In this document: positions 1 through 64,000 of the stretch, piece by piece
How the letters are laid out: each line of letters begins with the position of its first letter
How positions within the stretch are numbered: the stretch's first letter is position 1
Source: a virus
Virus record (IMG/VR): IMGVR_UViG_3300017917_002938
Location: 64,001 to 128,000 of that record
Strand: one strand, 5' to 3'
Length of the DNA: 64,000 nucleotides
Notes under the pieces: generated by a model
The model's database searches: none
What the model was told of the DNA's origin: nothing
The model's input: the letters and a program-made list of their open reading frames with translations, nothing else
Program-made: the position numbers and the translations under genes

Positions 1-1
1 C

Positions 2-148
2 AGAATCTACTCCAAATTTACCAACAATCTCTGTAACGCCGTTTGTAATAGTTACAAACTTTCCATATGCTTTTGCAAACTCCAATGCATCATTCAATGT
101 TGGACTTGCGTTTAGTATCATACCGTTTTCTATTTTAATATTCCACAT
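2..148 (-). CDS. hypothetical protein, runs off left edge (MWNIKIENG...VGKFGVDS)
   Basis: Manual translation; ATG at 148 preceded by AGGA; open to window edge. Confidence 0.6.
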   Translation of the reverse strand, partial: MWNIKIENGMILNASPTLNDALEFAKAYGKFVTITNGVTEIVGKFGVDS

Positions 149-157
149 AAAAATCCT

Positions 158-231
158 TGGCCGGGGTGCTAGGGCTCGAACCTAGAATAGCAGAGTCAAA
201 GTCTGCGGTGTTACCATTACACTACACCCCA
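158..231 (-). tRNA. tRNA-Gln(TTG)
   Basis: Cloverleaf, anticodon arm GCAGA-CTTTGAC-TCTGC, GGTTCGAGCC, encoded CCA. Confidence 0.95.
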
Positions 232-239
232 ATAATGAA

Positions 240-455
240 TTTGTTGTAGTAGTGCCGCCATCGTTATCGGCACCATTCACCTGGATTAACTAGCCCGGGC
301 AGGACTCGGTAAGTCACTTGGGATACTCATCCAGTTAGCAACCATACTGCGGCGATCTTCCGATCGCCCGGGAGTTGAACCCGTCCCCTTCTACTATATC
401 AGTCCTTCGAAGAAACCTTTATAGCGTGACATTCTCTTGCTGACACTACAACAAA
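240..455 (-). ncRNA. putative ~215-nt multi-stem structured RNA in tRNA array
   Basis: 11-bp terminal stem TTTGTTGTAGT/ACTACAACAAA, GGCGATC-GGAA-GATCGCC, GTGCCG/CGGCAC, T-loop-like GGTTCAACTCC; no ORF in track. Confidence 0.65.
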
Positions 456-458
456 ACT

Positions 459-535
<77 letters not shown>

Positions 536-541
536 ATAACT

Positions 542-615
542 TGGTGCCCCTTGACAGAATCGAACTGCCGTACCCGGGTTACAAAGCCGGTGTAATACCA
601 CTATACTAAAAGGGC
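542..615 (-). tRNA. tRNA-Thr(TGT)
   Basis: Anticodon loop TTTGTAA, CCA end. Confidence 0.93.
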
Positions 616-620
616 AAAAA

Positions 621-695
621 TGGCTCCGGTGGCTGGGATCGAACCAACGACCAATTGATTAACAGTCAACTGCACTACCGCTGTGCTACACCGGA
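621..695 (-). tRNA. tRNA-Asn(GTT)
   Basis: GTTGA-CTGTTAA-TCAAT, CCA end. Confidence 0.95.
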
Positions 696-701
696 ATAAC
701 C

Positions 702-775
702 TGGTTGCGGGAGAGGGAATCGAACCCCCATCTGGAGCTTATGAGACTCCTGAATTACCGTTACTCTATCCCGCG
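702..775 (-). tRNA. tRNA-Met(CAT), initiator-like (C1:A72 mismatch)
   Basis: GGAGT-CTCATAA-GCTCC; 5' CGCGGG...CCCGCAACCA. Confidence 0.9.
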
Positions 776-782
776 TCAAAAT

Positions 783-857
783 TGGCGGTCTCAAGGGGTA
801 ACGATCCCCTTCTTTATGCGTGACAGGCATACGTGCGTCCATGAACACTTTGAGACC
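783..857 (-). tRNA. tRNA-Asp(GTC), variant T-loop ATCGTTA
   Basis: TATGC-CTGTCAC-GCATA, CCA end. Confidence 0.92.
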
Positions 858-865
858 TATATTCT

Positions 866-1043
866 TTGCACGGCTACGTTTTTCAAGTCGCCCCGTACTG
901 AGTTTACAACCCTGTCGCCACCTTTGCTTATTCTGCTGTGTGGATCATCATACCAGATTCTGCTTACGTCTGCGCTAACGGTCTTCTGGACACCGGATCT
1001 TTATCGCGTAATCAAGCGCCTCTGCCACGCTGAGGAGCGGAAA
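866..1043 (-). ncRNA. possible structured RNA between tRNA-Tyr and tRNA-Asp
   Basis: GC-rich spacer with stems CCTC/GAGG, CCAGA/TCTGG, CCAC/GTGG, GGGTT-GTAA-ACTC, GTACGG/CCGTGC. Confidence 0.4.
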
Positions 1044-1044
1044 C

Positions 1045-1133
1045 TGGTGGAAGTGGTAGGATTCGAACCTACAGCGTTTCTTATGTGGCGGATTTACAGT
1101 CCGTTGCCTTCAACCAATTCAGCACACACTTCC
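1045..1133 (-). tRNA. tRNA-Tyr(GTA)
   Basis: CGGA-CTGTAAA-TCCG, long variable arm, CCA. Confidence 0.93.
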
Positions 1134-1138
1134 AATTT

Positions 1139-1222
1139 TGGTGCCCCAGGAGAGACTCGAACTCTCACGCCTTTCGACATTGGCTTCTAAGACCAACGTG
1201 TCTACCATTCCACCACCGGGGC
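1139..1222 (-). tRNA. tRNA-Leu(TAG)
   Basis: TTGGT-CTTAGAA-GCCAA, long variable arm, CCA. Confidence 0.95.
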
Positions 1223-1226
1223 AAAT

Positions 1227-1382
1227 TACCATTTGTTTAGTGTTATCGTGCCTATTTGTCAACAATGTAGCTAGCACTGACAAGCGAATAACAGTTATAT
1301 CAGACAGTGTTGGTCGCACCCTTACTGTCGCGTAGTCATAGCGTCCTATGACGATACCTTTGATAACACTAAACAAATGGTA
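1227..1382 (-). ncRNA. putative ~155-nt structured RNA closed by a 21-bp stem
   Basis: Perfect inverted repeat 1227-1247/1362-1382 enclosing GTCATAG-GACG-CTATGAC, GACAGT/ACTGTC, TTGTCA/TGACAA hairpins. Confidence 0.6.
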
Positions 1383-1453
1383 CACCGTACGGGAATCGAA
1401 CCCGTCTTACCAACGTGAAAGGCTGGTGTCCTAAACCGATAGACGAACGGTGC
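1378..1453 (-). tRNA. tRNA-Glu(TTC)
   Basis: CCAGC-CTTTCAC-GTTGG, CCA. Confidence 0.95.
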
Positions 1454-1480
1454 ATTTAACTTTTTTAAAGAACGAAACGA

Positions 1481-1510
1481 ATTATATTCTGCGATGGAAA
1501 ATAAATCAAC
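1481..1510 (-). promoter_or_regulatory. sigma70-type phage promoter inside tRNA array
   Basis: TTGATT-17-TATAAT, same motif as early promoters. Confidence 0.7.
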
Positions 1511-1584
1511 TGGTCCTTTCGAGAGGTAACGATCCTCTGTCTCTCGGTTATCAGCCGAGTGCTCTACCTTTGAGCTACGAAAGG
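1511..1584 (-). tRNA. tRNA-Ile(GAT), variant T-loop ATCGTTA
   Basis: CTCGG-CTGATAA-CCGAG, CCA. Confidence 0.93.
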
Positions 1585-1585
1585 T

Positions 1586-1660
1586 TGGTGGTAATGAAGA
1601 GACTCGAACTCCTAACCTACACCGTATGAAGGTGCCGCACTACCATTGTGCTACATTACC
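1586..1660 (-). tRNA. tRNA-Met(CAT) elongator or Ile2(CAT)
   Basis: GCACC-TTCATAC-GGTGT, CCA. Confidence 0.9.
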
Positions 1661-2193
1661 AGTCTAGATGGTTTTACAGCCTGCAATGCAAACTTTAGCG
1701 TATCGTCGGTCTGAAAGTCTAAATGTACACATTTAAAATCTGCCTTATAGATATACCTAAAATCTGACATCGATGTCTTACCAATTTGCCTTGTGTATTC
1801 GGATTGATCGAGAAATATAAGAGATTCTTTTTGAATCACTCTCGTATGACTCGGATCTCCCCATACCCAGGGCGAGTTAATATTTGGACAGGTAGCCATC
1901 AAGAAACCTCCTGGTTTCAGAATTCTCCAGAACTCACTAAACTGAGCAAAGAAAAATTTATAGTCTCCCTGTCTTCCGGTATGTTCTAGAACTTCATATG
2001 CATGAATTTCATCAAACGTATTATCCTCAAAAACCGAATATGGTATGTTACAAAGATCCCACACTATATCCGGTTTATGATCGCGGTTAATATCAAGGGT
2101 AGTTAGATTATTCCATTCAGGATTACCATCATGAATGACTTTCTCTCTACGACTACCACATCCAATTAATAGTTCTTTTTTATAGTTTACCAT
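1651..2193 (-). CDS. class I SAM-dependent methyltransferase-like protein
   Basis: IGCG motif I, FDEIHAYEVLEH, RILKPGG. Confidence 0.8.
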   Translation of the reverse strand: MVNYKKELLIGCGSRREKVIHDGNPEWNNLTTLDINRDHKPDIVWDLCNIPYSVFEDNTFDEIHAYEVLEHTGRQGDYKFFFAQFSEFWRILKPGGFLMATCPNINSPWVWGDPSHTRVIQKESLIFLDQSEYTRQIGKTSMSDFRYIYKADFKCVHLDFQTDDTLKFALQAVKPSRLVM

Positions 2194-2290
2194 ATAGAAA
2201 CATACTAAATCTGCGACACCGTCAAATGCCGCATCGCCTAGTTGACGCTAGACCGCCAGAGTGTGGCGTTCAGTATGTTTTTATATGGTA
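2188..2290 (-). ncRNA. putative ~100-nt kissing-loop RNA
   Basis: ~19-bp closing stem; hairpin loops CGTCAA and TTGACG are exact complements. Confidence 0.65.
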
Positions 2291-2360
2291 GGGGCACAGA
2301 GAATCGAACTCTGATTAATAGGTTAAAAGCCTACTACTTTAGCCGTTAAGTTATACCCCC
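2286..2360 (-). tRNA. tRNA-Lys(TTT)
   Basis: GTAGG-CTTTTAA-CCTAT, CCA. Confidence 0.95.
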
Positions 2361-2482
2361 AGCAATTCTTGTTTTTGAGCTCTACGTAGTGCCTTATTAG
2401 ACTTACGATGAACTCCTGCTTTACGAAAAAGCGCTAAACGAACGAAGCAGTTACGTTCGCGCGCGATGGGTTTTCGTTTCAT
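2351..2482 (-). CDS. 43-aa basic peptide MKRKPIARERNCFVRLALFRKAGVHRKSNKALRRAQKQELLGV
   Basis: Manual translation; SD GAGG upstream; below ORF-track cutoff. Confidence 0.65.
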   Translation of the reverse strand: MKRKPIARERNCFVRLALFRKAGVHRKSNKALRRAQKQELLGV

Positions 2483-2580
2483 TTTTTCCTCACTTTAAGT
2501 TTTTGTCGATTACTACTATTAGTATTATTACGATAAGAAGTACTGAGACCGCCCCATGTTGTTTCTCCTTAACAAGTCTA

Positions 2581-2610
2581 ATTATAGATGTAGTTGGAAA
2601 ATAAGGCAAC
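2581..2610 (-). promoter_or_regulatory. sigma70-type promoter inside tRNA array
   Basis: TTGCCT-17-TATAAT with A-tract upstream. Confidence 0.65.
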
Positions 2611-2638
2611 AACTTTTTTTCTAACTATTTCTAGTTAC

Positions 2639-2716
2639 TGGAGTGTCGAGTCAGATTTGAACTGACGGCTTTACGGGTTTGCAATCCGTTCCCTTGGACC
2701 TCTCGGGCATCGACAC
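2639..2716 (-). tRNA. tRNA-Cys(GCA)
   Basis: Loop TTGCAAA, U73, CCA. Confidence 0.92.
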
Positions 2717-2721
2717 ATATC

Positions 2722-2795
2722 TGGTGCTGCTAGGAGGTAACGATCCTCCGTTTCCGCCTTACCAAGGCGGTGTAATACCTTTATACTATAGCAGC
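2722..2795 (-). tRNA. tRNA-Thr(GGT), variant T-loop ATCGTTA
   Basis: CCGCC-TTGGTAA-GGCGG, CCA. Confidence 0.93.
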
Positions 2796-2800
2796 AAAAA

Positions 2801-2888
2801 TGGCGGAGGGTATCAGACTCGAACTGATGCGCCCATTTCTGAACGACGGTTTAGCAAACCGCTGGTTTAACCGCTCACCCAACCCTCC
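2801..2888 (-). tRNA. tRNA-Ser(GCT)
   Basis: GCGGT-TTGCTAA-ACCGT, long variable arm, G73. Confidence 0.95.
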
Positions 2889-3475
2889 TAAGTAGCAAAC
2901 TTCCACTCTGTTTTTTCTTTAAACCCTACCTCACCACCTTGCTCTTTTATTCTTTTGAACACCTCTTCAAGCAGTATTGGTCTAAAGTCAATCTGCTCAA
3001 CACAGACAGAGAAATAGCGAGGATCAATTTTTTTTCCATGTTTAGTAAATCCATCATCCATTTTTACTCTATTCGAATGGAGATGTCCATGAACGTTGCA
3101 GCCAAACCGATACAGTTGGTCAGGGTGCACTGGTACATGAGTAAAAATACAACCGTTCATTACATGGCTGCCTCTGATATCTCTAAAGTATTGAGTGTAT
3201 TCTTCAAGTTTAAAAATATCGTGGTTACCTTTAATCAACACTTTGTCTCCGTTCAACCGACCTAGCGTTTTTAATGCTTTACGGTTGATAACAACGTCGC
3301 CTAGATGATATACTTTGTCATTGGGTCGAACAGTTTCGTTCCACCGCTTGACCATTTCTTCATCCATCTCATCCGGGTTATCCCACGGCCTGAGCTTCTC
3401 TCCGTCTTCACGTGTAAATCGGCATACGCCGGCGTGACCGAAGTGCGTATCGCTAACTACGAATACCGATGGCAT
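2888..3475 (-). CDS. calcineurin-like metallophosphoesterase
   Basis: SDTHFGH, HLGD, KGNHD, HGHLH motifs. Confidence 0.9.
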   Translation of the reverse strand: MPSVFVVSDTHFGHAGVCRFTREDGEKLRPWDNPDEMDEEMVKRWNETVRPNDKVYHLGDVVINRKALKTLGRLNGDKVLIKGNHDIFKLEEYTQYFRDIRGSHVMNGCIFTHVPVHPDQLYRFGCNVHGHLHSNRVKMDDGFTKHGKKIDPRYFSVCVEQIDFRPILLEEVFKRIKEQGGEVGFKEKTEWKFAT

Positions 3476-3495
3476 ATACGCCTCCTTTCATGTTA

Positions 3496-3590
3496 TGGTA
3501 CTCCCGACAGGATTCGAACCTGTATCATCCCCTCATCTAGAGGCATCGCCGAGGTATAAGCTCGGAGTTTTACCGTTAAACTACAGGAGC
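3496..3590 (-). tRNA. tRNA-Ile(TAT) with unusually long variable arm (95 nt)
   Basis: CCGAG-CTTATAC-CTCGG, ~25-nt variable region with CCTC/GAGG stem, GGTTCGAATCC, CCA. Confidence 0.8.
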
Positions 3591-3598
3591 ATCTAAAG

Positions 3599-3672
3599 TG
3601 GTCTGGGTGGCAAGAATCGAACTTGCACCTCAAGTATCCAAGACTCGTCGACTACCACTATCCTACACCCAG
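3599..3672 (-). tRNA. second tRNA-Pro(TGG), atypical A37
   Basis: CGAGT-CTTGGAT-ACTTG, CCA. Confidence 0.85.
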
Positions 3673-3680
3673 ATAAAAAT

Positions 3681-3756
3681 TGGTGGACCGGCGGGGTAAC
3701 GATCCCCGATCTTCGCATTGCAAGTGCGACGTGTAGCCCTCTATCACTACCAGCCC
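3681..3756 (-). tRNA. tRNA-Ala(TGC), variant T-loop ATCGTTA
   Basis: TCGCA-CTTGCAA-TGCGA, G3:U70, CCA. Confidence 0.93.
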
Positions 3757-3760
3757 AAAA

Positions 3761-3802
3761 TGACTTACTACTTGTCCTATTATACGCCATAAGTCAAGGC
3801 GA
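3761..3802 (-). ncRNA. possible H-type pseudoknot in tRNA spacer
   Basis: S1 CGCC/GGCG; loop TGACTTA pairs with 3' TAAGTCA. Confidence 0.45.
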
Positions 3803-3806
3803 GTTT

Positions 3807-3899
3807 TGGCGGAGACGGTGAGACTCGAACTCACACACCCATTTCTGAGCCTTCGGTTTTCAAGACCGCTGCCGCTATGCCGATTCGGCTAACATCTCC
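3807..3899 (-). tRNA. tRNA-Ser(TGA)
   Basis: CGGT-CTTGAAA-ACCG, long variable arm, CCA. Confidence 0.93.
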
Positions 3900-3904
3900 T
3901 TATT

Positions 3905-3978
3905 TGGAGCGGATAGGGGAAATCGAATCCCACTCTGCACAGCTTGGAAGGCTGGCGACACACCTCGTGCTTACCCGC
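3905..3978 (-). tRNA. tRNA-Gly(TCC), atypical D-arm
   Basis: CAGC-CTTCCAA-GCTG, U73, CCA. Confidence 0.85.
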
Positions 3979-3982
3979 ATAA

Positions 3983-4061
3983 ACCATATAAAAGTTCTTT
4001 GCTCAGTATGGACTCTGACTATGCCTTGTCGTTACAAGCATTCAAAGAACTTTTATATGGT
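3983..4061 (-). ncRNA. putative ~80-nt three-way-junction RNA
   Basis: Perfect 19-bp inverted repeat 3983-4001/4043-4061 enclosing two hairpins. Confidence 0.5.
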
Positions 4062-4139
4062 ACCCCTGCTCGGACTCGAACCGAGACTTACTAACACTCC
4101 TTTTGAGAGAGCTGCCTTTACCAATTTGGCCACAGGGGC
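4058..4139 (-). tRNA. tRNA-Leu(CAA)
   Basis: GCTCT-CTCAAAA-GGAGT, CCA. Confidence 0.92.
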
Positions 4140-4142
4140 ACA

Positions 4143-4217
4143 TGGAGCGGGCAGCGAGGATCGAACTCGCAACTAAACCTTGGCAAGGTCTCGTGTTACC
4201 ATTAGCACCATGCCCGC
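4143..4217 (-). tRNA. tRNA-Gly(GCC)
   Basis: AGACC-TTGCCAA-GGTTT, CCA. Confidence 0.95.
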
Positions 4218-4223
4218 ATCATA

Positions 4224-4299
4224 TGGCCGGTCCTGAGAGAATCGAACTCCCACTTCAGCGTTCGTAGCGCTGCGTAATCATCCATTTTACTAAGGACCG
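4224..4299 (-). tRNA. tRNA-Arg(ACG), first gene of array
   Basis: CAGCG-CTACGAA-CGCTG, CCA. Confidence 0.93.
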
Positions 4300-4330
4300 A
4301 CTAAATCGTGTTCTAAATTGTTAATGAGCA

Positions 4331-4360
4331 ATTGTAGTTGAGGTAAAAAAATAAATCAAC
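4331..4360 (-). promoter_or_regulatory. sigma70-type promoter directly upstream of tRNA array
   Basis: TTGATT-17-TACAAT. Confidence 0.65.
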
Positions 4361-4380
4361 TACTTTTTTTGCTAAAGAGC

Positions 4381-4415
4381 AAACAAAAACCCCAGGGTGT
4401 TTAGTCCTGGGGCTT
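4381..4415 (-). terminator. intrinsic terminator (attenuator 3:4 hairpin)
   Basis: AAGCCCCAGG-ACTAAACAC-CCTGGGGTTT followed by TTGTTT; 5' arm alternatively pairs with 4445-4455. Confidence 0.8.
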
Positions 4416-4440
4416 GTGTTAGATCTCTAGATACTATTGG

Positions 4441-4566
4441 CTACACACAAACCCCTGGTGATGGATACTCAATGGCATTACCTCCAAATGAGCGGCCACA
4501 CTGACTCCATGTTACGTCTAGCGTAACGGAGTGTTTCAGCGATGTGGGTATGAGTGTTTGCATCAT
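4441..4566 (-). CDS. putative attenuator leader peptide (41 aa, all 20 amino acids)
   Basis: MMQTLIPTSLKHSVTLDVTWSQCGRSFGGNAIEYPSPGVCV*; last codons overlap antiterminator arm. Confidence 0.75.
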   Translation of the reverse strand: MMQTLIPTSLKHSVTLDVTWSQCGRSFGGNAIEYPSPGVCV

Positions 4567-4569
4567 AGT

Positions 4570-4598
4570 ATTATATAGCATCCTTTGCCCTAGGGCAA
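4570..4598 (-). promoter_or_regulatory. promoter for leader (probably leaderless transcript)
   Basis: A9 tract, TTGCCC-17-TATAAT; 7 nt downstream is the A of ATG at 4563; palindrome TTGCCCTAGGGCAA over the -35. Confidence 0.65.
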
Positions 4599-4611
4599 GC
4601 TTTTTTTTTGT

Positions 4612-5121
4612 TTATTTCAAATCTTTTTTGACTAGGTACACGTAAGTGTAAGCGTTCTGCTTAGAGACTCCTAGTGCTTCCGCAACTAGATCTATAACCA
4701 CCTTATCACCTTTATCTTTGTTCTCAATGTACAGTTGCTGGGCAATCGCACGTTTAGAGCCCTTCTTACCTTTTACTTTAGCTTTTCCGCTTTCCATAGT
4801 AACTGCCACGTCAGGCATCTTGAACGCAGTGGGACCCAAAATTTGAGTAAGATTGTTGATACGAGCATCAGCTTTCTCTAAAACTGCTTTAGGATCAACC
4901 GCCCCATCGTTCATTTGCTTTTCAATAGCAGTCATTGCAAAGATGTAAGCTTTGCGTACGTTAGTTTCAGGTTTTAGACCAAACGCATACATGATCTTAT
5001 TTGCAGCTTTGAGAGGATCAGGCTGAGCATCTAAGTATTCACGAATTGAACGAATAGCGCGAGTCGGAGACATTCCCGGCTCAAGCTTAAGTTTAGTCAT
5101 CAAATCAGTACCATGATTCAT
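4612..5121 (-). CDS. hypothetical protein with C-terminal HTH-like domain
   Basis: ORF with SD; C-terminus resembles ORFs 42065-42541 and 48019-48243. Confidence 0.75.
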   Translation of the reverse strand: MNHGTDLMTKLKLEPGMSPTRAIRSIREYLDAQPDPLKAANKIMYAFGLKPETNVRKAYIFAMTAIEKQMNDGAVDPKAVLEKADARINNLTQILGPTAFKMPDVAVTMESGKAKVKGKKGSKRAIAQQLYIENKDKGDKVVIDLVAEALGVSKQNAYTYVYLVKKDLK

Positions 5122-5147
5122 AGTTCTCACCTTTCACATAAAACATT

Positions 5148-5242
5148 ATTATAACGACATGAAGAAATTAAATCAACTGTTATTTACAATATCTTAATAC
5201 ATTTATAACTATATTGTACAGTGTAATGTAAATTAAATCAAC
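5148..5242 (-). promoter_or_regulatory. two tandem early-type promoters
   Basis: TTGATT-17-TATAAT (5148-5176) and TTGATT-17-TACAAT (5213-5241). Confidence 0.7.
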
Positions 5243-5936
5243 TGTTATTTAAAGTATATTGTTTGAAGATTTGAGTGGCTTTTTCGCGTCTGGGATTGCT
5301 AGATTCTACAAATGTCTGTAGGTCACCTTCTTCTACTGCTATTGCAATAGCAATTTGCGGAACTTTGAACCCGTACATTTCCTCTATCATCATAGCATAT
5401 ACAGTAGCTTGTATGAAATAGTTCTCAATCCACTCTTTATTTTTTGGCTTGGTGGAGGTTTTGTAGTCGAGAATGGAAGTTATTCCATGAAGTCTTCCTA
5501 CTAGATCGCATCTACCGGCTGTCTTTAGCGTATGAGAATACAAAGGAATTTCAATACCGTACACTCTATCTAAGTGCTCATCCAGATAGGGCTGTATCTG
5601 TTTGAACATCATTACATTAGACGGCATGTGACCGGAGAAGTAGTTGTCTACGTTCCTGATATAATCTTCACAAATGGAGTGTACTTTTGTTCCTCGAGTG
5701 GCCGCCTGAGTTCTAATTTTATTGGCTTGCTCTACTCCAACTCTTTCTACCCACTCAGTAATACCTTCCTTGGTTAAGGAAGAGAGAACGGTAGTAACGG
5801 AGGGATATTTTTCACCAGTAGGGGTGACGTAAAAACGCTTACCATCTACGTATTCTGTTTCCAGCTCTTTGGTTGGAAGAAGTAGATGTTCAAAGTAACG
5901 GTCACGATGAAAATTTGTTTGAAAAGGTAATGTCAC
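5238..5936 (-). CDS. PD-(D/E)xK (Cas4/RecB-like) exonuclease
   Basis: YPSVTT, RGTxVH, AGRCD, DYKT, QxxxY motifs. Confidence 0.85.
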   Translation of the reverse strand: MTLPFQTNFHRDRYFEHLLLPTKELETEYVDGKRFYVTPTGEKYPSVTTVLSSLTKEGITEWVERVGVEQANKIRTQAATRGTKVHSICEDYIRNVDNYFSGHMPSNVMMFKQIQPYLDEHLDRVYGIEIPLYSHTLKTAGRCDLVGRLHGITSILDYKTSTKPKNKEWIENYFIQATVYAMMIEEMYGFKVPQIAIAIAVEEGDLQTFVESSNPRREKATQIFKQYTLNNS

Positions 5937-6232
5937 AAAATACCATGTTTTTTAAGCACTTGATCTGTCTTCACTTCTTTAGTTGAACGTGATCTAGTTT
6001 TATCTGCAAGAGGAGATCTAGGATGGGCTTCCGATATCTTTGAAAGAACTTCTTTAAAGCCTTGATCGGTCCTGATACCTCCAACACCACTGACAATATT
6101 TAAAGCTTGATCAGGTGTAAAGAAGCGTTCTAGATTAGGATTATCTTTTACATACTGATCATATTCTGACATACGTAGAATAATTTCAGATGTTGCACCA
6201 GTCATCTTGTCACGGAATGCATAAGTTGGCAT
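5933..6232 (-). CDS. conserved T4-like hypothetical protein (MPTY start)
   Basis: ORF coupled to neighbours. Confidence 0.7.
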   Translation of the reverse strand: MPTYAFRDKMTGATSEIILRMSEYDQYVKDNPNLERFFTPDQALNIVSGVGGIRTDQGFKEVLSKISEAHPRSPLADKTRSRSTKEVKTDQVLKKHGIL

Positions 6233-6233
6233 A

Positions 6234-6458
6234 TTACTTTACTGGTTGTTTTTTTGGCTTACCTGGGCCTCTAGGTTTTGTAGTTCTTGGCTTAGATGCT
6301 TTTGCAACTACTGGTTTAGATTCCTCTACAGGTACAGAAACGGATTCTTGTACTAGAGGTTTGTTATTTACCTCTTCTACCTTTGCAGGTGCAGGCTCAG
6401 GTACCTTCGCTGCAGGGCTTCCGGTAAAAAATTGAGTTAAAACTTTAAAAAGATACAT
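6234..6458 (-). CDS. hypothetical Pro/Lys-rich protein
   Basis: ORF with SD AGGAG. Confidence 0.6.
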   Translation of the reverse strand: MYLFKVLTQFFTGSPAAKVPEPAPAKVEEVNNKPLVQESVSVPVEESKPVVAKASKPRTTKPRGPGKPKKQPVK

Positions 6459-6466
6459 TATAGCTC

Positions 6467-6649
6467 CTATTGTTCGTCGTACAACATCATTTTATTTATA
6501 TCTCTAGATCGTAATGCATTTTGAAAGTTTTTGTTTTGCTTTTGATGCAACTGAGTTTTTTTCTTTTTAAAATAATGGTGATTATTTTCACCAAACTCTA
6601 TAGCCATATCCTTTACGTGGCTTTTATGCTTCTTTTGCGTTTTGCTCAA
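6467..6649 (-). CDS. hypothetical basic protein
   Basis: ORF with SD GGAGG, TTG start. Confidence 0.6.
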   Translation of the reverse strand: MSKTQKKHKSHVKDMAIEFGENNHHYFKKKKTQLHQKQNKNFQNALRSRDINKMMLYDEQ

Positions 6650-7073
6650 TTTGCTCCTCCGTTAACAGCCCGGGAAAGGCCTGCCGAACGATTTTTTCGT
6701 TGATGTTTTTAAAGGGTAGTTTTTTGTCTTTTACTGCCACTAATAACTCCGCATCCTTTGAATCTATTGATTCTAAGAGTTGGAGAAAAAGCATCTCTCT
6801 CTTGACTTTGGTAAGGTTAGGATTACCACCTTCAACAAAGAGATACAATCTTCGAAGTTCTTGAAGAAGTCTACCTTCTTGATCTATTGCTTCTGTTGCC
6901 TTAAAGGGAGCAGGACCAGTAGGTAACAGAAATTTAATTGTAGGGTCAAATGCGTATTTGAGAATAGTCTGTAGAGGGGCGGAGTTATTTTCCTGTAAGA
7001 GGCGAACTCTATCTGTCGGGGTTTTGCCCTCAGAACATATTTTAAGTACTGTGTAAAGACTTGTAATTCTCAT
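6624..7073 (-). CDS. conserved T4-like hypothetical protein
   Basis: ORF downstream of rnh, KREMLFLQLLE motif. Confidence 0.75.
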   Translation of the reverse strand: MRITSLYTVLKICSEGKTPTDRVRLLQENNSAPLQTILKYAFDPTIKFLLPTGPAPFKATEAIDQEGRLLQELRRLYLFVEGGNPNLTKVKREMLFLQLLESIDSKDAELLVAVKDKKLPFKNINEKIVRQAFPGLLTEEQIEQNAKEA

Positions 7074-7921
7074 AAAAAATCATCCATTTTCTCAGAAAGG
7101 GAAACCAGTTTTAATTGCTCGAAGTATTCGAGTAGTTTATTAGGTTTGTTGGTTTGTTGTTCATATTCGCTAATAATTTTTTCTCTAATATTTTCTGGAG
7201 TGTAGTGAAGATCGATTAGCTCTTCGTTACGAATCCAGTTTCTAAGTAGGTCACCTTTAAAGTGCTCTCTGGGATTGACGATGTCAATATACTTTTCGAC
7301 ACGAAGAGGCTTTTGACGCTCTCCTTTAACAAGGCAGTCGTCTGATGAAAGAATATTAGGAATACCGTCACCTCGGTCACCTTTGAGAATAAGCTCTCTG
7401 GTGAACCGGATAGGGTCAGTGTGTACGATTTGTTTCTTACGTACTGGGTCATATTGCGATACATTACCGTAGACATGAAGTTGTGCGAAGTCTTTATCAC
7501 CCGATAGAATCATTATGTGTTCACCAGTATTTAGCATGTTACCAAACTTATGAACTAATGTAGCAATGACATCGTCTGCCTCTGCGCTCTCAACCTGAAT
7601 AACTCTATACGGAGAATAATCTTTGAGTTCGCCCTTGATCTTGGACAGCGTATTAAAAATGCTACTCCAATCGAGTTCTGATTTTTCTCTATCTTTTTTA
7701 CGGTTAGCTTTATAATAAGGAAAAGTTTTCTTACGCCATATGTTCTTATCATCACAAGCAATGATAAGATCACCGTAATCCTTATACTTTTTCTTCATGG
7801 CACGTATCTGATTCAGAACCATATGTCTGAACAGGCCTTCGTCGAATTTAATATCGGTATGATTTCCAATCTGTGCCATGTAGTTGGAAATCATTACCTG
7901 GTTTAGGTCTACTATAATCAT
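7070..7921 (-). CDS. rnh: T4-type RNase H / 5'-3' exonuclease
   Basis: IVDLNQ, YKANRK, EADD, SGDKDF, GDRGDGIPNI motifs. Confidence 0.92.
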   Translation of the reverse strand: MIIVDLNQVMISNYMAQIGNHTDIKFDEGLFRHMVLNQIRAMKKKYKDYGDLIIACDDKNIWRKKTFPYYKANRKKDREKSELDWSSIFNTLSKIKGELKDYSPYRVIQVESAEADDVIATLVHKFGNMLNTGEHIMILSGDKDFAQLHVYGNVSQYDPVRKKQIVHTDPIRFTRELILKGDRGDGIPNILSSDDCLVKGERQKPLRVEKYIDIVNPREHFKGDLLRNWIRNEELIDLHYTPENIREKIISEYEQQTNKPNKLLEYFEQLKLVSLSEKMDDFL

Positions 7922-7927
7922 AAGTTG

Positions 7928-7957
7928 ATTGTATGTGGTTCTTAAAATTAAATCAAC
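7928..7957 (-). promoter_or_regulatory. early-type promoter for rnh
   Basis: TTGATT-17-TACAAT; predicted start falls on the rnh ATG. Confidence 0.65.
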
Positions 7958-8581
7958 TTAATAAACTACCTTTGACATGTCTACTACTGGGTGAATGTTT
8001 TTGCGTCTGATCGTTTGCGCCATGGTGTGCATGATAGCTTGATGACTGTCCTCAACTATACCATAATTATTAGATTGTACGTGAAGTACTATGTCTGCTA
8101 GGTTTTTAGACTCACCGCCGTCAAACCCTACAAGAGCAATAGTATACATGTCCCGCGCTCTGGCTTGTTTAAGTGCCTTAATGATGTTAGGTGACTTACC
8201 ACTAGACGAAATAACTACCAAAATGTCCCCTTTATTGCCCAGGAAACTTAACTGCTTGCAGAAAACATCTTCATAAGATATATCATTAGCAATTGCTGAT
8301 ATGAGGGACATATTGCTTGACAGGCTGTGTAGCTTTGGAAAAAGCATAGTGCTATTATTTACGCCCTTCATGTGATCACACGTCATATGTTCAGCTATAG
8401 CAGCTGAACCTCCATTACCGCATACAAATATCTGTTTGCTGTTATGAGTAGCATCCTCAATCATGTTAGTAGCTATCTCATATGCTTCAGGGCTTATTGT
8501 GAGCAGCGCGTTGTGTAGTTGCTCAGCGTAGCTTGTAAGATAATTAAACGCCGGTAATTCAGAATCTAGTTGTTCCGTCAT
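7958..8581 (-). CDS. gmhA: D-sedoheptulose-7-phosphate isomerase (SIS domain)
   Basis: CGNGGSAA, AIAND, ISSSGKSPNI, EDSHQ; start reassigned to ATG 8581 with SD GAGGTG. Confidence 0.88.
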   Translation of the reverse strand: MTEQLDSELPAFNYLTSYAEQLHNALLTISPEAYEIATNMIEDATHNSKQIFVCGNGGSAAIAEHMTCDHMKGVNNSTMLFPKLHSLSSNMSLISAIANDISYEDVFCKQLSFLGNKGDILVVISSSGKSPNIIKALKQARARDMYTIALVGFDGGESKNLADIVLHVQSNNYGIVEDSHQAIMHTMAQTIRRKNIHPVVDMSKVVY

Positions 8582-9569
8582 CGTATACCACCTCTGCTCC
8601 TCTTTCTGTAAAATCAAAATTGCTAAACTCTTCATAAGAAGACATAGCTGCTTGCACGACGTGTCTCTTCTTGGGAGGTACATACAAAAGTAAAAACCCT
8701 CCTCCACCCGCACCAAGAATTTTGCCTCCAATTGCACCTGCTTTCAAAGCAGCAGAATACATTTTATCTATTTCAGGGTTGCTTATGTTGTTTGCTAGAG
8801 TTTTTTTAAATTGCCAGCTCACATCAAGCATTTTACCGAACTCGTCTAAATCAGCAGTTTCACTTTCAAGAATATCACGTGCATGGTGAGCAAAATCAAC
8901 CATACTTTTTAGACCGTTTCTTTTTTTCTTATCGTTCACTAACGTGTTGCCTTGTTTGGATAGAATATCGTTAGCTACTCTGGTTGTACCAGTGTAAAAA
9001 AGCATGAGGTTATCTCTTAGTCTTTGTGATCGTTCTGTACTGATAATAATCGGAGACACACTAACACTACCATCACTATTAAAAATATACTCATTCATAC
9101 CTCCAAAAGCTGCAGCATACTGATCTTGTTTACCGAGTATGTCTCCGCACATATTTCTTTCAATGTCATAGGCTGATTCGGCAACTTCAAATTCAGTCTC
9201 ACTCCAACCGTTCATAGCTCCTAAGGCTCTGCAAAGTGCTACAGTAAAGGTAGATGAAGAACCTAGACCAGTTCCTTTGGTAGGCATCTCACAAAAAGAC
9301 GCTACTTCAATACCTCTACTAATAGTATATTTTTTAAGAGTCTCTCGAATTCTATCATGTTGTAATTCGTTTAGATCTTCTACCGACTCAATTCTATCGT
9401 ATACGGCTTTAATATAGTTTTTAGGCGTTTTATTTACTACTAAGTACATGTACTTGTCTATAGCCACGCTTAGAGTACAGCCGGGTTGTTTTTCATTTTC
9501 ATAAAACTCCGGCATATCACTTCCGCCTCCAAAGAAACTAACTCTTAGAGGAGCTCTTACTACGATCAT
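8559..9569 (-). CDS. hddA: GHMP kinase, heptose-7-phosphate kinase-like
   Basis: APLRVSFFGGGSD, GTGLGSSS, GKQDQY, GAGGGG. Confidence 0.85.
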   Translation of the reverse strand: MIVVRAPLRVSFFGGGSDMPEFYENEKQPGCTLSVAIDKYMYLVVNKTPKNYIKAVYDRIESVEDLNELQHDRIRETLKKYTISRGIEVASFCEMPTKGTGLGSSSTFTVALCRALGAMNGWSETEFEVAESAYDIERNMCGDILGKQDQYAAAFGGMNEYIFNSDGSVSVSPIIISTERSQRLRDNLMLFYTGTTRVANDILSKQGNTLVNDKKKRNGLKSMVDFAHHARDILESETADLDEFGKMLDVSWQFKKTLANNISNPEIDKMYSAALKAGAIGGKILGAGGGGFLLLYVPPKKRHVVQAAMSSYEEFSNFDFTERGAEVVYDDGTTRF

Positions 9570-10582
9570 TGAGTTAGCGCCCTTTGCGTATCATATACGA
9601 ACGTTGGTGCAGTAGGTATCTTCCTAGAGTCAACAGTCGGATGTTTGGCTTTTAACCCGTTTAATAGATCTGACCATTGAGCAGATATCTTGTTCCAATT
9701 GAATCGAGTGTCAGCGTAGGCTTTTTGAAGTACCAAGTAATTACGGATTGATTCTTCTTTTACAATTGAAATAGCGTGATCTAATGCATGATAGAAGATA
9801 TTTGCATGCTCGTTTTTATCGGTAGATCCCTGATATTGAAAAGTCATGTTACCAGATGTGTCGATTAATCCACCCCAGCTAGGATGTACGCAGAATAGTT
9901 CAGCTGACATAGCCTCAATCAAGCTACGAGAATTACATTCTAACCAAGTAGATGGGTATGCAAATATATGACTTTTTGCAACTTGAGCTCTAACAACCTC
10001 GTTAGGTTGAAACCCGTGGTAGGTCATTTGTGGGTGATTACGAATTTTTTCGTACAAGGCTTCGTAATTTTTATCTGCCTCTTCCCATCCGTAGATTTTA
10101 AAACTAGAAAATACATGCAGATGAATATTCTTGTGCTTCTCTGCTAGTTTTTCAAATACTGGTACTAAAATATCAAGCCCACGTTGAGGGGTAGACGTAT
10201 AGATTAGATTAATTACGTCGTCGGGTTTGGTAAGCTCTTCCGTCTTAAAAATCTCAATCGGAGTTTCAATCACCTGACATGTAGAGTCGTATGGCACTCC
10301 TAAAAAGTCACGGTATCGATTGTATTGCCAATTACCGCAAAAAACTAACTTATGAAAACGCATTCGACTGTTAATATCTTTCAAGTGATTACACTCTGGG
10401 TCTTCTGGTAGGTCGTGTAACCAGTAGATACGAATTTTATCGTTTTCTATTTCTCTTACTCGAGAGCATATGATTTGGAAATCATCTGCTAGACCTTCAG
10501 GTAAACGTTCTGCTAGTTGACGTTTAACAGTCTCAGTTCCTCCTTGACTGTTCTTACTAATTTCGTTTTCTTCAAACGGCAT
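9566..10582 (-). CDS. glycosyltransferase (GT-B, GT4-like)
   Basis: GGTE N-terminus, YTSTPQRGL, AYPS..E...SLIEAM. Confidence 0.85.
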   Translation of the reverse strand: MPFEENEISKNSQGGTETVKRQLAERLPEGLADDFQIICSRVREIENDKIRIYWLHDLPEDPECNHLKDINSRMRFHKLVFCGNWQYNRYRDFLGVPYDSTCQVIETPIEIFKTEELTKPDDVINLIYTSTPQRGLDILVPVFEKLAEKHKNIHLHVFSSFKIYGWEEADKNYEALYEKIRNHPQMTYHGFQPNEVVRAQVAKSHIFAYPSTWLECNSRSLIEAMSAELFCVHPSWGGLIDTSGNMTFQYQGSTDKNEHANIFYHALDHAISIVKEESIRNYLVLQKAYADTRFNWNKISAQWSDLLNGLKAKHPTVDSRKIPTAPTFVYDTQRALTQ

Positions 10583-11549
10583 CTTTTTCTCCAGCTTTTT
10601 GTTGATAATAATTCCAAGCACTTTCAATAATACCCTCTAGGTGATCATTATAGCTAAAATTCATTTCTTTTGCAAATAACGACCCGTCTGCTACAAGATG
10701 AGGTGGGTCGCCCGGCCTTGAAGGTTGTGCATGAACTACTATGGTCTTACCGGTTACTTTCTCAAATACTTCTTTTAATTTCTTGACCGATACACCATTG
10801 GATGTTCCTAGATTGTAGGTGTTGTGGATTGAGGGTAGAGGTGTTTCAACTGCTAGCATATGTGCTTCACAAATATCATGTACGTCAATGTAGTCTCTTG
10901 TACATGTACCATCAGGTGTTTCTGCTAGATCGGTACCATACACGTTAAAAGGCTCATCATAGTATGCAGCATGACATAGCTTTTGTAATACGTGAGAAGA
11001 GTCTAAATGATCACCACAATCTTCATCAGCACCTACTACATTAAAATATCTGAATACACAGGTAGGTATGTGATACGCATGTGATAATTCTTCTAGCACT
11101 GATTCAGCTATTAGTTTACTTCTACCGTAGGGATGAGGTGGAGCTAATGGGTGTTCTTCATTAATTAATTCAGACGTCTTACCGTAAACACCTGCAGTAG
11201 ATGAAAATACAAACTTACCTCGCCAACCAGACCGTAATAAATTATGAAACAAAGATATAGTTTGAGCAGAATTGTAAAAGTAATAGGATGCGGGTGCTCT
11301 AAAACTATCCGGTACGTTGGCTAATGCTGCTAGATGAAATACATTCTCAACTTCATAGGTTTTGCATGATGCTAGAAAAGATTCATCCTGTACATCACAA
11401 TAGTGTAAGAAGTCGACGTACTTATTAGCACGTCTATTTGTATCATGATCTACACCTATAACAATGCATTCAGGATATTTTTTCTTAACATGCTTGGCTA
11501 GCACTTTACCAATATATCCATTACATCCTGTTATCAATACTGATTTCAT
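10572..11549 (-). CDS. galE: NAD-dependent epimerase, UDP-glucose 4-epimerase-like
   Basis: TGCNGYIG, FSSTA, YGRSK, RYFNV, RDYID. Confidence 0.85.
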   Translation of the reverse strand: MKSVLITGCNGYIGKVLAKHVKKKYPECIVIGVDHDTNRRANKYVDFLHYCDVQDESFLASCKTYEVENVFHLAALANVPDSFRAPASYYFYNSAQTISLFHNLLRSGWRGKFVFSSTAGVYGKTSELINEEHPLAPPHPYGRSKLIAESVLEELSHAYHIPTCVFRYFNVVGADEDCGDHLDSSHVLQKLCHAAYYDEPFNVYGTDLAETPDGTCTRDYIDVHDICEAHMLAVETPLPSIHNTYNLGTSNGVSVKKLKEVFEKVTGKTIVVHAQPSRPGDPPHLVADGSLFAKEMNFSYNDHLEGIIESAWNYYQQKAGEKDAV

Positions 11550-11956
11550 TGATTGTCCTTAATTCTATTTCTTAGTTCAGTCGTACTAAATCCATGATCT
11601 CGTTTATTGTAAACTATATCGATCATTTTATCCATACAAAAGTTTTTACCAGTGAAGTCCCTACCAACATAATCATCTCCTACAAATCTGACGTTAACGT
11701 CGCGTGAGCTTAGTATTTGAACAATCTCATGCTCGTAAGCATAAGGAATCACCTCATCAATGTACTTGATGGCTGATAGTTGAACGTATCGTTCATAGAG
11801 GGACTGTACGGGGGTGTTTTTTGTATCCCGTTCGAGTGCGGGATTGACTTGCAGGCCTGCAATCAGGTAATCACAATTACGTTTGCATTCAGCAAACATT
11901 AGAACATGACCGGCGTGACAAAGATCAAATGCACCAAAAGTAATACCAATTTTCAT
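11546..11956 (-). CDS. HxGH nucleotidyltransferase (TagD/RfaE C-terminal-like)
   Basis: GAFDLCHAGH, GDDY, FSTT. Confidence 0.85.
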   Translation of the reverse strand: MKIGITFGAFDLCHAGHVLMFAECKRNCDYLIAGLQVNPALERDTKNTPVQSLYERYVQLSAIKYIDEVIPYAYEHEIVQILSSRDVNVRFVGDDYVGRDFTGKNFCMDKMIDIVYNKRDHGFSTTELRNRIKDNQ

Positions 11957-11957
11957 A

Positions 11958-12236
11958 TTAAATATCAAACTTAACTTGTGTAATACTATCTAGGCGGAAT
12001 GATCTCCAGGATTCTTTTTCTAGATCATATACCGGTAAAGTTTCCTCACTAACTACTCGCTTTTTTTCAGAGGTAGATTCGGAAGGAATATTGATCATTA
12101 AATCTTCTTTCAACGTACAGCTCATTACTCTCTCTGTACCATCTTTTTTAGTGAATGTAATCTCCACCGGGCCCATTTTTAACATATCGGTAAGCCACTT
12201 ACGACCTTCAGGTGTATTAAATTCGTTTGATGTCAT
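11958..12236 (-). CDS. WYL/SH3-like beta-barrel protein
   Basis: FTKKDGTERVMSCTL ... YDLEKESWRSFR. Confidence 0.75.
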   Translation of the reverse strand: MTSNEFNTPEGRKWLTDMLKMGPVEITFTKKDGTERVMSCTLKEDLMINIPSESTSEKKRVVSEETLPVYDLEKESWRSFRLDSITQVKFDI

Positions 12237-12251
12237 AATATTGTATTCCAT

Positions 12252-12280
12252 AAAAAGAGAGGGGCGCAAAGCCCCTCTTA
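12252..12280 (-). terminator. intrinsic terminator
   Basis: AAGAGGGGC-TTTGC-GCCCCTCTC then T-run. Confidence 0.75.
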
Positions 12281-12311
12281 AAGACCCACTCGAGGGGATT
12301 AGGTTCTTAGA

Positions 12312-12563
12312 TTAGAGACCTAGAGCGAGTGCACGGTAACCAGCAGCAATTACGCTACGTGAAGGAGTACCTAGACGGTACTTGTTAGTTACGCGACCTT
12401 TAGTATCTACATGACGGTTCAAGTAGATTGGTAGCCCGTCTTCCATACGAAGGTTAGAAACAACCTTTGAAGGAGATGCAATATTGAACTGTGCCTTGAT
12501 CTGCTTAGCAGTCAGTTGTTGACCGTTAAAAAATGCCTTGCGCAGTTTAGCTTTCTGAGTCAT
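12312..12563 (-). CDS. small winged-helix-like hypothetical protein
   Basis: ORF with SD and own promoter at 12607-12635 (TGGATT-17-TACAAT). Confidence 0.7.
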   Translation of the reverse strand: MTQKAKLRKAFFNGQQLTAKQIKAQFNIASPSKVVSNLRMEDGLPIYLNRHVDTKGRVTNKYRLGTPSRSVIAAGYRALALGL

Positions 12564-12647
12564 AATATTCCTTTCAAGTTAAAAAATGTCGACTAACGAC
12601 TCTATAATTGTAAACAAACTAATAATCGAAATCCACTCCACCTGAAC

Positions 12648-12833
12648 TTATCCTACTTTCTGAATTGTGTAGGATTCTTTGGCGCATTTAATAGTGCGAT
12701 TGTTAACTTGCAAAACGTAGTAAGCCCTACCTTCAATGGTATCTTCATTAATAATATCACCTTTGATGGTTTCGCTATTGTAGCGATTCTTTAACGTGAC
12801 ATTAAATACACGTTTAAAAGTATGCTTTTTCAT
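12648..12833 (-). CDS. hypothetical protein
   Basis: ORF coupled to RuvC-like gene. Confidence 0.6.
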   Translation of the reverse strand: MKKHTFKRVFNVTLKNRYNSETIKGDIINEDTIEGRAYYVLQVNNRTIKCAKESYTIQKVG

Positions 12834-13378
12834 TTTGAATAAGTTAGTCCAGCTTTTATTACAAAGTAGCTATCGATTACGTCAGATACAGGATTTGATA
12901 CTGACCTTGATAATTGTAATCTATCTCTTATGTTAAATCCAGTTTCCTGAATGAACATTTGTTCCATGACTTCTTTTTTAGAGTTACCCTTACCGGTAGC
13001 TGCTTTTTTTACGACTGTCGGAGGAATGGTAGTATAGGTTACGTTACTTTTCCACAAGTTGTATTTTAGTATTCCACAGTTCTCAGCAATATTAAATACT
13101 CTCCCTGTTGATGCAAAGGAATAATCTTCGATAAAGATATGTTCAGGGGAATGTTCGTAAAGTAGGTTTAGTATCCACGTAGAGATAAAATGATATCTCA
13201 TCATGTCGTTACTTTCATAGTCTTCGATCATAGTACCCTCTAGTTGACCGAAAACACCTTGTAATTTTTTTTGTTTTGTTAGGTAATAAAATTTACAACC
13301 ATTAAAGTTAAACTCATCACCCTCAAAATAACATACTGCTGGAGATGTTAGAGATAGATCAATTCCTAAAACCTTCAT
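12830..13378 (-). CDS. RuvC-like Holliday junction resolvase
   Basis: LGIDLS, FIEDY, VKKAATGKGNSKKE, DVIDS. Confidence 0.8.
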   Translation of the reverse strand: MKVLGIDLSLTSPAVCYFEGDEFNFNGCKFYYLTKQKKLQGVFGQLEGTMIEDYESNDMMRYHFISTWILNLLYEHSPEHIFIEDYSFASTGRVFNIAENCGILKYNLWKSNVTYTTIPPTVVKKAATGKGNSKKEVMEQMFIQETGFNIRDRLQLSRSVSNPVSDVIDSYFVIKAGLTYSK

Positions 13379-13529
13379 TATCATCTTCTCCTATTTCATC
13401 ACCATCTTCATCAAATTCAATTACAACATCAGATCCACAATAAGGGCAAAACGCCACTACATCCTCTGTTTCATGTAATGATATTACGTCAAATTCTGCA
13501 TCACATTCGTAACAATGAATTATGTCCAT
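13359..13529 (-). CDS. 56-aa acidic zinc-ribbon protein
   Basis: Manual translation MDIIHCYECD...FCPYCG...; SD GAGG. Confidence 0.7.
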   Translation of the reverse strand: MDIIHCYECDAEFDVISLHETEDVVAFCPYCGSDVVIEFDEDGDEIGEDDNEGFRN

Positions 13530-14011
13530 GTTTTTTCCTCTAGTTGAGTTACTGTTAATCCCGCACTATGTAGCAACTGTATACCAGATTCATCCCTATA
13601 GTTAGATCCATAATATACTCTTTTGATCCCTGATTGAAGGATTAGTTTAGAACATTCTACACAGGGAGCATGTGTGATAAAGATATCTGCTCCATCTGAA
13701 CTATTATTTGTGCGGGCTAATTTGGCTATGGCATTTGCTTCTGCGTGTATTACTTCAGGTTTTGTTTTTAAATTAAAAGGTTTACCGTCTGAATCCTCAT
13801 ACTGCCATTCTTTATTATTAATGTTCCATTCGTTGGCATACTCTCTATCTTCACACTCATTATCCATACCTGAAGGCATGCCGTTATACCCAAATGATAT
13901 TATATTGTGATCTTTTACGATCACGGCACCTACTTTAAGTCTTTGGGCATGAGATAAAAAAGAGGTGGACTTGGCCACCTCCATAAAAAACTTTAAAAAT
14001 TTAAATTTCAT
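13520..14011 (-). CDS. cd: dCMP deaminase
   Basis: GYNG, HAEANA, PCVEC. Confidence 0.92.
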   Translation of the reverse strand: MKFKFLKFFMEVAKSTSFLSHAQRLKVGAVIVKDHNIISFGYNGMPSGMDNECEDREYANEWNINNKEWQYEDSDGKPFNLKTKPEVIHAEANAIAKLARTNNSSDGADIFITHAPCVECSKLILQSGIKRVYYGSNYRDESGIQLLHSAGLTVTQLEEKTWT

Positions 14012-14247
14012 CTTACAATTAAAAGTAATGCTTTTGCACAGTCAATAATGTATTGTTTTGTTTCATCATCTTCTAAAATTTCGCCGTTAGCTCTAATATC
14101 TCTTATTTGTTGAATATTAAAAACAAATTCTTCGCTATTGATAATACCTTTTCTAAAGGACTCAGCGGTATCGAGTAAGTCTTTAGCAAGATTTGCGGCA
14201 GGAGTTGAACCTTCAGCGCGAGATTTTAATTCTTCATAAAATGACAT
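14008..14247 (-). CDS. hypothetical protein
   Basis: ORF coupled to neighbours. Confidence 0.65.
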   Translation of the reverse strand: MSFYEELKSRAEGSTPAANLAKDLLDTAESFRKGIINSEEFVFNIQQIRDIRANGEILEDDETKQYIIDCAKALLLIVR

Positions 14248-14250
14248 AAT

Positions 14251-14445
14251 TTAGTCCTTACGATTTGATTTCTTAAAATAACTACACCATCCGTCTGGAG
14301 ATATGACACCAGATACTGCGGAACATCCATTGGGAGGTCTCCACATTGTGCATTCCGAGCAGTGCTCACTACCCTTAGGTTTTGACTGATATTTTGCTTC
14401 TACCTTAGAGTCTTTTTCTTCGTTAAATTGAGTGTATGATTTCAT
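14251..14445 (-). CDS. HiPIP-like [4Fe-4S] protein with capsid-targeting-like N-terminus
   Basis: YQ...C-x2-C-x8-C-x12-C ending GWC; N-term MKSYTQFNEE. Confidence 0.75.
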   Translation of the reverse strand: MKSYTQFNEEKDSKVEAKYQSKPKGSEHCSECTMWRPPNGCSAVSGVISPDGWCSYFKKSNRKD

Positions 14446-14449
14446 TATA

Positions 14450-15157
14450 TCATCTTTCTATAATTTTTGCAAGTCCTAATTTTTTAAATAATGACAGCCA
14501 AAACCATCCTATGTCAATCTCCCACCACTTCTGCGACAGCTTTGGATTAGCTGGAGAACTGTGATGATTGTTATGTAGTTCCTCACCACCAATTAACAAA
14601 CCGAAAGGTATAATGTTAGTAGATTTATCTTTTGTATCGGTATTCCTATAACCAAACCAATGTCCTACACCGTTTACGACGCCAGCAGCCCAGAACGGAA
14701 TCCATATCATTTGAATGCCCCAGATCAAGGCACCAATCCAACCAAAGAGGGCGAGGTTGAGCAAAAGGAGAATGCCAACGCCAAGTCTGGAGTGAGGAGT
14801 GTATACGTTGTGCTCCACCCAATCAGAAGGAGTACCACGGCCATATGAATTAACCATATCTTTATCTTTTGCTGCTTCATGATACAAAAACGCTCCTTTG
14901 AACAATACTGTTTTTATACCAAACAAAACCGGGGAGTGTGGGTCTCCCTCAACATCGGTTTTTTGGTGGTGCTTACGGTGAACTGCTACCCACTCTTTCG
15001 TTATTTGCCCTGTGGTGAGCCAAAGCCAGAACCTCATAAAGTGTTCAAGTGGTTTTGAAAACTCAATACCCATATGGGCTTGACCTCTATGCAAGAATAG
15101 AGTAACACACACAATAGTAATGTGTGTACATACGAGTAGGTAAATTAGTTCTGTCAA
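14450..15157 (-). CDS. membrane fatty-acid desaturase (delta-9 type)
   Basis: His boxes HRGQAH, HRKHH, HNNHH; GDPHSP; likely TTG start overlapping nrdB stop. Confidence 0.9.
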   Translation of the reverse strand: MTELIYLLVCTHITIVCVTLFLHRGQAHMGIEFSKPLEHFMRFWLWLTTGQITKEWVAVHRKHHQKTDVEGDPHSPVLFGIKTVLFKGAFLYHEAAKDKDMVNSYGRGTPSDWVEHNVYTPHSRLGVGILLLLNLALFGWIGALIWGIQMIWIPFWAAGVVNGVGHWFGYRNTDTKDKSTNIIPFGLLIGGEELHNNHHSSPANPKLSQKWWEIDIGWFWLSLFKKLGLAKIIER

Positions 15158-16140
15158 GCCGCTTTCCCCCATACATCTGACCAATTGCCCGATAGTGCTC
15201 CTTTGGCATAGTCAGTGGCACGATTTTCAAAAAAGTTAGTATGAGTAGGAGCATTAATCATTTCTTCAACCCAAGGCAGTGGGTTCTTTTTAACTTTAAA
15301 GATACCTTTAAGACCGAGAGAAATAAGACGTCTGTCAGCAATATATCTGATGTACTGCTTTACATCGGCTGGCGTAAGGTCAGGCATATCACCCATCTTG
15401 AATGCTAGATCAATAAATTTATCTTCTAAGTCTACCATTCTTTCGGCGATGGTATAAATCTTACCTTTTAATTCATCGTTCCAAATCTCTCTATTTTCTT
15501 CAATGTACGTACGGAACAGTTTAATCATGTTCTCGGCATGCATAGTCTCATCAACGATAGACCAGGTAACTATCTGACCCATTCCCTTCATCAATCCGTG
15601 ACGAGGAAAGTTAAGTAACATAATAAATGAACTAAACAGTTGCATACCCTCGGTAAATGCTGAAAAGACCGCAATATGAGTAGCAGTATTCTCTTTCGTA
15701 GTGTTCTTCGATGATATGTCGGTCACGTAGTCATGTTTGTTCTTCATTTCCTCATATTCAAGAAACTCATTATAGGTTGTTTCCGGTAACCCCAGAGTCT
15801 CAATCAGATGAGAGTACGCTGCGATATGTAAAGCTTCTCTCGCTGCAAACCCCATCAACATCATTCTTATTTCCGGTTGTGGGAAGTAAGGTAAGTAGTT
15901 CTTGACGTATCCCCCCGCTACATCTACATCCCCTTGTGTGAAGAATCGAAAAATGTGCGTTAGAAATTGCTTCTGAGCTGGTGTAAGGCGACGTTTCCAA
16001 TCTTTTTCATCCTCTAACATAGGTACTTCTGTATGTAACCAGTGTGCTTGTTCATGCTTAAGCCACGCATCATATGCCCATGGGTAATGAAAAGGTTTAA
16101 AGCTGTTTCTTTCGTCGGTTACTCTTACTTTTGATATCAT
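15154..16140 (-). CDS. nrdB: ribonucleotide reductase class I beta subunit
   Basis: FFTQGD, EALHIAAY, TEG, DETMH, NFFE. Confidence 0.95.
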   Translation of the reverse strand: MISKVRVTDERNSFKPFHYPWAYDAWLKHEQAHWLHTEVPMLEDEKDWKRRLTPAQKQFLTHIFRFFTQGDVDVAGGYVKNYLPYFPQPEIRMMLMGFAAREALHIAAYSHLIETLGLPETTYNEFLEYEEMKNKHDYVTDISSKNTTKENTATHIAVFSAFTEGMQLFSSFIMLLNFPRHGLMKGMGQIVTWSIVDETMHAENMIKLFRTYIEENREIWNDELKGKIYTIAERMVDLEDKFIDLAFKMGDMPDLTPADVKQYIRYIADRRLISLGLKGIFKVKKNPLPWVEEMINAPTHTNFFENRATDYAKGALSGNWSDVWGKAA

Positions 16141-16149
16141 TTACTATCC

Positions 16150-16662
16150 TTATTTTATTGGCCAATGTTTATTAAATTTTTCAAAATAAAACATTAATTC
16201 TTCTTTCTCATCATCATAGTACTCACCGACATAATCTGATTTGACACGTGCATGAATATTTTCACACATAGCAACCAAGGTAATATTATTTCTGATATAG
16301 CCCCAATTGTAGAGAACGTCAAGCATCCATTTCCAATTGCCACCTCGAATGATACCTGCTTCCACTAATACTAGATGTTGGTATGGTCTAATATCTCCTG
16401 ATTGCATAACCATCTTCTTAATATATTGATCAGGTTCTTCATCTGGATATGTTACCTCTACAGGGATGATTGATAACATTTCTCCTCGCCTACTCCAACT
16501 ATGTGCAAGATGCATAGCAACTGTTGCTGAGTAATCAGGAGATGCCATAATCACAGCAGTAGTACTAGGATCAAAGTTGGAGCTATCAACAATAGTTTCT
16601 AATCGTTGTATCAGCTCCCACTCTTTCTCTCTGGTAATAAAGTGCAGTGGTCTTCTGGTCAT
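16150..16662 (-). CDS. phosphoribosyltransferase-fold-like hypothetical protein
   Basis: LVLVEAGIIRGGN resembles a degenerate PRPP loop. Confidence 0.55.
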   Translation of the reverse strand: MTRRPLHFITREKEWELIQRLETIVDSSNFDPSTTAVIMASPDYSATVAMHLAHSWSRRGEMLSIIPVEVTYPDEEPDQYIKKMVMQSGDIRPYQHLVLVEAGIIRGGNWKWMLDVLYNWGYIRNNITLVAMCENIHARVKSDYVGEYYDDEKEELMFYFEKFNKHWPIK

Positions 16663-16777
16663 TTTTTATCTTGATACTTAACAGCGTGTACTAAGCCACC
16701 GTAAAATAGGCCTGTTATAATAATAGCCATAGGTGGTACAACAAATACCATGTAAAACAAAAAAACTATCTTCCAAA

Positions 16778-18574
16778 TCATCCTTCACACGCCAGGCAAG
16801 TGTCGCCTTCGGTCAGAGCTTTAAGATCAATCTCTTTGATTACTTCTCTCTCAATTTTTTTCGAAACTTTATCTGCTTTGCCAATTTTTTCTGAACGGCA
16901 GTAGTATAAAGTTTTTAATTTTTGTTTCCATGCCTGAAAATGTACTGCATGAAGATACTTGATATTTACATTCGGTCGAAAGAAGAGGTTAATGGATTGT
17001 GCTTGATCAATGTAACTTTGTCTGTCAGCTGCGTGCTCCACAACCCATCTTTGGTCAATTTCCATAGACGTTTTGAATACATCTTTTGTCCAGTCGTCAA
17101 GGAAGTCCAAGTGTTGAACCGATCCGTCGTTAGCAATAATACTTGACCATATTTCTTGATAGTCGAGTTTAGAGTCATTTTCACATTTCTCCTTAATGAT
17201 TCGATCTAGATACTTGTTCTTGTTTAGGTGAGCACCCGACAAAGTGTCTTGACGGTAAGCATTAGCACGATAAGGCTCAACAGAAGGAGAAGTATTTCCC
17301 ATAAGGATAGAAGAAGAAGCATTCGGAGCAATAGCCATAAGGTGACTGAAGCGCTTACCAGTGCCAACAGCATCAGGAGCTTCACCTCGCTCTTTACCCA
17401 ACTGAAGATTAGCCTCATCTAACTTACTCCTTATATGCTTAAATATTTTATGATTAGCAGATACGGCTAGCGCTGATTCCCATGGTAGATTATTCTTCTG
17501 CAAGTACGCGTGCCACCCTAGGGCACCAACGCCAATAGAACGCTCAGCGCTAGCAGAATAACGGGCCCTGGAGATGGCATCAGGTGCGTTATCAATAAAA
17601 TACTGTAGAACGTTATCGAGCATTTCAGCAACATCCCGTAAGAATTGAGGGTCGTTTTTCCAATCATCGTAATACTCCAAGTTTAAAGAGGATAGGCAAC
17701 ATACTGCGGTTCGTTCTTCGTTAGTAGGAAGAATAATTTCCGAGCAAAGATTTGATTGATGTACTTTAAGACCTTTTTCTTTTAGCCACGTGGGTAGTTG
17801 TCTGTTTGATTCATCAATAAAGTGAATGTAGGGTTCACCCGTCTGCATTCTAAGTTCAAGTATCTTTTGCCACAGTTCTTTAGCAGATACTGTGTCTCTA
17901 ATTTCACCGGAGTGAGGATCACGTAACTGCCAGGAGTCATCGGACTGAGGATCCTGCATGCAACGTTCAACAATCTCCATAAAGTTATCGGTGATATTAA
18001 TACCGTGATGTAGATTCAACGCTCGCATATTTTGATCACCAGTCGGCTTTCTCATCTCTAAGAAAGTAATAATATCTGGATGACTAATATCAAGATAAGC
18101 AGCATAACTGCCCCTACGAGTACGCCCTTGGCGATATGCCAGAGAAGACGCATCGTAAATTTTGAGGTGCGGCATAACACCAGTAGATTTGTCATCCGCC
18201 GAACGTATACCGAAACCAATCCCAACACCGCCACCAAGCATACTAAGCCAATTAGTTTCACTAAGATTATCAACTAAACCCTCCGCAGTATCTTCTATGT
18301 AATTCAAAAAACAGCTGATAGGCATACCCCTTTTACTGCGCCCAAAGGATAGAATTGGTGTTGAATATGACAACCAATGCTTGGATGAATACTCGTACAG
18401 CCGCTGAGCATGAGCAGGGTTACTACCGAAAGAGCTCGACACATATGCAAACCTCTCTTGTGGTGATCGTTCCTCGTCTTTCATGTAGCTTTCTCTCAGC
18501 CTTATCTTACCTAATTCATCAAATAGACTATCGCGCGAATAGTCTACCGAGATACCGTGAACGACATCTTGCAT
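16778..18574 (-). CDS. nrdA: ribonucleotide reductase class I alpha subunit
   Basis: PISCF, SNLCSEI, APNASS, KTLYY, C-terminal CLAC. Confidence 0.95.
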   Translation of the reverse strand: MQDVVHGISVDYSRDSLFDELGKIRLRESYMKDEERSPQERFAYVSSSFGSNPAHAQRLYEYSSKHWLSYSTPILSFGRSKRGMPISCFLNYIEDTAEGLVDNLSETNWLSMLGGGVGIGFGIRSADDKSTGVMPHLKIYDASSLAYRQGRTRRGSYAAYLDISHPDIITFLEMRKPTGDQNMRALNLHHGINITDNFMEIVERCMQDPQSDDSWQLRDPHSGEIRDTVSAKELWQKILELRMQTGEPYIHFIDESNRQLPTWLKEKGLKVHQSNLCSEIILPTNEERTAVCCLSSLNLEYYDDWKNDPQFLRDVAEMLDNVLQYFIDNAPDAISRARYSASAERSIGVGALGWHAYLQKNNLPWESALAVSANHKIFKHIRSKLDEANLQLGKERGEAPDAVGTGKRFSHLMAIAPNASSSILMGNTSPSVEPYRANAYRQDTLSGAHLNKNKYLDRIIKEKCENDSKLDYQEIWSSIIANDGSVQHLDFLDDWTKDVFKTSMEIDQRWVVEHAADRQSYIDQAQSINLFFRPNVNIKYLHAVHFQAWKQKLKTLYYCRSEKIGKADKVSKKIEREVIKEIDLKALTEGDTCLACEG

Positions 18575-18592
18575 ATTTACCTCTTTTTATAA

Positions 18593-19372
18593 TTATTGTT
18601 GTACTAAATTTTTAATGACAGGGAATACAGTGGCAATAACTTTCGCACACTCTTTCGCTATATCACAATGCTCTTGTTGTGTACCGTTACTTGATCTTAG
18701 TTGAATATAATGTACCCAAGATCTAACAGTACCATTCACATACAGTCTTGACTTTGTATTACCTTCTGGTAGCACACATCTTGCTTGTTCTTTAGCAATA
18801 CCTTTTTCTATTGCCCATTTGTAGATGTCTTTGGATCTACTAATTAAGTCGCGCTGTAGATTTTCCCACTGATAAGCTAACTGTCTATGCTCATTGTTAC
18901 TCATATCAAGCGGTATAGAGTTTTGTCTATTGGTAGTGTCCTGTAACCTTGCCTCTCGTATCATGAAGCTTAGATCGTCAGTTGGATCAGCGTACCTTTG
19001 GGAAAACTCTTGAAACGAGAACGACCGATGTCTGAGTAACTGTCTGGCAACGTCTCTGGTGGTTGTAATTTCAAGACACATGGAGACCATTTCGAGAGGT
19101 GACCAATGTTGATGTTTAATGAGGTATTTAATAAGCTTCTCTGATGTCTCGGTGTTAAATTGGTTCGATGGATTGGAGACACGGGCACAATACGCGATGA
19201 GTTCTTGTACATCTTTGATACCCATGCTTGAGTATTCACTAGTGGGTTGGGAATAGGAGACCAGTTTAACATCTTGCTCGTTCACTAAACAATCCTCGGT
19301 TGTTAAAATATCATAATATTCGTTCGTCAGATTTTTTTCATAATAATTATTTTCAATCATTTTATGTTTCAT
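18593..19372 (-). CDS. thyX: FAD-dependent thymidylate synthase (start uncertain)
   Basis: RHRSFSFQEFSQRY signature, HWSPLE. Confidence 0.93.
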   Translation of the reverse strand: MKHKMIENNYYEKNLTNEYYDILTTEDCLVNEQDVKLVSYSQPTSEYSSMGIKDVQELIAYCARVSNPSNQFNTETSEKLIKYLIKHQHWSPLEMVSMCLEITTTRDVARQLLRHRSFSFQEFSQRYADPTDDLSFMIREARLQDTTNRQNSIPLDMSNNEHRQLAYQWENLQRDLISRSKDIYKWAIEKGIAKEQARCVLPEGNTKSRLYVNGTVRSWVHYIQLRSSNGTQQEHCDIAKECAKVIATVFPVIKNLVQQ

Positions 19373-19393
19373 TCATTGGTGGTTTATGTAGGC

Positions 19394-20404
19394 TCAGATT
19401 TTTTTCCAAACTGTGTGTTTTAACTTAGCTTCTAGTCCTTTGAAGGTATTTTTTTGAATTATTTCCATGACATTTTTACCTGCTAAAACCATGTCGTTCA
19501 CGTCTTTTTCTTCTAATGATTGAGGCCAGATCACAATATTATATCCTAGATCAATCATGGAGTCCATCTTCTTATTAATCTCTTTGTTGCGTGGCTCATT
19601 ATCATAAACAAAACACACGTTCATGTTGCCTGGAAATATTTTCGATATGTTTGCGTCTGATCCGGCCATGGCTACTCCATTAGGTAAAAACAAAGAGTCA
19701 ATAGGGCCTTCAGTCACGTAAATTAACTTAGACGTATCAACAGTATCTAAACCAAATAACTTGGGCTTAGACTGATCAATCATAATCGTGATATACCGTA
19801 CACCATTCTTAGAAAAGCTACGGCCTTGAAACCCGTACATATTTTCGTCTTTATCAAGAAACGGAATAATAAGTCTAGGTTCGTCTTTAGATCCTTCCGA
19901 TGTTACATCAAACTTTTCAGGTATGATTGTATTAACCCATTCCTTAAACTTAGGACAGAAGAATAACTTGTAGTGCGTGTTAGGAGGTATACGTCTCTTT
20001 ACAACATACTTCTTTGCTGGATGATCAGGTGATAATTGACTGATCTTCTTAAGGGAAACCAATGGAGACGCAATTCTATACTTGGGTATGTGTACTTTTG
20101 TTATATCTGGCTGAACAACCGGAGCTCCCTGGTTTTTCTCAGTAAACTTCTCAAGGACATACTCTTTATGTAATTCAGGATCAAGGTGCTTGATAAAATT
20201 ACCAAAGGCCATAGAAGCACCACAATTATGACAATAGAAAGTCATTCTACCTTCTTTTTCAAGAATATAGCCTCTAGACTTGTATTTGTTCTTTTGTGAA
20301 TCACCGCAGATAGGACATCTGAAGTTGTACGATGGTCCTCGCTTTGCAAAGCGCTCCAATCGCACGGAGAGTATACCAATATATTTATGCTCAATAAAGC
20401 TCAT
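19394..20404 (-). CDS. T4-like DNA primase gp61
   Basis: CPICGDS..CHNC zinc finger, EGPIDS, DNEPRN, KDVND; promoter at 20433-20461. Confidence 0.93.
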   Translation of the reverse strand: MSFIEHKYIGILSVRLERFAKRGPSYNFRCPICGDSQKNKYKSRGYILEKEGRMTFYCHNCGASMAFGNFIKHLDPELHKEYVLEKFTEKNQGAPVVQPDITKVHIPKYRIASPLVSLKKISQLSPDHPAKKYVVKRRIPPNTHYKLFFCPKFKEWVNTIIPEKFDVTSEGSKDEPRLIIPFLDKDENMYGFQGRSFSKNGVRYITIMIDQSKPKLFGLDTVDTSKLIYVTEGPIDSLFLPNGVAMAGSDANISKIFPGNMNVCFVYDNEPRNKEINKKMDSMIDLGYNIVIWPQSLEEKDVNDMVLAGKNVMEIIQKNTFKGLEAKLKHTVWKKI

Positions 20405-20470
20405 TATAATTATCCTGAAATCCGACAATACGATTATATTATTATCGGATCAGGAAATCAACTTGACATG

Positions 20471-20710
20471 TTAGAAGAGTTTGTCTATTCGAACGTGAGC
20501 TAAAATATAACCTACTACGACAGCGGCTCCCACTATCATCCAACGCCAACGTTCAAGAACATCTACGCGACTACTCATATTGTCCATTTTAAAACATAGA
20601 TTGTCGTACTGTTCTTTTTGATCTTTTTTGATCTCTTTAACGTCACTAGCAATATTTTTTACTTCGTTCTCTAACACGGCTATCCTTGAGGTTGTGTCGA
20701 ATTGTTCCAT
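20471..20710 (-). CDS. coiled-coil protein with C-terminal TM (lysis-module-like)
   Basis: Heptad region then hydrophobic helix. Confidence 0.65.
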   Translation of the reverse strand: MEQFDTTSRIAVLENEVKNIASDVKEIKKDQKEQYDNLCFKMDNMSSRVDVLERWRWMIVGAAVVVGYILAHVRIDKLF

Positions 20711-20713
20711 ATA

Positions 20714-20998
20714 TTATTCTTCTTTTTGTGTCGACTTGGTATTTAGGGATGTAATTTTTTCCTGTCCTCTAGTCCACGCCGCTACACCTAAAACGGCACC
20801 CATAGCCATATGAAACAAACCTCCATCAGAAGACGTTAGAGGTTTCCACTGAGTAGTAATAGAACCACCTGTATGGATCTGTACCAGTATGACTACAATA
20901 GGAGCAATAATAAAATCGAACAAACAAATAGCCATGTAAGTCCAACCCATAGCTGGACGCCATTTATTATTTACCCAATTATCACTTAATCTTGTCAT
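20714..20998 (-). CDS. putative holin (3TM-holin-like)
   Basis: KWRPAMGW..C.FDF, two TM segments, RGQEK. Confidence 0.6.
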   Translation of the reverse strand: MTRLSDNWVNNKWRPAMGWTYMAICLFDFIIAPIVVILVQIHTGGSITTQWKPLTSSDGGLFHMAMGAVLGVAAWTRGQEKITSLNTKSTQKEE

Positions 20999-21242
20999 GT
21001 ATCTCTTTTTGAATACGATACCATTCTATCCACGCCTCATTTTTTATAGAACATTCATGGTACAAGGTATAATTTTCTACTACTGATTTAGCAACATCAC
21101 TCAATTTAACTTCACCAGATAGCTTATTAAGTTCAGAACATTTTTCCATTAACGCTGGAGGTACTTCCGGAAAGTTTTGCTTTACCGGCACTGACATACA
21201 GCCGGTTAAAACAAAAGCTATCAGTACAATAAGTTTATTCAT
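20982..21242 (-). CDS. putative o-spanin (Rz1-like lipoprotein)
   Basis: Lipobox LTGC, Pro-rich linker, ENY..YHEC. Confidence 0.7.
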   Translation of the reverse strand: MNKLIVLIAFVLTGCMSVPVKQNFPEVPPALMEKCSELNKLSGEVKLSDVAKSVVENYTLYHECSIKNEAWIEWYRIQKEIHDKIK

Positions 21243-21243
21243 A

Positions 21244-21510
21244 TTACCACGCTCTGCACGACCAGTATCTTGCTTTGGTTTTTGGACCCGGATCATCACA
21301 GTTATGTCTTGCTCTGAAACTTCTACGTCTAGCTGGAATATGTTTCTTTATTGAAAGATTCTTATCACCGAAGTTAACTTTCACTACATTACCATTTGCA
21401 TTTTTTACAAACACTTTTGATTTCTTAACATCACCAGCCATAGGTTTGTTAAGCTGAACTGTGCGGCCTTGGTATTCTGCTTCGGAAATAAATTCTTTAT
21501 ATCTTAACAT
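21244..21510 (-). CDS. basic conserved phage protein, probable head-internal
   Basis: MLRYKEFISE start; RRRSFRARHNC...YWSC. Confidence 0.75.
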   Translation of the reverse strand: MLRYKEFISEAEYQGRTVQLNKPMAGDVKKSKVFVKNANGNVVKVNFGDKNLSIKKHIPARRRSFRARHNCDDPGPKTKARYWSCRAW

Positions 21511-21511
21511 A

Positions 21512-21832
21512 TTATTTACCTTTGTGCATGTTAATGAACCAATGGGCAAGTTGTTTTTTTCTAGGCGAAGCACTATCAGAAGAACGAACTTTTTTGAGTT
21601 GAGAAATACTCTTACCCTTCAATCCATGTCTGGACATGTCACCCTTATTTTCGGGGTTTCGGCCATCCATAAAGTTCTCTTGAGCGTCTATAAAGTTTTG
21701 TTTTGTAGGAGCACCTTTAGAACCTGGCTTTCGCATACGCTCACCGGAGCCGGCTTTGATGCGTTTACGCTTAGCATGAATATTGTCCCACAGTCCTCTT
21801 TTCTCACTAATGAAATCTTTATACCTTATCAT
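21512..21832 (-). CDS. basic probable head-internal protein
   Basis: MIRYKDFISE start; GLWDNIHAKRKR. Confidence 0.7.
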   Translation of the reverse strand: MIRYKDFISEKRGLWDNIHAKRKRIKAGSGERMRKPGSKGAPTKQNFIDAQENFMDGRNPENKGDMSRHGLKGKSISQLKKVRSSDSASPRKKQLAHWFINMHKGK

Positions 21833-22266
21833 TTTACTCTTTCTGAAGCTTGGTTTATAGTAACGATAAACTCTTGAGGAATCTTACACTGATCATCATA
21901 CTTTATTATTTCTTTATCCACATATTGTATTAATGTTTCCCCACGCTCTTTTACTACTTGTATTTTGTTAACAACTTTTGTCTGTATTTCAACATTTTTT
22001 TGTTTTGATTCTTTTTCAGCGGCTGCAATTTGCTCTTGCAACTCGCTAACACGGGCCTGCCATATTAGATCGTTATGTTTGTACCCTAGCAACCAAAGAG
22101 ATATTACAAGGAGAGGAATAGCAATTATTTTTACAATAGAAGCGTAACTTCCTACAACTGGTATCTTTGAAAAAACCGTACCTACAATCAGCCCTATTGC
22201 ACTTGCCGCAAAAACTCCGTAAACCAATAGATCAGGTATAAACGACAAGTAGCTAAACATCCACAT
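21829..22266 (-). CDS. putative i-spanin (Rz-like)
   Basis: N-terminal TMs, coiled coil, C-terminal C-K-I-P. Confidence 0.7.
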   Translation of the reverse strand: MWMFSYLSFIPDLLVYGVFAASAIGLIVGTVFSKIPVVGSYASIVKIIAIPLLVISLWLLGYKHNDLIWQARVSELQEQIAAAEKESKQKNVEIQTKVVNKIQVVKERGETLIQYVDKEIIKYDDQCKIPQEFIVTINQASERVK

Positions 22267-22268
22267 TA

Positions 22269-22757
22269 TTATTCCTTATTGTAGTTTGGAAATTTTCTTT
22301 TTAGCATCTTTTTTAGAATAGGATTATGTTTTTTAGACACACCAGGCTCTCCCTGAGCACCTACTCCAGCCCCTGCAATGTTTCCTTGGCCTACTACATT
22401 GGCAATTTCTTCTGTTAATGTGAGTTCATTACTAATAAAATATTGCTCTAACTCTTCTTCTGAAAGAACATGTAGTTGATTGTGTTCTTTTAGAAGTAAA
22501 GCTGCCGCAGCAATAGTACCGATACGAGAAGAACCACCAGGTACTTTTGCTAGAAGTTTCTTCAAGTTAGCAGTCATAATATCAAAATAACCCCATGCAT
22601 TTATTTCTTCTGGAGTTTTAAGTTCAGCACGCTTTTTTAAAACATGACCCGTACTATCAATTATGCCAAGCTTGTATGCATCCCAGTTTTCAAAGGGAGT
22701 GGCAATTCTTTTTAAGAACTGATATATTAGAAAAACATCAACTACTTTGTTTGCCAT
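22269..22757 (-). CDS. conserved T4-like hypothetical protein
   Basis: PFENWDAYKLGIID. Confidence 0.75.
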   Translation of the reverse strand: MANKVVDVFLIYQFLKRIATPFENWDAYKLGIIDSTGHVLKKRAELKTPEEINAWGYFDIMTANLKKLLAKVPGGSSRIGTIAAAALLLKEHNQLHVLSEEELEQYFISNELTLTEEIANVVGQGNIAGAGVGAQGEPGVSKKHNPILKKMLKRKFPNYNKE

Positions 22758-23154
22758 TTTGTATTTCTCTGAGAGAGTTTACTATACCTGGGTCCATTAT
22801 TATATCTGATGTAATAATGTTCTTACCATCAATTCCAATACCAACAACTTTGTCTGGTAAATAATTAAGCATTACAAGAAAGGGTTTTAAACAATGATAA
22901 AAACCTTTTAATTTGAAAAATAAAAGCCGTGTAGCGGCTTCTACGCCAAACAGATTGTAAATAATAATGATGTGATTGAGTATCAGCCGCTCTTTCAACT
23001 CACCTGATTCTTCGTAACGGCTGAATAATCTCTTTATATACTTAAACCTGTTTAAATCTTCGTAAAACTCCAGCGTGTCAAAACAAGACGGGTTATCATA
23101 ATGTTTTGCTGCATAAAGTAGAAAATTTGTCTCATCTAATTTCTCAGTGTGCAT
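22738..23154 (-). CDS. conserved T4-like hypothetical protein
   Basis: YDNP, FKYIKRL, RLILNH. Confidence 0.75.
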   Translation of the reverse strand: MHTEKLDETNFLLYAAKHYDNPSCFDTLEFYEDLNRFKYIKRLFSRYEESGELKERLILNHIIIIYNLFGVEAATRLLFFKLKGFYHCLKPFLVMLNYLPDKVVGIGIDGKNIITSDIIMDPGIVNSLREIQNGKQSS

Positions 23155-23171
23155 AATTTATAGTTATAATA

Positions 23172-24266
23172 TTAAACAATATGTCTATATACTCCGCTTG
23201 CGTCGTAGAACCAAGTATGAGATTGACCTAGGTTATTCATACTGTAAGTAATTTGAAGGGTACCGGTAGCAGGATCTTCTATAGAGTTGGCTCCTCCCCC
23301 AGACGTAATATTAAGTATATGACCGGAGTTGTTAATTATTTTAACTGTATAAAATCTACCCTCTGTAATTCCAGTATTAGGTAAAGTTAGGGTACAGTTA
23401 GATCCAACAGCATTTAAATCTACTAATAGTACATCAGCAGCGCTAGGATTACCATTGGCCGCGTATGTGTTGCTCGTTATAGTAGTAGGTTTAACAAAAC
23501 TACCTTTGAATGCTGTGCTCTGCAAGGTGGTATCAGGGAAAGATAACTGACCGTTAGCGCCAAATTTCCAAATGTAGTCGGCACCGTTATTACCAGTTTC
23601 AATTTGAACACCACCGTTTGATCCATTTTTAGCAGACCCTGCTATACGAACGGTAGGATTTACTTCTGATTGACCGGTAACCTGAATAAAATTCACGCCC
23701 ATTATACCTGGGCCTATTTGAATAGTATCGCCGTTTGCTTCGTATATTATACTACCGGAGAAGAGAACGTTATCAGTAGCAGCTGATCCTGTATCCCCTT
23801 TATTACCCTGAGATCCTAGATCACCTTTATCTCCTTTAGATCCTACCTCCCCTTTTGATCCTAGATCGCCTTTTTGACCTTTTATACCTGTAACGTAAAC
23901 ATTAGATGATGCGTCAGAGGACCCAAACTCAAGAGTATTGTTTGCGTCGGTATAGGTTGCGCTGATGTAGCGCTCGCCCTTCTCACCCTTTGCTCCAGTT
24001 GCTCCAGTTGAGCCGGTAGAACCTAAATCACCCTTATCTCCTTGACCGCCTTTCTCACCTTTATCTCCCTTGGAACCAGTAGTTCCAAGCTCGCCTTTTT
24101 CTCCTTTGTTTACAAGACCAACAAAGTACTGAGCCATGTTGTTGGCCAATACCTTTTTAGTCTCACCAGCAGAAACATCCACAACAACAAAAAGATCTCC
24201 GTTCGCTACTGCATTAGCAGCGAGTGTGGTTAAATCGGAGATCTTTTTTGCGCGATCAGTTGCCAT
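23172..24266 (-). CDS. collagen-repeat (Gly-X-Y) structural/fibre protein
   Basis: Two GxKGDKG tracts; KISDLT N-terminus. Confidence 0.8.
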   Translation of the reverse strand: MATDRAKKISDLTTLAANAVANGDLFVVVDVSAGETKKVLANNMAQYFVGLVNKGEKGELGTTGSKGDKGEKGGQGDKGDLGSTGSTGATGAKGEKGERYISATYTDANNTLEFGSSDASSNVYVTGIKGQKGDLGSKGEVGSKGDKGDLGSQGNKGDTGSAATDNVLFSGSIIYEANGDTIQIGPGIMGVNFIQVTGQSEVNPTVRIAGSAKNGSNGGVQIETGNNGADYIWKFGANGQLSFPDTTLQSTAFKGSFVKPTTITSNTYAANGNPSAADVLLVDLNAVGSNCTLTLPNTGITEGRFYTVKIINNSGHILNITSGGGANSIEDPATGTLQITYSMNNLGQSHTWFYDASGVYRHIV

Positions 24267-24271
24267 AGTGA

Positions 24272-25120
24272 TTAAGCGTCAGGTAATACAGTATCGTCAG
24301 ATGCATCGGAAGCGATTGATCCCATTGCAACCAGTGTTTCATAGTTTACACGACCAGCACGCCCACCAGTACCCTCGGTTCTTACAACCCATCCAGCGTG
24401 TGCAAGCCCGGTATTGATACCGCCACCAACAGTTGCTTGTCCGGTAGCTGTCTCACCTTTAACAGTGTGTGTTTGACCTGCGGTTGCTGTTGCTTCGGTT
24501 AGGTTAACATTAGAACCATTTTGTGTGGTTGATACGGCAAAAGAGGATGCGTTTACAAACGAGATGTAATAGAAAGTGTTACCAGTGAGACCACCGATAG
24601 CGGTATTACCAGTAGGAACTTCGTAGTAAATTCTGTCGCCAACTACAAATTTGCTGTTAGCAGTTGTTAACGCAATCGTATCAGTAGTATTGCTTACACC
24701 TGTGGTGTTAGCAGTAACGTTAAGTGCTGATGGTGCTGCTACTGCTACTGTAGGAGCAACCTTGTATCCAGAACCCGCAGCAGATACATTCAATGCAATA
24801 ATTCTACCAGTAGAAGTATTAGCTGTTGCGTTTGCTGTAGCAGAAGCTCCTCCGTTTACCGCGGTAAGAGTTACTGCTGCGTTAGCTGTATAGCCCGAAC
24901 CTGGATTAGTAATAACAATGTTAACAACTGGACCGCCGCTAACGACCATCTCAGCTGCATCTACACCGTACATACCGATTGTTTCTCCAGTTCCATAACC
25001 GTTTGCGGTTGTGTTACCGAACATTAAGTTTGCGTTGGTTCTTGTTGGTGCCTGAGCAACCTGTGCTGGTGCCCAAAGTACGCTGTTAGAAGCAACGTCT
25101 GATTTACCCCATTGACTCAT
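24272..25120 (-). CDS. Ala/Thr/Gly-rich virion structural protein
   Basis: MSQWG start, GSGY repeats, HAGWV, ETLVAM; ATAAATA late-like motif upstream. Confidence 0.75.
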   Translation of the reverse strand: MSQWGKSDVASNSVLWAPAQVAQAPTRTNANLMFGNTTANGYGTGETIGMYGVDAAEMVVSGGPVVNIVITNPGSGYTANAAVTLTAVNGGASATANATANTSTGRIIALNVSAAGSGYKVAPTVAVAAPSALNVTANTTGVSNTTDTIALTTANSKFVVGDRIYYEVPTGNTAIGGLTGNTFYYISFVNASSFAVSTTQNGSNVNLTEATATAGQTHTVKGETATGQATVGGGINTGLAHAGWVVRTEGTGGRAGRVNYETLVAMGSIASDASDDTVLPDA

Positions 25121-25156
25121 TTGTTTCTCCTTTGATAGGTTTATTAATAGTATTTA

Positions 25157-25360
25157 TTATTTCTTCTCAGCAAGCATGTCACGTAAAAAAGCCGATGATT
25201 TACTTACTATTTCAAAATTTTCTCCTGATGTTTCAGATAATGGCTGCTCTTGACGAATCTCAGGAGTACCAGCTTTATTTCTAATAGCAGTAAGATCACT
25301 GTCGGTACTCTCGTTGCGTTTTCTAGCAACAACCACCGGATTTATTACGTTAATAGGCAT
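25157..25360 (-). CDS. hypothetical protein
   Basis: ORF. Confidence 0.55.
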   Translation of the reverse strand: MPINVINPVVVARKRNESTDSDLTAIRNKAGTPEIRQEQPLSETSGENFEIVSKSSAFLRDMLAEKK

Positions 25361-27492
25361 TACTTTCCCCCAGATACCATTTTATGCACTGCCATGAAAT
25401 TATCATGGGATTGTGCAATATGGTTATGAAGTTGGGATCTTGCTTCAGGCTTCACTTTCTGAAGTGCTGAAAGGACTGCGTGAGCATGCTCGGCCTTAAC
25501 AAAGTGAGTCTTACCATTATCAAACTTAACATCAGCTCCACCCTTGGTTTTAAATCCTTCTTTACCTTTTACTTCATGAGCTTTAGCATCAGCCGCTTTA
25601 CTCAGCTGAACATGTACATGCTGGTCTGGTTCTTTACCAGAATCCGAACCACCATAATCATGGTCCTCATCATCACCTGATTTAGTTTTACCTTTTGACC
25701 ATTTTGGGTCTGTAGGATTTTTACGAGGGCGGCCGCGGCCCTCGTCAATGTCTTGCATTAGTGTTTTAAATGTTTTCATATTACTCTCGTCAAAGTGTTT
25801 GTAGTCAACGGTAGTCTTGTCACTTGTAGCTCCATGAGATACTAAGTGAACTTTGTCACCTTCTCTAGTAGCATGAACTCTTCTACCGGTTTCATCCTTG
25901 AATGATGTTTTTGAATTTACGCCAGATGGACGTAAATCTCTAATAGCTTTTTGATGTTCAGGATGTAAAGGATAGGAAGTATCAGCACCTTTATGCACAG
26001 TAATCATCTTACCCCAAGAATAGTTTTGTTTTTTAACAGTAACTGCTTCTTGAATATTATCACATACGCATGGCTCTTCCATACATTCTGGGCACAGATC
26101 AGACTCATTCATTTTAAGAATAGACTGTTCTCTTCCTTTTACTGATGCAGAATCGCTGCTTGCTTTTTTACGAGCTATCATTTGAATATTACTACGATCT
26201 GCTTCTGCTTTATCTTTTTTTGCTTTGAAATCATTTACTTGCTTTTCTGATTTTAATCTTTGCAATCTCGCTTTATTAAGATCATCCATTTCTTTTTCAA
26301 ATTCTGCACTTGACTCATTCATGCCTTTTTTAGCCTGTAAGTAAGCAGCAATTCCCATTATACGGCGCTTTTCTTTTGACTTACCTTTAAACTGAGGTGC
26401 ATTAGACTTTTTAAAGTCCCTTATGTAATCACCAGCAGTAGCAGAAGCTGGTAATTTTTCATCAAGCTGCTCTACATCCTCTTTCATTTGTTTACGTAAA
26501 GACATTTTAGCAGTATTCTCGGCATCTTCTTTATCGCTGTGATAAGATACTGGGCCTTCACCCATGTGCTTACCATCTTTATAATGATGAACCTGATACT
26601 CATTATACTCAGTATCTTTGTATACTCTTGCTGTATGAGATCCTTCTCCATGTTTGGAAATCAAACGCTTTCCAGTAGTCAAACTTGCTTCGTCAACATG
26701 TTCGAGTTCTTCCGGTAATTTACCTTTAGGCCCTGTTCGTTTGATATCATAAGCATGAGATTTAGTCATACCTATTTTGTCTCCCGGATATGTTTTTTTA
26801 TAAACTTGACCAGTACCATGTTGTTTAGCATAAGATGCTCTATTGGCCAAAGGATCAGAGTTATTATTACCTTCCTTTACATTCATTTGTTCTTCCTTGT
26901 ACGATTCTTTCTGCAGGTTTTTTCTAGTAGTCAACTTAACAGATAATGCAATACCCTTTGCACGCTTATCTTGTCGGGCTGCTGCAGCTTTTTGCGTATC
27001 ACCTTGTGCTACTCTTTTCATAAAGTTTTGATGACCATAATCACTAACCGCACTAGACATGTACTTGTCATGTGCTTGTTGGCTTATTTCATTAACTGTA
27101 CCAATGTAGTGATGATCATGCACCTTATAACCTTTGCGGCGATAATGCATGATAGCGGACGTGATAGCTTTTTCTTTATCTGGTCCTTTTACACGAACGG
27201 TCTTCTGAATAGTTTCTTTACGTTTAGAAACCATTGGGTGTTTAGGATCAGTTACTGTCAAGCCAATACGGTGTACATTTTCTTCTAACTCAACTTCTTC
27301 TTTATTTAAAGCTTTTCTGATACTAGCAGTAGTTTTTTCTATCTGTTTACCAGTTGCTTTCATAACATTACCTAGCCTATCAGTAGACTTTCTGAACTGA
27401 CCTTTAGCAGCCAATTCATCAGCCGACTTCTTTGCTTTTTCTTTATATCGGTCAAGCAGCTCTGAGCTAACCTCTTGAATTGACTTAGCCAT
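25360..27492 (-). CDS. large Lys/His-rich modular protein, probable head-internal
   Basis: Recurrent L/I/V-x-E linkers (EEVELEE, LEHVDE, VEQLDE). Confidence 0.7.
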   Translation of the reverse strand: MAKSIQEVSSELLDRYKEKAKKSADELAAKGQFRKSTDRLGNVMKATGKQIEKTTASIRKALNKEEVELEENVHRIGLTVTDPKHPMVSKRKETIQKTVRVKGPDKEKAITSAIMHYRRKGYKVHDHHYIGTVNEISQQAHDKYMSSAVSDYGHQNFMKRVAQGDTQKAAAARQDKRAKGIALSVKLTTRKNLQKESYKEEQMNVKEGNNNSDPLANRASYAKQHGTGQVYKKTYPGDKIGMTKSHAYDIKRTGPKGKLPEELEHVDEASLTTGKRLISKHGEGSHTARVYKDTEYNEYQVHHYKDGKHMGEGPVSYHSDKEDAENTAKMSLRKQMKEDVEQLDEKLPASATAGDYIRDFKKSNAPQFKGKSKEKRRIMGIAAYLQAKKGMNESSAEFEKEMDDLNKARLQRLKSEKQVNDFKAKKDKAEADRSNIQMIARKKASSDSASVKGREQSILKMNESDLCPECMEEPCVCDNIQEAVTVKKQNYSWGKMITVHKGADTSYPLHPEHQKAIRDLRPSGVNSKTSFKDETGRRVHATREGDKVHLVSHGATSDKTTVDYKHFDESNMKTFKTLMQDIDEGRGRPRKNPTDPKWSKGKTKSGDDEDHDYGGSDSGKEPDQHVHVQLSKAADAKAHEVKGKEGFKTKGGADVKFDNGKTHFVKAEHAHAVLSALQKVKPEARSQLHNHIAQSHDNFMAVHKMVSGGK

Positions 27493-27493
27493 G

Positions 27494-27895
27494 TTACTTC
27501 TTCTTATGGTTGCCGTGGGCTTCAGAAACAACGATCTCTAAATTCTCTACAGGTACTTTTTTTTCAATGCCATGCTCAAACATAACATCATACCATGCAA
27601 TAGATCCATCTTCAGTAGGTTCAGCATGCTGGGAGAAAAGAGTTCTACCCTCACCCATTGTCTTATGTTTTACATGAACAGCACATTGGTGTTGTCCTGG
27701 AGTATCTCTTTGGGCAGCTTCTTCCATTTTTTCATGAGCGGCCGATTCACCCTTTTTATCTTTCTTTAAGAGTTTAAAATCGTGCGCGTCAATCTTACCA
27801 TTTTTATTTTTATCAATTTTGTGTTGATTGCCTTTTAATACTTCTTGAATAGAAGCAAGCACTTCTGGTTTGTCATACTGTTTTCTTAAGTCCAT
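27494..27895 (-). CDS. hypothetical protein with EF-hand-like motif
   Basis: DKNKNGKIDAHD. Confidence 0.65.
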   Translation of the reverse strand: MDLRKQYDKPEVLASIQEVLKGNQHKIDKNKNGKIDAHDFKLLKKDKKGESAAHEKMEEAAQRDTPGQHQCAVHVKHKTMGEGRTLFSQHAEPTEDGSIAWYDVMFEHGIEKKVPVENLEIVVSEAHGNHKKK

Positions 27896-27909
27896 TTTTT
27901 TCTCCTGGG

Positions 27910-28548
27910 TTAGTCTTCATCAATAATTTTAATCTTACGTTGCATTAGCAACCCTCTTGACACTTTCATTGAATCATTATCGATATCTCTGTCAGGAGGC
28001 TCGGCTGTTGGTTCGTATGGTTTACTAGCAAATCGTTTGGTTTTCTCAATATCAAATCTAGTCATATCAGGTAAAACGTTTGAACCTTCGTCAACCAGAC
28101 TTTTGATTTTGTTTAGAATATCGTCAATATAGTCATGCTCTTTTTCTAATTTCATATCTTTAGCATAACCTTTGATATTCTGTACTAACTTTTCTGCTTC
28201 CTTTACGTCCTGTTCTGCAGCTCTTTGTTTTACTTTAGCTGTTTTGTAGATACCAAACAATTTGTCATGGTCTATTAAAGATTTTTCTGCTAGACTTGGA
28301 CTAACATCTTTAGGTAGTTTTTGAGCATACAAAATTTGAGCTTTTGGTTCCATTTCAAAATGTTTAGTTTTGTATGTACCTGCAGCTATTTGATCTCTAC
28401 CATCTTTTTCAACATACGTTTTATCTCCCACATCGGGGAATTTAGTTTTAAGAACACCCATAACGGCTTCTTCCACTGAACGGAAGTTACCTTCTCCGCG
28501 CTTACCCTTAAGCACGTCCATAATTGTGTTCTCTACAGTTCTATACAT
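27910..28548 (-). CDS. hypothetical protein
   Basis: ORF. Confidence 0.7.
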   Translation of the reverse strand: MYRTVENTIMDVLKGKRGEGNFRSVEEAVMGVLKTKFPDVGDKTYVEKDGRDQIAAGTYKTKHFEMEPKAQILYAQKLPKDVSPSLAEKSLIDHDKLFGIYKTAKVKQRAAEQDVKEAEKLVQNIKGYAKDMKLEKEHDYIDDILNKIKSLVDEGSNVLPDMTRFDIEKTKRFASKPYEPTAEPPDRDIDNDSMKVSRGLLMQRKIKIIDED

Positions 28549-28982
28549 TATCCACCTGTGGCTTTTAACATCCAAGCGTGTTTGGAGTGGGCATCTAATC
28601 TTCCTGCAATAAAATCAGCAAGACCTTGTTTGTTTAGATCATTTGCAAGTGCAAACGTCTTGTTCAATTCTGTTATTACAATGTAATTATCGCGTGATAG
28701 TTCATCTATCATATCTTTAGCAGATAATATTTTATCTTGATCTCTTATTTTAGATAGTTCCAACATTCGGTATAAGCTCCCAGGAGCAAAACTATCTAAT
28801 GCTCTTACTTCTTCAGCCATAGGATCTATTGAACCGTAAACCTCTTCATACAGATTACCAAAGAAGGTATGATACTGAGGGAAGTTAGGACCTTCAACAT
28901 TCCAGTGAAACCCCTGAGCCTTTAAGTAAAAAGAAAAGGTGGTTCCTAGGGCAATTTTCAGTTGATTGATTAACTCATCCAT
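28548..28982 (-). CDS. dps: Dps / ferritin-like DNA protection protein
   Basis: FHWNVEGPNF..H, D..AE, KHAWML. Confidence 0.9.
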   Translation of the reverse strand: MDELINQLKIALGTTFSFYLKAQGFHWNVEGPNFPQYHTFFGNLYEEVYGSIDPMAEEVRALDSFAPGSLYRMLELSKIRDQDKILSAKDMIDELSRDNYIVITELNKTFALANDLNKQGLADFIAGRLDAHSKHAWMLKATGG

Positions 28983-28983
28983 A

Positions 28984-31209
28984 TTATTTTTTCTTCGCTA
29001 GTTTTTTCTGCACTTGGGTTAATAATGTAGGGTCAGAAGAAAGTATGTCGGCTAACCTATCATACATCTTTGCCATTAAGTCCCTATCCTTTTGATTCAA
29101 TTTTTCTATATCGTCTAGATTACTTAAACGAGAAAGTATTTGAGAGAATTTAGTTTTATCTCCCGATACTTTTGTTCCTAGGTCACGCTCTCTTGCATAG
29201 CGTGTAGGATCTCTTTCTCTCATCTGCTCGAGCACGGTAGGGTGGTGAGCAAACCCACCTTGTATTTTCATACCTAGATCGGCTGCTGTCATTACAGTAC
29301 CTAAGCCTGTTGGTTTAGCAATTTCAAAAACTTCGGTTATGGTTTTTTTTTGTTGTATGTCACGAGTAATAGCTTGTGCGGAAGTTTTATCTCCTCTTTT
29401 GATAGCAGCTGCAGCCTTCATGTGTAGATTAGCTAGCATATGCTTGCCTTTTTGTCTTAACTTCGCTGCTTGCTGTTCATGAGAAGAGGCATTCTCATCA
29501 ATAGTAGTCAGAGCATCAAAAAACTCTTTTACATTAACCTTCTGTTTTTTCTGCTTAATAGGCTTTATTCCTTGCACAGTCATTTTTTTAAAGCCTTTTG
29601 ACTCATAATATTGTCTTGCTCTCTCACTAGCACTTTCATCCGACTCTGCTTGTACTTTTAGCTCTTTGACAATACGAGCTTGAACTCCGGGGTTTAGTGG
29701 ATCATGCATGTGAAGAGTTACAAGGTGGGTATGCTGCGGATCTTGAGTAGGCATGTCACTTATTCTTTTAGCAGTTTTACTAACTTGTTCTGCTAAATCA
29801 CTATCTAACCTTACAAAAGAATCACCGCCGCTAACAAATGAGTTTACTCTATTGAATGCTGCCTGTTGTGGAGTATAGTTTATATCTGCTGTTTTTTTCC
29901 ATTCGTTTATACCTCTAGTATAAACCTCGGCTACTATATTAAAAGGAATGTTGTATTGATCGGCTTTTTTCTGAAGAGAATTAATTTCTTGTTCACTTAA
30001 GTTGCTGATAAGAGCATTATATACCTTTTCAACATACCCTACCAAACGAGACATTTCTTTAAGTGTCTCACCGTGCATAGGTTCGTGAGAGAAAGCCATG
30101 AAGCTTTTCATACCAGGAGGCTTTCCATGATGTGTTCTTACACGCACAAGCCTTTGTTGTTCGGCTTGTTTTACTTTGGGCATTAAACGTAAAGCCATAC
30201 GTTTAATAAATTTAGTTTTTGAATCAATCATCTTATCTACACCAATTTTATCGGATGTCGACATATGTTGATAGCTTGCCCCTCTTTTACCGGCAAATCT
30301 TATACGAAGAACGTTCTTTGCTCTCTTCTCAGCTCTTCTTTTTAATGTAGTATCGGTAGCTAGTTTTTGTTTTGCAATGTTACGAGCACGTGTAAGTCTT
30401 GGGTTAATTCGTTTCATTAGCAGAGCGCGTTGACGTCTTTGCATCAGATTAACCACGCGTTCAAAAATATCTTCTGTAGTTTCTTTAACAGATTGAATGT
30501 GCTTTACTATCTCATCAGCGTGTGGATGTAATGCTTTAGGAAGACCGGATTTAAATTTTGATTTGTTGCCCGCTCTAGCATGCTCGCGCATTTTAGTGCC
30601 TGACATACCCTCAGCACCTTCGGCATCTGGATCACGGTGACCAGCTGAAACAACTTTAATGGATTTGAAATTATAGTGTCCGTGCTTACCTTCTACATTG
30701 TTGTAAGCTTTTAACTTCTTTTCATACTCATCTACACGATCAGACCCAGCAACTACCACTAGATGTTTGTGGCCAGCAGCATGTAGCTTAGATGCTGCGT
30801 GAAATATGGATGGATGTTCTTTAGAGGAACCAGTAACGTGAACGCTCTCACCCGCTACCTTTTTAAGGTAACCTAATTTTTTGTGTTGTGGGAGAGGATC
30901 TTTAGAAGTGCCTTCGGAATGGCTAGCTACAATATGAGCCTGGCCTCCGTGTTCATCTGCTACTTCTTTTACTTTATTGATAAGTTTTTCATGTCCGATG
31001 GTAGGAGGATTATAGCGTCCAAAAGCCATAACAGCAGTAGAATCCTTAGCTTCCGCAACTGGTCGCTTACCTAGTCCATCATCTATAAATGGATTAATGT
31101 CAATTTTATCAGGTGTTTCACCTGTAACAGTCTTACCCTTCTGAAGTTTTGCATCAGAAGCAGTTTCTTTAGCTGGTTTCTTACCAGCTGGTATATCTTT
31201 ATCTTTCAT
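28984..31209 (-). CDS. T4-like cytidyltransferase-domain protein with long C-terminal modules
   Basis: FGRYNPPTIGH, AGSDR, SAGHRDPD, MSGTKMR; TATAAATA late promoter at ~31251. Confidence 0.8.
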   Translation of the reverse strand: MKDKDIPAGKKPAKETASDAKLQKGKTVTGETPDKIDINPFIDDGLGKRPVAEAKDSTAVMAFGRYNPPTIGHEKLINKVKEVADEHGGQAHIVASHSEGTSKDPLPQHKKLGYLKKVAGESVHVTGSSKEHPSIFHAASKLHAAGHKHLVVVAGSDRVDEYEKKLKAYNNVEGKHGHYNFKSIKVVSAGHRDPDAEGAEGMSGTKMREHARAGNKSKFKSGLPKALHPHADEIVKHIQSVKETTEDIFERVVNLMQRRQRALLMKRINPRLTRARNIAKQKLATDTTLKRRAEKRAKNVLRIRFAGKRGASYQHMSTSDKIGVDKMIDSKTKFIKRMALRLMPKVKQAEQQRLVRVRTHHGKPPGMKSFMAFSHEPMHGETLKEMSRLVGYVEKVYNALISNLSEQEINSLQKKADQYNIPFNIVAEVYTRGINEWKKTADINYTPQQAAFNRVNSFVSGGDSFVRLDSDLAEQVSKTAKRISDMPTQDPQHTHLVTLHMHDPLNPGVQARIVKELKVQAESDESASERARQYYESKGFKKMTVQGIKPIKQKKQKVNVKEFFDALTTIDENASSHEQQAAKLRQKGKHMLANLHMKAAAAIKRGDKTSAQAITRDIQQKKTITEVFEIAKPTGLGTVMTAADLGMKIQGGFAHHPTVLEQMRERDPTRYARERDLGTKVSGDKTKFSQILSRLSNLDDIEKLNQKDRDLMAKMYDRLADILSSDPTLLTQVQKKLAKKK

Positions 31210-31276
31210 GTTTTCCTTTGATCAGGTTTACCTTAGCCTAACTGACCTTTTATTTATAATTTATTGATTTTATCTA

Positions 31277-32584
31277 TTATCTTGTTACTTCGTCCCAATC
31301 CATTGATGCATGAACAACCGTATTTAAGGTATCGCTAACAGCACATAGAGTCAATTCATACGGTGTGTTTGACAGTCCATCTCTTTCTAATTGAAATTTA
31401 AATAATGCTTCGCGTAAGATAGTAACAGGGACAGCAGATTGTGTTGTAGATGATGTAAACCCTGATGCAAGAATTCTTCCACCAGAAACAGTTGCTGAAT
31501 CTAATTTATACTCTATACTACTATTCGTTCCTGCACTGACCCAGGACCCCCCGCTTGTTGTTGCAGATGCTCTTACTTGCCAATTGACAACAGCGTTATT
31601 TGTTCCAGTAAGTAAGGATATTGCAGTTATAATTGCAATAGCGTCTAGATTAGAAGCTTTCAAACGAAGAGAGACTAAATTATAAAATGTTCCTGGCGTC
31701 GAAAGAGTTATAGGTGAAGTAACAGAACTTCCTACCGCTTGTTGTGTTCCACTTAACTCATACCCACCTTCTGATATTACAGTTGAACATATCTGTTTTA
31801 AAGTACTTGAGCTTGCTGTTGTTCCTGTATTCGTTATTTCATATCTCAAAGGAAGAGTAGCAGTTGTCATGTAAGGAACTGTATTACGGTTGTCGTTATG
31901 AAATACATGAGCGGTCTTCATTATTCCATCTACAACAAACCCACATCTGACATCACCAACACCTAGCCACTCGATATCAAACCATAGAATATTAGTTTTT
32001 GTAATGTCTAACCCTGTTGAGTGTTCGGGTGCAGATCCCTGTCCGGAATATCCAGTACCGTCAAACTTATCATGGTTCCAATTAGCTTGAGCTACCCTTG
32101 TTTCAACTACAGATCCACTTGTATATGATCTTATAACCAGGTAAGTTGTAGTACCGTCATTTTCTAAGAATACACCGTTTTGAGCACCAAAGTAACCAAT
32201 ACGCTGTCTAAGGTTAGCCTTTGGTGTGTTCATTGCAAATGTATTCATTATCAACAATGACTTACCGGGCTGGTAGGAGAATACTTTTGTTGTTTCTCTG
32301 ATAACTTCTGCACCTGATGCTGTGCTAACATTTAAATTAACAAGTGACTGATTAGAGGCAAATGCATAAGTTCCACCTGAGGTATTTGAAGTTGCCCAAA
32401 GCCCGTTATCACTATACCTATGAGAGCTATCAAATAATGTAAACGGCTGAGAGATTCTTAGTCGACCAAACGCATCTGTTAATGTTCCAGCCGGAGATAA
32501 TCTATCAGACATCATGAACACTTCATATCGTGTTCTGTTGTTTGTAAAATCTAGCTTATTTTGATCTGTTCTAAATTGAGCCAT
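31277..32584 (-). CDS. beta-rich virion structural protein
   Basis: DAFGRLRIS, YQPGKS, WLGVG; Ser/Thr-rich. Confidence 0.7.
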   Translation of the reverse strand: MAQFRTDQNKLDFTNNRTRYEVFMMSDRLSPAGTLTDAFGRLRISQPFTLFDSSHRYSDNGLWATSNTSGGTYAFASNQSLVNLNVSTASGAEVIRETTKVFSYQPGKSLLIMNTFAMNTPKANLRQRIGYFGAQNGVFLENDGTTTYLVIRSYTSGSVVETRVAQANWNHDKFDGTGYSGQGSAPEHSTGLDITKTNILWFDIEWLGVGDVRCGFVVDGIMKTAHVFHNDNRNTVPYMTTATLPLRYEITNTGTTASSSTLKQICSTVISEGGYELSGTQQAVGSSVTSPITLSTPGTFYNLVSLRLKASNLDAIAIITAISLLTGTNNAVVNWQVRASATTSGGSWVSAGTNSSIEYKLDSATVSGGRILASGFTSSTTQSAVPVTILREALFKFQLERDGLSNTPYELTLCAVSDTLNTVVHASMDWDEVTR

Positions 32585-32586
32585 TA

Positions 32587-33753
32587 TTATCTTTCCCTTG
32601 CTAAGAAGTTAGCTCTGCTAAACTCAGAACGATCTACAAACTTAGTAGGGCGATTACCACGTACGGCAACAAACCCTTCCGGTTTTGTTTTTTGACCGGC
32701 AATATGGTGCTCGTATGTTGAGTTTTGAGACATTGAATTAACCAAAACATTTTTAGCTTGCTGTAAATGATGATGCATTTGTAATAAGCTATTAAAATGC
32801 TTTTTATTTTGATCTACGTGCTTTAAATGTCCTTGAAGTTCATTGTTTCTTGCATCAATAGCTTTGGTTGTTTTTAATTTACCTATCTCTTTAGTCATTC
32901 TTTCTTTGATGTGATCTTTGAAACCTTCATGAGACGGTTTTGTCTGATCCCGTACAGTTTTATTAATGTATGTTTTTAAATGTTCAGTATATGGTTCTGT
33001 AGCCTTATGAAAGTCTTTATGTGCATCGTTGAAGGCCTTAGTCGCAGCTTCTAGATGGGTGTTAAATTTTTGTTGATCTTCTTTTGAATATTTGTTCTTT
33101 GAGAAATCATGATGGGCTGATATAAGATGAACGTCGGGATGGTCTTTAAACCCGTGTTCGTGAGTGTCTGCATTATATTGAGCTTTCATATCATCTAAAG
33201 TCTTACCTTTATATGCAGTATGAATAACTACGCCTAATTTTGCTTTTTCAATCTTCTTACCCTCGGGCGAATCTTTTTTCGTAGAGTAAGTAATAGTGTT
33301 TGGTTTAAAATGATACTTGTTACCCTTATCCTCTACCTCATGTTTAGAGTACATAAAGTCACCTTGAAACACTCCTTGTTTAGGAGAAACCTTTTTCAAG
33401 TGTTTTAAACCTTCTTTTAACTTAGCCACTAACCCAGGAGCATGTCCGTGGTTTTTCTCGATATCTTCATCTGAATAGTTAAGCTTAGGATTCTTATTGA
33501 AGGCAGATTTAGATGCAATGAAGAATTTACCATTCTCCGGATGATGTCCAAATACGATTGCAGGAGAACCGTCATACTTCACAGACACGGATGTCTTATT
33601 ATGTTTGCCCATCAGCTTGTCGTGCACGTCTTTTAAATTGTGGAATGCATGAGCATACCCTTTATCACCTGCATTGATAGGATGATCTTCTAAATGCTCC
33701 AGGTGAGTAAGTTTGTTCTCATCTGAAACCGCTTCTACTAATAAACTCATCAT
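32587..33753 (-). CDS. conserved T4-like protein with ligase-type KxDG motif
   Basis: THLEH.ED, KYDGSPA, QGD, EGFV, TKFV. Confidence 0.7.
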   Translation of the reverse strand: MMSLLVEAVSDENKLTHLEHLEDHPINAGDKGYAHAFHNLKDVHDKLMGKHNKTSVSVKYDGSPAIVFGHHPENGKFFIASKSAFNKNPKLNYSDEDIEKNHGHAPGLVAKLKEGLKHLKKVSPKQGVFQGDFMYSKHEVEDKGNKYHFKPNTITYSTKKDSPEGKKIEKAKLGVVIHTAYKGKTLDDMKAQYNADTHEHGFKDHPDVHLISAHHDFSKNKYSKEDQQKFNTHLEAATKAFNDAHKDFHKATEPYTEHLKTYINKTVRDQTKPSHEGFKDHIKERMTKEIGKLKTTKAIDARNNELQGHLKHVDQNKKHFNSLLQMHHHLQQAKNVLVNSMSQNSTYEHHIAGQKTKPEGFVAVRGNRPTKFVDRSEFSRANFLARER

Positions 33754-33754
33754 T

Positions 33755-34810
33755 TTATTTTACTCTAAATTTAGTATCGTTAGGATATTCTCCACCTTTA
33801 GAGTTTCTTATCTCTACTAGATAATCGTACTCCGGGCTACTACAAAGGATAGAGATTTGTTTGCTAGCTTTTGTAGGATATTTAATTTCCTTAACAGTTA
33901 CATTTGTTAATTTATCTAATTTTTTTCTATCAATCCAAAAGACCTTCCAACCAAAGGATTCTTTCTTTACATAGAAATAATTCATTCCCCAAGCTCTTTC
34001 AAATATTTTTTTGAGCTCAGCTGCATTAGGTCTCTTTACTGGTTGTTTAGCTCTGATAGCTTTAATGCCATTTCTTTCATCAAACCCAGCTTGTACTTTG
34101 TTTAGATCTACACCAAAGGAATTAAGAAAATCTGCCCCGGGTGATTTTGGTTGAAGTTCTCCAGAAGCATTAAAAAGAGACGCAGCTCCAGAATATGAAC
34201 TGAAAGTGTATCCGTTTATATCCTTCAAACTAATATACCATTTTTTATTAGTAGTATCGGTAAGAACGATATCACCAATAATGGCTCCTAGATCCTCAAT
34301 TCTGACATTTTCTTTCTTTGTAGATCCTGTTCTTTGGATAGCACTAGTAATCTCTACTTTTGCAAAATCAGAATTAGCCTTATTAAGCTGCTCTATGAGA
34401 TCAGCCATTTTTTCTTCTTTGATCCCACTACCAAAATAACTAGCAAGATTACTTACAATTGTTTTTTCAAAATTTTCACCTTTATTAGCACCCCTTGCAA
34501 TTACTAAGTCTATCTTATCGTCCCCCCACACAAATTCTATGCTAGGAAATTTACTACTGTTTGGAGAAAGGGGGTTAGTTTTTATTTTTGAAAGTGCTGT
34601 TATCTTTTTTAAATCGTTAGGCAGCTTTCCTAAGACTAATTCAGAGGTATCATTTTGAGTATTGATAAGCTGCAATCTATATTCACGGGAAAAAGATTTA
34701 TCCGTAGGAGTTCCACCATTTGGTTGCTTGGGTGCTATTTGATAATTATATTGTTTTGTTATAGCAGAAAGAGCTTCTGCTATTTGCTTGTATTCCGCCA
34801 TGGTACCCAT
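33755..34810 (-). CDS. hypothetical protein, possible PD-(D/E)xK nuclease
   Basis: GENFE ... GDIVL ... ISLK. Confidence 0.6.
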   Translation of the reverse strand: MGTMAEYKQIAEALSAITKQYNYQIAPKQPNGGTPTDKSFSREYRLQLINTQNDTSELVLGKLPNDLKKITALSKIKTNPLSPNSSKFPSIEFVWGDDKIDLVIARGANKGENFEKTIVSNLASYFGSGIKEEKMADLIEQLNKANSDFAKVEITSAIQRTGSTKKENVRIEDLGAIIGDIVLTDTTNKKWYISLKDINGYTFSSYSGAASLFNASGELQPKSPGADFLNSFGVDLNKVQAGFDERNGIKAIRAKQPVKRPNAAELKKIFERAWGMNYFYVKKESFGWKVFWIDRKKLDKLTNVTVKEIKYPTKASKQISILCSSPEYDYLVEIRNSKGGEYPNDTKFRVK

Positions 34811-34840
34811 TTTTTTCTCCTTTTATGGGGTATTTAGGAG

Positions 34841-34866
34841 AAAAAAAATCCCGCCTAAGCGGGATT
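34841..34866 (-). terminator. intrinsic terminator
   Basis: AATCCCGC-TTAG-GCGGGATT then T-run. Confidence 0.8.
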
Positions 34867-34868
34867 AA

Positions 34869-35735
34869 TTAGACTTCAAAGACTTTGGCGTAATACGGCT
34901 CTTCTTTTTGTGAATGTCTCTCGTAGTTTACATAGCCTCGAGGGTTACAGATAATACGAGTAGATCCAATCATGTAGTCAAATTCATCGTGTGTATGACC
35001 ATGAGTCCACACTTTGATCTGAGGATGATCCAGAATAAAGGCAGTTAAATCAGATGAGTAACCGCCGTTCATAATAGTATCATTTTGATATCTAGGTTTA
35101 GTAGATTGTTTGCAGGGAGCATGATGTCCTACCACTACAAACTTTTCATCAAATTTACCTTCCGTCATCAAACTAATGTATTTGACCATATTCTTGTGCT
35201 CTTCTACTGCATCCTCGGGAGTAAACCTGGCTGGTCGGTACGCAGTGTAGGTAGCATCAGGTTTGTCACTCATTACATCCATTGCGTTGTATCCAACCAT
35301 CCGAGCACTATTCTTTACTTGAATAAAGTCGTTCATCATACCCTTCATGTGCATGAGAGTAATAGGGTCTTCTTTATTCATATCAGTCCATAGAGTACCT
35401 CCGATGAACGTAACATCATCAATCTTCTTAACACCTCTATCCAGCAGGTGAAGGTTAGGAAACTCTTCGAAAGCTTTATAAAGGTAATCAGCCGAGTATT
35501 TAAAATCACCATGATAGTGTTCATGGTTACCCATTACATAGATAACATTCTTATATTTGTCTGAGGCTTGTTTGAAAAAATTCATGTATTCCTGACCTCT
35601 TTTACTCTCAGGAAAATCCATATCCTTAGCAACGCAAATATCCCCGGAAAGGATCAATACGTCAGCTTCGGGCTGATCATCAAAACCTAGAGGACCAAAC
35701 TCTAGATGCACATCAGACATTAATGCTAATTTCAT
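34869..35735 (-). CDS. metallophosphoesterase
   Basis: SDVHLE, SGD, GNHE, HHAP, HGHTH, NPRGY. Confidence 0.9.
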   Translation of the reverse strand: MKLALMSDVHLEFGPLGFDDQPEADVLILSGDICVAKDMDFPESKRGQEYMNFFKQASDKYKNVIYVMGNHEHYHGDFKYSADYLYKAFEEFPNLHLLDRGVKKIDDVTFIGGTLWTDMNKEDPITLMHMKGMMNDFIQVKNSARMVGYNAMDVMSDKPDATYTAYRPARFTPEDAVEEHKNMVKYISLMTEGKFDEKFVVVGHHAPCKQSTKPRYQNDTIMNGGYSSDLTAFILDHPQIKVWTHGHTHDEFDYMIGSTRIICNPRGYVNYERHSQKEEPYYAKVFEV

Positions 35736-35914
35736 TTTATTTCTTTCTTACGTCGTCTGTATTCGGCTCTAAGCCACCATTTATATTTTTTAAAATACTC
35801 CGCGGAGAGGTACTTAGGGTTTTCTCCCGTGATAGAGTAAATCTCATCGCAATGCTCGTACCATATATTTCTTACCCAGTTGCGAAACAATTCATGTTTA
35901 GGTCCAGAGTGCAT
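35732..35914 (-). CDS. hypothetical protein
   Basis: ORF coupled to neighbours. Confidence 0.6.
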   Translation of the reverse strand: MHSGPKHELFRNWVRNIWYEHCDEIYSITGENPKYLSAEYFKKYKWWLRAEYRRRKKEIK

Positions 35915-36737
35915 GGCGTACCTTGATAAGTCTGATCAACATTTGTTCATCCTCTTCATCATACTCTTGCTCTATTTCTTGACATCTCTTAAGTGAGCTT
36001 TCACCTAGAGCTTTTGTTTCAGGATCCTTAGAATCAACCCCTATCCATCTTATACCGTCGCCCTTCTCTTTGCGCATACGTTCACAATACTCCGACCATC
36101 CGCTAGCATCATGTGGATCAGGACGATTGGGATATACTTCCTTCCACCATTTGTAAAGGGTAAGTATTTCCTCAGCATTTTTAGCTTGTGGTGTAAGTTC
36201 TCCTAGTGATGCAGAGTCTTCTCCTACCTCTTCTTCTTTCCAGCGAAGTTTTCTTTGCCACTCAAGGTTGGCTAGTCCAGCTTCAGGGCAACGCCATACT
36301 CTCCAGCGGAACCATCCTGACCCCCAGAAAGGAGCATTATATAGTTTCTTTTTTTCTGGACTCCAAACTATCTCCCACCATGCTAGTTCTACTTCTACAA
36401 ATTCTACTAGCTCATTGAATAAGCAAGGAAGAAAACGATTTCCTACATCGCGCCACTCACCAGGTTTAATATCCCGGGGATGAGCAGTAAGAGCGTGAGT
36501 GCGAGTGACCCAGCGATTATTTACATAGTATTTTACCGAGTAAATTTTATCAACGGGCCACCAAATAAAGTTCTGAATAGCATCAAGAGCTTCCTCGGCA
36601 ATCCAATATCTAACTGGATACGTTTTACTAGCCAGCCTCTGCCAACTATCCCATCCCTCGGAAGTTTCTGCTTTTGGTTTTGGAGTTCCACGAAGCCAGT
36701 CAGCAAACTTAGAACACGACCAATAATTACTGCGCAT
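35898..36737 (-). CDS. Trp-rich hypothetical phage protein
   Basis: ORF with SD GGAG and early promoter 36761-36789. Confidence 0.75.
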   Translation of the reverse strand: MRSNYWSCSKFADWLRGTPKPKAETSEGWDSWQRLASKTYPVRYWIAEEALDAIQNFIWWPVDKIYSVKYYVNNRWVTRTHALTAHPRDIKPGEWRDVGNRFLPCLFNELVEFVEVELAWWEIVWSPEKKKLYNAPFWGSGWFRWRVWRCPEAGLANLEWQRKLRWKEEEVGEDSASLGELTPQAKNAEEILTLYKWWKEVYPNRPDPHDASGWSEYCERMRKEKGDGIRWIGVDSKDPETKALGESSLKRCQEIEQEYDEEDEQMLIRLIKVRHALWT

Positions 36738-36791
36738 AAATTTCTCCGTTTAATGATTACATTATATCTATAACGAGAAATTAAATCAACA

Positions 36792-36819
36792 TAAAAAAAA
36801 CGCCCCGTACGGGGCGTTT
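36792..36819 (-). terminator. intrinsic terminator after pqqA
   Basis: AAACGCCCC-GTAC-GGGGCGTTT plus T-run. Confidence 0.85.
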
Positions 36820-36821
36820 GG

Positions 36822-36893
36822 TTAACGATTTGCGATATACATCGTAATCTCAAACCCAAATCTCATATCCACTGCTTCTGGCTTAGTCCACAT
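36822..36893 (-). CDS. pqqA: pyrroloquinoline quinone precursor peptide
   Basis: [23 protein letters not shown] with E-x3-Y; SD AAGGAG; not in ORF track. Confidence 0.92.
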
Positions 36894-36983
36894 ACCGATC
36901 TCCTTTGTGAAAAACGTGTACAAAGGTACACGTAATATATTGCTTAGTTTAAGCGATAGTCACATACAGAAAATCATTAATTA

Positions 36984-37505
36984 CTAACTATTAAGGACTC
37001 GCGACACAGATGTAATGACTGCAGCAATACGACCAATATCACGGAGTTGTTCAACCGTGTAACCTTCCTTCTTGAGCGTGTCGTAGTGTGCCTTGACACA
37101 GAAATGACATTTACCTACAATCGAAGCAGACAGGCTATACGCTTCAAATTTTGCTTTAGTAGTACCACCGTGATTAGCAATCGCGTTCATTCGTAGTTGA
37201 GCGGGCAACCCTTTCAGGCTTTCATCCTCGGCCATTTCAACGTAAGGATACCAAACGTTATTTTGCGCCATGATACTAGCTGCAATCATTGCTGGGTCGT
37301 AATTTACTCCCTCAGCTCCTAGAATGGTACCAAGCCATCCTACCAACTTACCGTTACCTGTAGCAAATGCTGCTGCCATAGCACAAAGAGCGGCTTCCTC
37401 TTTATCCAAAGTGCTGCGTTTCAATACCGCATCTAAGTTAAGTTTAGTATCCTTGGCATACTCAGGGATACTATCCTTGAGTTGGTCTACCCAATCTAAA
37501 TTCAT
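36984..37505 (-). CDS. ahpD: alkyl hydroperoxide reductase AhpD
   Basis: YAKDTKLNL, MAQNN, CHFCVKAH. Confidence 0.9.
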   Translation of the reverse strand: MNLDWVDQLKDSIPEYAKDTKLNLDAVLKRSTLDKEEAALCAMAAAFATGNGKLVGWLGTILGAEGVNYDPAMIAASIMAQNNVWYPYVEMAEDESLKGLPAQLRMNAIANHGGTTKAKFEAYSLSASIVGKCHFCVKAHYDTLKKEGYTVEQLRDIGRIAAVITSVSRVLNS

Positions 37506-37915
37506 TTTGTTTGTTCTCCTAAAATCTTGTAACCTTTACCTGTAGGATGTATTCCATCACCACTCATATGACCTTTAGGGCGAGCAATAATTGTGTCTCC
37601 GTACTCTTGAGCAATGCGAGTAATTGCATCATGTGGAATAGGTTTACGGTCTTGCCCGGGGTCAATCCAAAACACACGCTCACCTTTGATGGAGGAACGC
37701 ATCTTCCTTAATTCACTTTCAGTCTTCACTCCCTTGTGGTCGTTTGCACCCAGACTGATGATCACGGTTCTTGCCGGTTGAGATGAGGCTTTGGGTAGGT
37801 AGTCTTTGTTCCACTGCCAACTGTTCCATCCACCTTTAGAGTAGCTTACACATTCAGGACGAGCCATCGACGTTCCTACTGCGATGCTGTCACCTATGAT
37901 CATACAGTCAATCAT
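37502..37915 (-). CDS. SGNH/GDSL-like hydrolase
   Basis: GDSI, LGAND, DGIHP. Confidence 0.8.
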   Translation of the reverse strand: MIDCMIIGDSIAVGTSMARPECVSYSKGGWNSWQWNKDYLPKASSQPARTVIISLGANDHKGVKTESELRKMRSSIKGERVFWIDPGQDRKPIPHDAITRIAQEYGDTIIARPKGHMSGDGIHPTGKGYKILGEQTK

Positions 37916-38457
37916 TAGAGAGTCTCCCCACCAACGACTCGGTTACATGCACAAAGTTCTCCAGTTTGCAATGCATCAAGTACGCGCAAAGTTTCTTCTG
38001 GAGAGCGACCTACGTTTAAATTGTTGACAGTTACATGTTGAATAACGTTATCAGGATCTACAATAAATGTAGCGCGCAATGCTGCACCAGCAGGGGCATA
38101 GAATACGCCAAGCTGGTCAATCAATGATTTGTCCCATTCACGAGATGTGTCGGCAAACTGAATATGCTTGATCTTAGCCAAATCAGGGTGTGCTTTCTGC
38201 CATGCTAGTTTACAGAACTCATTATCTGTTGAACCTGTTAGCAGAACTGCATCACGGTCTGCAAAGTCCTGGAATAGTTTATCATATGCAACTATCTCGG
38301 TTGGACATACGAATGTGAAATCTTTTGGATAGTAAACGATTACTTTCCATTTACCTTCAAACGATTCTTCTGTGATGTCAAAAAACGCATCTTCTGGTTG
38401 ACCAGGTTTAACTCCCGTGATAGCGAACGGGTGTAGTTTATCTCCTACTGTAAGCAT
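37915..38457 (-). CDS. ahpC: peroxiredoxin
   Basis: YPKDFTFVCPTE, GELCACN. Confidence 0.93.
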   Translation of the reverse strand: MLTVGDKLHPFAITGVKPGQPEDAFFDITEESFEGKWKVIVYYPKDFTFVCPTEIVAYDKLFQDFADRDAVLLTGSTDNEFCKLAWQKAHPDLAKIKHIQFADTSREWDKSLIDQLGVFYAPAGAALRATFIVDPDNVIQHVTVNNLNVGRSPEETLRVLDALQTGELCACNRVVGGETL

Positions 38458-38511
38458 ATTTTCTCCTAAGTGAAAGTAAAAAGAGTGCCTGAAGCACTCT
38501 TACATTGTATG

Positions 38512-38589
38512 ATTATCTATAATTGAAAACCAGAATACAATTGAATATTTCTATTGAATGTTTCTATAACGATGATCGATTTTATTAAT
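38512..38589 (-). promoter_or_regulatory. OxyR-like operator plus promoter of ahpC
   Basis: ATTA-N7-CGAT-N7-ATAG-N7-CAAT, then ATAG-N7-CAAT, then TTGTAT-17-GATAAT. Confidence 0.6.
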
Positions 38590-39067
38590 CATCCTTAGGT
38601 GCTTCTACATACTTACGTTCGGGGGCGTATGGGAAGTTAACTTCTACTCTTGAATCGCGGCTGGTGAAATAACTCTTATATTTTTCACCTGTCTCCTCAT
38701 CTGTATGCCAATCGTAGAACACTACTCCATCGATATCATAAGCGCCCGATTCATCTTTGAAGACATGGGAACAGCGTTTGTTCTGCCATAACTTACCCCC
38801 ATCTCGTCCACCCCTATCACTTACATCTGTCCATTCCCAGTCTTCACCAGTCAATGGTACAATAGGTTTGAACATAGCCAATTGTTGAAACATATTAATG
38901 GCATATGGTGCAGTTGAACCAGAATGTCCTTCACCACTAAACACTTCTAATAATTTTAGAACATGATTACAGATTGCTTCCTGCATATCATCATCGTATT
39001 TTCCATTCTCGTCTACCCAACCAGCGGCACGGAATTCTTCTTTAGCGTGATTCAATAAGTTACTCAT
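38585..39067 (-). CDS. hypothetical phage protein
   Basis: EGHSGS, PLTGEDWEW, QNKR. Confidence 0.75.
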   Translation of the reverse strand: MSNLLNHAKEEFRAAGWVDENGKYDDDMQEAICNHVLKLLEVFSGEGHSGSTAPYAINMFQQLAMFKPIVPLTGEDWEWTDVSDRGGRDGGKLWQNKRCSHVFKDESGAYDIDGVVFYDWHTDEETGEKYKSYFTSRDSRVEVNFPYAPERKYVEAPKDD

Positions 39068-39219
39068 TATGTTCTCTCCACATCTTGATTGCTTTTTTCA
39101 ACTCATCCATCTGTTCAAGTCGAATATGATCCATGATACCCCATTCATCTTTGTTCTTCGACATATCCCAAAGTTTATCATGGTGTTTCTGTAATACATC
39201 AATTACTACATCATAATCT

Positions 39220-41852
39220 TCACTCACTTGGCACTCCTACTTTTGGACCAACAAGTGAATTACCCCATTGGTCTGTTTCCACTGCCCAATGTACCACGAT
39301 CCAATCATCTAGTGCAGCCTGGTCTGTCATTAAATGGGCTTTATCGGCTTGACACATCATCATAACCCAATTGCGATACCATGCACTTCTCAGTATCTGT
39401 TCTTCAGACCAAGTCTCTACAACATGCTGATCTTCTTCACCAGGGAAAGATATAGTCCAGTATTTCATTTATCTTTTTCGGTAAGAAATGTACTGTGCGT
39501 ATTTTGAACGAGTGGGCTTGTGTTTGAAGCTGACTCCACCTTTGGAGGACAATAGAAACACATATGTGTTGTAGGTGCATATACGCGATTACAAAGTGGG
39601 CATTGCCAGCCTTGTTGTGGGGTATTAAACATCATCTTCTTCTCCGTACCCAATTTCATCCAAAGCTTTGTCAAACTCATGATCTAGCCCTCTACATTCA
39701 CAAACAGTATCACAATCATGACTTTCGAAATGATCGATATACAACTTATATAACTCTTTTCGATACTTTTTAGGAACGGCTTTCTGGGTAGAAAGAATAA
39801 CATCCCTTAACAGATCAGAACCTGATGCCCATCCCATTTTATACTCCAAACATTCTTTTCAGTTGTTCGATATGCAAAGATCTCAAATTGGATTCAATCT
39901 CAACATTAGCGGCTTCTCTAACACATTCTTCAATGTCAATCTGACCACCAACGATTGCCGCTGTCACCAGCAGCCTCATCTCATCAAGATGTAAATCAAA
40001 CTTTTTGGTTTCTTTATTGTGTTCAATGGTATAATCCATTCCTTCACCGTTCCACCATTCAGAAAAATGAACAGAGACGGGGCCGTGTAGGCTGCTATCC
40101 TCAATTATACCGACTGTCCCGGTCTTCCTGACGTTTGCAAATTTCTTTTGCTGATTCAAATCCATAATCAAATGTCTCCTTAATAAGTTGTTCAAATTCT
40201 TGAGGGGAAAAGCAGTAGGTTGAAATAGAATATTCTTTACCCATAAGCTCGGGGCGGTCTCTTTGAGATAGGAGTACCAACTTTGGTTTATCAATAATAG
40301 CCTGTGCTATAGCTTGTCTTAAACCATCGGTGATCATATGATGTACATCTACATCATTTTTAATATCTAGTATGCTACTGACTATTGTCTTGCATTCTAG
40401 CCTACAATCTACTTTTTTACCTTTGAGGTACTTTACCAACATATCATTCACTGTTCTTCCCCTTATAATTACCTAGTAGTAAGACAGTGAGTAAGAACCA
40501 CCAAGGAGACCAGTCCCACATCTGTACCATATACGCAGTACCGGCTAGTAGGGAGAGATTATAGACGGCGACGATAATTATTGCTATTAATTTTATCATA
40601 TTCATCTTGACTGTCCCTATCAATTTTTCTCAAACCGGAAAACAAAAAAATGAAGCCGGTTACCAATACTGTCAACCATTGATACGGTGCTAACATTTCA
40701 TCGTAGGTTCCGTAGAAGATAATGATCAACCCTATCCATAGTCTGATCATTTGATGGCTCTCACCCTATCAATTACTTCATTGGCAAGAGTATAATCACC
40801 ACTCAACTCTACCGCTTGATCGATCAAATCAAGTCTGTAACATCTAAGCAATTCCATAGCATATTCCCTATCATCAGAAGAAATCGTATCCCACCATTCG
40901 TCAAGATCCTTTTTCTTAAGGTTCAATATGAAGTTGAGGTTGTTCAGATCATACTCATCCATATTAACTCCCTCCGCCGGCGTATGCGTGATGAAGTACG
41001 TAATTGATCACTTCTTTTTGTCCTCTTTCTCCACTGATCCACAGATCAATAGGGCGTTGGAACTTGAAGGAAGCGTTAGGACTATCCCACCATTTAGAAA
41101 CAAAATCTTCTGATCCTAGCATGGCCAGAAGGTGTTTATCCACGATATGTTTGTACATCCCAATACTCCTCTAATAACTGTGCACCATATACACAGTTAT
41201 TTTCTTTTAAATATTCTATAGATTCTTCTATGGACTTATGTACAGCTTCAGGGACCTGATCACGGGTGCGCATCCATTTACCATCGATAGATTTTTCGGC
41301 CTGTTCAACCAGATCGGCAATTTGCCTCTTACGCCACCCACTCATAACGCTCTCCCTGTCTTAATGTAGAGGTATTCATCCAGTTCTTGATCGAAAGGTT
41401 TACCTTGACGGCGTAGGTGGAAGATCTTATCAATCAGGCTCTCCGAATCACCGTATGTCGGATGAAACAGATCCCGCTTTTGACACTCTTCAATCAATTC
41501 TTGATCGGAGGTGTTTTCTAGAAAATCATAACCACGACATTGAAGCTCATCGATCAAATCATCTTCATCGAAGTCTTCCAGATCTACATCTACATCTACA
41601 CTTTTACGAACCATATAACATCTCCTGAATTCGTCTCTTGGCCTCAGTAATAGACTTACATACCACGTTATTAACAGCTATCTTGTTATGGGCGGCAATC
41701 GCTACCTCATACTCATCGGTAGATAGATTATAAACTTTTTTATTATTTACTACAACTTTATCATAGGTAGGACGTTGACCGGTCGCAAAGAAGAGTGTAT
41801 CGGATAATTCCTCGCGAGCGGTCATCATCAGAAACGCATTATTGGCCTGCAT
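39220..41852 (-). CDS. run of small translationally coupled hypothetical ORFs (39220-39468, 39625-39849, 39839-40165, 40101-40451, 40559-40750, 40747-40962, 40964-41158, 41136-41345, 41342-41614, 41604-41852 and others)
   Basis: Overlapping start/stop codons and SD motifs on - strand; no recognisable function. Confidence 0.6.
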
Positions 41853-42064
41853 TCAACGCCTCCTGGTACTTAGTCGAGTGGCAGTACTTAAAGAGCATGA
41901 CGTGGTATTTGAACTGTTTGGGGTGGTGTTCAAAACTGGGAAGGTTATCTCCCCAAATCTCTACCATTGCCTGGTACAGGTTCATGATTTGTTTTTCCGT
42001 CATACTGAAAAAGGGGAGTATACTTTAGATGCAAGGGCCCCGCAGGGGCCCCCCCGCCGCCGGC

Positions 42065-42541
42065 TCAGGCCAACTCTTTGCACTTGTTGAAGTAGATGGT
42101 AGCGTTGTTCTTAGACACCACCAAACTGGCCATGATAGACTGAATGCACTCCAGACGGACTTCCTTGGAGAATTCAGTTTGACCGAACCCTTTGTAGATG
42201 TCCAATGCTTTCGAAAGCTTGGAGGTGGTGCGAGGCAGTTTAGCCACTTTCACACCGACCACATCGGTCTTCATGCGAGCCATTTTCTTACCTTTGGCAG
42301 GTTTGGTAGTAGCTTGAACTTCTTGACTAGTATTTTCCATAACAGATTTCCTTTTCACTTTTTTACTAGGTTTAAGCAAGTCCTCGGCCGTACAATACGG
42401 AACGATTACTTGACGATAACAAACGGCGTAGGTGCCGTCTGGTCTACTGACGAATTCGCTTTTATACGAACGCATCAATCCTTGGGCCTTCAGATCCTGA
42501 TCGTACTGATCGGTCATCGGTATCTTCTTCATTCTGGCCAT
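42065..42541 (-). CDS. early protein with C-terminal HTH-like domain
   Basis: SD AAGGA, promoter 42574-42602; C-terminus paralogous to 4612-5121. Confidence 0.7.
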   Translation of the reverse strand: MARMKKIPMTDQYDQDLKAQGLMRSYKSEFVSRPDGTYAVCYRQVIVPYCTAEDLLKPSKKVKRKSVMENTSQEVQATTKPAKGKKMARMKTDVVGVKVAKLPRTTSKLSKALDIYKGFGQTEFSKEVRLECIQSIMASLVVSKNNATIYFNKCKELA

Positions 42542-42659
42542 TTCAACATCCTTTTCTCATTCACTATACATTAATTATAGCGACATGTCGAAATTAAATC
42601 CACTGTTTTTTCATTGAAAAACACCCACGGATTCTGTAGTGTCTGAGGTTATTGAAACG

Positions 42660-44995
42660 TTAATTACCCGAGTTTTGGAGAAATTCCCCTCTGACACCGC
42701 ACATTCCGGCGATGATCGTACGTATATCAGAATCTCCTTCATTCCAAAGAGGGCGCTTGGCGATGACGTTGCCGTACCGTTCCACTGAATCCAGGTATCG
42801 TTGATCAAATATTTTACCGATAGTATCGAACATCAGAAGGCGTTCTTCTTCGGTGAGATTGGCCATGGCAATGGCTTCCATGATTTTTGACTTATTCTCC
42901 CGACCGGTCGTCCATACTCGGTGGTCATCGGAATATTCATAGAAGTGATCAAAGTTGATGATAGCGTTAATCAGGTATTGGAGTTGTTGTAGTGTTCTCA
43001 TTTAAACCTCTCGCAAAAGAATACAATGGTCATAAAGTTCTAGAAGATCAACGTCAGATAGATCCTCCACCTCTTGGGGAGTCATGGAATATTCAGCCAT
43101 CAACATATCTTCATCTAACGCAAAGAATATGTATTCGACTAAAAGTTCCCGAAGGGAGAGTTCAGTCTTTACCATATCAGTACCAAGTCCTATGTTCTTC
43201 AGCCACATGTTCGCGTCCATCATACTCATCAATGTACCACTTAACATCATCTGGAATCTCTACAACAGCAAGTTCAGCAGCTACTCCATCAGCTTCACTA
43301 CCCATCTCTTCAACTACTTGAACCAATGCTGGATCATGTCGTTCGATATCTCGTTCATAAAAACTCTGCGCAGAATACAACTTATTGTAAGCAACACGCT
43401 CTTCTCTAGACATGGCGCGCCATGCATCACCTTCTTTAGATTCAATGCGATCTTCTGGCTTAACTAGCCAGTAAGTCCAAAACTTCCAGTTACGGTTATT
43501 CTGTTCTGGGTATACAGTGATACCTTTGATCTCGAAGTATCGCATAACAGCTTCATGACTCAAACCAAAGCCACCAAAGCATCTATTAATTACTACTTTC
43601 ATTCTTTAACTCCGAAACGTTCCTTGATATCATCAATTAATATACTCAGCCCATAATCTGATGCTTCACCACGCCTACAGTTTGAATACTCAAGCGCATC
43701 GATGAATTCATTTAGCAACAACTCGGCAAATTTTTCTACTTCTGATCCCAATAGGACGTTTGCCGATTCGTAGATGTCTTGGGATTTCAGAGCCTCTGCT
43801 GGCCTGCATGATCTGTAGATTTCAGTTAGTCGTTCGTTCATTATCGTTCTCTGAATAATGGCATACTGTCAGTCATGTGTCTAATATACACCAAGTCAGG
43901 GAAAGTATCAAGGGAACCTCTATGGCTTTTGATTTTAATGTGATGTTCAACCAAGTCTTTGGCGATAGTCTCAATCCCATAGAAAAACATTTCTGTGGCG
44001 CCTTGTTCTATTTGTTTTGCAAAGTGTTCTTTCATACGTTCGTTCATCTCAACTCCGGCTCTTTATCATAGCATGTCAAACACACCGCATCGTACTTTGG
44101 ACCCATACAGTGGTAGATGGCACCGTTGCAATACTTACACAAAATAAATGCATGGGTCACAATGGATCCTTTTGGTGGTGCATACAGTTTATAGAACCCC
44201 TCTTCTCTTTCTACGTAACCAATATGTTCACGTATTAGTTCGTTCATTCTGGTAATACTCTTCTTGCAGGAATATGGGGCCATTTATTTCATGGAAAATC
44301 TCCAGCACCTCATCAAACTTCAATCCATGGCGATGGGAAACCAATCGAAGTTGCTCCATGATCTGGGTATAGGTTTGATTGGTGGAGACTTGGCGAACTT
44401 CTTCTTCAATACCCATGTAAAAGTCCTTCAATTTACCCATGATCTACTCCTGCCTTGACATCCATGTCGTGATAGATTTCCCAGACGTAGTCGGTACCGA
44501 TTTGGTATTCAGAGGCAATCTCGTTGAATACTTCTAGCATTTCGTCAAAGGTCTCAAAACCCTTGGCTACCTCTTCGGCGACAGCCTCTCGTACATCCAT
44601 GATTACTCGCTTGTAATATGCCATTATGCTATCTCCTTTGGCACTAAATCACCGTCAATCGTAATACGGGGTTCGGGGAATTGAACAAACCCTTCGTACT
44701 CCATCTGGCTTTGTTCGAACTCAGATACCCATCCGTTATCCTCGATCGAATACCCCAGGATGTATTCCCGGCAGTACTCGTTGTTTCGTTCGATCTTGGG
44801 ACCGATGATGTTATCCACGATATCGCGGATCTTCTTATCGAAGAACTCATCGGTAGGACGGACGGAGTATTCCACGTCTTCAACCACGTACGAAGAACCA
44901 CCCTTCATCTTCCAATACTGGGGGCACTCACCTTTGCCATCCCAATCGTGGGCACCGTAGTTTTCCATGTATTGGGTATTAATAACTAATTTCAT
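42660..44995 (-). CDS. run of small early hypothetical ORFs (42660-43001, 43002-~43177, 43177-43602, 43599-43841, 43841-44047, 44044-~44247, 44228-44440, 44433-44624, 44624-44995)
   Basis: Coupled ORFs; 43177-43602 has the KVVINRCFGGFGLS phage family motif. Confidence 0.65.
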
Positions 44996-45000
44996 ACCGT

Positions 45001-45054
45001 TCCTTTCTCATTCATCATAATACAATTATAGAGAAATGTCGAAATTAAATCAAC
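45001..45054 (-). repeat. early promoter-leader-SD cassette (representative copy)
   Basis: GTTGATTTAATTTCGACAT-n-TATAATT-n-ATGATGAATGAGAAAGGA; similar copies near 42550, 45655, 46028, 46924, 47721, 48250, 50437. Confidence 0.85.
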
Positions 45055-45222
45055 AGGTTTTTTCGCCATGGAGACACTCATGGATAAGAGAGTTCACGAA
45101 ATCACAATACTCTTGATCCAGTAAGGCCAAATACTCCTCTTCTTGACGAAGTTCTAACATGTAGTTGTAGAACTCGTATCCGGAGTCTTCTTCACACTGA
45201 ATTTGATCAAATGAGTCCATGA

Positions 45223-47714
45223 TTAAGATCCCATAGAGACTTCGAACTTACCGTTACGGCGGTAGAAACGTTCGATGAAATTACCCCAGTATCCGGCCTT
45301 CTCTACAATCTCACCAATGGATACTTTAGCCTGGGGAATATTGAATTTACCGTCTTTGACTTCTACGGTGGTAGAGAACCCATCATACCATACCTCATGG
45401 ATGCCATCGTGCATCATGCGGACTTGATTGTGGGGGGAGCCTTTGCAGTCCATATCGAAGAAGATAGCAGCATCCATTTCCTGCCAATCATCGTAATCGC
45501 CGGAAGTATCTTTGTAGATTGACCAAACCATCTGCATTTGATTATCTCCTTAGATGAAGCAAATTGCGATCATGAAAACCGCAAAAGCCGCACAACACAA
45601 CACTTCTTCTACTTTCTCGCGAAACGTCAGATCTTTGAATTCCATTTCATCACCTTTCTTAATCATCATACCTTAATTATAAGGATATGTCGAAATTAAA
45701 TCAACTGTTTATAAAGTAATAAGAAATAGTTACTTTTACGGTTGTTCGGTGTAAGGGATTCGAACGATGAGAGACTGAAGGAAAACCATTCTACCCCAGA
45801 CACGGGCAGGTATAGTTTTGATTGAAAAGTCGTTAACGCCGGATTTAATCAAAGTCTGGCGGATGTCCATGATTAGATCGTGAGCGCTATCGCGTGAGTA
45901 GCACTTGACCGTGCGGCATTTTTCGTACCGGTTGGTGTAAATCATGTAACTCGGTTTACCGTACTGGCGCATGACCGAACGTACGATTTGGGTAGGGCGA
46001 ATACAATCTTTGATTTCCATAATATCATCCTTTCTCATTCATCATACGTTCATTATAGAGAAACTCGGAAATTAAATCCACGGTTACTATTTTAATAACC
46101 CTTGGATCTAGCGGCTTTTCCGGCCGCTATGATACCCAGGAGGCAGCGCTGGGGGATGATGAGTCCACAGATGATGATGAGAAAGCCCAGCGCTGCCAAA
46201 ACCAGACGTAGCCATACGTTATACAATACAACCTTGATCCACTTCATTAATTGATCCTAATTCTTTTGAAATCGTGTTTACTACTACCCATACGGCGGTC
46301 ATCACCGCGGCTGGGTTATCGGAGGCGTTGGCCACCTTAACAGCATAATCAAACGCCTCCGACAGTGTCTCGCGGTCGGCAAACAACGAGCTCTTGATTT
46401 GTTTTCGGTATTCGTCTAAACTCATTTTGTTAGGTTCCCAATTCATTCTACCAGCGCCCCCTCAAATTGTTCGTACATCTGAATGAAATCTTTGCATTGG
46501 GTGTACATATGGTGAAAGGCTCGGAGTTCGTACTCATTCATATCCATTTCACCATGGCCAAAGCAAAACTGTTCCATCTTATCCAGGCATTGGCCCAGAT
46601 CACCGGAGGTGTTCTCAAACACACAATATGACATGGAAGGCATTATTCTACATCCTTTAGAGTAACGGGGTTCAACAACTGCTTGACCATCCACTCGAAC
46701 ACTTTTTGACTCAATTCTGAATTCGATTCCATTACACCACCTCTTTCACTTGAAACAACTTTCTACCTTCGGCCATGAACATTCTGAATTCACGTCCAAC
46801 TTGTGTACCGCGATACTCTTCGAAGTTCTCATCAATGAACTGCATGGCTTCGAGGATTCCAAAGCCTTTCCAGGCCTGGCGGATACACTCTACTTCATTC
46901 ATCAGATTCTCGTACATTTGATTTCCTTTCTCATTCATCATAATACAATTATAAGGATATGTCGAAATTAAATCAACTGTTTTCTTCCACGGCTTCCTTG
47001 ATGCAATCCAGGCATTGGATGAGGCCGGAGAACATCTTGAAATTCCCCTTGATCTTGGACTGGCCGCACACCGGGCACAGCTGGCGTTCGCCCAAGTACC
47101 GTTGGGTGGAGTATTTGGATTGATAGAAGAACGTAGCCATTATGCGGTCTCCTCAATCAACCCCAGACACTCCAGCACTCGAATCTCGGCCATATAGTTC
47201 TTCCCACCGATGTGCCAGCGATGGAGCCCCATGGGTGTGGTATACTCTTTCCAATCGTAGATCGTGGCGATCGTACCGTCTTCAAACTCCAGGCACCATT
47301 CACAGGTGGTTTTATCGCCACCCAGAGAATCAGGTTCCCCGAACACCTCTACCAGGCGGTGGTAGTAGGTTTCCACGTAGCCGACTCGGCCGGTCATATT
47401 AGGGTTTGCGTCTTTGGTGAATTTCATACAATCTCCTTACCATCGGACGTTACCAGCACCATTTCTTCGCTTTCACGTCTATCCATCATTTCACTCAGAA
47501 TGAACTTCGCGCGATTGAGTTGCTTGCGAACGTACTCGTTAGAGTTAGGGGAAGGGATGGTTGGATTATTCATCTCGATCATCTCTTGGCAATCGGACAA
47601 GATACCCATCACCACCATTTCCAAACCGGAGAACTTAGCGGTAATGGATTCCATGTATTGTCTACGGATCTCAACTTCTGTCATACCGTAGCAGCGCTTT
47701 TCAAATTCAGTCAT
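45223..47714 (-). CDS. small early hypothetical ORFs (45223-45537, 45736-46020, 46219-46446, 46443-~46643, 46732-46917, 47140-47427, 47424-47714)
   Basis: Each unit starts after the GAGAAAGGA SD of a promoter cassette; 47140-47427 has EW..EF.DG..ATIYDWK. Confidence 0.65.
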
Positions 47715-47780
47715 TTCATTTCCTTTCTCATTCATCATAAGAATAATTATAGAGAAATGACGAAATTAAATCAACCGCTT

Positions 47781-48017
47781 TTTTCCTCACAGAATCCGTG
47801 GGGTCTCCAATACCTTACTGAGCCGTATGGGTATTGGAGGGGAAAAGGTGCCTGTTTTTAGATCATGCCCAGGCTCGATCCTGCTCTTAAACACCGGACG
47901 GATTTGGCAGCCGTTACCGTCCTACTATGGGGCGCCTTTTGGTCCTTTAATACCGAGGTGGATCTCACGTAAGAGATAAGCCACCGATACCCCGTACTCC
48001 AACCCCTCCCGGGGTGT
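47781..48017 (-). ncRNA. possible GC-rich structured RNA in early region
   Basis: Six or seven consecutive hairpins, no - strand ORF. Confidence 0.45.
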
Positions 48018-48018
48018 C

Positions 48019-48243
48019 TTATAGACCGGCTTCTACAATAGCCTTGGCTTTAGCAAAGTAGATAGAAGCGTTGGTCTTGGTGATTTTGAGGTCTTCTACC
48101 ATCACCTGGATGATTTCATCCTTAGGCAACAGACCATTCACACGGAACAACTCCACCGCTACAGCCAACTTGGTGCCGGCCTTGGGCGCTCGCTTGAACA
48201 CGTACTGCTTACCTTTGAGCTTGGTTACGGATTCGATTTTCAT
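48019..48243 (-). CDS. small HTH-like early protein
   Basis: SD AAGGAG, promoter 48270-48298. Confidence 0.7.
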   Translation of the reverse strand: MKIESVTKLKGKQYVFKRAPKAGTKLAVAVELFRVNGLLPKDEIIQVMVEDLKITKTNASIYFAKAKAIVEAGL

Positions 48244-48486
48244 GGTTTCTCCTTATTCACTATACCTCTATTATGGATTCTACCGGAAATTAAATCAACT
48301 GAATTCATGACTAAAGAGCCCCTTTTCTGCTTGATTTAATTTATGAGTCTGAGCCAGACTTCAGAATTCTTCTGAGACCCTCTTCTCCCAGGAGCTCTCC
48401 AGGCAGAGCATTATTCCCAGAGCATTTCCCTATTTTCTTCTGTAAATTGCTAAATAAACAAATCTAATTCATTCAGGAGCCCGTCC

Positions 48487-48984
48487 ATGTACTTTTTCTA
48501 TCTCACCAAAGACTCTATCATCATTACTGAGGAGAGGTTAAAGCATGAGCAAATACAATCGACCAAAGACTATGACAATATTGACAAGATCGTAGATCAA
48601 TTGAAGAGGACTTATAAAGATTGTTCTATTGATAGACGTGTCAAGGTCAAGAGACAATTTGGATGGAAGTATTGGTCTGATGAAACCAAAGAAAAGAGTA
48701 GGAAAGCCATTTCCCGTTCTCTGACTGGATTGTTAAAGAGCGAGGAGCACAAGAGAGCGATCTCTCTGGCCCGTAAGGGTAAAGGTAACTTTACCGGTAA
48801 GAAACATACTGACTATACTAAAGCACTTCTATCTCATGCCAGACGAGGTAAGGATCCTATTAAAGGTAAACGTTGGTGTCATAATCCTTTAACCGGGGAA
48901 GAGAGACGTCTCTATGAGTTAATTGAAGGATTTACTTGGGGTCGTTCACCAGAAATCAAAGATTACTTCGGTCGTTGGCGTTAA
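48487..48984 (+). CDS. NUMOD3-repeat DNA-binding protein (homing-endonuclease-related)
   Basis: SDETKEK, SEEHKRAIS, HTDYTK repeats; KRWCHNP; SD AGGAG; only credible + strand gene. Confidence 0.7.
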   Translation: MYFFYLTKDSIIITEERLKHEQIQSTKDYDNIDKIVDQLKRTYKDCSIDRRVKVKRQFGWKYWSDETKEKSRKAISRSLTGLLKSEEHKRAISLARKGKGNFTGKKHTDYTKALLSHARRGKDPIKGKRWCHNPLTGEERRLYELIEGFTWGRSPEIKDYFGRWR

Positions 48985-49343
48985 CGCCTCATCTGGGCCA
49001 CATCAATGGCATGCTGTTCATCAATAATAGGAATAGCATTTGACTTATGCATCGTAGCAATTCCTTTGATTAACGTCCCCGTATAAACCTTTCTTTCTAC
49101 CGGGGCCGTCGATCCACTACCCGTATCTAACGAAGGATAATGAGGAACCTCTCGAATAGGCTGACGCGTGACGATCGGCGATCGTATATTCTTTACCGCC
49201 TCGACCTTGATATTAGAGTAAGTAGTCTTATACTTCTTCTCCAACTCCTCGTTCTGCCTCTTGAATGCAGCCTTAGAACGGGCAGCCAGCTTCTTACCCT
49301 TCTTCGTTGACTTAGATGATTGATAGGTATAAATCAGACTCAT
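48981..49343 (-). CDS. conserved T4-like hypothetical protein
   Basis: YTGT..KGIATMHKSNAIP. Confidence 0.75.
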   Translation of the reverse strand: MSLIYTYQSSKSTKKGKKLAARSKAAFKRQNEELEKKYKTTYSNIKVEAVKNIRSPIVTRQPIREVPHYPSLDTGSGSTAPVERKVYTGTLIKGIATMHKSNAIPIIDEQHAIDVAQMRR

Positions 49344-49537
49344 TCGTTATCCTTCCATATCCATCCCAACATTATACGCGTATACCATCGATGAATCAAC
49401 TTCGGTCTCTTGGTACAGTGCACATGAAACGATTCATTAATCTCCCACCTCCCCTTGTATTGAGGGGGAGAGAATACTTCTAAGTGATGATTACTCACCA
49501 CTTCTTTTAGTTTAAGTAGACTATTGTCCTCGTTCAT
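49340..49537 (-). CDS. hypothetical protein
   Basis: Coupled ORF. Confidence 0.55.
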   Translation of the reverse strand: MNEDNSLLKLKEVVSNHHLEVFSPPQYKGRWEINESFHVHCTKRPKLIHRWYTRIMLGWIWKDNE

Positions 49538-50430
49538 CCTTGAACCAACATGTACTTGGCCAATTGCTTCCAGTTAGAGTTGCCAGAGTTGGCAATCTTG
49601 GCCGTTTGAATCAGAGTTCGTAGAGAGATCTCCTTGCACTCATTCATGTTCTGACGAATGATCTCCAACGCCGACCTCTTACTGTCAATCGATACGTTAG
49701 GCAAGAACTCATCCGAAGACATGATCGTCTCCATACGCTCGAGCTTTTGCTCGGTATTCATCGACAAATCAATATTCATCGATCGAGTCTTCAACGCCTG
49801 ATCCAGTCTTTCGGGGGAGAGGTTAGAGATAAAGATCACCCCGCCCTTGAATGAGAACGAACGAGGAAGATTGGGATCTCGCATCTCACTGTTCCAAGTG
49901 ATGATACGACGATCGAACGAGTCCAACGCACCCTTCAATAGGTTCAAAGCATCAGGGTCCTTCAATACAGAATCACAATCGTCAAACACAATGACACTGT
50001 TACGATTCTCATAAAGAATACGATAGAGAGCCTTAGCAGTAGAAAAGCCCTTGATCACAGAGAACATCATGTTGGTCATCACTACCGAACCAATATCCTT
50101 CTCCGCTAACACATCGGACATATCTCGGAGCCCGGCTGCCTCTAACGCTTTGATCACAGTATAAGACTTACCCAACCCTCCCTCACCAGTAATAATCACC
50201 GAGGGAGTTTGCTTCTTAGCTACCATCTCAACCACATTCTGCACAAAGCCAAAACGTTCATTGATAGGAAACTCAATGGACTTCTCTTTCTGCTTGGCTT
50301 GCTCGACCTTGGAGTCAGCAGCATGGGAGGCCAGTTGTCGTTCAACATAGTACTTCGAAGAACTCTTTACAACTAACTTACCGTTCACATATCCGTGATA
50401 CTTACCTGAAATCAACTCAATCTTAGTCAT
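49534..50430 (-). CDS. AAA+ ATPase
   Basis: Walker A GEGGLGKS, Walker B VIVFDD, sensor ISN, Arg finger LKTR. Confidence 0.85.
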   Translation of the reverse strand: MTKIELISGKYHGYVNGKLVVKSSSKYYVERQLASHAADSKVEQAKQKEKSIEFPINERFGFVQNVVEMVAKKQTPSVIITGEGGLGKSYTVIKALEAAGLRDMSDVLAEKDIGSVVMTNMMFSVIKGFSTAKALYRILYENRNSVIVFDDCDSVLKDPDALNLLKGALDSFDRRIITWNSEMRDPNLPRSFSFKGGVIFISNLSPERLDQALKTRSMNIDLSMNTEQKLERMETIMSSDEFLPNVSIDSKRSALEIIRQNMNECKEISLRTLIQTAKIANSGNSNWKQLAKYMLVQG

Positions 50431-50566
50431 GTCATACCTTTCTCAATCATCAATATACCAATTGTAAGGATGTCAGGAAATTAAATCAACAACTTTCTCC
50501 CCCTGAAAATCATCAATAAAATCAATGAGTTATACCAGAGAATGTGGGGAAACGCTGGTTTTCCCA

Positions 50567-50595
50567 TAAAAAAAGGAGGGAAAACCCTCCTTTTT
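50567..50595 (-). terminator. intrinsic terminator (bidirectional-looking)
   Basis: AAAAAGGAGGG-TTTT-CCCTCCTTTTT. Confidence 0.8.
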
Positions 50596-50614
50596 GCTCA
50601 GGTATTTCTGAGTG

Positions 50615-50860
50615 TTACGCTAACTTGCTTCCAAGCATGATAGCACTCACCAGCATATTCTTTACCTCCATGTCGTCGGCCTCGGCTTCCAACTCATCTA
50701 CTTTGATTAAGTCTAACATCAAAGCAGAGAATTCTGAATCAGATAACTGACCGCTCTCCATTCCCTCAATGAGTTGAAGGGCCATCTGAGCACGAGTCTC
50801 AGCCCATGGGCGCCCGCATGTGGATACTGCTTGTAAAGTACCTTTGTCTTGAATTAACAT
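50615..50860 (-). CDS. hypothetical protein
   Basis: ORF. Confidence 0.6.
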   Translation of the reverse strand: MLIQDKGTLQAVSTCGRPWAETRAQMALQLIEGMESGQLSDSEFSALMLDLIKVDELEAEADDMEVKNMLVSAIMLGSKLA

Positions 50861-51240
50861 TACCATCTCCCTAATATGACTTTAGATGCACGCTCACTTT
50901 GTTGTAAGAGAATCTTCTTCTTCATCTCACAATATAGTGTAGCTCCCTCTCCCCTTTGTTGCCACTCATTGATAGTGAACCTCATAGGTTCAACTAGTCT
51001 GAGCACATCTTTCTGAAGAGCACCCTTGGCTTGACTATACAACTCAAACCTCTTGATGTCTTCAGAAACAAGATTGACTTGGGGGATCTGTGGCTTCTCA
51101 CAATCAATCTTTCCTATCGATATTCTAGCCTGAATTATATAGTTAGACTGATTATCATCCCAGAACGAGGGAATCCACTTCTCAATAGTAGAACACCCTG
51201 TCAACATTACCATAGTTACTGCTGCTAAGAGCATTCTCAT
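50860..51240 (-). CDS. putative lipoprotein
   Basis: Lipobox LTGC. Confidence 0.7.
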   Translation of the reverse strand: MRMLLAAVTMVMLTGCSTIEKWIPSFWDDNQSNYIIQARISIGKIDCEKPQIPQVNLVSEDIKRFELYSQAKGALQKDVLRLVEPMRFTINEWQQRGEGATLYCEMKKKILLQQSERASKVILGRW

Positions 51241-51241
51241 G

Positions 51242-51739
51242 TTATAGCTCCGGTTGAGGTTCTTGAACAGGCATTGGTTTACCAGTCGATGACATCATCA
51301 CGGGACCTTGGGTGGCAGGAGCTACAGTGCCCGGACTATTAAATTGCGGAGTGAACACGGGAGCGCTTGTTCTCGCTGGGGCTGGCTGTGTTTGAATAGG
51401 AGTAGGAGGCTTGTCCCATCCTTTATTAGCTGCTGCTAATGCTTGCTTCTGTGCATCCTTATCATTTCCAGCCAGCATTATCCCTGATAGAGTACCAGTT
51501 AGGAAAGTAGCAATAGGAATGATCAACTCAAAGAACTTCTGATCGATAGGTGAGATCGCATTCAATGGTTGAGTTACAAATATGATAGAATAAAGAACAA
51601 CAAATACAATACCGGTAAGCGTTAATGCTAAACATATACCGATGAAGAAGCGCAAACGCGCCATAAGTTGATCTTCTGTGTAGATGAATGTATCATCTGC
51701 CTCTTTTTCTTTGAAAAAATTAATGTCTTTCATTTGCAA
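51242..51739 (-). CDS. two-TM membrane protein with Pro-rich tail
   Basis: Two hydrophobic helices. Confidence 0.7.
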   Translation of the reverse strand: MQMKDINFFKEKEADDTFIYTEDQLMARLRFFIGICLALTLTGIVFVVLYSIIFVTQPLNAISPIDQKFFELIIPIATFLTGTLSGIMLAGNDKDAQKQALAAANKGWDKPPTPIQTQPAPARTSAPVFTPQFNSPGTVAPATQGPVMMSSTGKPMPVQEPQPEL

Positions 51740-52017
51740 TTCGCTCCTTGTTGTGTTTGTGGGGCAGCAGGAGCCGCTCCCACTTGTCCTTCTAATCTGG
51801 TTGGAGGTGGTCCTAATCTAGGATCTCTCTGACCTTTAAAAATATGCTCTGGGCATGTTCTAGTCACATCACATAGAGGCATCTTACAGTAATCCTTATC
51901 CCAGTTGGCTGGGTCTTGACATGGATAGCGGAACTTATCCCCTCCAAAGATGGCAAGCATCAATGGAAGGAATAGCAGCAACGCCAGCCATCTAAACATT
52001 TTTCTATCATTCATCAT
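51730..52017 (-). CDS. membrane-anchored Cys-rich small protein
   Basis: TM then RYPCQDP..W...C..P.C....CP. Confidence 0.7.
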   Translation of the reverse strand: MMNDRKMFRWLALLLFLPLMLAIFGGDKFRYPCQDPANWDKDYCKMPLCDVTRTCPEHIFKGQRDPRLGPPPTRLEGQVGAAPAAPQTQQGANCK

Positions 52018-52036
52018 TCCATCCTTCTCGTTATAA

Positions 52037-52567
52037 TTATTTGGCTAACGGATTGTCTAACGCTTTTTGTATTTTTGAGTCGACAGTTCGTTCCATATTC
52101 TTTAGTGCCCCGTCCGTCTCTTTACGAGATTGGCGAAGCTCATCACGCACATCTTTAACAGCCAAGTCCGTCTCTCTTTGAGATTGTTTGGCCGAACGCT
52201 CAACATTATCCACAGTGCTTTCCAAGCGACGGATGTCACTCTTCAAATCATTCTTAATGTTATTGGTATAATCTTGAGCAGATTCTGCTTGTTTAGAAAT
52301 AACAGCTAATCTTTTGTCAAACTCTGATAAATCAGGAGCCACATACTCTGCAATTCTTTTCTTCATACTTTGATAGTCTTTATATACTTCAAACGCACCA
52401 TACAATCCACCTAGTATTGAAGATACGATTGTGAATGCAACCATTAGCTTTGCTGGAGTAAATTCATATCCGCCAATACTGATGACGGTATCTTTACTCG
52501 CATACTTTTTAACTCCTGCTTCCAGATCATCAATTTTCTTATTTACATCTTTGATTTCTTCTGGCAT
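52037..52567 (-). CDS. TM plus coiled-coil protein
   Basis: Hydrophobic helix, heptads, ALDNPL end. Confidence 0.7.
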   Translation of the reverse strand: MPEEIKDVNKKIDDLEAGVKKYASKDTVISIGGYEFTPAKLMVAFTIVSSILGGLYGAFEVYKDYQSMKKRIAEYVAPDLSEFDKRLAVISKQAESAQDYTNNIKNDLKSDIRRLESTVDNVERSAKQSQRETDLAVKDVRDELRQSRKETDGALKNMERTVDSKIQKALDNPLAK

Positions 52568-52575
52568 AACTTTTC

Positions 52576-52782
52576 CTATTTCTGTCTGTCCAACTGTTTG
52601 GCCAACGATCTCATCTTAATCAAGTCAGAAGGGGTTGGACCTTTCTCCTTCTTTTCTTCTATATCCTTTGTACTAACATCATTTTGTTCAGATTCTTTAT
52701 AAAGGTAGAACGCATATATTACTAAAACCATTACCTCTATAAGATAAAATACTATGAATGATTCAAGAAGAAGGCTCATCAT
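52576..52782 (-). CDS. small membrane protein
   Basis: N-terminal TM. Confidence 0.6.
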   Translation of the reverse strand: MMSLLLESFIVFYLIEVMVLVIYAFYLYKESEQNDVSTKDIEEKKEKGPTPSDLIKMRSLAKQLDRQK

Positions 52783-54260
52783 CTGTACTGTTGATTAACC
52801 ATTTCTTCATGAAGCCTATCCGACCCTCCAAATAATCTTCTTCCTGCGTTTCTATTATCTACAACATCTTTTCCATATTGTCTTTGTAATTGCTTTTGAA
52901 GCAGATCAGGAACGTTTGCTTGAGCGTAAGAAGCAAACCCAGGAACAAATCCCATTGCCCCTATGACATTTTGTTGCACGGCTACTTGACTTTCAAATGT
53001 AGTAGCTGTTTGAGCTTTTTTCATCTCATCTCTTGCTTTTTCATTTGCTGCTCTCTTTATCTCGGCACTAGGTTTACCTTCATTAGAATTAGCTCTTGCC
53101 TCAGCTCTCTCAGCTCTTTCTGCCCTAACTGATTTAGGGGCGGGTTGCTCTTGAGAGTTACTTCCTTGTTTAGGTTCTGGCTTTTGCTGTTGAGCAACTT
53201 GATTTGGTCCACCTTGTCCTCCTTGTGAAGGGGCTAATTGTACGGGGGCTGTCGCACTAGGAGTAACAGAAGATTTTGATTCTATTGTTTTATCTACGTT
53301 ACTATCTCCTGTAGTTGATACCTGTGTCTCTACCTTACCATCAGATGAAACTGTAGTAGAAGGTTCAGATTTAGGCTTAACAGTAGATGTGGAAGATGTA
53401 GAAGATATTCCTAATACATTTTTCTTAGCATATGCAGCTGCATAATCCGGGCACGAAGTACTATAGAGACTATCTAATGTGCATTGTTGTGCAAGATAAG
53501 CCGATTGATATCCCGGGCATGATTGAGAGAATAATGGATTGATTGTACATTGAGCAGTTGTATATCCTGGGCATGATGGATCATGCAATGGATTAATAGA
53601 GCATTGCTGTGTTAGATAAGCGGCTGCATAACCTGGACATGAAGCATTAGATAAAGGATCAGAAGCACATATGTCTGCGGTATAGTTAAATCTCAAATAT
53701 GGATCTTTAAACTGAGGTCCATAGTAACCAGCCCAGAATCTACTATCTTTTCCTGTAAATGTTAATCTTGCATTACCAACACTAGCTAATGAATAAGGAG
53801 AAGAAAATATTTTTGTTTGATCCCATTGAGTCCATCCATTGGTAGTCTGAGGTAAATTATCATTATATGATTGTAAGGTTTCACCTGATGGACTTAAAAT
53901 AGACGCTCCCACAGATAATGTTCCTGAATAATCATTTTGATTATAGTAAGTTAATCCATATTCTATTCCGTTGATCTGAAGACCAGACCCAGACAAAGCA
54001 GAATTAATTGCCATTGAGTATGCAATTGTTCCTTGAGTATAGCCAAACATGAACTGCCCTGTTGAACTATTATATCCAGGTTGGTTTCCCCCTGCAAATC
54101 CCCCTCCTGTAGAATTAGTAACAGTAAATCCTGTCCAGTTGTAATCAACTCCAGCTGGAGCGGGACTTACAGTTGTTCCAACTACATTAGGAGAAGTCTG
54201 GATCTGTGCGTAAACAGATCCAGCTAGCAAGAATAAGAATATAGAAAGAAACTTTTTCAT
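52779..54260 (-). CDS. secreted protein with four C-x3-PL-x4-CPGY-type repeats
   Basis: Signal peptide MKKFLSIFLFLLAGSVYA; tandem Cys repeats. Confidence 0.75.
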   Translation of the reverse strand: MKKFLSIFLFLLAGSVYAQIQTSPNVVGTTVSPAPAGVDYNWTGFTVTNSTGGGFAGGNQPGYNSSTGQFMFGYTQGTIAYSMAINSALSGSGLQINGIEYGLTYYNQNDYSGTLSVGASILSPSGETLQSYNDNLPQTTNGWTQWDQTKIFSSPYSLASVGNARLTFTGKDSRFWAGYYGPQFKDPYLRFNYTADICASDPLSNASCPGYAAAYLTQQCSINPLHDPSCPGYTTAQCTINPLFSQSCPGYQSAYLAQQCTLDSLYSTSCPDYAAAYAKKNVLGISSTSSTSTVKPKSEPSTTVSSDGKVETQVSTTGDSNVDKTIESKSSVTPSATAPVQLAPSQGGQGGPNQVAQQQKPEPKQGSNSQEQPAPKSVRAERAERAEARANSNEGKPSAEIKRAANEKARDEMKKAQTATTFESQVAVQQNVIGAMGFVPGFASYAQANVPDLLQKQLQRQYGKDVVDNRNAGRRLFGGSDRLHEEMVNQQYR

Positions 54261-54802
54261 TTAGCTGCTTCTTCTTTCTTATCTTCTTTTTTGTCTTCTT
54301 TCTTTTCCGGCTCTCTTAAATCAACTATAGGAGGTTTAATAGCGTAATTACCTACTTCGTCTTTCTTTGCCCTGTTTAATGCTCCTCGTCTTTCCCATTC
54401 TGTTTTAGCATCAGCACCTATCTTACCGTCGATTGGGCAAGGGGTTCCAGCTGCTATCATAGCAGTAAAGATACGCTCATCTTGACACAATGTTGCAACT
54501 GCAGCAACCTTCATGCCCATGTCGTAGAGGTTTTTAGATAATTTAATTCTCTCGCAATTTAAATCCTTTTGCGTCCCTCCCATCGAGATGCCAAGTATTT
54601 GCGTTTGAACGGCGCCAGATGCTGCTACAGCGCACACGTCATTATTAATTGTTGTGATTGCGGGAGCCACAGCCGTAGGAGGCGGTGACTTTACCGTAGT
54701 TTCTGAGGTGCTTCTTGAAGTCGAGTCAGTAACAATTGTTTGACCAATTGCAGGTGATGATAACATAACAAAAAGCACCGCAGCTGCGAGCTTTCTGTTC
54801 AT
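54257..54802 (-). CDS. secreted Cys-containing protein
   Basis: Signal peptide; SPPPTAVAP, NCERIK, LCQD, GTPCP. Confidence 0.75.
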   Translation of the reverse strand: MNRKLAAAVLFVMLSSPAIGQTIVTDSTSRSTSETTVKSPPPTAVAPAITTINNDVCAVAASGAVQTQILGISMGGTQKDLNCERIKLSKNLYDMGMKVAAVATLCQDERIFTAMIAAGTPCPIDGKIGADAKTEWERRGALNRAKKDEVGNYAIKPPIVDLREPEKKEDKKEDKKEEAAK

Positions 54803-54819
54803 TTCGTTTGTTCCTTAAC

Positions 54820-55065
54820 TTAAATAATTGTTTGTTCTATCCAAAACATTACAAATTGGTTGGCAGAATTTTCTTCTTCGAACAAACCTATCTTAGTTAC
54901 ATGTAGTAGTCTATGATGCATCACTACTAGAATAGTGTCGAGATTAGTCATTGAGGCCTTCAATACCCAATCATTAATAACGACAGGCTCAACCGAAGTT
55001 AATTCTAATCCACTCTCAAGGGACTTTACTTTTGTTAAGTATTTTGTTCTTTCTGGTTGAGACAT
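54820..55065 (-). CDS. hypothetical protein
   Basis: SD AGGAGG; CTAAATA late-like motif at 55081. Confidence 0.65.
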   Translation of the reverse strand: MSQPERTKYLTKVKSLESGLELTSVEPVVINDWVLKASMTNLDTILVVMHHRLLHVTKIGLFEEENSANQFVMFWIEQTII

Positions 55066-55110
55066 AAGACCTCCTACGACTATTTAGGAGGACTCAAGTT
55101 GAGGGTGATA

Positions 55111-55560
55111 TTATAAACCGAATGTTTCCACGTATCTCGAGAATAAACCTAACTCTCTTCCATACGCTTCTATTTCCCAAGGTTGATCCCAGTAATCAAT
55201 CTTATTATTTTCAAAGTGTCTATCATGCCAGGTAGTCGGGCGAGAGAATACAAACCCGTTAGACAATTCACCTAGAGCAAATTGTTTAAGATGTACCATC
55301 TCATGGGCAAGATTTTTAAGTAAATCTTCCTTCTTTTCTTTCTTATCTAACTCAATGATAAAAAATCTATGAGGTCCATCCTTATCTGAGTATTCACAAT
55401 ATCCAGAAGCATTATCATCTAGCTTTCCTTTAAGAAGAATATCTAAACTGATATTATTAGTCATTCTTCGAGGTAAAAGAATGGATCCGTAGAACTCAGC
55501 TGCTTGCGCTAGCTCGTTCTTAAGCTTGGAAGATCTATGTCCTTTAACCTCTATATCCAT
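55111..55560 (-). CDS. zinc metallopeptidase-like protein
   Basis: AHEMVH, PWEIEA. Confidence 0.75.
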   Translation of the reverse strand: MDIEVKGHRSSKLKNELAQAAEFYGSILLPRRMTNNISLDILLKGKLDDNASGYCEYSDKDGPHRFFIIELDKKEKKEDLLKNLAHEMVHLKQFALGELSNGFVFSRPTTWHDRHFENNKIDYWDQPWEIEAYGRELGLFSRYVETFGL

Positions 55561-55704
55561 AAGATTACCTACAGAATAACGATAACTAAAAGTCCTCGTA
55601 AAGTGAAACGCTCGATCGTATCTTGCCTTTTTCTTCCTATAAGATCCAATATGTTCTTGATTTTGAAGATAATAACTGTATCTCATTGGTTTTATAATGC
55701 AAAA

Positions 55705-57087
55705 TTATTTGAAGGAATCGAAAAGATTCTTTCTCTCAGTATTTATTCTTTTCCCGGTTGCTGAGCTATCAAAAACAGGTGTATCATCTTGAATGTTTTG
55801 CTGAGCATGTTGTTCTACATCGTATAAACGCATCTTAGACTTATCCACACCAATAACGAACTTGCGATGAAAGCCTGGATCTGAATATCGATTCTTCAAT
55901 TGTTTAACCATGAATTGCCCTAGATCCTGTAGTTCTTCAGAGGATATTAAAGCAAACATAAAGTCAGCAGTTGCAGGCAATCCAAACGATTCAGAAGTAT
56001 CTTCTAACCCTAAGTCGGTATTCGTGTAACCCGAGCGAGTAGTCTGAGTAGCGGATACGATAGGGACGTTAAATTCAACCGCCAAACCTCTTAACTCTTC
56101 AGCAATAGCCTTTACATAAGAATAAGAATTAACATTGCTTCCAAATTTAAGTCTAGAACTTATACAGATATTTAAATAGTCAATATAGATGATATCAGGT
56201 ACGAAGTTACGTTTAAGCTTAAGCTCATTCAACAGATGCCTGAAGTTAGCCGATCCAGCACTAGCGGTAGGATACTCTTTGATGATTAGTTTACCGGTAG
56301 TCTTTTCTTTTACTCTTGCGATCTTCTTTTCGTATACATCTAGAGGGAGTACGGAAAGCATATCGATAGTCTCATTTAGAAGATTAGCATCGATCCTCTC
56401 TGCAATCTTCTCTTCCGCCATTTCTAACGTAATGTAAAGAACATCATATCCTTTAGAGAGGTTAGATGCAGCACAATGACACATGAACAAAGACTTACCA
56501 ACACCAGTACCAGCAAGTGCCACATTAAGGGTCTTAGCCGGTAAGCCTCCCTTTGTAATTTTATTAAAGTATTCGAGATCAAATTCAACTCGCTTTATCT
56601 TTTCATGATACGAATCGTAACGATCTTCAAAGTCTTCCAAAAAGTCATGCCCGATGCTCGTATCAAATGACACCGATAATGCTTCTGATAATAACGCTGG
56701 AATACTTCCCTTTGAAAGCTTTCCAGTCTTATCGTCGAGTATGTGGATTGATTCCATGATCGCATTCTGAATAGCTTTATCTTGACAGAATTTCTCAGTT
56801 ACATCTAACAACCACTCTACATCGTCTTGTTTGTCTTCTTCTTTCAGAGTATGAATATAATCTTTCAGATGTTGAACTTCTTCATCAGATAGACCATCAA
56901 CGTTATCTGCATCAACTAATAGTGCAGTTTGATTAGGAGACTTATTATAGAGTTCTGTATATTGCTTGATTAACTTATATGTCGTCTTTGTAATTCTATC
57001 AGCAAAGTAGCTATCTTTGAGGAATGGTAATACTTTTCTTGTGTACTCTTCATTATGAATTAGATTGAACAGTATCGTCTTTTCCAC
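55705..57087 (-). CDS. T4-like replicative helicase gp41
   Basis: AGTGVGKS, ITLEM, IDYL, SATQ, SESFG, LKNRY. Confidence 0.95.
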   Translation of the reverse strand: MEKTILFNLIHNEEYTRKVLPFLKDSYFADRITKTTYKLIKQYTELYNKSPNQTALLVDADNVDGLSDEEVQHLKDYIHTLKEEDKQDDVEWLLDVTEKFCQDKAIQNAIMESIHILDDKTGKLSKGSIPALLSEALSVSFDTSIGHDFLEDFEDRYDSYHEKIKRVEFDLEYFNKITKGGLPAKTLNVALAGTGVGKSLFMCHCAASNLSKGYDVLYITLEMAEEKIAERIDANLLNETIDMLSVLPLDVYEKKIARVKEKTTGKLIIKEYPTASAGSANFRHLLNELKLKRNFVPDIIYIDYLNICISSRLKFGSNVNSYSYVKAIAEELRGLAVEFNVPIVSATQTTRSGYTNTDLGLEDTSESFGLPATADFMFALISSEELQDLGQFMVKQLKNRYSDPGFHRKFVIGVDKSKMRLYDVEQHAQQNIQDDTPVFDSSATGKRINTERKNLFDSFK

Positions 57088-58157
57088 TATTTCTTTCCTT
57101 CCAGGAGCTATTTTCTATAATTATAGAACCATCTTCATTTATTTTCCATTCAAGGGTATCATTCACACGCCAGTCCCATTCTTCCAGCGTTCCCTCGTCA
57201 AAAACCAGAAATTGATCTCCGTTTTCGTCTTCTTCTACATTTGCTACTATCGTCTTACTTTGAAGGGGATGTACTTTTGTATTTGGCTGCACGAACTTGC
57301 TCCTGAGGGACTTTAAATCTCGTGTCTGGGTATCTTGTTTTTGCAGCTAGCTCAAGATCTTCAAATGTCTTTCCTTGAGCAATAAAGTCTCCTTTATCGG
57401 AGTAGAGAAGAAAGAATCCGCTATGCTCTTCTATAGATGCATCAACAATTATCTCTTCTACTTCCTCTAATGCTCGATGAAAGAATTCTTCTTCAACCTT
57501 GGCTTTTGCTACACGGTACAATGCATATATGAACCCAATTATGAAACCTAAAGCAATTAAAAATAAATCATCAAACATTACTTTTAAGGTCTTTTTCGAA
57601 TGTAAAAAAGGCTTTCATTTTTTGTTCTTCTGTCCATGAAGAACAATAATCATTATCAACATCACATAGAGATAATGCTTGTTCTTGTGATACTACTCGA
57701 TGAGAAACAATAGTCTCTCCTAAGTGCTCTTGACTAAATTCCTGAGCCTCTTGACATACTACGGTGTCAAGGGCGTATTCAGGATGACTGTCTGGCGTCT
57801 CAACCATGTAACGCATACGGAACATTGATACTGCTTCTACTAATACCCAGGCCATTATATTTTTCTCCTACAATCAAAACTATCTACCATTACTCTAAAT
57901 GAACCAGCATACTTGCAATCAAGAACGATGTCCTGTCCTCTGAAGTGACTTCCGGTCCAAAACCCAATAGCAAAAATAATAAACACTAACGCATAGGTGG
58001 GAGCTGCTTGAAGAAAACCTTTTTTAAAGCTTCTCCAATCTCTCTTACTAAACCAAACGTTATTATAATCACTCCGCTGCGACTGCCTCGACGAGTTCTT
58101 CGTCGACCGAACGCCCTGCTGTTCCATAGCTAAATTCCTTTTTGGCTGCTTCCTCAA
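57053..58157 (-). CDS. four small hypothetical ORFs (57053-57292 AbrB-like, 57255-57578, 57571-57855, 57855-58157)
   Basis: Coupled ORFs between uvsX and gp41; starts uncertain. Confidence 0.6.
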
Positions 58158-59133
58158 GCTGCTTCATAATGTCTTCCGTGAAGTACTTTTCTGGATTCTC
58201 ATTAATATTTTTACCAAATACCTTTGTGCCATCTGGTAATTCATAACGAGTAGAGGATTTTTTGATAATGTTATACTTCTCTGCTAGCTCTAGGAGCCCA
58301 TAGTACCTATCGAGCCCTTTGGAGAAAGTAAGTAACACTTCGACTTGGGCTTGCTCTTTTGATAGCCTAGATTTATACATCTTGACTTTGATGATATTAC
58401 CGATAACTTCTGTTCCATCTTTTTCACGTCTTTTGGTGAGCATAGCAATCGTGCTAGCCGCATATTTGAGTCCTGTTCCACCGCCTAGCTCCTTTGTAGG
58501 TACGTAAGATCCAACTAAATCATAAACATGATTAGTCACTAACATTGGCACTTTAACCTTAGCTAATTTCAAAGTAATTACTCTGAAAGCAGCTTTAATG
58601 ACCTGCGCCTTAGTCATATCTCTAGTATCCTTACCTTCAAGAGAGTCTTCCATCTCTTTAGAGGTCGATAGCATTCCTAAACTATCTAATACAAATAGCA
58701 TAGGAGGACGTTTATTCTCAGGTTGTTTATCATATGCATCAAGCATCTTTAATGCATGAGTTTTAAACTTCTGAATAGTATCCGGCTCAGCAATAATTAC
58801 TCTTCCGGTATCAATACCTCTTTCCTCCATCATACCTTTGGTAACGGCGGCTTCAGTATCGTAATATACTACTCCTCCCTCGGGGTTTTGTTCAAGGAAG
58901 GATCTGACGACCCCAAGAACGAAGTAAGTCTTACCAGTAGCGGACTCTCCTGCAAAAGCAGTAACTTTATTATCAGGGACGCCACCGTAGAGGCTACCAC
59001 TGAGAACAGCGTTGAGAATGTAGCTGCCAGTATCAATAAAACCCCCAAACTCAGCACTGCCGTTGCCGTCAGCGGCAATAGAAGTATCTTCATCTTTAAT
59101 TTCCTCTACTAAATTTCTAAAAAAACTAGTCAT
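58069..59133 (-). CDS. uvsX: RecA-like recombinase
   Basis: [27 protein letters not shown]. Confidence 0.95.
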
Positions 59134-59523
59134 TGTATATTATCCTCTATTTGTTTCTGATAATGATTTTTTAATCGAATGTATGCGTCGTATACAGATT
59201 TAGGAATTACTTTGCCGTAAGAGGTTAGTTCTTGTTCGATAGCTAGCGCAAGCTCCCTCGACAATTTAATCTCTTGTGCGTATCCAATAGGGTGAACTTC
59301 GAAGTCAGGCATTTTGTCTCCAAGGGTCTTTACTTTCAAGTATACTAGGATTATTCTCCGCTAACAAATCCATTTCATAACGGTGAGGATAATGTCTAAG
59401 AATAGTTCTAGCTTGGTCACGAATACTCTTAGGTAATCGGGGTGTCTTTTTAGGGTCAATAAGTTCAAGCATGAATTCTTCAGCCCAAATTACTGCACGG
59501 TATCTTTCATATGGTATAGTCAA
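59130..59523 (-). CDS. two small hypothetical ORFs (59130-59312, 59305-59523)
   Basis: Coupled ORFs; [11 protein letters not shown]...LRHYP. Confidence 0.65.
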
Positions 59524-60443
59524 AACGAACCTCCATCCTTCATATCTTTAATCTGATTGGGATCTATCTCTATTTTACCTGCTTTTCGTTTTCTGTTCAA
59601 CTCTTGTGTACGTCTGATCCATCTAGGGACATAGTCTTTTTTTTCATCTTTGTCTTCTCTTATCATTTCTGCAATGACAGGATCTTCTTCTATTGGACGT
59701 CTATAATTGATAGAACTGTTAGCAGCTATAAGAAGAGCAAGAGCAAGAGGATCAAACACCACTACGATAAGAATAATAACCCATCTGACAGATTTGTCAA
59801 TGATAGAGTCAGAAGCTTCCCCGTATATTAACTCAGCAATGTACTTGATGGGTCCTACTTCTGCAGTTACTTTTCTTAATTCAGATGCTATGGGAGCTCG
59901 TTCTTCATTCAGTCTGGCGATTCTTCCTTGAGCTGATCCAATGTCAGCCATAAGTGAGGTTCGTTCCTTCTGTTGTCCTCGTCTAATTTGTACAGCTCTC
60001 TCCATTCCCTTCTCATCTGAGCTTCGTGTAACTGTCTGGTCAACCTGCGCGTCCAGTTGATTGAGTGCTTTTCTTGCTGTTTCAATTGTATCTCTCTCTG
60101 TTTTTATTTTTTCGTCTATAATTGAAAGTTTACTTGCAACGTCTCCAGTAGGGACAGCTTGATCGAGATGGGCTTTGGAAAGATATCCAAACGTTCCCAT
60201 CGATGTTATTAACATGAGTACTGCTACAGCTGCAGTCAAATAATACTTAATAGTTTTAGGAGCTGTATACCAGTTTCTATAGACCCAAGATGCAGCTACT
60301 ACTTTAGCTAACTCTAACGACCCGCCCATGATTACAATAGGCCAGAAGGCAGTTGAAAAAATAGCGGTAAGGCCTACTACAGAGTAAAAGGCCGCTACTG
60401 TAGAAAGTAGTAAAGCAGTAAAAAGGGTCAATAAATTAATCAT
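59520..60443 (-). CDS. conserved T4-like membrane/coiled-coil protein
   Basis: LELAK, TSMG.FGYLSKAH, EVGPIKY, VFDPLA. Confidence 0.8.
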   Translation of the reverse strand: MINLLTLFTALLLSTVAAFYSVVGLTAIFSTAFWPIVIMGGSLELAKVVAASWVYRNWYTAPKTIKYYLTAAVAVLMLITSMGTFGYLSKAHLDQAVPTGDVASKLSIIDEKIKTERDTIETARKALNQLDAQVDQTVTRSSDEKGMERAVQIRRGQQKERTSLMADIGSAQGRIARLNEERAPIASELRKVTAEVGPIKYIAELIYGEASDSIIDKSVRWVIILIVVVFDPLALALLIAANSSINYRRPIEEDPVIAEMIREDKDEKKDYVPRWIRRTQELNRKRKAGKIEIDPNQIKDMKDGGSF

Positions 60444-60732
60444 TTACAATCTTATTCACTCTATCAATAAAAGCTTTCATCTTTACGGATCTATCAGGCC
60501 AGTGAATATATTCTTTATTGTCGTCTTTGGCTAGATTTTTTAACAAAGGCATTACTGCCTTATACAATTGTTCTAGTTTACCTTTGTAGGTTTGTTCGAT
60601 TTCTTCAATATCTTTTGATTGTTTAGTAACTTGTTGTTGAAGGGCTCGTTCTCTTGCTCTCAACTCCTCTTCACTAACAGCACTAAATCCAAAGTCATCG
60701 TCATCATATGCGTCGTCTATGCTTAGTCTCAT
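60436..60732 (-). CDS. hypothetical protein
   Basis: DFGFSAV, PLLKNL, YIHWPDR. Confidence 0.7.
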   Translation of the reverse strand: MRLSIDDAYDDDDFGFSAVSEEELRARERALQQQVTKQSKDIEEIEQTYKGKLEQLYKAVMPLLKNLAKDDNKEYIHWPDRSVKMKAFIDRVNKIVND

Positions 60733-63266
60733 CCGAAAAATGCCTCCAGGTTATTTCTTTTTTCAACATGCCATCCAATAGTGTTTAGAATAGACTGTAG
60801 TGGATCAATAAAAGCTTTTTCAAATTGCTTATTATAGTCAATATAGCTATCTAAGTTCAACTCTTTAGGTAGTTTACCCGGGGTCGAGATAACATGCTCT
60901 CCAATATAGTTAGGGGTCTTGAGATAACAGAATTTTATCTTCTCACCTCTATTAACTAAATCGTATTTTTTATCCAGCTGTTTTTGCTTTAAGAAGTGAT
61001 TATATAGTAGTGCGCCTTTAACATGAATAGGAGTACCGGTCTTGAATATAGTGTTAACATCTTGCCATTTTCCTAACTCTTTACACCCTCTAGGAAACGC
61101 CACAACATCAAATGGTTGTTGGAAGAAGTTGTCTTTAGTCTGTTCGACAAACTTAATCAAATCATCTTCCGTATCATTCATAATAATATTAAACGCTTTG
61201 GTAATCGATTCTTTTACGATAGCAGGAGTAGAAGAGCGTACCGCCTCTACACCCATCATCTTAAGTTTAGGTTCTTTATACCTTACGCCTTCGTTGTCAT
61301 GTACGTTTAAGATGTAGCGTTTCTTAGCAATAAAAATTCCTTTGTCAGCAATAGCCTCACGCTTCATCTTCATCTTCTGATCGTAAGCGTTTACATATAC
61401 TGCAAGTTCATCGTATTGTTTGTCAATGAAAGGTTCAAGCGCTGACTGGCAATACTTGTCAATCATCTCGATGATCTTTTCTTTTGAGGGAGATTGTTGA
61501 CCCTCGAAAGCTTTCTTAATAAAAGGACCAAAGTCAATATACATCGAGTCAGTATCAACAGCAATTACATAATCTACACCCTGTGTTTTGAGTGCTTTGT
61601 TGAAGTACTCATTAATCTTGTTCTCTATCCAACGAATAGATAATTGACCGGACTTAGTAATAGACTCAGCAAAGCGAGTATCAAACCATCTGAAGAACTT
61701 ATTAGCCAAAGCACCATAAGCAGAGTTTAACTGAATCTTTTTCGCAAGCTGCATATTATGGCAGCGAGCGATCTCCTTTTCCAACTCATACGTCTTTTCT
61801 TTCTCATACTTACGTTTGGCATCGAGCATTTCGTTCTTGAATTTGACACGGTCATTGTACATCTTCTCCATTAGCTTAGGAAGGAATCCTTGGCGGTCTC
61901 TGTCATAATAACATCCACTTGCTGCTACGGTGTAGTTGCACGATAACATCTCATTACGAATTCCAAAATCGTTCAGAGCACCGCCAAGAATTTTTTCAAC
62001 ACCCTCAGAGGTTGCAAGGGAACTAAAGGTACCCTTATACGTCTCTGGTGAAATATTATACTGCATAATAAGGTGAGGGTATAAGCTATTTAAGTCAAAC
62101 GATACTACCCATTCATGCATTCCTACTTGAGGGTCTTTTACGTAAGCACCTACAATAGGTTCGTCTTTCTCTCGATCAGATGGATTAAACATAGGCACCA
62201 CAACTTTCTGTTCGAGCAGATAGTTGTGGATAATAATGTCCCACATGCGCACAGAGGTAAACGTATCTAAGTAGTTCACTTTACCGTCATATGCTAGAGC
62301 AAAGACTTGGTCAATAAATTTAAGCTTATCGTCTAACTTATAAACCAGCTCTACATCTCGAATATTATACTCCATGTATTTCTGAAAGTCTTTTTCATAA
62401 AACTCAGTCAGGTTTTCATATCCAAGTGCTTGATAGTCTAACTTACGCTCCCCTAATACCACAAACGCAATATGGTCTAGTTTATAGGACTCCTGCATGG
62501 TGAAAGAGAATTTTCGGTACAGTTGTAGGTAATCAAGAATAGTAATACCAACAATGACTGGTATGGTATACTGTTTACCTACAATTTCAACTTCCCGTTC
62601 AGTTAACAATCCCCATGGTGAGAGACGTTTAGCTGCTTCAATCCCTTTAAGTCTAGTGATGCGATTGAGTAGATAAGGCATATCAAAGAACTCAACGTTC
62701 CATCCTGTAATAATATCAGGGAGGAATTGTTTTGATCGCCATACAGTAATAAATTTTTCTAACAGGTCGTTCTCATCCTTACATTTTAGATAAGTGATGT
62801 TAGGATTGTCTGTTTTGAATTCGTGATATCCGAACGCAATAGACTTACTGTTTTTAGTGAGCGTGATAGCAGTGACAGCTCTATCCGCTACTGAGATGTC
62901 AGGGAAGCCTCCATCAGCCTCGATCTCAATATCAATTACAACTGTAGAGATTAGCTTGGGATCATAGTCTATCACGCCAGGATAGTGATCGTTAATAAAT
63001 TGGTACAGGTAATTGGTAAGACCGTATAAGGTTTTACCTGACACATTTTCATTCTCTTGTTTGTAGTTGCGAGCTTCGTAAACAGAGTCAAACTCTTTCT
63101 TGAAGACGGTCTTACCTTCAAGAGTTTTATATTCGTCTAGACTGACGCGATCGGTAGTGAAGAGATAAGGCTTGAGAGGGATCGATTTGTGTATTCGTTG
63201 CCCGTTCTCAAAACCTCTTAGTAGAATCTCATTCTTATGTAAATGAACATTAGTATAAAAGTTCAT
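60729..63266 (-). CDS. family B DNA polymerase gp43
   Basis: DIE exo motif, SFDLNSLYP, KIQLNSAYG, DTDS, KKRY; no intein or intron seen. Confidence 0.97.
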   Translation of the reverse strand: MNFYTNVHLHKNEILLRGFENGQRIHKSIPLKPYLFTTDRVSLDEYKTLEGKTVFKKEFDSVYEARNYKQENENVSGKTLYGLTNYLYQFINDHYPGVIDYDPKLISTVVIDIEIEADGGFPDISVADRAVTAITLTKNSKSIAFGYHEFKTDNPNITYLKCKDENDLLEKFITVWRSKQFLPDIITGWNVEFFDMPYLLNRITRLKGIEAAKRLSPWGLLTEREVEIVGKQYTIPVIVGITILDYLQLYRKFSFTMQESYKLDHIAFVVLGERKLDYQALGYENLTEFYEKDFQKYMEYNIRDVELVYKLDDKLKFIDQVFALAYDGKVNYLDTFTSVRMWDIIIHNYLLEQKVVVPMFNPSDREKDEPIVGAYVKDPQVGMHEWVVSFDLNSLYPHLIMQYNISPETYKGTFSSLATSEGVEKILGGALNDFGIRNEMLSCNYTVAASGCYYDRDRQGFLPKLMEKMYNDRVKFKNEMLDAKRKYEKEKTYELEKEIARCHNMQLAKKIQLNSAYGALANKFFRWFDTRFAESITKSGQLSIRWIENKINEYFNKALKTQGVDYVIAVDTDSMYIDFGPFIKKAFEGQQSPSKEKIIEMIDKYCQSALEPFIDKQYDELAVYVNAYDQKMKMKREAIADKGIFIAKKRYILNVHDNEGVRYKEPKLKMMGVEAVRSSTPAIVKESITKAFNIIMNDTEDDLIKFVEQTKDNFFQQPFDVVAFPRGCKELGKWQDVNTIFKTGTPIHVKGALLYNHFLKQKQLDKKYDLVNRGEKIKFCYLKTPNYIGEHVISTPGKLPKELNLDSYIDYNKQFEKAFIDPLQSILNTIGWHVEKRNNLEAFFG

Positions 63267-63290
63267 ACATTCCTTTGAGGAAAAATTATA

Positions 63291-63581
63291 TTATAGTGAT
63301 TGTGCGATTTGAATGCCAGATCCAAATAGTCGGTTGTAGTTGTTAAGCAAATCAACTGACGGTTTATGGTTTATAACTATTACTGAGCTACTGATGTAGA
63401 ACTTAGAATCTTCTGAGTATGGGAGAAAGGGAATCAACCCCATAGACATCTTTGATGGGTCAGAACCAGGTACCATGTAAATAGAAGCCACTTCACCGAT
63501 AACAATACCGGTTTCAGTTTCTTCAATAAGGTTACCAACCAACTCATCGCCACTTAGTAGCTTGAGACAAATAACAGACAT
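63291..63581 (-). CDS. Sm-like hypothetical protein
   Basis: KLLSGDELVG, YNRLFGSGI. Confidence 0.7.
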   Translation of the reverse strand: MSVICLKLLSGDELVGNLIEETETGIVIGEVASIYMVPGSDPSKMSMGLIPFLPYSEDSKFYISSSVIVINHKPSVDLLNNYNRLFGSGIQIAQSL

Positions 63582-63598
63582 AATAATCCTTTAATTAA

Positions 63599-63620
63599 GA
63601 AGGCGGCCGAAGCCGCCTTT
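63599..63620 (-). terminator. hairpin terminator after hsp20
   Basis: AAGGCGGC-TTCG-GCCGCCTT. Confidence 0.75.
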
Positions 63621-63622
63621 GA

Positions 63623-64000
63623 TCACATAGAGAAGTTTTCAGTTAAGAGTTCAGCTTTTTTTGCTTTAGCTGTTTTCTCTCTTTCTTGTACTTCAATTTT
63701 CTTTGGCTTTTTGTGCTCGGGAATGATACGCTCAAGAGCAATTTTTAGCATACCGTTTAACATCTCTGCATCCTTCACTTCAATCTGATCGTTGATAGCA
63801 AAGGTGCGAGTAAATGCACGGTTAGCAATACCCTTGAAGACGTAATCGGAATTATCGTCCTGAGTTTGCCCGCGAATGATTAGTTGATCATTAGCGAGTT
63901 CAACGTCAATTTCATGCTTAGCAAAACCTGCAACTGCAATTTCAATCTGGTAAGTGTTATCACCAGTTTTCTTAACGTTGTAAGGAGGATAATTAGGAAT
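63623..64000 (-). CDS. small heat-shock protein Hsp20 (5' part outside window)
   Basis: Manual translation: YPPYN, EIAVAGF, GIANRAFTRTF, NGML, PEHKKPKKI. Confidence 0.92.
   Translation of the reverse strand: MPNYPPYNVKKTGDNTYQIEIAVAGFAKHEIDVELANDQLIIRGQTQDDNSDYVFKGIANRAFTRTFAINDQIEVKDAEMLNGMLKIALERIIPEHKKPKKIEVQEREKTAKAKKAELLTENFSM

What the first reader, a model, noticed from the sequence alone, without database searches (positions are those of the whole stretch)
4381..4598. Candidate all-amino-acid leader-peptide attenuator controlling the phage tRNA array
Seen in sequence: a promoter (TTGCCC-17-TATAAT) whose expected start falls on the ATG at 4563. It drives a 40-41-codon ORF, MMQTLIPTSLKHSVTLDVTWSQCGRSFGGNAIEYPSPGVCV*. 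The ORF contains all 20 amino acids by codon 34 and uses 34 different codons out of 41, including all four Gly codons, four Ser, three Leu, three Val and the rare ATA. Its last codons (GGGGTTTGTGT, 4445-4455) can form 11 bp with ACACAAGCCCC (4409-4419), the 5' arm of an intrinsic terminator (4381-4415). The 23-tRNA array begins ~80 nt downstream. Established knowledge: this is the 2:3 versus 3:4 geometry of trp/his/pheST attenuators, but those leaders are enriched for one amino acid. Inference: a ribosome reaching the stop masks segment 2 and transcription terminates. Stalling at any codon (starvation, or tRNA cleavage by host anticodon-nuclease defences) frees segment 2 and gives read-through into the tRNA genes. 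That would be a general tRNA-integrity sensor. Caveat: promoters at 4331, 2581 and 1481 lie downstream of the terminator, so this would be an inducible boost rather than sole control.
Basis: partly seen in the sequence, partly recalled or inferred. Interest (0 to 1): 0.92.

Follow-up and report, generated by a model that had tools for sequence, protein, structure and literature searches.

The report
All-amino-acid leader switch before phage tRNAs
Just ahead of its tRNA genes this uncultured lake-water phage, like about a hundred relatives, carries a ~41-codon mini-gene that selection keeps stocked with all 20 amino acids and that ends inside a stop/go RNA switch, so the phage probably transcribes more of its own tRNAs whenever ribosomes decode any codon slowly.

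Summary
A sigma-70-type promoter (4598-4570) places the transcript start on an ATG. The 41-codon ORF holds 20/20 amino acids and 34 distinct codons. Its last codons pair 11 bp with the 5' arm of an intrinsic terminator, and a tRNA array for all 20 amino acids follows.

The element is not a one-off. The identical terminator hairpin occurs in 54 other viral contigs, and loop variants in at least 65 more, almost always at the head of a same-strand tRNA array.
- Of 96 distinct leaders (median 46 aa, median pairwise identity 26% in the first 40), 78 contain all 20 amino acids. The chance expectation is about 1-3%.
- Rare residues shift position between members.
- The full set is completed just before the antiterminator strand.
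- Synonymous codons are over-dispersed.
- pN/pS is about 0.8.
- The antiterminator covaries.
- One lineage keeps tRNA-Glu, -Tyr and -Asp upstream of the switch. Its leader lacks Glu and Tyr.

The best reading is a ribosome-dependent attenuator that meters decoding of every amino acid and gates read-through into the tRNA genes. No experiment supports this yet.

The closest published analogue is the whiB7 uORF attenuator. I found no paper on such control of tRNA genes. This scan has already noted the same kind of element on other phage DNA.

The parts
4570..4598 (-). Sigma-70-type promoter: -35 TTGCCC (4598-4593), 17-nt spacer, -10 TATAAT (4575-4570). The predicted start lies on the ATG at 4563, giving a leaderless mRNA.
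   Evidence: About 20 of 96 family members likewise have a TAnAAT hexamer 2-9 nt before the start ATG.
4441..4566 (-). Leader ORF of 41 codons plus a TAG stop (40 codons if started at 4563). It contains all 20 amino acids and 34 distinct codons.
   Evidence: The frame is open in all 96 family leaders, whereas the other two frames carry 3.5 and 4.1 stops on average.
4499..4541 (-). Hairpin P1 inside the ORF. Its 3' strand includes the single Trp codon. It may act as an RNA polymerase pause or synchronising hairpin (inference).
   Evidence: Centroid structure. The whole transcript has z = -3.6. Core relatives also have two covarying hairpins inside the ORF.
4462..4498 (-). Hairpin P2 inside the ORF.
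   Evidence: Centroid structure.
4409..4455 (-). Antiterminator. Segment 2 (GGGGUUUGUGU, 4455-4445, codons 38-41) pairs with segment 3 (ACACAAGCCCC, 4419-4409). The stop codon (4443-4441) lies inside it.
   Evidence: -18.5 kcal/mol, 11-bp stem. Family covariation. A profile built from 59 relatives matches 4455-4381 at E = 3e-11.
4381..4412 (-). Intrinsic terminator: hairpin CCCCAGG-ACUAAACAC-CCUGGGG (4412-4390) plus U-tract (4389-4381). Its 5' arm overlaps segment 3.
   Evidence: -19.8 kcal/mol. The identical 23-mer occurs in 54 other viral contigs. Loop variants AYUARAMAC occur in at least 65 more.
4331..4359 (-). Second promoter-like site (TTGATT-17-TACAAT) between the terminator and the first tRNA. 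It would give terminator-independent basal expression.
   Evidence: Consensus match only.
158..4299 (-). The regulated target: a tRNA array of 22 genes in the window. It continues beyond the window start with His, Val, Phe, Trp, Arg, Leu and Met tRNAs and a tmRNA, so all 20 amino acids are covered.

Best explanation
This is a ribosome-dependent (leader-peptide) transcription attenuator at the head of the phage tRNA array. Host RNA polymerase starts at the promoter, and a ribosome translates the 41-codon leader.

If the ribosome keeps pace, it enters segment 2 (GGGGUUUGUGU, the last four codons). Segment 3 is then free to form the terminator hairpin with segment 4, and transcription stops about 80 nt before the first tRNA.

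If the ribosome is delayed at any of the first ~34 codons, segment 2 pairs with segment 3 as soon as it is made. The terminator cannot form, and transcription reads through into the tRNA genes. A delay would follow from too little of the matching charged tRNA.

The leader carries at least one codon for every amino acid and tends to use different synonymous codons for repeats. The switch therefore reports overall decoding capacity, not the supply of one amino acid. The result would be a feedback loop: poor decoding leads to more phage tRNA.

Shown here by comparative sequence analysis: the ORF is maintained, the complete amino-acid set is under selection, the two structures are mutually exclusive and covary, and the element is linked to tRNA arrays.

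Inferred: the direction of the switch, its dependence on transcription-translation coupling, and the natural trigger.
For: 1. Synteny. The exact terminator 23-mer is in 54 other viral contigs, and the same stem with related loops in at least 65 more. In every one of the first 54 loci with more than ~600 nt of downstream sequence, same-strand tRNA genes follow. Arrays reach 41 tRNAs, with the first tRNA 37-1660 nt after the hairpin. In the second set this holds for all but one family locus (L146).

2. Translated frame. The leader frame is open in 96/96 distinct leaders. The other two frames carry 3.5 and 4.1 stops on average. pN/pS is 0.77 overall, so the peptide itself is only weakly constrained.

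3. Completeness.
- 78/96 leaders (median 46 aa) hold all 20 amino acids, and 12 hold 19.
- Real-ORF windows of 41-45 aa reach 20 in 0.3-1.9% of cases. Draws from the family's own composition reach 20 in 1.2-2.6%.
- Shuffling the columns of the peptide alignment gives 4.0 +/- 1.8 complete leaders (maximum 11) against 33/40 observed.
- Cys occurs exactly once in 28/40 leaders, but in at least 10 different columns.
- As a matched control, the 57 small ORFs just downstream (median 53 aa) mostly have 15-17 distinct residues.

4. Geometry.
- The stop lies 21-31 nt before the hairpin.
- The full set is complete before the first G of segment 2 in 81/96 leaders. With residue order shuffled the figure is 23.7 +/- 4.1.
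- In a ViennaRNA model with a masked ribosome footprint, an early or mid-ORF ribosome gives the antiterminator. A ribosome 5-8 codons before the stop gives the terminator at P = 0.99, in the window and nearly all relatives.

5. Structure. On 59 core members, 86.5% of cells are paired against 30-51% in slid controls. Covariation is 0.18 against 0.03-0.07, and 14 pairs change on both sides. Each member's own antiterminator strands pair better than strands taken from different members (-6.3 vs -4.2 kcal/mol).

6. Codon sampling. The window leader uses 34/41 distinct codons, against 26.2 +/- 2.6 in real ORFs. Repeated residues use more different synonymous codons than expected even under uniform usage: 2619 observed, 2510 +/- 20 uniform, 2382 +/- 20 under phage usage.

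7. Natural control. In L082, L096 and L056, tRNA-Glu, -Tyr and -Asp lie upstream of the switch. The leaders lack Glu and Tyr, and carry Asp only in the tail beyond the sensing part. The 17 amino acids of the L082 downstream block equal the set in the leader's sensing part.

8. Precedent. For the whiB7 uORF attenuator, the uORF's composition was shown experimentally to set which starvations are sensed (PMC10274678).
Against: - There is no transcript, ribosome-profiling or reporter data.
- A promoter-like site lies between the terminator and the first tRNA (4359-4331), and others lie inside the array. Read-through would therefore add to basal expression rather than act as the only control.
- Leader codons are not enriched for those the phage's own tRNAs read: 826 observed against 818 expected. 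Exact Watson-Crick matches are slightly fewer than expected, 412 against 485. Matching therefore shows at the amino-acid and codon-diversity level only.
- In 15 of 96 leaders the last new residue lies in the tail, where a stall should not give read-through.
- The hairpin loop is conserved (AYUARAMAC), which a plain terminator does not need.
- Core members share a W...NDRTPE motif that could have its own role.
- The sequences are related, so the shuffle statistics overstate independence. At 50% identity there are 21 clusters, 13 of them mostly complete.
Confidence: 0.72

Rival explanations
1. The mini-gene is an arrest-peptide or ligand-sensing leader, like TnaC or the erm leaders. A conserved peptide motif (a single Trp followed 7-10 residues later by NDRTPE) would stall the ribosome in response to a specific signal. 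The complete amino-acid set would be secondary.
For: Trp sits in one alignment column in 39/40 leaders, and NDRTPE-like motifs recur in the core subfamily. The terminator/antiterminator geometry would serve this model equally well.
Against: The motif is absent from the window's leader and from several other subfamilies that still keep 20/20 residues. The Trp codon and the Pro codon of TPE pair with each other in helix P2, so RNA structure can explain their conservation. The model does not explain completeness, the turnover of rare residues, the synonymous over-dispersion, or the Glu/Tyr-less leaders.
Confidence: 0.08
2. It is an ordinary small protein gene with its own promoter and terminator. 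The ~41-aa product acts in trans, and the pairing with the terminator arm is incidental.
For: The frame is conserved and open in all members. Some core members have an RBS-like GGA/GAG before the ATG.
Against: pN/pS is about 0.8, and 1.15 in the tail. Median identity is 26%, and there is no PHROG family. A folded or binding peptide has no reason to need all 20 residues or to use different codons for repeats. The pairing covaries, and the stop-to-hairpin spacing is fixed at 21-31 nt.
Confidence: 0.06
3. The terminated ~185-nt leader RNA is itself the functional product: a trans-acting small RNA whose conserved hairpin loop is a seed or protein-binding site. This could hold with or without the attenuator function, as for rnTrpL in Sinorhizobium.
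For: The loop AYUARAMAC and the stem are far more conserved than the rest. The transcript is significantly structured (z = -3.6). Precedent: attenuator-derived rnTrpL (abstracts listed).
Against: No Rfam family matches. An RNA-only role does not explain the open frame or amino-acid completeness. The strict position at the head of tRNA arrays points to a cis role.
Confidence: 0.1
4. It is a non-coding structured leader, such as a riboswitch or processing signal, whose ORF is a by-product.
For: There are covarying helices and alternative terminator/antiterminator folds.
Against: The frame is open in 96/96 members while the other two frames carry 3.5-4.1 stops. The ATG is conserved at the transcript start. 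Amino-acid and codon statistics are inexplicable for a non-coding RNA. There is no Rfam match, including T-box.
Confidence: 0.03

Closest known systems
whiB7 / wblC uORF transcription attenuator of mycobacteria and other Actinobacteria (PMC10274678, read)
   Same: A leader ORF of mixed composition is followed by an antiterminator/terminator. A stall anywhere in the uORF gives read-through. The M. smegmatis uORF encodes 19 of 20 amino acids. Knock-down of genes for 18/20 amino acids, their tRNAs or their synthetases induces it. Removing the Trp or His codons removes the response to that starvation. It is a general translation-stress sensor.
   Different: It is cellular and controls a transcription factor for antibiotic and alanine stress. 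Its uORF is specifically alanine-rich and often incomplete (the M. tuberculosis uORF lacks several residues). The element here is viral and controls tRNA genes. Ala is not enriched (108 of 1771 residues). Completeness itself is under selection. There is no sequence relationship.
Classical leader-peptide attenuators of amino-acid operons (trpL, hisL, pheL, thrL, leuL; multivalent ilvGMEDA leader). Established textbook knowledge.
   Same: Promoter-proximal short ORF. Mutually exclusive 2:3 and 3:4 pairings. The stop codon is placed so that a terminating ribosome masks segment 2. An intrinsic terminator precedes the regulated genes.
   Different: Those leaders carry runs of one to three regulatory amino acids and control biosynthesis of the same amino acids. 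This leader has one to a few codons for each of the 20 and controls tRNA genes. In most members the untranslated RNA is predicted to favour the antiterminator, not a 1:2 'superattenuated' state.
Leaderless polycysteine short ORFs acting as cysteine-responsive attenuators in mycobacteria (bioRxiv 10.1101/834739; title and abstract only)
   Same: A sensing ORF that starts at the 5' end of a leaderless transcript and regulates downstream genes in the operon.
   Different: It senses a single amino acid (Cys) and is cellular. I did not read the paper, so its mechanism was not compared in detail.
T-box riboswitches (Rfam RF00230)
   Same: A terminator/antiterminator leader that reports tRNA charging status.
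   Different: T-boxes bind one uncharged tRNA directly, have no ORF and control synthetase or amino-acid genes. No T-box or other Rfam match was found here at E <= 1.

Membership tests
Ribosome-dependent leader-peptide transcription attenuators (trp/his/phe/thr/ilv type) | Short translated ORF at the 5' end of the transcript | tested here: met
   A 41-codon ORF at the predicted transcript start. The frame is conserved in 96/96 relatives. Translation itself has not been shown.
Ribosome-dependent leader-peptide transcription attenuators (trp/his/phe/thr/ilv type) | Intrinsic terminator between the ORF and the regulated genes | tested here: met
   A 7-bp G+C-rich hairpin extended by flanking A-U and G-U pairs (10 contiguous pairs in the window), followed by a U-tract, -19.8 kcal/mol. 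It is conserved in more than 100 contigs.
Ribosome-dependent leader-peptide transcription attenuators (trp/his/phe/thr/ilv type) | Antiterminator that shares bases with the terminator 5' arm and whose 5' strand lies in the end of the ORF | tested here: met
   An 11-bp helix, 4455-4445 with 4419-4409. Covariation. The stop lies 21-31 nt before the hairpin.
Ribosome-dependent leader-peptide transcription attenuators (trp/his/phe/thr/ilv type) | Leader enriched in codons for the amino acid(s) whose pathway is controlled | tested here: not met
   No runs. Instead all 20 residues are present, on average 6.5 of them exactly once. The analogue of 'matching' is met: the array encodes tRNAs for all 20, and the leaders lacking Glu and Tyr precede blocks lacking those tRNAs.
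Ribosome-dependent leader-peptide transcription attenuators (trp/his/phe/thr/ilv type) | Read-through rises when the ribosome stalls in the leader | not testable with these tools
   Supported only by a thermodynamic model with a masked footprint.
whiB7/wblC uORF attenuator | uORF of broad composition upstream of a terminator/antiterminator | tested here: met
   compared with PMC10274678.
whiB7/wblC uORF attenuator | Alanine-enriched uORF, downstream whiB7-family regulator, actinobacterial genome | tested here: not met
   Ala makes up 6% of leader residues. The downstream genes are tRNAs. The record is a phage.
Phage pan-amino-acid leader family defined here (shared CCCCAGG-N9-CCUGGGG terminator) | Shared terminator/antiterminator module | tested here: met
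   Exact 23-mer identity. An nhmmer profile of 59 other members matches window 4455-4381 at E = 3e-11. The ORF part is not alignable, at ~17% peptide identity.
Phage pan-amino-acid leader family defined here (shared CCCCAGG-N9-CCUGGGG terminator) | 30-53-codon ORF with (nearly) all 20 amino acids, ending 21-31 nt before the hairpin, at the head of a same-strand tRNA array | tested here: met
   Window: 41 codons, 20/20 residues, 28 nt from stop to hairpin, array starting 82 nt after the U-tract.
Any Rfam family (T-box, riboswitches, known phage RNAs) | Covariance-model match | tested here: not met
   No match in 4381-4600 at E <= 1.

The most novel reading that the evidence does not exclude
The leader is a counter-defence sensor. 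By sampling every amino acid and many isoacceptor codons, it would detect loss of any host tRNA, for example through anticodon nucleases or other tRNA-depleting immunity. It would then switch on the phage's replacement tRNA set within seconds. The conserved hairpin loop would add a second, still unknown input, such as a protein or a trans-RNA function.
Probability: 0.3. Interest if true: 0.95.

Novelty: new variant of a known kind. Interest (0 to 1): 0.86.

Why it matters
Phage tRNA arrays are common, and how they are regulated is essentially unknown. A leader that reads out decoding of all 20 amino acids would make tRNA supply self-adjusting. It would tie phage tRNA expression to host starvation or to tRNA-targeting defences.

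It would also extend leader-peptide attenuation in two ways: from amino-acid genes to tRNA genes, and from one amino acid to all of them.

The family gives a compact, portable sensor of global decoding capacity, about 190 nt long. About 100 natural variants are available for comparison. The hypothesis is directly testable with simple reporters.

Tried and rejected
- **Cultured phages.** blastn of the window element, of a core member and of the hairpin region against 50,697 GenBank phage records found no true match.
- **Bacterial genomes.** The exact hairpin has 0 hits in one genome for each of 185,579 bacterial and archaeal species.
- **Neighbour-gene homologues.** Loci at 44-50% identity (L002-L007) and exonuclease homologues (L008-L010) did not carry the element, so synteny through flanking proteins led nowhere.
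- **Whole-family alignment.** RNAalifold on a MAFFT alignment of the whole family recovered only the terminator, because the upstream part aligns poorly. I replaced it with a core-subfamily alignment and per-sequence folding.
- **Codon matching.** Matching leader codons to the phage's own anticodons gave no enrichment, so I rejected 'codon-matched' as a description of this family.
- **Second leader in L082.** I looked for one ahead of the upstream Ser-Glu-Tyr-Asp-Met block. I found a promoter and a 22-aa ORF with a leader-like SNDR motif, but no terminator. This is inconclusive.
- **Protein families.** PHROGs has no family for the leader peptide, the upstream 172-aa protein or the downstream small ORF.
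- **Second copy.** There is none in the phage's own genome.

Full report
**What is in the window.** The window is bases 64001-128000 of a 163.5-kb IMG/VR phage record. All features of the finding lie on the minus strand.

A 172-aa gene ends at 4612. It is followed by these features:
- Promoter: TTGCCC (4598-4593), 17 nt, TATAAT (4575-4570).
- Start: the seventh base after the -10 is the A of the ATG at 4563. An in-frame ATG also lies at 4566. The mRNA is therefore predicted to be leaderless.
- ORF: it runs to the TAG at 4443-4441 and encodes MMQTLIPTSLKHSVTLDVTWSQCGRSFGGNAIEYPSPGVCV. It has all 20 amino acids, complete by codon 34, and uses 34 distinct codons.
- Antiterminator: codons 38-41 (GGGGUUUGUGU, 4455-4445) pair 11 bp with ACACAAGCCCC (4419-4409), at -18.5 kcal/mol.
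- Terminator: those same bases start the hairpin CCCCAGG-ACUAAACAC-CCUGGGG (4412-4390) plus UUUUUGUUU, at -19.8 kcal/mol. The two folds exclude each other and are about equally stable.
- tRNA array: the first tRNA starts at 4299. ARAGORN finds 22 tRNAs in the window. Seven more (His, Val, Phe, Trp, Arg, Leu, Met) and a tmRNA lie just beyond the window start. The array therefore covers all 20 amino acids.

Rfam has no match to the leader.

**Is it more than chance in this window alone?** Among real ORFs of the window, 0.3% of 41-residue windows hold 20 residue types. Only 0.1% of 41-codon windows use 34 or more distinct codons; the mean is 26.2 +/- 2.6. On its own that is suggestive. The comparison with relatives settles it.

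**A large family at the head of tRNA arrays.**
- The exact 23-base terminator hairpin occurs in 54 other viral contigs.
Their loops follow AYUARAMAC: ATTAAAAAC in 32, ATTAAACAC in 12.
- It is absent from 185,579 bacterial and archaeal species genomes and from cultured-phage records.
- In every one of the first 54 loci with more than ~600 nt of downstream sequence, same-strand tRNA genes follow. The first tRNA lies 37-1660 nt after the hairpin, and arrays reach 41 tRNAs. In the second set this holds for all but one family locus (L146).
- tRNAs upstream are rare. Where present, they are mostly a single tRNA-Met, with or without tRNA-Leu.
- A profile of 59 core members matches the window only at 4455-4381 (E = 3e-11). 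The window is thus a divergent member: it shares the switch module, but its ORF has drifted to about 17% peptide identity.

**The ORF is maintained, but not as a protein.**
- From a conserved ATG, the frame is open in all 96 distinct leaders (30-53 codons, median 46). The other two frames carry 3.5 and 4.1 stops on average.
- pN/pS among close pairs is 0.62-0.66 in the body, 1.15 in the tail and 0.77 overall. That is far from a typical protein.
- Median pairwise identity is 26%.

**Completeness is under selection.**
- 78 of 96 leaders contain all 20 amino acids, 12 contain 19, and the rest 17-18.
- Expectations are 0.3-1.9% for real ORF windows of 41-45 residues and 1.2-2.6% for random draws from the family's own flat composition.
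- Shuffling residues within columns of the peptide alignment keeps position-specific conservation. It leaves 4.0 +/- 1.8 complete leaders (maximum 11 in 2000 shuffles) against 33 of 40 observed.
- Rare residues are usually present exactly once and move about. Cys is single in 28/40 leaders but occupies at least 10 columns.
- As a control, the 57 small ORFs just downstream (median 53 aa) mostly have 15-17 residue types.
- Repeated residues tend to use different synonymous codons: 2619 distinct codons, against 2382 +/- 20 under phage usage and 2510 +/- 20 under uniform usage. This points to sampling of codons or isoacceptors, not only of amino acids.
- Caveat: the sequences are related. At 50% identity there are 21 clusters, 13 of them mostly complete.

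**Geometry fits attenuation.**
- The stop lies 21-31 nt (median 27) before the hairpin.
- On 59 core members, two hairpins inside the ORF and a three-helix antiterminator are 86.5% paired. Slid controls give 30-51%. Covariation is 0.18 against 0.03-0.07, and 14 pairs change on both sides.
- Across subfamilies the bases next to GGGG/CCCC change in step: UCC/GGA, UUCUGAG/CACAGGA, UUUAAGU/ACUUAAG, and in the window UUUGUGU/ACACAAG. Each member's own strands pair better than strands from different members (-6.3 vs -4.2 kcal/mol).
- In a folding model with a 28-nt ribosome footprint, no ribosome or an early or mid-ORF ribosome gives the antiterminator. A ribosome 5-8 codons before the stop gives the terminator at 0.99, in the window and nearly all relatives.
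- For a ribosome at the stop itself, the model lets a helix close around the ribosome. I regard that as sterically unrealistic.
- The full residue set is complete before the first G of segment 2 in 81/96 leaders, most often 3 codons before it. With residue order shuffled the figure is 23.7 +/- 4.1. The 20 residues are therefore packed into the part of the ORF where a stall would leave segment 2 free.

**A natural control.** In L082, L096 and L056 a block with tRNA-Glu, -Tyr and -Asp lies upstream of the switch.
- Their leaders lack Glu and Tyr, and have Asp only in the tail.
- The 17 amino acids served by the L082 downstream block are exactly those in the sensing part of its leader.
- By chance, two missing residues would both fall in a set of three with probability 3/190.

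**What did not fit.**
- Leader codons are not enriched for those read by the phage's own tRNAs.
- Promoter-like sites downstream of the terminator imply basal expression.
- 15 leaders have their last new residue in the tail.
- The conserved hairpin loop and the core W...NDRTPE motif are not required by the simple model. The Trp and Pro codons pair with each other in helix P2, which may explain part of the motif's conservation.

**Comparison with what is known.**
- Four full-text searches found no report of attenuation of phage tRNA genes.
- The nearest published system is the whiB7 uORF attenuator. The M. smegmatis uORF has 19/20 amino acids, and many starvations and tRNA or synthetase knock-downs induce it. 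Deleting the Trp or His codons removes the matching response (PMC10274678).
- The present element works like that but is unrelated. It is viral, controls tRNA genes, and is selected for completeness rather than for alanine.
- Earlier notes of this scan describe the same kind of element on other phage DNA, both pan-amino-acid leaders and amino-acid-matched multi-cassette arrays. I took the whiB7 lead and the idea of amino-acid matching from them, and checked both here.

**Verdict.** The mechanism remains untested by experiment. I rate it a new variant of leader-peptide attenuation, with confidence 0.72 and interest 0.86.

Noticed in passing
L021:4383-4556 and 56 other family loci (not in the window): In 57 of 96 family members a conserved 50-60-aa helical ORF follows the terminator. 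Its motif is ...HTLT.EQ..KLIQDKFERAR..., and it has a strong AAAGGA RBS about 22 nt after the hairpin, before the tRNAs. It has no PHROG family. The window has a promoter-like site there instead.
   Followed up: partly
window 4584-4599: A perfect hairpin, GCTTGCCCTAGGGCAAAG, overlaps the -35 of the leader promoter. On the plus strand it is followed by T9 and scores as an intrinsic terminator. It might stop antisense transcription or end the upstream gene's transcript.
   Followed up: no
family loci, e.g. L075, L084, L107, L117 and L119, 165-180 nt before the leader ATG: A tRNA-Met, often with a tRNA-Leu, sits just upstream of the leader in many members, outside the switch. This may be an initiator tRNA kept free of attenuator control.
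   Followed up: partly
L065:4754-5123 (genome 56754-57123, about 7 kb before the window start): ARAGORN calls a phage tmRNA with the tag ANDERFALAA at the far end of the tRNA region. L056 also has a tmRNA (AANDEVFALAA) near its array.
   Followed up: partly
terminator loop, window 4396-4404 and all family loci: The 9-nt loop of the terminator hairpin is conserved as AYUARAMAC across more than 100 contigs whose leaders have diverged to ~26% identity. A plain terminator does not need this. It is unexplained.
   Followed up: partly
window 3909-3978, minus strand: A weak tRNA-like Rfam hit (tRNA-Sec model, 22.5 bits, below threshold) lies between tRNA-Ser and tRNA-Leu.
   Followed up: no
L082:5001-5069: A 22-aa ORF, MSRKAAEHVGSNDRAGLYKTVV, lies ahead of the upstream Ser-Glu-Tyr-Asp-Met tRNA block. 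It has a leader-like SNDR motif and TVV ending but no terminator. It could be a decayed second leader.
   Followed up: partly
window 1651-2193 and 2888-3475, minus strand: Protein genes are interspersed in the tRNA array: a 180-aa ORF, and a 195-aa ORF with DxH...GD...GNHD motifs typical of metallophosphoesterases (by eye only).
   Followed up: no
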